Part shown: piece by piece, positions 1-10,619 of the stretch
Position numbering within the stretch: position 1 is the first letter of the stretch
Layout of the letters: every line of letters starts with the position of its first letter
NCBI GenBank assembly: GCA_025459285.1
Contig: JALOQY010000185.1
Location: 1 to 10,619, forward strand
Length of the DNA: 10,619 nucleotides
Origin: Planctomycetota bacterium
Lineage (GTDB): Bacteria > Planctomycetota > JAJSAM01
Direction of reading: 5' to 3'
Program-made: the position numbers and the translations under genes
The notes under the pieces: model-generated
What the model was told of the DNA's origin: nothing
The model's input: the letters and a program-made list of their open reading frames with translations, nothing else
Databases searched by the model: none

Positions 1-43
1 GCATCCCCGGGCCCCGGAAGTCCACCCCATCCCCTCGGCTTCG

Positions 44-3000
44 TCAGCGGCGATCCTGCCCCCTCATCGACCGCCGGGCCTTACTGTCTGACTCGCAGTT
101 CGGATGGCCGATCATAAGGCCGGCGATCCCGACCTCGGGGCCCCAGACGGCGAGGCCGAAGCGGCGCTTCGCGAGAGGCGGCGCGGAGAGAGAGCGGAAG
201 ACCTCCACCCCGCCCACCACCACGGAGACCTTGTCCGCGATCCGGGTCACGAGGATCTCCGGGGGATCCGGCCACTCGGCGGGCGCGTCGAGCACGCGGA
301 TCGCGCGCAACACGTCGTAGCGCTCCAGGCGGGCGGTGAACCGGTCCTTGTCGGGGACGAGGATCAACGACCAGCCGGACAGCGTCAGCTCGTCTCCCTC
401 CCCGTCGAACGTCAGCGCCATCTTCGGAACGACGGGCCCTTCGAGAACGACCCGGAGCCGGAAATCGGATGGCGGAGGTCTCTTTTCCGGCGGAAGCCAC
501 AGCAGCGCGGCGGGGTGGTCCTGGGGGAAGCCCGGCCGGACCGAGAAGGGCCGCCATCCCGGGGCCCGCCCATCCTCCTCCCCCCGCAGGAGCTTGTTCC
601 TCAGCGTGAACTTCCCCGCCGCGACCTCGTACCCGGCGCCGAGACTGCGCCGCCCGAAACCGTCGCGGAACGTCTCTTCGAACTTGATCTTCGGCGGGGC
701 CGGAGAGGGATCCGGCGGGTCGAGGTCCTCCACCAGCCCCTCGATCGGCCGGCCGGACGGGTCCGTGAGCCGCAGCGTCAGGCCCGTGGCGCCCCAGCCG
801 TTCGCCACCTTCAGGAGCAGGCGGTTGCGGCCGGCGCCAAGGAGGATCGGCCAGCGCTCGAAGTCGGGGACGAGCGGCCGATCGCCCTGGCTCCGGTCCA
901 CGAACACACCGTTCTGCCAGAGCGCGACCTCGTCGTCGGCGCCGATCCACGCGAGGGCCGGGGTGGCCGCCGGAACCGTCACGTGGGTGAGCGCGTAGGT
1001 GACCGCGTGCTCCGGGTAGCCATAGCGGAACCAGACCGCACCCCGCCCGTCGAGCCGCGCGGAGTGCTCCGCCTCCGGATCCGCGATCCGCCACTTCGCG
1101 GTGTCCCCGGAACTCGCGTACTCCTTCAAGAAGTCGATCTCCTCCTCCGGCGGGAAGACCTCGCAGAGACCCGGGCCCGCGGAGGGGTAGAACGGTCCCA
1201 CGACGCGGAACTTCGTCACGACGCCGAGTTGACGGCGCAGTTCCGCCGCCTCCGCGCTCCCGCCCCGCCGGGTCGCGTCGAGGATCGCGAGGGCCGCCCA
1301 CCGCGCGCGCGCGGCGAGGAACGCGTCGCCGGAGTTGCGGGCGAGCGCGGCGAGGCCGGCCGCGTCGCCCCGCCGGGCCAGTTCGACGAACCACCTCTCC
1401 CGGCCGGTCTCCAGTTCCTCGACCTCGGCACCCGTCGCCCTGGACACCGGGAACCGCATCTCGGCGAGGGTGTCCCAGACCTCCTCCCCCATCGCCTTCG
1501 CGAGCGCCCAGCCGAAGCCGGCCATCAGCCGGTGGGTGAGCCGCGACTTTGAGACGGAATCCCGATAGAGGCGGAAGACCTGCCCCAGCTTCGGCCAGTC
1601 GGCGTGGCCGGCGGGCGCCGGGGCGTGCCGGGCGAGGATCTCCTCGAGCAGTCCTTCGCTCGGTTCGTAGGCCGGGATGAGCCAGTAGGCGTTCTCGCGA
1701 TCGAGGTGGTGCCGGCGGAGGGCGGCGCGGCCGCGCTCCGAGCGGGCGAGGAACACGCCCTTCTCGCCGGCGAACATGTCTTCCACGAAGTGCGCCCCGA
1801 GGTTCGCGAGACCCTCCGTGAGACCGCGCTTGTAGTCGTGAACCGGGCGGGTGTCGTCCACGCAGTGGGTGAGCTCGTGGTAGTAGAGTCCGTTGTCGAC
1901 CCGGACGTCCCTCTGCTCGGGCCTCGCGTCGCCCACCGTGATGAGCATGCCGCCGCCGGTGGCGGGGCCGCTGTACGTCTCCTTGTAGTAGACGATGACC
2001 CTCTCCCCGGGCGGGCAGGGGTCGCGCCCGAACAGGTCGGAGAGGAGCAGGCCGGCCACGTCGAGGCGGTAGGTCGACTCGCGCGGGATGGCCCGGACGA
2101 GCGTCTCCGGCCCGAGGTAGACGAGCCGCGAAGCGGGGATGGTGCCCAGCCGGTGGAACGAGGGATGGTCGGTCTCCTTCGCGAGGCGCGCCTGCTGTTC
2201 GGGGGTCAGGTCGTAGAGCAGGCGCTGCTCGATCCCCGCGAGCTGGCGCTCGGCCTCGGCCTTCTCCTTCCCGGTCGCGGTCCGGCAGAGCTTCGCCTCG
2301 ATCCAGAGCTTCCGCGCCCGCACGAGCCGGCCGGCCTTCGCCTCCCGCGCCGCGGCGGCGGAGATCTTCCCGGCATCCTCCCCCGCCTCGTCGAGCAGCT
2401 TCCGGCAGGCCGCGACATCCTCCTCGGCCATGTCGCGGAGCAGGCGCTGCTTCAGGTCCACCACATCCTTCTGCGCCCGGTCGGAATCGGCGGGCTCTCC
2501 CACCACGCGTTGGTTCCGCCCCTCTTCCACGACGCCGCCGACGACCTCCAGCACGCGGAGGGCGAGCTTCAGCTCCTTCTCCTTCAGGAGCTCGCTCGCG
2601 CGGTCCCGGAGCCATCGGAGCTTCTCTTCCGAAACCAGGGCGCGGATCCGGATCTCCTCGGCGCCGGAGACCGGCGCGCCGGCGGGGGGCGGGAGGGCGA
2701 GCAGCTCCGCCGCCACCGCGAGCTTGCCCGCCAGGTCTACCGACCGCCGGAGCGCTTCCCCGAGGAGTTCGAAGGCCGCCGCCGAGTCCCCCCGCTGCGC
2801 CCGCTCCCGGGCGGCGGTCCGGAGGTCGGCGGCGCTCGCCCGCCCGGAGGCCGCGGGGACGTGACCCACGAGGTACCGGCGGTCTCCGAACGGCGCGTCC
2901 CCGAGGAGGACGAAGCGCCCCTCGTACTCGTTCGTGAGCGTCGGGTCCCGGACGGCCACGAGGATCGAGGCCTCGGGCCGGCCGCCGTCCGCTCCCGCCG

Positions 3001-3301
3001 GGACCACGAGGATCTCCGTCCAGCGGACCGGCTCCCCGGGAACCCACTTCTCCATGGGGACCGGGGGCGCGTGCGAGACGACCGCGAGGAGCCGCCCCGT
3101 CCCGGCCTCCATGGCGACGAGTTCCACCGGCCAGGTGGCCGGCGGCGCGGCGTCGGCGAGGAAGGCGAGCCGGACGGCGATCCGCCCGGTCTCTCCGTAG
3201 AGCGACGCCGTGACCTCCGCCGACGGATGCACGGCGAGCCCCTCATCGGGCGGTGCGGCGAGCGCCGCGGCGCACAGGAGCAGGACGACCGGCACTCTCA
3301 T
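44..3301 (-). CDS. secreted multidomain protein with gluzincin-type zinc metallopeptidase motif (HExxH plus downstream xEGxA) and a central coiled-coil/TPR-like helical region
   Basis: This is the longest ORF in the region, and its composition is protein-like, unlike the Arg/Pro/Gly-rich overlapping ORFs 81..3047(-), 104..1552(+) and 1604..3355(+). The N-terminus MRVPVVLLLCAAALA|APP is a typical Sec signal peptide with an AxA cleavage site and no lipobox. HELTH sits at about aa 500, followed 17 residues later by LTEGLANL, which resembles the third zinc-ligand motif (NEGFA) of MA-clan gluzincins. A Glu/Lys/Arg/Ala-rich helical stretch covers about aa 220-380. The C-terminal ~300 aa are beta-rich and of unknown function. 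The start is ATG at 3299-3301. Confidence 0.7.
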   Translation of the reverse strand: MRVPVVLLLCAAALAAPPDEGLAVHPSAEVTASLYGETGRIAVRLAFLADAAPPATWPVELVAMEAGTGRLLAVVSHAPPVPMEKWVPGEPVRWTEILVVPAGADGGRPEASILVAVRDPTLTNEYEGRFVLLGDAPFGDRRYLVGHVPAASGRASAADLRTAARERAQRGDSAAAFELLGEALRRSVDLAGKLAVAAELLALPPPAGAPVSGAEEIRIRALVSEEKLRWLRDRASELLKEKELKLALRVLEVVGGVVEEGRNQRVVGEPADSDRAQKDVVDLKQRLLRDMAEEDVAACRKLLDEAGEDAGKISAAAAREAKAGRLVRARKLWIEAKLCRTATGKEKAEAERQLAGIEQRLLYDLTPEQQARLAKETDHPSFHRLGTIPASRLVYLGPETLVRAIPRESTYRLDVAGLLLSDLFGRDPCPPGERVIVYYKETYSGPATGGGMLITVGDARPEQRDVRVDNGLYYHELTHCVDDTRPVHDYKRGLTEGLANLGAHFVEDMFAGEKGVFLARSERGRAALRRHHLDRENAYWLIPAYEPSEGLLEEILARHAPAPAGHADWPKLGQVFRLYRDSVSKSRLTHRLMAGFGWALAKAMGEEVWDTLAEMRFPVSRATGAEVEELETGRERWFVELARRGDAAGLAALARNSGDAFLAARARWAALAILDATRRGGSAEAAELRRQLGVVTKFRVVGPFYPSAGPGLCEVFPPEEEIDFLKEYASSGDTAKWRIADPEAEHSARLDGRGAVWFRYGYPEHAVTYALTHVTVPAATPALAWIGADDEVALWQNGVFVDRSQGDRPLVPDFERWPILLGAGRNRLLLKVANGWGATGLTLRLTDPSGRPIEGLVEDLDPPDPSPAPPKIKFEETFRDGFGRRSLGAGYEVAAGKFTLRNKLLRGEEDGRAPGWRPFSVRPGFPQDHPAALLWLPPEKRPPPSDFRLRVVLEGPVVPKMALTFDGEGDELTLSGWSLILVPDKDRFTARLERYDVLRAIRVLDAPAEWPDPPEILVTRIADKVSVVVGGVEVFRSLSAPPLAKRRFGLAVWGPEVGIAGLMIGHPNCESDSKARRSMRGQDRR

Positions 3302-3347
3302 GGGTCGCCGATGCTACCCGATCGAACGGCACCGATCACGCGTCGCC

Positions 3348-3366
3348 GGTTCTGAACGTGAGCAGT
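3348..3366. repeat. inverted repeat CTGAAC-N7-GTTCAG immediately 3' of the minus-strand methyltransferase stop codon; possible weak hairpin or operator
   Basis: Read directly from the sequence: ctgaacgtgagcagttcag. The stem is 6 bp, the loop 7 nt, and no U-tract follows, so it is not a convincing intrinsic terminator. Confidence 0.2.
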
Positions 3367-4260
3367 TCAGCGAATCGCGATCAGGCGGAAGTAGTAGTGG
3401 AGCGATGGCGCGGGGGCGTGGCGCTCGAGTTCCATGAGGAGCCGCGTGAACTCGTCGGGACGCGGCGGATGGGAGAGGACGACCTCGACCGTCGCGAAAC
3501 CGAAACCGAGCAGGCGGGCCCGGAGGCTCTCCGGGTCGAGGCCGGTGCCGTGGTGGTACTCCGCGAGGCGCTCCCGGGCCACCTCCTCCGGCGAATGGGA
3601 CCGGGCGGACTTCAGCGCGCGGCGCATGGCAAGCCACCAGGAAAACCGCTCGTGGAAGGCGGCGTTCGAGTCGTTGTCGGTGTAGAGGAAGCCCCCCGGG
3701 CGCAGCACCCGCGCGAACTCCCGCAGGCCGTCCGCGGGTTCACGAAGATGGTGGAGCAGCGAGTAAGCCGTCACGCCGTCGAAGCTCGCGTCCTCGAAGG
3801 GGAGCCGCGCCGCGCTGGCCCGGACGAGGTCGCCGTGGAAGCGGGCACACCGGGCGAGCATGCCGAGGGAGACGTCCGCGCCGGCCACGCGGGGGAACCG
3901 CGACCGCAGGAGCTCGAGGACGATCCCGCTGCCGCAGCCGGCGTCGAGGACCTCCCCGGGGCCGGAGACGGTCTCCCTCAGACGGTCGAGCGTCCGCGCG
4001 ACGTCCCCGTAACACTCGTCGGGCCGGGCCGTCTCGAGGTCGTAGTCCGCGGCGTGGGCGTCGTGGAAGATCGCGTTCGCCTCCTCCACGGCCCGCGCCC
4101 CGGGGTCGGCCGAGCGCGCCAGGAGATCCGGGATCCCCTCCGGCGCGAGCGGCCAGCGCCGGCCGGAGCGTTCCGCCACCAGCGCCCCGCCGTCGAACCG
4201 GAGCGGATCGCCGCCGAGCGGACAGCGGAGCTTCCCGAGCAGCCAGTCCGAGAGGGCCAT
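3367..4260 (-). CDS. Trm112-like zinc-ribbon domain fused to class I SAM-dependent methyltransferase (Methyltransf_11/25 type)
   Basis: The N-terminus LLGKLRCPLGGDPLRF matches the Trm112p-like motif. It is followed by VLDAGCGSG (SAM motif I), DVSLGML (post-I), FDGV (motif II) and LRPGG (motif III). The ATG is at 4258-4260, with TAGAAT 6 nt upstream on the minus strand. The stop TGA is at 3367-3369. Confidence 0.85.
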   Translation of the reverse strand: MALSDWLLGKLRCPLGGDPLRFDGGALVAERSGRRWPLAPEGIPDLLARSADPGARAVEEANAIFHDAHAADYDLETARPDECYGDVARTLDRLRETVSGPGEVLDAGCGSGIVLELLRSRFPRVAGADVSLGMLARCARFHGDLVRASAARLPFEDASFDGVTAYSLLHHLREPADGLREFARVLRPGGFLYTDNDSNAAFHERFSWWLAMRRALKSARSHSPEEVARERLAEYHHGTGLDPESLRARLLGFGFATVEVVLSHPPRPDEFTRLLMELERHAPAPSLHYYFRLIAIR

Positions 4261-4266
4261 CGCCGC

Positions 4267-4296
4267 ATTCTATCGGCGGGGCCGGGCGCGGCGCGA
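4267..4296. promoter_or_regulatory. divergent promoter region: -10-like TAGAAT for the minus-strand methyltransferase (4267-4272, read on the minus strand) and TACAAT for the plus-strand FemAB-like gene (4291-4296)
   Basis: This is the only AT-containing stretch in a 57-bp intergenic gap between divergently oriented starts (ATG 4260 on the minus strand, GTG 4318 on the plus strand). Both hexamers are one mismatch from TATAAT. I could not identify a clear -35 element or a Shine-Dalgarno sequence, so transcripts here may be leaderless or have short leaders. Confidence 0.3.
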
Positions 4297-4317
4297 CTGC
4301 TACAATCCGCCTCGCCC

Positions 4318-5322
4318 GTGGATGCCCCCGTCATCGTACGAATCCTCGCCGAGGAACCCGCCGCATGGTGGGACGAGGTGGCGTTGCGCGCACGCTCGAT
4401 CTGGCACACGCGGGACTTCGCCCGACTCCACCGCGAGTGTGGCGGAACGGTCCGGTTCCTCGCCGCTTTCCGTGGGGCAACACCCACCGGGGTCGCCCTC
4501 CTCCTCCTCGGAGGCAGCCGGAAGCTCCCCCTCCTCGACATCCTCTTCGCCCGTGTCGCCCTCGTGCCGGACGAGCCAGCGGCGGGAGACCGGGAGTCGG
4601 CGATCGCGCTCCTCGGCGGCCTCCTCGCCGAGGCCCGGCGGGCGCGGGCGGCGGAGGCGTCGGTGCGCGTGGAGCTGCCGAGGTTCCTCGATGTCCCGGA
4701 CCTCACGGAGCGTGGACTCGCCGCCCGGCGGCGGGGCATCGCCCTGATCGAGGTGCCGCCGGACCCGGCGGCCGTGGAGCGCGGGATGGCCGCCCCCGCC
4801 CGGCGCCAGGCGCGGAAGGCTGCGCGGCTCGGAGTGCGGGTGGAAGTCGCGGACGGCGTGGAGCCCCTCCTCCCGCTCCTCGATCTCTCGTTCCTCCGGT
4901 CCGGCCTGCCGCCGCGGGACCACGGCTATGTCCGCGCGCTTGACCGGTGCCTGCCGGCGGAGGTGCTCGTCGCCCGGAAGGACGGGCGTGACCTGGCGGC
5001 GCTGCTCTGGGTGGCAAGGGGAGAGATGGGGCTCAACATCTTCCACGGCCGCGCGGACGGGGACGTGGAGGGAGCACCGAACCTGCTCCACCGGGAGATG
5101 CTCGAACAGGCCTCCCGGCGAGGCGTCCGGCTCCTCCACACCGGCGACGCCGCGCTTCCCGGGGAGACCGATCCGCGGATCCTCGGGATCACCCGCTTCA
5201 AGGAGTCCCTGGGCTTCGCGATCCACCCGGCCTTCCAGGGCTCGATCGCCCTGCGACCGTTCTCCGCGGGCCTGCGCCGGAGGCTCCTCGCGCTGCGGAC
5301 CGGGGCGGGGAGGCGGCGATGA
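4318..5322 (+). CDS. FemAB/CelD/BioF2-like GNAT-fold (Acetyltransf_6-type) acyl- or aminoacyl-transferase
   Basis: This is the 3' portion of track ORF 3253..5322. The part upstream of 4318 is antisense to the 3367..4260 methyltransferase and is rejected. The first plausible in-frame start is GTG 4318, with CTG 4297 as an alternative; there is no in-frame ATG for more than 150 codons. The protein is MDAPVIVRILAEEPAAWWDEV... (about 334 aa). Its C-terminal half, LLWVARGEMGLNIFHGRADG...NLLHREMLEQASRRGVRLLHTGD, resembles the FemAB-like GNAT family. The TGA stop overlaps the downstream ATG as ATGA. Confidence 0.65.
   Translation: MDAPVIVRILAEEPAAWWDEVALRARSIWHTRDFARLHRECGGTVRFLAAFRGATPTGVALLLLGGSRKLPLLDILFARVALVPDEPAAGDRESAIALLGGLLAEARRARAAEASVRVELPRFLDVPDLTERGLAARRRGIALIEVPPDPAAVERGMAAPARRQARKAARLGVRVEVADGVEPLLPLLDLSFLRSGLPPRDHGYVRALDRCLPAEVLVARKDGRDLAALLWVARGEMGLNIFHGRADGDVEGAPNLLHREMLEQASRRGVRLLHTGDAALPGETDPRILGITRFKESLGFAIHPAFQGSIALRPFSAGLRRRLLALRTGAGRRR
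5309..5313 (+). promoter_or_regulatory. Shine-Dalgarno GGAGG 5 nt upstream of ATG 5319
   Basis: gggGGAGGcggcgATG, read directly from the sequence. It lies inside the 3' end of the upstream gene, which fits translational coupling. Confidence 0.55.
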
Positions 5323-6071
5323 ACCGCGAGGGCGGCGGCCTCGGTCCATGGGCGGAGATCTACCGCCGGCGCGCGGCGCTCGATCCGCTGCGCGCCGTGC
5401 TCGACGAGGGCGATCCCGACAACCGGAAGAACGTCTACGTGGATGCGCTGGACCGGTTCTGGCTGCGCCGGGCGCTGGGTCCGCGCAGGTACGGCGCGGC
5501 GGTGGACCTCGGCTGCGGCGTGGGCCGTCTGACCGGACTGCTCGCGGGGCGGTCACGCCTGACCATCGGGGTCGACGCCTCGGAGGCGCTGCTCGCGGCG
5601 GCGGCGCTCCGGTCCGGACGGTCCGCGGGCCTGGTCCGGGGGGCGCTCGGCGCGCTGCCGCTGCCGGCCGGCCGGAGCGACCTCGTGGTCTGCTGGCAGG
5701 TCCTCCTCCACCTCGTCGGCGACTCCGACATGGCAGCGGCGATCGGAGAAGTCCGGAGACTCCTCGCGCCCGGTGGCCGTGCGGTCTTCGCGGAGCACTT
5801 CGCACCGGGAGCGGAGACGCTGCGTCGCGAAGGAGTCGTCTACCGGTCCGCGCCGGATGTCCTCGGGGCGTTGCGGGCCGCGGGCCTGCGGGTGGAGTCG
5901 GCCTTCGCGATCCGCAAGTCCCCCTCGCGCCTCGTGCACCTGGTCCGCCGGGGCCGCCTCCCCCGCCCGCTGTGGCCGCTTTCGGCGCGTCTCGAGCGCC
6001 TTCTCGCCTTCGCCGGCCGAGCCCCCCCCCTCTACCGCGACTGGCTCGTCGTGGGCCGCCCGTCGACGTGA
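5319..6071 (+). CDS. class I SAM-dependent methyltransferase
   Basis: AVDLGCGVGRL (motif I), GVDASEALL (post-I), SDLVVCWQVLLHL (motif II region) and LLAPGGRAVF (motif III). The start is ATG with an SD, and the stop TGA is at 6069-6071. Confidence 0.85.
   Translation: MNREGGGLGPWAEIYRRRAALDPLRAVLDEGDPDNRKNVYVDALDRFWLRRALGPRRYGAAVDLGCGVGRLTGLLAGRSRLTIGVDASEALLAAAALRSGRSAGLVRGALGALPLPAGRSDLVVCWQVLLHLVGDSDMAAAIGEVRRLLAPGGRAVFAEHFAPGAETLRREGVVYRSAPDVLGALRAAGLRVESAFAIRKSPSRLVHLVRRGRLPRPLWPLSARLERLLAFAGRAPPLYRDWLVVGRPST
6022..6030. repeat. C9 homopolymer tract inside the 3' end of the 5319..6071 methyltransferase CDS
   Basis: gagCCCCCCCCCtctacc, read directly. It encodes ...RAPPLY... in the current frame. 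Confidence 0.9.
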
Positions 6072-6127
6072 GCCTCCGGGCGGCTGGAAGTTGCCCGGCG
6101 ACGGGCGGCCAGCGGCGCCCGGCCCCC

Positions 6128-6343
6128 TCACTCCCCCTCATCCGCCGGCCCGGGTTCGTGGCGGGCCAGGAACCGGGAACGCAACCGGATCGCCTCCTCG
6201 ACCCGGCGGCCATCGAGACGCCTCTCGACCTCCGCCGCGACCCGCCGCCCCACCGCGATGTAAAACCACAGCGGCCCGCGGCCCCGGGGGCGGCGGGACC
6301 GGTCCAGCTCCCGCCAGGTCCTTCGCGGCCGCGAAACGTCCAC
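6128..6343 (-). CDS. doubtful small Arg-rich ORF (71 aa) with a GTG start 14 nt downstream of the fusion-gene stop
   Basis: This is the only ORF in the 285-bp gap between convergent genes. It has a GTG start, no clear SD, and an Arg-rich composition typical of chance ORFs in high-GC DNA. Both overlapping plus-strand frames are also open. I recognised no family motif. Confidence 0.15.
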   Translation of the reverse strand: MDVSRPRRTWRELDRSRRPRGRGPLWFYIAVGRRVAAEVERRLDGRRVEEAIRLRSRFLARHEPGPADEGE

Positions 6344-6356
6344 GAGACGTCGCGCC

Positions 6357-8696
6357 CTACACGCCGGCGGCCGAGAGGATCGCCTTCTGGACTTCCTTCA
6401 CCGTGAGCCGGCCCACGTTCACCGCGGTGCAGGGCACCTTGCGGAAGAGGCGTTCGAACTGGCGGCGCTGGAGCTCCGTGTGCTCGAGGCTGCGGACGAG
6501 AAGGTGCGGGTTGAGGAACGGGGTCGAGCGCCCGGTGTGGTCACGCCCCTCTTCCACGTGCCGCGTGGCGATGTCCGGAGCGAGCTTCTCCACGTCCTTC
6601 GCGATCGCGTCGCGCCGGAGGAGGATCACCGCCTTGAGGGTCGTCCGCTTCGCGTGCCGGTCCGATCCGAGCCAGTACGGATCGAGCATCGCCCGGCTCG
6701 CCTCCCCGCCGAAGAAGCAGTAGGGCTCGCCGCGATCGAGCGGGCAGACGGCGGACTGCGGGCAGTCCTTGTGGGCGCACTCCTCCTTCGAGGTGGCCAC
6801 GTTCTCGCACTTCGACCGGTCGAAGAGCGGCTCGAGGGCCGGGATCTTCTCCGCCATGTCGGTGGGGACGTAGAGCTTGCGCTCCGGGGTGTCGGCGACG
6901 ACTCCGCCGCCCTGGTGACGCACGAAGACGAAGTCGGTGCTCACGAGTTTCGAGTCGGCGCGCTTCAGGAGTTCCGCCAGGTGGCCGGTCTTGCCGGTCC
7001 CCTCCGGTCCGAGGAGCAGCACGCCCTTCCCGCCGACCTCCACGCACATGCCGCGCACGCCGTGCAGGTCGTGGACGCGCTCCCCCACGTCGGTGACGAG
7101 GCCGAGCGCGAGCGACCGGAGCTGCCCGTAATACGCCGACTTCATGAAGAAGCCGGTGCGGGTCTCGGAGTGGTAGTAGGCCTTCTGGTCCTTACCGGGG
7201 ATCCAGTTCACGCCGTAGAGCACGCCGTGCGGCTCGATGTCGCTCTCGAGCGGCGAGGGGAACCAGTTCTCCACGAAGAAGTCGTAGAGGTGCGGGCTGT
7301 TCGTCCGGAGCTGGACGACGAGCCCGGAGATGTTCGCGTTCCACTCGAAGTACGGCTGGTCGCGCAGGAAGGAGTCGCAGTCCGCGACCATGGCGTCCCG
7401 CGCGGAAAGCGACATCTGGGTCTCGGTCTCCACGAAGCCCTTGACCTGCGTGACCGTGTTCGCGAGCTGCTTCTTCCGCGTCGCGCGCGCCGGCTTCAGC
7501 ATCGCGAGCGCGTCGGCCATGCGGTCCATGGCCTCGGCGATGCGATCGTAGGAGGTGGCGTAGGAGAGCCGGATGCAGTTCGGCCCGCCGAAGGAGTCGC
7601 CGGGCACCACCGCCACGTGGCCGTGGCGCAGGAGGTGGTAGGCGAGCCCGTAGGAGTTGCGGATCGGCGTACCGTCGCACTCCATCCGGTACGTCGGGGT
7701 GACGTTCGGGAAGAGATAGAAGGCCCCCTCCGCGCGGTGGCAGGTGACGCCCGGCATCGTGAGGAGCCGGGAGTGCATCATGTTCCGCCGCCGGAGGAAC
7801 TCCTCCCGCATCCTCACGATCTCGTCCTGCGGCCCGGTGAGGGCGGCGAGCGCCGCCATCTGGCTCACCGTGCAGGGGTTGCTCGTGGTGTGGCTCTGGA
7901 GGCGCCCCATCGCCTGGATGATCTCGGCGGGGCCGGCGGCGTAGCCGATGCGCCAGCCGGTCATCGAGTACGCCTTGCTCATCCCGTTCACGACCACGGT
8001 CTGGGCCTTGATCTTCGGCGAGAGCGCGGCGATCGACACGAATTCGAGACCGTCGTAGACGAGCTTTTCGTAGATCTCGTCGGCGATGATGAGCAACCCC
8101 TCGTCCGCGGCGGCCTCGCAGACCTCCATGAGCTGCGACCTCGTGTAGGCCGCCCCCGTGGGGTTCCCGGGGTTGTTGATGATGACGGCCTTCGTGCTCG
8201 CGGACAGCGCCCCCTTGAGCTGCTTCGCCGTGAGCCGGAAACCGTTCTGCTCGCTGGTATCGACGTAAACGGAGATCCCCTTGGCGAGGGACACCATCTC
8301 CGGGTAGCTCACCCAAAAGGGCGCGGGGATGATGACCTCCTCGTCCTTGTTGATCGTGGCGAGGAGAAGGTGGTAGAGGGACGCCTTCGCCCCGCAGGAG
8401 ACGATGATCTCCGACGACGGGTCGTAGGTGAGGCGGTTGTCGTCCTTCAGCTTCCGGGCGATGGCCCGGCGGAGTTCGATGAGCCCCTCCGCCGCGGTGT
8501 ACTTCGTGTACCCCTTCTCCATCGCCTCGTACGCCGCGAGGCGGATGTTGCGGGGCGTGGGGAAGTCCGGCTCGCCGACGGAGAGGTCGATGACGTCGAT
8601 ACCCTCCGCCTGCATGGCTTTGGCCTTGGCGGAGATCTTCAGCGTCGGCGAGAAGCCGACCCGCTTCATCCGCTCGGCCAGCATGGTTTCGGGCAC
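6357..8696 (-). CDS. class I aspartate/aromatic aminotransferase (PLP-dependent) fused in frame to an HprK-like (PEPCK-superfamily) P-loop kinase domain with a Cys-rich segment
   Basis: Residues 1-~395 contain GEPDFPTP, NPGNPTG and SKAYSMTGWRIGY (PLP-binding Lys), and overall resemble Thermus-type AspAT. They end with the usual ...RLSYATS...AMDRMADAL tail. The ORF then continues for about 380 more residues with no stop. Within that extension, HDLHGVRGMCVEVGGKGVLLLGPEGTGKTGHLAELLKRADSKLVSTDFVFV aligns with the HprK catalytic core pattern LHGV..V.V.G.GVL..G.SG.GKSE.ALEL.KRGH.LVADD.V.I, and the Walker A GPEGTGKT is intact. Further on there is a Cys cluster, C-x9-C-x4-C-x5-C-x8-C (SKCENVATSKEECAHKDCPQSAVCPLDRGEPYC). 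The start is GTG, preceded by AAGGAG at the correct spacing and lying 2 nt after the upstream stop. The complementary-strand ORFs 6480..8849(+) and 7192..8748(-) have a shadow-ORF composition. Confidence 0.9.
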   Translation of the reverse strand: MPETMLAERMKRVGFSPTLKISAKAKAMQAEGIDVIDLSVGEPDFPTPRNIRLAAYEAMEKGYTKYTAAEGLIELRRAIARKLKDDNRLTYDPSSEIIVSCGAKASLYHLLLATINKDEEVIIPAPFWVSYPEMVSLAKGISVYVDTSEQNGFRLTAKQLKGALSASTKAVIINNPGNPTGAAYTRSQLMEVCEAAADEGLLIIADEIYEKLVYDGLEFVSIAALSPKIKAQTVVVNGMSKAYSMTGWRIGYAAGPAEIIQAMGRLQSHTTSNPCTVSQMAALAALTGPQDEIVRMREEFLRRRNMMHSRLLTMPGVTCHRAEGAFYLFPNVTPTYRMECDGTPIRNSYGLAYHLLRHGHVAVVPGDSFGGPNCIRLSYATSYDRIAEAMDRMADALAMLKPARATRKKQLANTVTQVKGFVETETQMSLSARDAMVADCDSFLRDQPYFEWNANISGLVVQLRTNSPHLYDFFVENWFPSPLESDIEPHGVLYGVNWIPGKDQKAYYHSETRTGFFMKSAYYGQLRSLALGLVTDVGERVHDLHGVRGMCVEVGGKGVLLLGPEGTGKTGHLAELLKRADSKLVSTDFVFVRHQGGGVVADTPERKLYVPTDMAEKIPALEPLFDRSKCENVATSKEECAHKDCPQSAVCPLDRGEPYCFFGGEASRAMLDPYWLGSDRHAKRTTLKAVILLRRDAIAKDVEKLAPDIATRHVEEGRDHTGRSTPFLNPHLLVRSLEHTELQRRQFERLFRKVPCTAVNVGRLTVKEVQKAILSAAGV

Positions 8697-8698
8697 CG

Positions 8699-10018
8699 CT
8701 ACTTCTCCTTCTTCTCGTCCGCCTTCCCGGGCTTCTTGCCGGCCTCATCCGCCTCGCCGCCCGTGAGCTTCTTCGCGAGCTTCTTCAGGTCGATACCGCC
8801 GAGGGACTCCGCGATCTCCGGGAGCTGGGCGAGGACCTGCGCCACCTGACCGGTGATCTTCGCCACGCCCTTCCCCTCGCCTCCGGTGTCCACGATGACG
8901 ATCTTGTCGATCTTCGGCGGCCTCGTTGTACTCCTTGTAGGACTCGGCCCGCATCTCCATGGCCTTCGCCTCGGCCTCGCCGCGCAGGCGGATGGCGTCG
9001 GCATCGGCTTCCGCGAGCACCCTCGCCGCGGCGGCCTGCCCCTTCGCCTCGGCCTCGCGCTTGTAGGCCTCGGCCTCGGCCTCGATGTAGACCTGCCTCT
9101 TCCGGGCCTCCGCCGTCTTGTGGACGGTGGCGGTCAGCTCCTTCTCCCGGCGGGCGATCTCGAGTTCCTCGAGTTCGATCAGCTTCTCGCGCTCCACGAT
9201 GCGGACGTTCAGCTCCTCGGCCTTCAACTCCGAGTTCCGCTTCTGGCGCTCCAGTTCGTAGGCAATGTCGGCCTCGGCCTTCTTCTGGTTCACCTCGCCG
9301 GCGAAGCCGGCCCGGGCGGTCTCGAAGTCCCGGTTCGCGCGGGCAACCTCGGTCTCCGCGACGAGCCGCGCGATGTCCCCGGTCTTCCGGGCCTCGGCGG
9401 TCTTGATCGCCGCCTCCTTGTCGGTCTCGGCCTCGGAGATCTCGGCGTCGCGCTTGGCGGCGGCGATCTTCGGCTTGCCGAGCGCCTCCAGATAGCCCTG
9501 GTTGTCGGAGATGTCGATCAGGGTGAAGGAGAGCAGGTCGAGCCCCATCCGCCGGAGCTCGTTCTGCGTGGCCTTCTCCACCTTCTCGTTGAACTCGTCG
9601 CGCTGCTGGTAGATGTCCTCCACCGCGTGCGAGCCGAGGTAGGCGCGGAGCGTCCCCTCCATCACCTGGGAGCCGGTGTCGCGGATCGCCGCGGCGCCGC
9701 CGCCGAGGAACTGCTCGGCGGCCATCCGGATCGCCTGCTCGGAGGAGCCGACCTTGAGCTGCGCCTGGCCGACGGCGTTGAGCTGCACGCCGCCCTTGGT
9801 CAGCGCGTCGGTGACCTTCGCCTGCACGGTGTAGGTTTCCAGCGGCAGCACCTGCGCGGTCTGGAACAGCGGCAGGACGAAGGCGCCGCCGCCGATCCGC
9901 ATCTTGTAGCCCACCGTCCGGACCGTGCCGTCCACCTCGCGGACCTGCTGGCGCAGACCGCCCGAGACGATGAGCACCTCGAGAGGCCGAAAACGCCCCA
10001 GAATCCGATCGCAACCAT
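8699..10018 (-). pseudogene. flotillin family protein (SPFH/band-7, FloT/reggie-like) with the reading frame interrupted twice
   Basis: Track ORF 8745..9977(-) aligns well to B. subtilis FloT and human flotillin-1 across the SPFH and EA-repeat regions (EGTLRAYLGSHAVEDIYQQRDEFNEKV...LGKPKIAAAKRDAEISEAETDKEAAIKTAEA). The true ATG is at 10018, preceded by AGGAGA. It encodes MVAIGFWGVF and then falls out of frame at the A4 run 9990..9993; adding one A would give MVAIGFWGVFRPLEVLIVSGG. After ...ESYKEYNEAA, near 8912..8924, the flotillin C-terminus KIDKIVIVDTGGEGKGVAKITGQVAQVLAQLPEIAESLGG... continues in another frame, as track ORF 8699..9004. About 20 residues of the usual LPE.A...PLS segment are missing. 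Confidence 0.75.
8705..8710 (-). promoter_or_regulatory. Shine-Dalgarno AAGGAG for the aminotransferase-kinase fusion, embedded in the last codons of the flotillin gene
   Basis: The minus strand reads aagAAGGAGaagTAGcgGTG: the SD sits 8 nt before the GTG, with the flotillin stop TAG in between. Confidence 0.5.
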
Positions 10019-10021
10019 GAC

Positions 10022-10027
10022 GGTCTC
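10022..10027 (-). promoter_or_regulatory. Shine-Dalgarno AGGAGA 4-5 nt upstream of the flotillin ATG at 10018
   Basis: The minus strand reads ctAGGAGAccgtcATG. The stop (TAG) of the upstream PEPCK-like gene overlaps this element. Confidence 0.5.
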
Positions 10028-10619
10028 CTAGAAGTTCCTGCCCCCGAGCGGACGGCGCGGCCTCCGGGCCGGCTCGTAGTCCGCGAAGTAATCGCGGCGC
10101 GGGGCCTCGCGGCGCCCGGGGTCCTTCTTCTCTTCCGGTAAACTGAATGCCACCTGCACCTTCGCCGGGCGGGCGATCCCGTAGGACTCCTCCGCCGCCC
10201 GGATGATCTCCGGGTCGAGCCCCTCGGCGGCGATCTCGGCGGTGAACTCCCGCCTCCCGTCCACGATGTCCCTCACGTAGGCCTCGATCTGGTCCTTCGG
10301 ATAGAGCTTCTCCACCTCGTAGGCCGAGAGGTCGAAGCCCTCCACGCGACGGATCTCGCGAGTTCCGAGCCGGCCATCGGCATACTCGTTCGTGCCGCGG
10401 AGGTCGCCGCGCTGGATCGCGGCCATCAGCTCGATCGGGACGCGCGCCGCCTTGCGCACGAAGTGCTTCTTCTTGAGTCCGCCCTCGATCCTCTCCTCGA
10501 GGATCTCCCCCATGCCGCCGGTGTTGTACTGGAAGAACTTCACCTTGCCGGGATACGTGGCGCAGAGGGACATCACGATGTCCCGGAAACGGTTCACCTT
10601 GAACTGATGAGGAAGGTGC
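10028..10619 (-). CDS. PEP carboxykinase (ATP)-like protein, C-terminal part; the ORF continues upstream past the window edge
   Basis: The track ORF begins at GTG 10597, but the frame stays open to 10619 (...HLPHQFKVNRFRDIVMSLCATYPGKVKFFQYNTGGMGE...). The pattern LHP.QY....L...M......KV.F.QYNTGW.G...., followed by the R..L.A...G and LYPKD(Q) region, resembles the C-terminal lobe of ATP-dependent PEPCK ([32 protein letters not shown]... in E. coli PckA). It carries a C-terminal extension of about 50 aa. The family assignment is of moderate confidence. Confidence 0.55.
   Translation of the reverse strand, partial: HLPHQFKVNRFRDIVMSLCATYPGKVKFFQYNTGGMGEILEERIEGGLKKKHFVRKAARVPIELMAAIQRGDLRGTNEYADGRLGTREIRRVEGFDLSAYEVEKLYPKDQIEAYVRDIVDGRREFTAEIAAEGLDPEIIRAAEESYGIARPAKVQVAFSLPEEKKDPGRREAPRRDYFADYEPARRPRRPLGGRNF

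Follow-up and report, generated by a model that had tools for sequence, protein, structure and literature searches.

What has been joined to an aminotransferase in a single reading frame of an uncultured planctomycete, and what the joined part might do there, are the questions raised by the 10,619-nt stretch of contig JALOQY010000185.1 analysed here (the window). According to the ORF list, the gene occupies 6357..8696 on the minus strand, with a GTG start and 779 codons plus stop. The original prediction read it as an aspartate aminotransferase (AspAT) fused in frame to an HprK-like P-loop kinase domain with a Cys-rich segment, both halves looking catalytically competent. The 779-aa ORF and all motifs quoted in its support (NPGNPTG, SKAYSMTGWRIGY, LHGV...GVLLLGPEGTGKT and five Cys at residues 630, 640, 645, 651 and 660) are present, and a complete AspAT-type aminotransferase is genuinely fused in frame to a P-loop domain of the PEPCK/HprK superfamily. 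As shown below, the identity proposed for the second domain does not hold, and its competence is doubtful.

The N-terminal part contains a class I/II aminotransferase domain of the AspAT-like subgroup Ib at residues 34-392 (7521..8597, minus strand). It matches Pfam PF00155 (Aminotran_1_2) at E = 4.9e-75, with 253.4 bits against a gathering cut-off of 19.7, over profile positions 2-360 of 361. The PLP lysine K241 (7974-7976, minus strand) lies within SKAYSMTGWRIGY, in the S-x-K motif of SKAYS, and NPGNPTG corresponds to residues 175-181. Six residues (K104, N178, D206, Y209, K241 and R376) do not vary among 58 full-length homologues and align with active-site positions of the AspATs 8wkj and 1j32 in the PDB, which the N-terminal part matches at E ~1e-105. 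The roles of the active-site Lys, Asn, Asp, Tyr and Arg in AspATs are established biochemistry, and the lysine of the Ib type serves the distal carboxylate. The N-terminal 400 aa align end to end with class Ib AspATs, including those of Phormidium lapideum (1j32) and Thermus thermophilus (1bjw) and the bifunctional AspAT/prephenate aminotransferases 5wmh and 6f35 (E = 1e-82 to 1e-105); the invariant active-site positions, the PLP lysine among them, are intact. Unlike class Ib AspATs, the fusion protein has a 380-aa C-terminal extension and, near residues 345-353, an insert conserved within its own family (IRNSYGLAY), and it falls below every NCBIfam equivalog cut-off (the best for aspartate transaminase is PRK06107, at 401.9 bits against 617). 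Because no such cut-off is reached, we infer the substrate specificity of this module rather than assign it. Judged from its sequence, the module is a complete and catalytically intact class Ib AspAT, so that for this half both the expected Aminotran_1_2 annotation and the claim of competence stand.

In about 78 of 80 GTDB loci, the aminotransferase and C-terminal parts are read in a single open frame; L003 and L067 look split because of frameshifts that fall, on long-read-style contigs, within the aminotransferase-coding portion. A protein search gave no fewer than 120 clusters of full-length homologues with more than 900 bits, which answers the question, raised with the original prediction, of whether other proteins have this architecture. 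The genomes compared come from more than 10 phyla and belong to a set of at least 493 species with matches, and the carriers are mostly uncultured bacterial species, hundreds in number. Given the PF00155 match and the 67 homologous clusters of the C-terminal 380 aa (best E = 2e-178), the fusion gene is judged to be real, well beyond chance. We found no publication describing an AspAT::PEPCK-like fusion in the literature searched, and the architecture, in agreement with the original prediction, appears undescribed in the searchable literature. The true start is probably the ATG at 8684, which would give 775 aa, because homologues and a public gene call (P0068, 775 aa, 100% identical, on another public contig) point there; this call begins 4 codons after the GTG of the 779-aa ORF. 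On the plus strand, 6480..8849 holds an opposing ORF of 789 aa, a by-product of high GC. The sequence downstream of the fusion gene yielded neither a terminator nor a promoter consensus.

The junction, for which a chimera had been considered, is itself conserved. In the segment at residues ~400-430 (7407..7499, minus strand), L411, N413 and T416 are nearly invariant. They form an L-x-N-x-x-T motif that corresponds to the first strands of the C-terminal fold, with strands predicted at 412-414, and a clade of stand-alone proteins (P0051-P0057) opens with the same motif. Since this motif already belongs to the C-terminal fold, the flexible linker is shorter than 10 residues. In the full-length AlphaFold model, pLDDT falls to 62 at residues 401-410 and each domain is confident, with no fixed orientation between the modules. 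With a pTM of 0.56, no interdomain geometry can be claimed, and there is no sign of the two active sites facing each other, an arrangement that the original prediction had raised.

The C-terminal part (residues ~431-779; 6360..7406, minus strand) is a compact PEP-carboxykinase-fold domain, here called mini-PEPCK. The whole-domain fold match covers the two-subdomain fold of PEPCK, including the PEPCK-type N-terminal subdomain, and PEPCK fits the whole domain much better than HprK does. The Walker A motif GPEGTGKT (residues 563-570; 6987..7010, minus strand) aligns with GLSGTGKT at 248-255 of E. coli PckA; it is preceded by LHGV, the two lying within LHGV...GVLLLGPEGTGKT at residues 544-570, and H545 of LHGV aligns with PEPCK H232. 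The domain is homologous to the PEPCK family encoded in its neighbourhood (hhalign probability 95%), and PF01293 gives no match on the 779-aa protein at E<=0.1, nor does any PEPCK NCBIfam model. Like the HprK C-terminal domain (PF07475; PDB 1ko7, 1jb1), mini-PEPCK belongs to the PEPCK-like P-loop superfamily, and it is HprK whose motifs around the P-loop are nearest in sequence (LHGV..V.V.G.GVL..G..G.GK and D-x4-R). The anticipated Hpr_kinase_C annotation, however, reaches only 24.6 bits against a gathering threshold of 33.3, and covers residues 547-599 alone (profile positions 9-60 of 171). An HprK-type kinase is therefore rejected as the identity of the domain, on this subthreshold match together with the whole-domain PEPCK fold.

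Compared with ATP-dependent PEPCK (PckA; PDB 1ii2, 1aq2, 2pc9), mini-PEPCK is shorter (~370 versus ~540 aa), is fused to an aminotransferase, lacks a Pfam PEPCK_ATP match and differs at catalytic positions. According to published work on E. coli PckA, K213, H232 and D269 are Mn ligands, R65 and R333 are substrate residues and K254/T255 belong to the P-loop. Among 76 members of the mini-PEPCK family, 74 have Thr at the K213 position and just 25 have Arg at the R333 position, and the D268 equivalent is not conserved; the equivalents of H232 and D269 are kept in 61 and 73, respectively. The Walker A motif follows the canonical GxxGxGK[ST] in 17 members and is non-canonical in the other 59, with R, G or L in place of its lysine in several. 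These changes make the catalytic competence of mini-PEPCK doubtful, in particular the Thr at the K213 position and the prevalence of non-canonical Walker A motifs, and the claim of competence thus fails to extend to the second half with any confidence. Mini-PEPCK is best described as a compact paralogue of ATP-dependent PEPCK that is partly degenerate. It retains the fold and some of the active-site cleft; the canonical lysine for Mn binding is gone and, in most lineages, so is a canonical P-loop. A further set of positions is invariant (Y508, Y523, R527, R593, E605-R606-K607, E631-N632, D672-P673 and W675), which indicates a putative conserved binding site or interface.

The Cys cluster (6717..6809, minus strand) has exactly the predicted spacing, C630-x9-C640-x4-C645-x5-C651-x8-C660. 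It is conserved among the 76 members, with the five cysteines retained in 71, 74, 66 (plus 7 His), 74 and 67, respectively. C630 is part of an invariant SKCEN motif. The other four form an insertion, which replaces the segment between LENV and ENTR, is absent from the stand-alone clade and is the least confident region of the model (pLDDT 71-83). This insertion probably binds a structural metal; the change of C645 to His in 7 of 76 members is as expected of a metal ligand.

In the stand-alone clade, the conserved downstream gene is mainly Peptidase_S49, and its NfeD1b_N match scores 37.5 against a gathering threshold of 40. A link of this clade to NfeD, a partner of SPFH proteins, was considered and is weakened by both observations; the examples share one synteny and count as a single observation. 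The genomic context of the remote stand-alone relatives P0231 and P0225 is uninformative.

The neighbourhood of the fusion gene connects it with two other genes. Directly upstream in the window is a flotillin (SPFH/Band 7) gene at 8699..10018 on the minus strand (Pfam Band_7 E = 6.8e-23; NCBIfam FloT 271 bits). Among the loci with at least 1.7 kb upstream, flotillin directly precedes the fusion in 62 of 64; it is on the same strand in 70 of 70, and its stop lies <=60 nt from the fusion start in 37 of 65. From this arrangement the fusion is predicted to be co-transcribed behind flotillin. The window's own flotillin is broken by two frame-shifting deletions (~9977-10018 and ~8916-8947), so that this lineage can do without the proposed scaffold or the contig contains assembly errors. 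The order of a flotillin followed by a close co-transcribed partner resembles bacterial flotillin operons (FloT/YuaG with the NfeD-type YuaF), except that the partner here is a soluble metabolic enzyme fusion instead of an NfeD protein. SPFH operon partners have been reviewed, with neither an aminotransferase nor a carboxykinase named among them (PMC2636767).

Farther upstream, 10028..10619 (minus strand) carries the final 196 codons, at the 3' end, of a gene for a divergent ATP-dependent PEPCK; the frame is open to the window edge, where the gene is cut. Its full-length homologues (609-663 aa) match PF01293 at E = 1e-25 to 5e-27 and NF006821 with 282-286 bits, and Y207, K212, K213, H232, the P-loop, D268, D269, K288 and R333 are kept in 42 of 42 sequences. 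This neighbour PEPCK is divergent yet, by these residues, predicted to be catalytically complete. Among 40 loci with enough flank, the PEPCK gene is found <=8 kb from the fusion in 29, in three different arrangements; it is not in the 8-kb flanks of the other 11, mostly Zixibacteria and Eisenbacteria. Moreover, in P0206 a mini-PEPCK domain with a destroyed P-loop is joined to a neighbour-type PEPCK (43% identity, E = 1e-136). Such mini-PEPCK::PEPCK proteins occur in three independent assemblies, and P0206 is a Rosetta-stone fusion independent of the AspAT fusion. When the ORFs from 81 loci were clustered all against all, flotillin and PEPCK were the only recurrent neighbours.

It is well established that the product of AspAT, oxaloacetate, is the substrate of PEPCK. 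Our preferred reading, to which we give an even chance, is a module for aspartate, oxaloacetate and PEP, with the PEPCK-like domain serving as the coupling between aminotransferase and PEPCK. The aminotransferase would make or consume oxaloacetate (aspartate + 2-oxoglutarate <-> oxaloacetate + glutamate). The PEPCK-like domain would be an adaptor that binds oxaloacetate, PEP or nucleotide, or a regulatory pseudo-enzyme. By pairing with the true PEPCK it would let labile oxaloacetate pass to that enzyme instead of being released; flotillin possibly arranges the assembly at the membrane. The data establish the identities of the domains, the fold, the conserved residues, the linkage of the genes and the mini-PEPCK::PEPCK fusion as an independent event; the physical pairing with PEPCK, the channelling, the non-catalytic role and the scaffolding by flotillin are inferred. 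Against this reading count the 11 loci that lack a nearby PEPCK gene, the canonical Walker A of the window protein, the undefined orientation of the two modules in the model and the broken flotillin of the window. Of the three roles suggested in the original prediction, action on keto-acid intermediates comes closest to the evidence, because oxaloacetate connects AspAT with PEPCK. A PEPCK-fold accessory subunit is found in respiratory complex I of Euglena (NDUEG2; PDB 8j9h); this protein is eukaryotic and mitochondrial, has 11% identity and lacks an aminotransferase, and the analogy is limited to PEPCK folds being recruitable as non-canonical subunits.

Alternatively, the protein may be a true bifunctional enzyme, with the C-terminal domain acting as a minimal (carboxy)kinase with a modified metal site on the oxaloacetate made by the AspAT (aspartate -> oxaloacetate -> PEP + CO2, or the reverse). 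The whole-enzyme PEPCK fold agrees with this, and GxxGxGK[ST], the H232, D269 and R333 equivalents and a basic residue at the K212 position are kept in the window protein as well as in L004 and L011, the relatives closest to it. With its Walker A, H545, D588 and R668 retained, the window domain could still be an active phosphotransferase in its lineage. In the stand-alone clade, the P-loop motif (APTGTGKST) is canonical and a DD pair is present, and a distant relative carries an intein directly after the P-loop; inteins typically sit at functionally critical sites. Against these stand the Thr at the Mn-ligand position, the unconserved D268 equivalent and the mostly degenerate P-loop, lysine loss included, as well as the missing Pfam PEPCK match. 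Profile alignment of the N-terminal subdomain gave no significant match to the PEPCK region holding R65, and a second PEPCK would be redundant where a complete one is usually encoded next door. We regard this alternative as rather unlikely. An aminotransferase regulated by an attached kinase, as also suggested originally, is a minority view that we find quite improbable. It supposes a metabolite-responsive HprK/P-like kinase/phosphorylase that phosphorylates Ser on the fused aminotransferase, PEPCK or flotillin. The HprK-like motifs around the P-loop recall such enzymes, but the Pfam score stays below threshold, the whole domain with its N-terminal subdomain fits PEPCK much better, and no HPr-like gene is conserved near the fusion in the 81-locus clustering. 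P-loop degeneration across the family, up to complete loss in P0206, is also hard to square with a conserved kinase.

Two further explanations are scarcely credible. A kinase tailoring peptides of the RiPP or lasso type would share the distant HprK-like resemblance, and one remote relative has a faint Pfam match to ScmC. The fold, however, is that of PEPCK, and no family of precursor peptides, PqqD/RRE proteins, cyclases, proteases or maturation enzymes recurs near the fusion in the 81 loci, where the recurrent neighbours are just flotillin and PEPCK; the neighbourhood clustering thus rejects this part of the original prediction. A merger of two separate genes, whether through a collapsed stop, a frameshift or contig chimerism, might be suspected from the frame-breaking deletions in the adjoining flotillin, which indicate that the contig is not flawless. 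Nevertheless, the conservation of a single-frame fusion across independent genomes and more than 120 protein clusters, the conserved junction residues and the identical protein on another contig exclude a split gene or chimera, and this explanation has a negligible chance of being right.

At its boldest, the preferred module may be extended to a dedicated, membrane-raft-anchored metabolon of flotillin, AspAT::mini-PEPCK and PEPCK that channels aspartate <-> PEP via protein-bound oxaloacetate, where the PEPCK-fold domain would be either a minimal carboxykinase of a new kind, its metal site based on Thr, or an obligate activating PEPCK pseudo-subunit; this extension is speculative and, taken whole, unlikely. 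If true, no bacterial flotillin before it would have had a defined cargo from central metabolism, and the PEPCK superfamily would gain a new branch, widespread in the FCB group and other uncultured phyla. To our knowledge, the cargo of bacterial flotillins is poorly defined, and the fusion is a candidate client protein.

Hundreds of these fusion proteins are labelled merely 'aminotransferase' in public databases, with the C-terminal half of ~370 aa unannotated. This half is a PEPCK-fold paralogue whose genetic linkage to a real PEPCK and to flotillin holds in at least 10 phyla, and it presents a natural case of a P-loop enzyme drifting toward a pseudo-enzyme. It also supplies a correction to the metabolism reconstructed for genomes of Zixibacteria, Calditrichota, KSB1, Aminicenantes, Ignavibacteria and Planctomycetota. 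In many uncultured sediment and anaerobic lineages, the aspartate/oxaloacetate/PEP junction is the entry point for both gluconeogenesis and amino-acid catabolism. These results suggest an undescribed organisation of this junction, and an undescribed enzyme complex.

Because the window has a G+C content of ~70%, long ORFs occur in several of its frames; the real gene at the locus is the minus-strand ORF 6357..8696 of 779 aa. Its residues ~1-400 match Pfam Aminotran_1_2 (E=4.9e-75), and its last 380 residues match 67 homologous protein clusters (best E=2e-178). The public gene call P0068 (775 aa) is identical to the window protein, which, together with the homologue consensus, indicates that the fusion probably starts four codons into the GTG-started ORF, at an ATG (8684). 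A 789-aa ORF antisense to the fusion gene (6480-8849, plus strand) was rejected as a gene and considered a composition artefact; related loci of high GC repeatedly show ORFs of this kind, which form a cluster of 141-aa ORFs.

The motifs quoted in the original prediction are all present (NPGNPTG at 175-181, the PLP lysine K241 and LHGV...GPEGTGKT at 544-570), and the in-frame fusion that it proposed is genuine. When GTDB was scanned with one genome for each species, at least 493 species proved to encode a C-terminal-domain relative, and among the best 80 loci, which were retained, ~78 carry the aminotransferase and the C-terminal part in a single uninterrupted frame. A full-length search returned >120 clusters of 775-825 aa, each above 900 bits, for which “aminotransferase” is the sole name where any is given. 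The junction is supported by L411, N413 and T416, nearly invariant among homologues. It is thus extremely improbable that the fusion is an artefact. Exceptions such as L003 (8724-11065) and L067 (6824-9149), two loci where the fusion is seemingly split or its aminotransferase part frameshifted, have frameshifts inside the aminotransferase part on long-read-style contigs, and in L003 one open frame spans the aminotransferase end, the junction and the C-terminal domain. These splits are probably indel errors that misled gene callers into a separate 354-aa protein (P0033). Carriers are found in Planctomycetota, Zixibacteria, KSB1, Calditrichota, Ignavibacteria/Bacteroidota, Aminicenantes/Acidobacteriota, Gemmatimonadota, Latescibacterota, Eisenbacteria, TA06 and others, and the nearest relative is in a Planctomycetota MAG (L004; 69-76% identity), where gene order matches that of the window and extends to the 1085-aa neighbour described below.

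Over its full length the N-terminal half aligns with class Ib aspartate aminotransferases of solved structure, namely 8wkj and 1j32 (E ~1e-105), Thermus AspAT (1e-82) and bifunctional AspAT/prephenate aminotransferases (1e-86). K104, N178, D206, Y209, K241 and R376 are invariant among 58 homologues. Because this half reaches none of the NCBIfam equivalog cut-offs (best 401.9 vs 617), “aspartate aminotransferase” is the best-supported assignment, short of proof.

The predicted structure of the C-terminal domain (mini-PEPCK) was compared with known folds. The closest is Trypanosoma cruzi ATP-PEPCK (1ii2; score 30.9, extent 338/380), followed by GTP-PEPCK (24.0, 343), the Euglena complex I subunit NDUEG2 (19.3, 267), PPi-PEPCK (16.8, 343) and HprK/P chains (12.2-12.7, 132-156). 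PEPCKs account for every one of the top 50 Foldseek matches (best E=8e-17; TMq reaches 0.77). Since PEPCKs rank first, the domain is a compact whole PEPCK fold of ~370 aa and not, as proposed, an HprK kinase domain with an additional segment. In the full-length model the individual domains are confident but the pTM is 0.56, so no claim that the two active sites face each other is possible. The best Foldseek match, 9a4u_A, bears the title “PCKA-QOX2” and is an integrative model obtained with crosslinking MS and deep learning; if these names denote a PEPCK and quinol-oxidase subunit pair, it would be an unrelated precedent for a PEPCK touching a membrane complex.

The family profile was aligned with the profile of the neighbouring PEPCK family and E. 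coli PckA (probability 95%, E=7e-9), and conservation was counted over 76 members. Y508 (PckA Y207) and E631-N632 (E311-N312) are invariant, E511 (E210) is mainly E or D, position 513 (K212) is mainly basic (R33, K32), H545 (H232) is kept in 61/76 and D588 (D269) in 73/76. The position of PckA K213, a Mn ligand, is T514 (Thr in 74/76), and that of R333 is R668 (Arg in 25/76). No sequence match to the PckA region bearing R65 was detectable in the N-terminal subdomain of mini-PEPCK, which also has invariant residues (e.g., W452, T465, N466 and H469). At the Walker A position, GPEGTGKT in the fusion and GLSGTGKT in PckA, only 17/76 members have a canonical motif ([GAS]xxxxGK[ST]); GPKGTKKTE, GTGKM/A/I/L/V, GTGGST, GCGRGT and GTGRKG are frequent variants, and the lysine is replaced by Leu or Gly in some members. 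One of the minority with the canonical P-loop, H545, D588 and R668 is the window protein. Other invariant positions are Y523, R527, R593, E605-R606-K607, D672-P673, W675 and K683. A degenerate Walker A together with this separate invariant set means that selection on mini-PEPCK is for something other than canonical PEPCK or kinase chemistry.

The C-x9-C-x4-C-x5-C-x8-C spacing claimed for the fusion is exact (C630-C660). C630 is part of an invariant SKCEN motif that is also present in a cysteine-poor stand-alone clade; C640, C645, C651 and C660 (kept in 74/76, 66/76, 74/76 and 67/76) sit in an insertion that this clade lacks and that, in the profile alignment, takes the place of what lies between LENV and ENTR in PEPCK. 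C645 is His in 7 and C660 is Ser in 8 of the 76 members. Cys-to-His exchange is typical of metal ligands, and on this ground a putative structural metal site of the Cys4/Cys3His kind is favoured.

All-against-all clustering of ORFs in 81 loci yielded no recurrent families other than the fusion (in 80 loci), a flotillin (in 68) and a ~610-aa protein (in 44). The flotillin lies immediately upstream on the same strand in 62/64 loci with sufficient sequence, and its stop is within 60 nt of the fusion start in 37/65 loci and within 240 nt in 60/65. In the window the flotillin (8699-10018, minus strand; intact and ~470 aa in relatives) is disrupted. Its N-terminal MVAIGFWGVFG (start 10018) and LEVLIVSGG... 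(from ~9990) lie in different frames, the membrane hairpin is mostly gone, and near 8916-8947 ~20 codons (the equivalent of IYQMLIEKLPELARAVSEPLS) are gone with a second frame change; the cause is either pseudogenisation or an error of assembly. The ~610-aa neighbour is a divergent ATP-PEPCK (PF01293, E=1e-25) found within 8 kb of the fusion in 29/40 well-covered loci; 19 of these have it downstream on the fusion's own strand, and the other 10 upstream, with 7 on the opposite strand and 3 on that of the fusion. In all 42 of 42 sequences it keeps Y207, E210, K212, K213, H232, the P-loop, D268, D269, K288, E311, N312 and R333 (PckA numbering), yet it scores 282-286 bits against NF006821, under the cut-off of 369, and is thus a PEPCK clade that is under-described in its own right. 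The last 196 codons of such a gene leave the window at its right edge (10028-10619, minus strand), where a listed 189-aa GTG-started gene is the end of a ~610-660-aa ATP-PEPCK. On the other side, a 1085-aa protein with a signal-peptide-like N-terminus (44-3301, minus strand) has no Pfam or NCBIfam family and shows 58% identity to its syntenic gene in L004 (14045-17134). Between it and the fusion are two SAM-dependent methyltransferases (3367-4260, minus; 5319-6071, plus) and a GNAT-like Acetyltransf_6 ORF (~4300-5319, plus), none of them conserved beside the fusion in other genomes.

Searching 1.84 billion representative proteins exhaustively by HMM recovered 681 mini-PEPCK relatives with E<=1e-3, of which 92 reach E<=1e-30. 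Among the relatives is P0206 (899 aa), which has an N-terminal mini-PEPCK with a destroyed Walker A (GSSENDIAT), fused to a PEPCK that shows 43% identity to the neighbour type of the bacterial loci (E=1e-136). Three contigs, from as many sequencing runs, encode it (L088, 8001-10700; L089; L090) in an archaeal-looking, low-GC context with TFIIE-like, V4R and Roadblock-like genes; the protein is a natural pseudo-PEPCK::PEPCK tandem. Mini-PEPCK is tied to the neighbour-type PEPCK clade by independent gene linkage and gene fusion. The stand-alone 357-aa clade (L001, 10001-12095; L085, 8001-10196; L086, 732-2790) combines a canonical APTGTGKST motif with a DD pair, and its examples share one synteny: a 62-67-aa ORF always precedes the domain gene, and a Peptidase_S49 (ClpP-fold) gene with a sub-threshold NfeD1b_N match follows it. 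In P0260 (754 aa), a distant high-GC relative, an intein (PF14890) directly follows the P-loop (APTGTGKS|...), a hint that the P-loop is critical to function in this branch of stand-alone proteins.

Mini-PEPCK shares the fold of PEPCK but fails PEPCK sequence models and differs at K213 and R333. That it is a minimal carboxykinase whose metal site is altered is accordingly unlikely, and would be likeliest in the window's own clade, where the P-loop is intact. An HprK/P-like regulatory protein kinase, one of the roles first proposed, is still harder to credit, because the domain stays below the Pfam threshold, has its best fold match elsewhere and does not conserve the P-loop; judging by its sequence, the mini domain of P0206 cannot act as a P-loop kinase. 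A peptide kinase can practically be dismissed. Two known folds, class Ib AspAT and the PEPCK/HprK-superfamily P-loop, are recognisable in the fusion; a full-text literature search found no description of the AspAT::mini-PEPCK architecture, and a review of SPFH operon partners mentions neither an aminotransferase nor a carboxykinase (PMC2636767). The most fitting description of mini-PEPCK is a new domain family derived from PEPCK, set in a new architecture and within a conserved operon.

The AspAT reaction converts aspartate and oxaloacetate into each other, and the PEPCK reaction does the same for oxaloacetate and PEP. Because the two enzymes meet at oxaloacetate, we give about an even chance to the fusion belonging to an aspartate-oxaloacetate-PEP module, where its PEPCK-fold domain would bind a ligand as an adaptor or regulatory pseudo-subunit and couple the aminotransferase to PEPCK. 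It may link the aminotransferase dimer with the true PEPCK through pairing and perhaps channelling, and the flotillin could scaffold the module as a membrane platform.

Follow-up and report, generated by a model that had tools for sequence, protein, structure and literature searches.

Our analysis showed that the flotillin gene of the window, by which we mean the whole of a 10,619-bp Planctomycetota MAG contig, is broken by two deletions of 67 and 62 bp and by nothing else. Translation of positions 10018..8699 in three frames resolves the gene, which lies on the minus strand, into an N-terminal segment in frame 1 (10018..9982), a body in frame 3 (9981..8917) and a C-terminal segment again in frame 1 (8916..8699), and bears out the initial annotation in its view that the gene is disrupted near both ends (Table 1). 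The gene belongs to the ordinary FloT type of bacterial flotillins and stands in the middle of a conserved PEPCK-like/flotillin/aminotransferase-P-loop operon of an uncultured Planctomycetota bacterium. It is on balance probable that the two deletions are defects of this single assembly and that the organism itself carries an intact 482-aa gene.

Table 1. Positions of the flotillin gene segments, the two deletion junctions and adjoining features in the window.
Feature	Position	Strand	Basis or remark
AGGAG Shine-Dalgarno (SD) of flotillin	10025..10029	-	Sequence; overlaps the TAG stop (10028-10030) of the upstream PEPCK_ATP-like gene
Flotillin codons 1-12 (MVAIGFWGVFGL) and first base of codon 13	9982..10018	-	Same as L072 618-654 and L076
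Deletion 1 junction, 67 nt missing	9981..9982	-	Against L072 655-721; microhomology 0 nt
Flotillin body, 1065 nt, 355 codons, residues 36-390 (EVLIVSGG...EYNEAA)	8917..9981	-	100% identity to L072 and L076
Deletion 2 junction, 62 nt missing	8916..8917	-	Against L072 1787-1848; boundary ambiguous by 2 nt (up to 8915/8914)
Flotillin C-terminal 71 codons (KIDKIVIVDTGG...KEK) and TAG (8699-8701)	8699..8916	-	Native ATG frame; beta-barrel strand and C-terminal domain; aligned to human flotillin-1
410-aa ORF MCU0726700.1 (P0121, 'SPFH domain-containing protein')	8745..9977	-	NCBI annotation
72-codon ORF from the native SD and ATG, 12 native and 60 out-of-frame residues	9800..10018	-	Translation
AAGGAG (8710-8705) in the last flotillin codons, TAG, 2 nt, GTG (8696-8694) of the 779-aa aminotransferase/P-loop fusion gene	8694..8710	-	Sequence
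Terminal 18 nt of the contig, diverging from the PEPCK-like gene	10602..10619	-	Comparison with relatives

The size and position of the lesions follow from comparison with intact alleles. A protein search with the stitched sequence returned Planctomycetota flotillins of 458-495 aa, the best of which (P0001) is 92% identical over the aligned residues; the protein alignment leaves two gaps in the window copy, one of about 22 residues after GVFGL and one of 21 residues after YNEAA, and on the contig that encodes P0001 (L001, 92.6% DNA identity) these gaps measure exactly 67 and 62 nt. Much closer alleles are found on two further contigs. The first (L072; JGI 3300037461, Ga0392394_0017507, 7,876 bp), retrieved by exact look-up of neighbouring window proteins, aligns to the window over 7,713 bases with one mismatch, 6 nt from its own end, and carries 67 additional nt between 9982 and 9981 and 62 additional nt between 8917 and 8916. 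The second, an independent contig (L076; NCBI JAOQIA010107513.1), has one SNP in 2,755 bases and contains both the 67-nt and the 62-nt stretches. The two contigs code for one and the same intact flotillin of 482 aa (P0122), to whose allele every retained base of the window gene is identical (100% nucleotide identity), and no 1-nt indel separates the window from L072 across 7.7 kb. The only point differences from these sister contigs lie at 8529 (C against T in L076) and 2894 (G against A in L072, the mismatch near its end); they indicate slight population microdiversity or contig-end error.

These alleles also settle how the 5' lesion is to be read. The initial annotation had ascribed it to a +1 slip at an A4 run (9990-9993; T4/A4), which sits unchanged within the piece that encodes codons 1-12. 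The length of the run does not differ in L072, L076 or L001, and the lesion is the 67-nt deletion that begins 8 nt downstream. With one A added, the frame is indeed continuous from the ATG into the body, but the 'restored' MVAIGFWGVFRPLEVLIVSGG occurs in no homologue: the undisrupted N-terminal sequence is MVAIGFWGVFGL-LLLVLFVALLVVLALNYRKVGPN-EVLIVSGG, and the 'FRPLEV' of the repaired version is GL plus two leftover bases read in the wrong frame. Such a repaired protein would moreover be without a 23-residue membrane-helix segment that is itself missing only in P0021 and P0022 among 120 homologues. Reads with an extra A in the run, together with a different sequence at 8912-8924, had been named as what would refute the disruption; the intact alleles have no extra A, but 67 and 62 extra bases. 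A homopolymer slip at A4 is thus refuted, and a model that combines it with a separate 3' frame switch and a 20-aa loss deserves next to no credence, although its 3' half is correct. There, the lesion had been described as more than a homopolymer slip, with the loss of some 20 conserved residues at ggcggcc (8916-8922), and the deletion of 62 nt and 21 residues does fall inside that string, as placed. The case illustrates that a plausible homopolymer-slip repair made from the sequence alone can be wrong once a near-identical allele is compared.

The two deletions remove distinct parts of the protein. Deletion 1 begins at the second base of codon 13, ends at the second base of codon 35 and takes away residues LLLVLFVALLVVLALNYRKVGPN, i.e. 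most of the N-terminal membrane helix. In the AlphaFold model of P0001 (mean pLDDT 75), an N-terminal hydrophobic helix spans residues 2-27 and the first SPFH strand residues 29-49, with further helices at 198-262 and 265-410; intact relatives have this membrane anchor (helix 2-27), whereas the window copy keeps residues 1-12 and then changes frame. This segment is missing in only two of the 120 homologues, both of them fragments (P0021 and P0022, 375 and 380 aa, 80% query cover). Deletion 2 removes residues 391-411 (VYQMLIEKLPELARAVSEPLS), the LPELA..SEPL segment that precedes the oligomerising beta-strand. The segment is kept in 120/120 homologues, with P400, A403, E408 and P409 invariant, and is lost from the window; the shorter C-terminal variant that the initial annotation had proposed to look for among homologues does not occur in this set. 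A natural short variant was accordingly rejected, with segment 2 present throughout and segment 1 absent from the two fragments only.

The domain matches tell the same story. Both the window ORF (P0121, E = 6.8e-23) and the intact protein (P0122, E = 4.5e-24) exceed the gathering score for the SPFH/Band 7 family (PF01145), and the flotillin C-terminal family (PF15975) is matched by P0122 (E = 8.3e-10, residues 346-432) and not by P0121, because deletion 2 splits the domain and leaves its distal half in another frame. The body between the deletions comprises the SPFH/Band 7 domain and the long EA-rich wall helix and is read in a frame that differs from that of both ends. Full-length homologues are 458-495 aa long, and in place of one continuous ORF of about 460-495 aa the window has three frame segments; the long EA-rich helix and the full-length similarity to solved flotillins are both found, by way of the intact allele and the 100%-identical body (9981-8917). 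It is only through the two deletions that the window copy falls short of the flotillin architecture. Together these remove 129 nt, or 43 codons, and the two gene ends therefore share a frame, a coincidence that has no functional meaning because frame 1 is full of stops across the body.

To judge from its sequence, the gene as written cannot make a flotillin and is dead in this form. Translation from the native SD (AGGAG 10029-10025) and ATG (10016-10018) ends after 72 codons at a stop at 9800. The annotated 410-aa ORF begins with an internal GTG, codon V37 in the intact protein, upstream of which, at 9977, sequence inspection found no SD, and it ends in a 56-aa out-of-frame, arginine/glycine-rich tail (TGA 8745-8747); the remnant is without the membrane helix, the cap-helix segment, the beta-barrel strand and the C-terminal domain. 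One might still suppose that the 410-aa ORF is a genuine soluble SPFH protein, or that the two frame changes are decoded by programmed frameshifting, since the ORF is open and annotated by NCBI and the 43 codons lost leave the ends in the same frame. We regard a functional shortened variant of this kind as very improbable: its GTG lacks an SD, its tail comes from reading the true C-terminus out of frame, the body is interrupted by many stops in frame 1, the junctions show no slippery site or structure, and the same architecture was not found in 120 relatives or in two further database searches.

The junctions themselves restrict the mechanisms by which the deletions could have arisen. At deletion 1, TTTTCGGCCTCT is joined to CGAGGTGCTCATCG (9982/9981), and at deletion 2, GAGGCCGC is joined to CGAAGATCGACAAG (8917/8916). 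Microhomology amounts to 0 nt at the first junction and 0-2 nt at the second, no direct repeats with a spacing of 67 or 62 flank the deletions (the nearest imperfect repeats are spaced 63, 66 and 72), and DNA folds compared with shuffled sequence gave no hairpins at the junctions beyond those of the shuffles (z = 0.1 to 1.4). Direct-repeat slippage, a k-mer short-circuit or collapse, and hairpin-mediated skipping are therefore excluded. Neither deletion lies within the EA-rich repeat region, so that the initial annotation was mistaken in tracing a possible artefact to that region; the sites are outside it and have no flanking repeats. CGAGG/CGAAG just past both junctions and a common CCCGAAC were seen by eye, but were judged to be post hoc and without significance. 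As they stand, the junctions fit either blunt end joining in the cell or an assembly join over short coverage gaps.

The initial annotation had offered a decaying gene and an assembly artefact as its two possibilities, and these are still the live options. We lean modestly towards the second, in which the organism's gene is intact and both deletions were made in assembly, for example if, in a region of low coverage and 70% GC, short gaps in coverage had been joined or closed without the missing bases. The intact allele is present in two independent assemblies (L072 and L076), and among 15 billion proteins the deleted form occurs once only. It did not recur in the further searches either: the junction-1 string was not found in viral_contigs, the out-of-frame tail had no match in the protein database, a search with the intact C-terminus gave no near-identical fragments, exact look-ups of the 410-aa ORF found no contig, and protein-pattern scans of genome_contigs and metagenome_contigs gave neither the source contig nor a relative above 81% identity. 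Since the split from the intact allele the window has acquired zero substitutions, which makes two independent real deletions a priori very unlikely. Flotillin is under purifying selection in the lineage (dN/dS 0.19, compared with 0.16 and 0.11 in neighbouring genes), none of the usual biological slippage mechanisms fits junctions that are without repeats, hairpins or microhomology of more than 2 nt, and the flanking genes are colinear with those of L002 with 0-1 gaps. Several properties of the contig argue against an artefact, however. A junction absent from every read is not something that a de Bruijn graph assembler would normally produce, the junctions have no common k-mer able to short-circuit the graph, the contig contains no Ns, the lack of other 1-nt indels in 7.7 kb speaks for an otherwise high consensus quality, and two lesions in one gene beside intact neighbours have the classic look of a real pseudogene.

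These same properties make a real, very recent null allele a serious candidate, if one that falls short of an even chance. Here, a sub-population would have lost flotillin function by two end-joining-type deletions while the intact allele persists in other samples, perhaps in the course of a single complex repair and perhaps along with a breakpoint in the PEPCK-like gene at 10601/10602. Frame-disrupting lesions relative to intact orthologues, as expected of a pseudogene, are present, the output of a graph assembler requires the junction sequences to be in the reads, and non-homologous end joining typically leaves blunt junctions of this kind, with 0-2 nt of microhomology. Both lesions lie in one gene with 6 kb of neighbours untouched, as would follow if only a gene that was already dead could tolerate a second lesion. 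The SNP at 8529 in L076 testifies to microdiversity in the population, and flotillin knock-outs are viable in cultured bacteria. Against a null allele, zero substitutions over 7.7 kb leave almost no time for two independent deletions of at least 60 bp within 1.1 kb, the deleted form is found once and both other assemblies are intact, the anomalies cluster at the contig end, and the lineage gives no sign of relaxed selection; the comparison of the window with the intact allele, with its zero substitutions, holds nothing on which selection could be measured, and the dN/dS of 0.19 is that of the lineage. Were the null allele real, flotillin would be an incipient pseudogene in this population, and the downstream aminotransferase-P-loop gene would keep its SD and might suffer from polarity.

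A more specific version, to which we give little weight, holds that the deletions are real and arose as one event or as a selected series, so that a natural sub-population knocked out flotillin by two blunt end-joining deletions within 1.1 kb, perhaps together with the PEPCK-like breakpoint, and with no other change in 7.7 kb. Such a pattern would point to clustered double-strand breaks (from nuclease self-targeting, or from desiccation or radiation damage repaired by NHEJ) or, alternatively, to strong recent selection against flotillin, e.g. as a phage or toxin dependency factor.

The end of the contig bears on both the assembly artefact and the null allele. The terminal 18 nt (10602-10619; minus strand GCACCTTCCTCATCAGTTC, 53% GC) meet AAGGTGAACC at a junction at 10601/10602 and do not continue the PEPCK_ATP-like gene, unlike the corresponding sequences of L072, L001 and L002; L072 stops 34 nt past the same point. 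These 18 nt had no match in the sequences compared. We tried them as a third deletion junction, drawn from further upstream in the PEPCK gene, and rejected this when no match with up to 5 mismatches was found in L001, L002 or L072. A branch in the assembly graph, a gap in coverage, a chimeric tip and a real breakpoint are all conceivable origins of this end. Together with the two deletions it makes three anomalies, all confined to the final 1.7 kb of the contig, and the other 6 kb in common with L072 have just one mismatch, a distribution that favours an assembly defect. L072 breaks within 34 nt of the same end and per-sample contigs of the organism are only 1.9-2.9 kb long, which suggests thin coverage here; on the other hand, an L072 end so close (no more than 34 nt) to the PEPCK divergence of the window is also what a true two-haplotype branch in both samples would give, as a null allele would have it.

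The surroundings of the gene are well conserved. The order PEPCK_ATP-like gene, flotillin, 779-aa aminotransferase/P-loop fusion and a protein of about 1,080 aa is the same in L002 (GCA_016277765.1) and is covered only in part by L001 and L072. The upstream gene encodes a 619-aa PEPCK_ATP-family protein (window 10028-10601, minus strand; L001 5254-7113), whose stop overlaps the flotillin SD. The coding strand between the PEPCK-like, flotillin and fusion genes showed nothing resembling a promoter or a terminator, and the three appear to form one operon across these Planctomycetota. The intact allele P0122 and the 92%-identical P0001 lie in the same operon as the window copy (PEPCK_ATP-like gene, flotillin and a 775/779-aa aminotransferase fusion), from which the window copy differs, relative to P0122, by the lack of 67 nt (residues 13-35) and 62 nt (residues 391-411) and of a continuous ORF.

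The fusion protein (6357-8696, minus strand) consists of a class I/II aminotransferase domain (PF00155, E = 5e-75) and a C-terminal domain of about 380 aa with a P-loop (GPEGTGKTG) and a sub-threshold HPr-kinase-C match (E = 2e-5). Its gene is directly downstream of flotillin in L002, and was found in L001 and L072 too. The initial annotation correctly located its SD within the last flotillin codons (AAGGAG 8710-8705). L001 and L002 share the layout of AAGGAG, TAG, 2 nt and GTG, and in L003, which is more distant, a similar series of GGGAG, a stop and GTG is found. This bears out the arrangement given in the initial annotation, but lends no support to its statement that the downstream gene depends on ribosomes that reach the flotillin 3' end. 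An SD of this strength, 8 nt ahead of the GTG, can also load ribosomes by itself, without those that translate flotillin. The 779-aa protein is colinear with its L002 orthologue at 80% identity and with one gap. We had entertained the idea that the aminotransferase-P-loop fusion was itself a deletion product; the colinear 779-aa orthologue in L002 rules this out.

Further downstream, a 1,085-aa protein (44-3301, minus strand) has an N-terminal hydrophobic leader and a HELTH (HExxH-type) motif near residue 475, gives no Pfam match and aligns gap-free and colinear, at 67% identity, with a 1,077-aa orthologue in L002; by these features it may be an uncharacterised secreted metalloprotease-like protein. 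Between it and the fusion gene lies a block of about 3 kb (3367-6071) that encodes two SAM-dependent methyltransferases of 297 aa (minus strand) and 250 aa (plus strand) and an Acetyltransf_6/FemAB-like protein of 334 aa (plus strand). The fusion and 1,085-aa genes adjoin in L002 (7-nt gap), and the block was therefore either inserted in this lineage or lost from L002. Among the fusion, 1,085-aa and flotillin genes, only flotillin is damaged.

The value of these results lies mainly in curation, and their biological weight is small. MCU0726700.1 is a remnant, truncated and shifted in frame, whose last 56 aa are nonsense, and it is unfit to serve as a flotillin sequence; the population's true product is the 482-aa P0122. 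C-terminal flotillin fragments of 95-222 aa (P0135, P0138, P0158, P0167, P0215 and P0228) stand as separate genes on contigs of 19-306 kb in other assemblies, and flotillin genes that are split or shifted in frame may thus be met with fairly often in metagenome assemblies. The flotillin family, its architecture and the breakage of genes by small deletions are all already known, and the locus is no new kind of system.

Among known flotillins, FloT (YuaG) of Bacillus subtilis has an N-terminal membrane anchor, an SPFH domain, an EA-rich coiled coil and a conserved C-terminal motif (...MLPEYAKQAAAPLSNIDKITVVDTGG), which is the same architecture as that of the intact protein described here; it is a distant relative from a different gene context, likened to our protein by that architecture. 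Residues 29-463 of the intact allele can be aligned to human flotillin-1 and flotillin-2 (PDB 9l3g and 9bq2; E = 1e-81 to 3e-74, with E = 1e-81 for flotillin-1), and VYQMLIEKLPELARAVSEPLS aligns to a 21-residue segment of Flot1 directly before a strand (Flot1 ANKITLV). The human flotillins form a cage of 44 subunits, in which a wall helix is followed by a cap helix, a strand of a 44-stranded beta-barrel and then the C-terminal domain, and in which this end of the protein mediates oligomerisation (PMC11260169). From the alignment and this topology, the deleted segment 391-411 probably corresponds to the cap helix. The human flotillins and the intact allele are alike in their SPFH domains, long wall helix, cap-helix segment, beta-barrel strand and C-terminal helix, and they differ in their attachment to the membrane, the bacterial protein having an N-terminal transmembrane-type helix (AF2 helix 2-27) and the human flotillins a lipidated hydrophobic SPFH1 surface. 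Compared with the human proteins, the copy in the window lacks the segment that leads into the beta-strand and has the strand in another frame.
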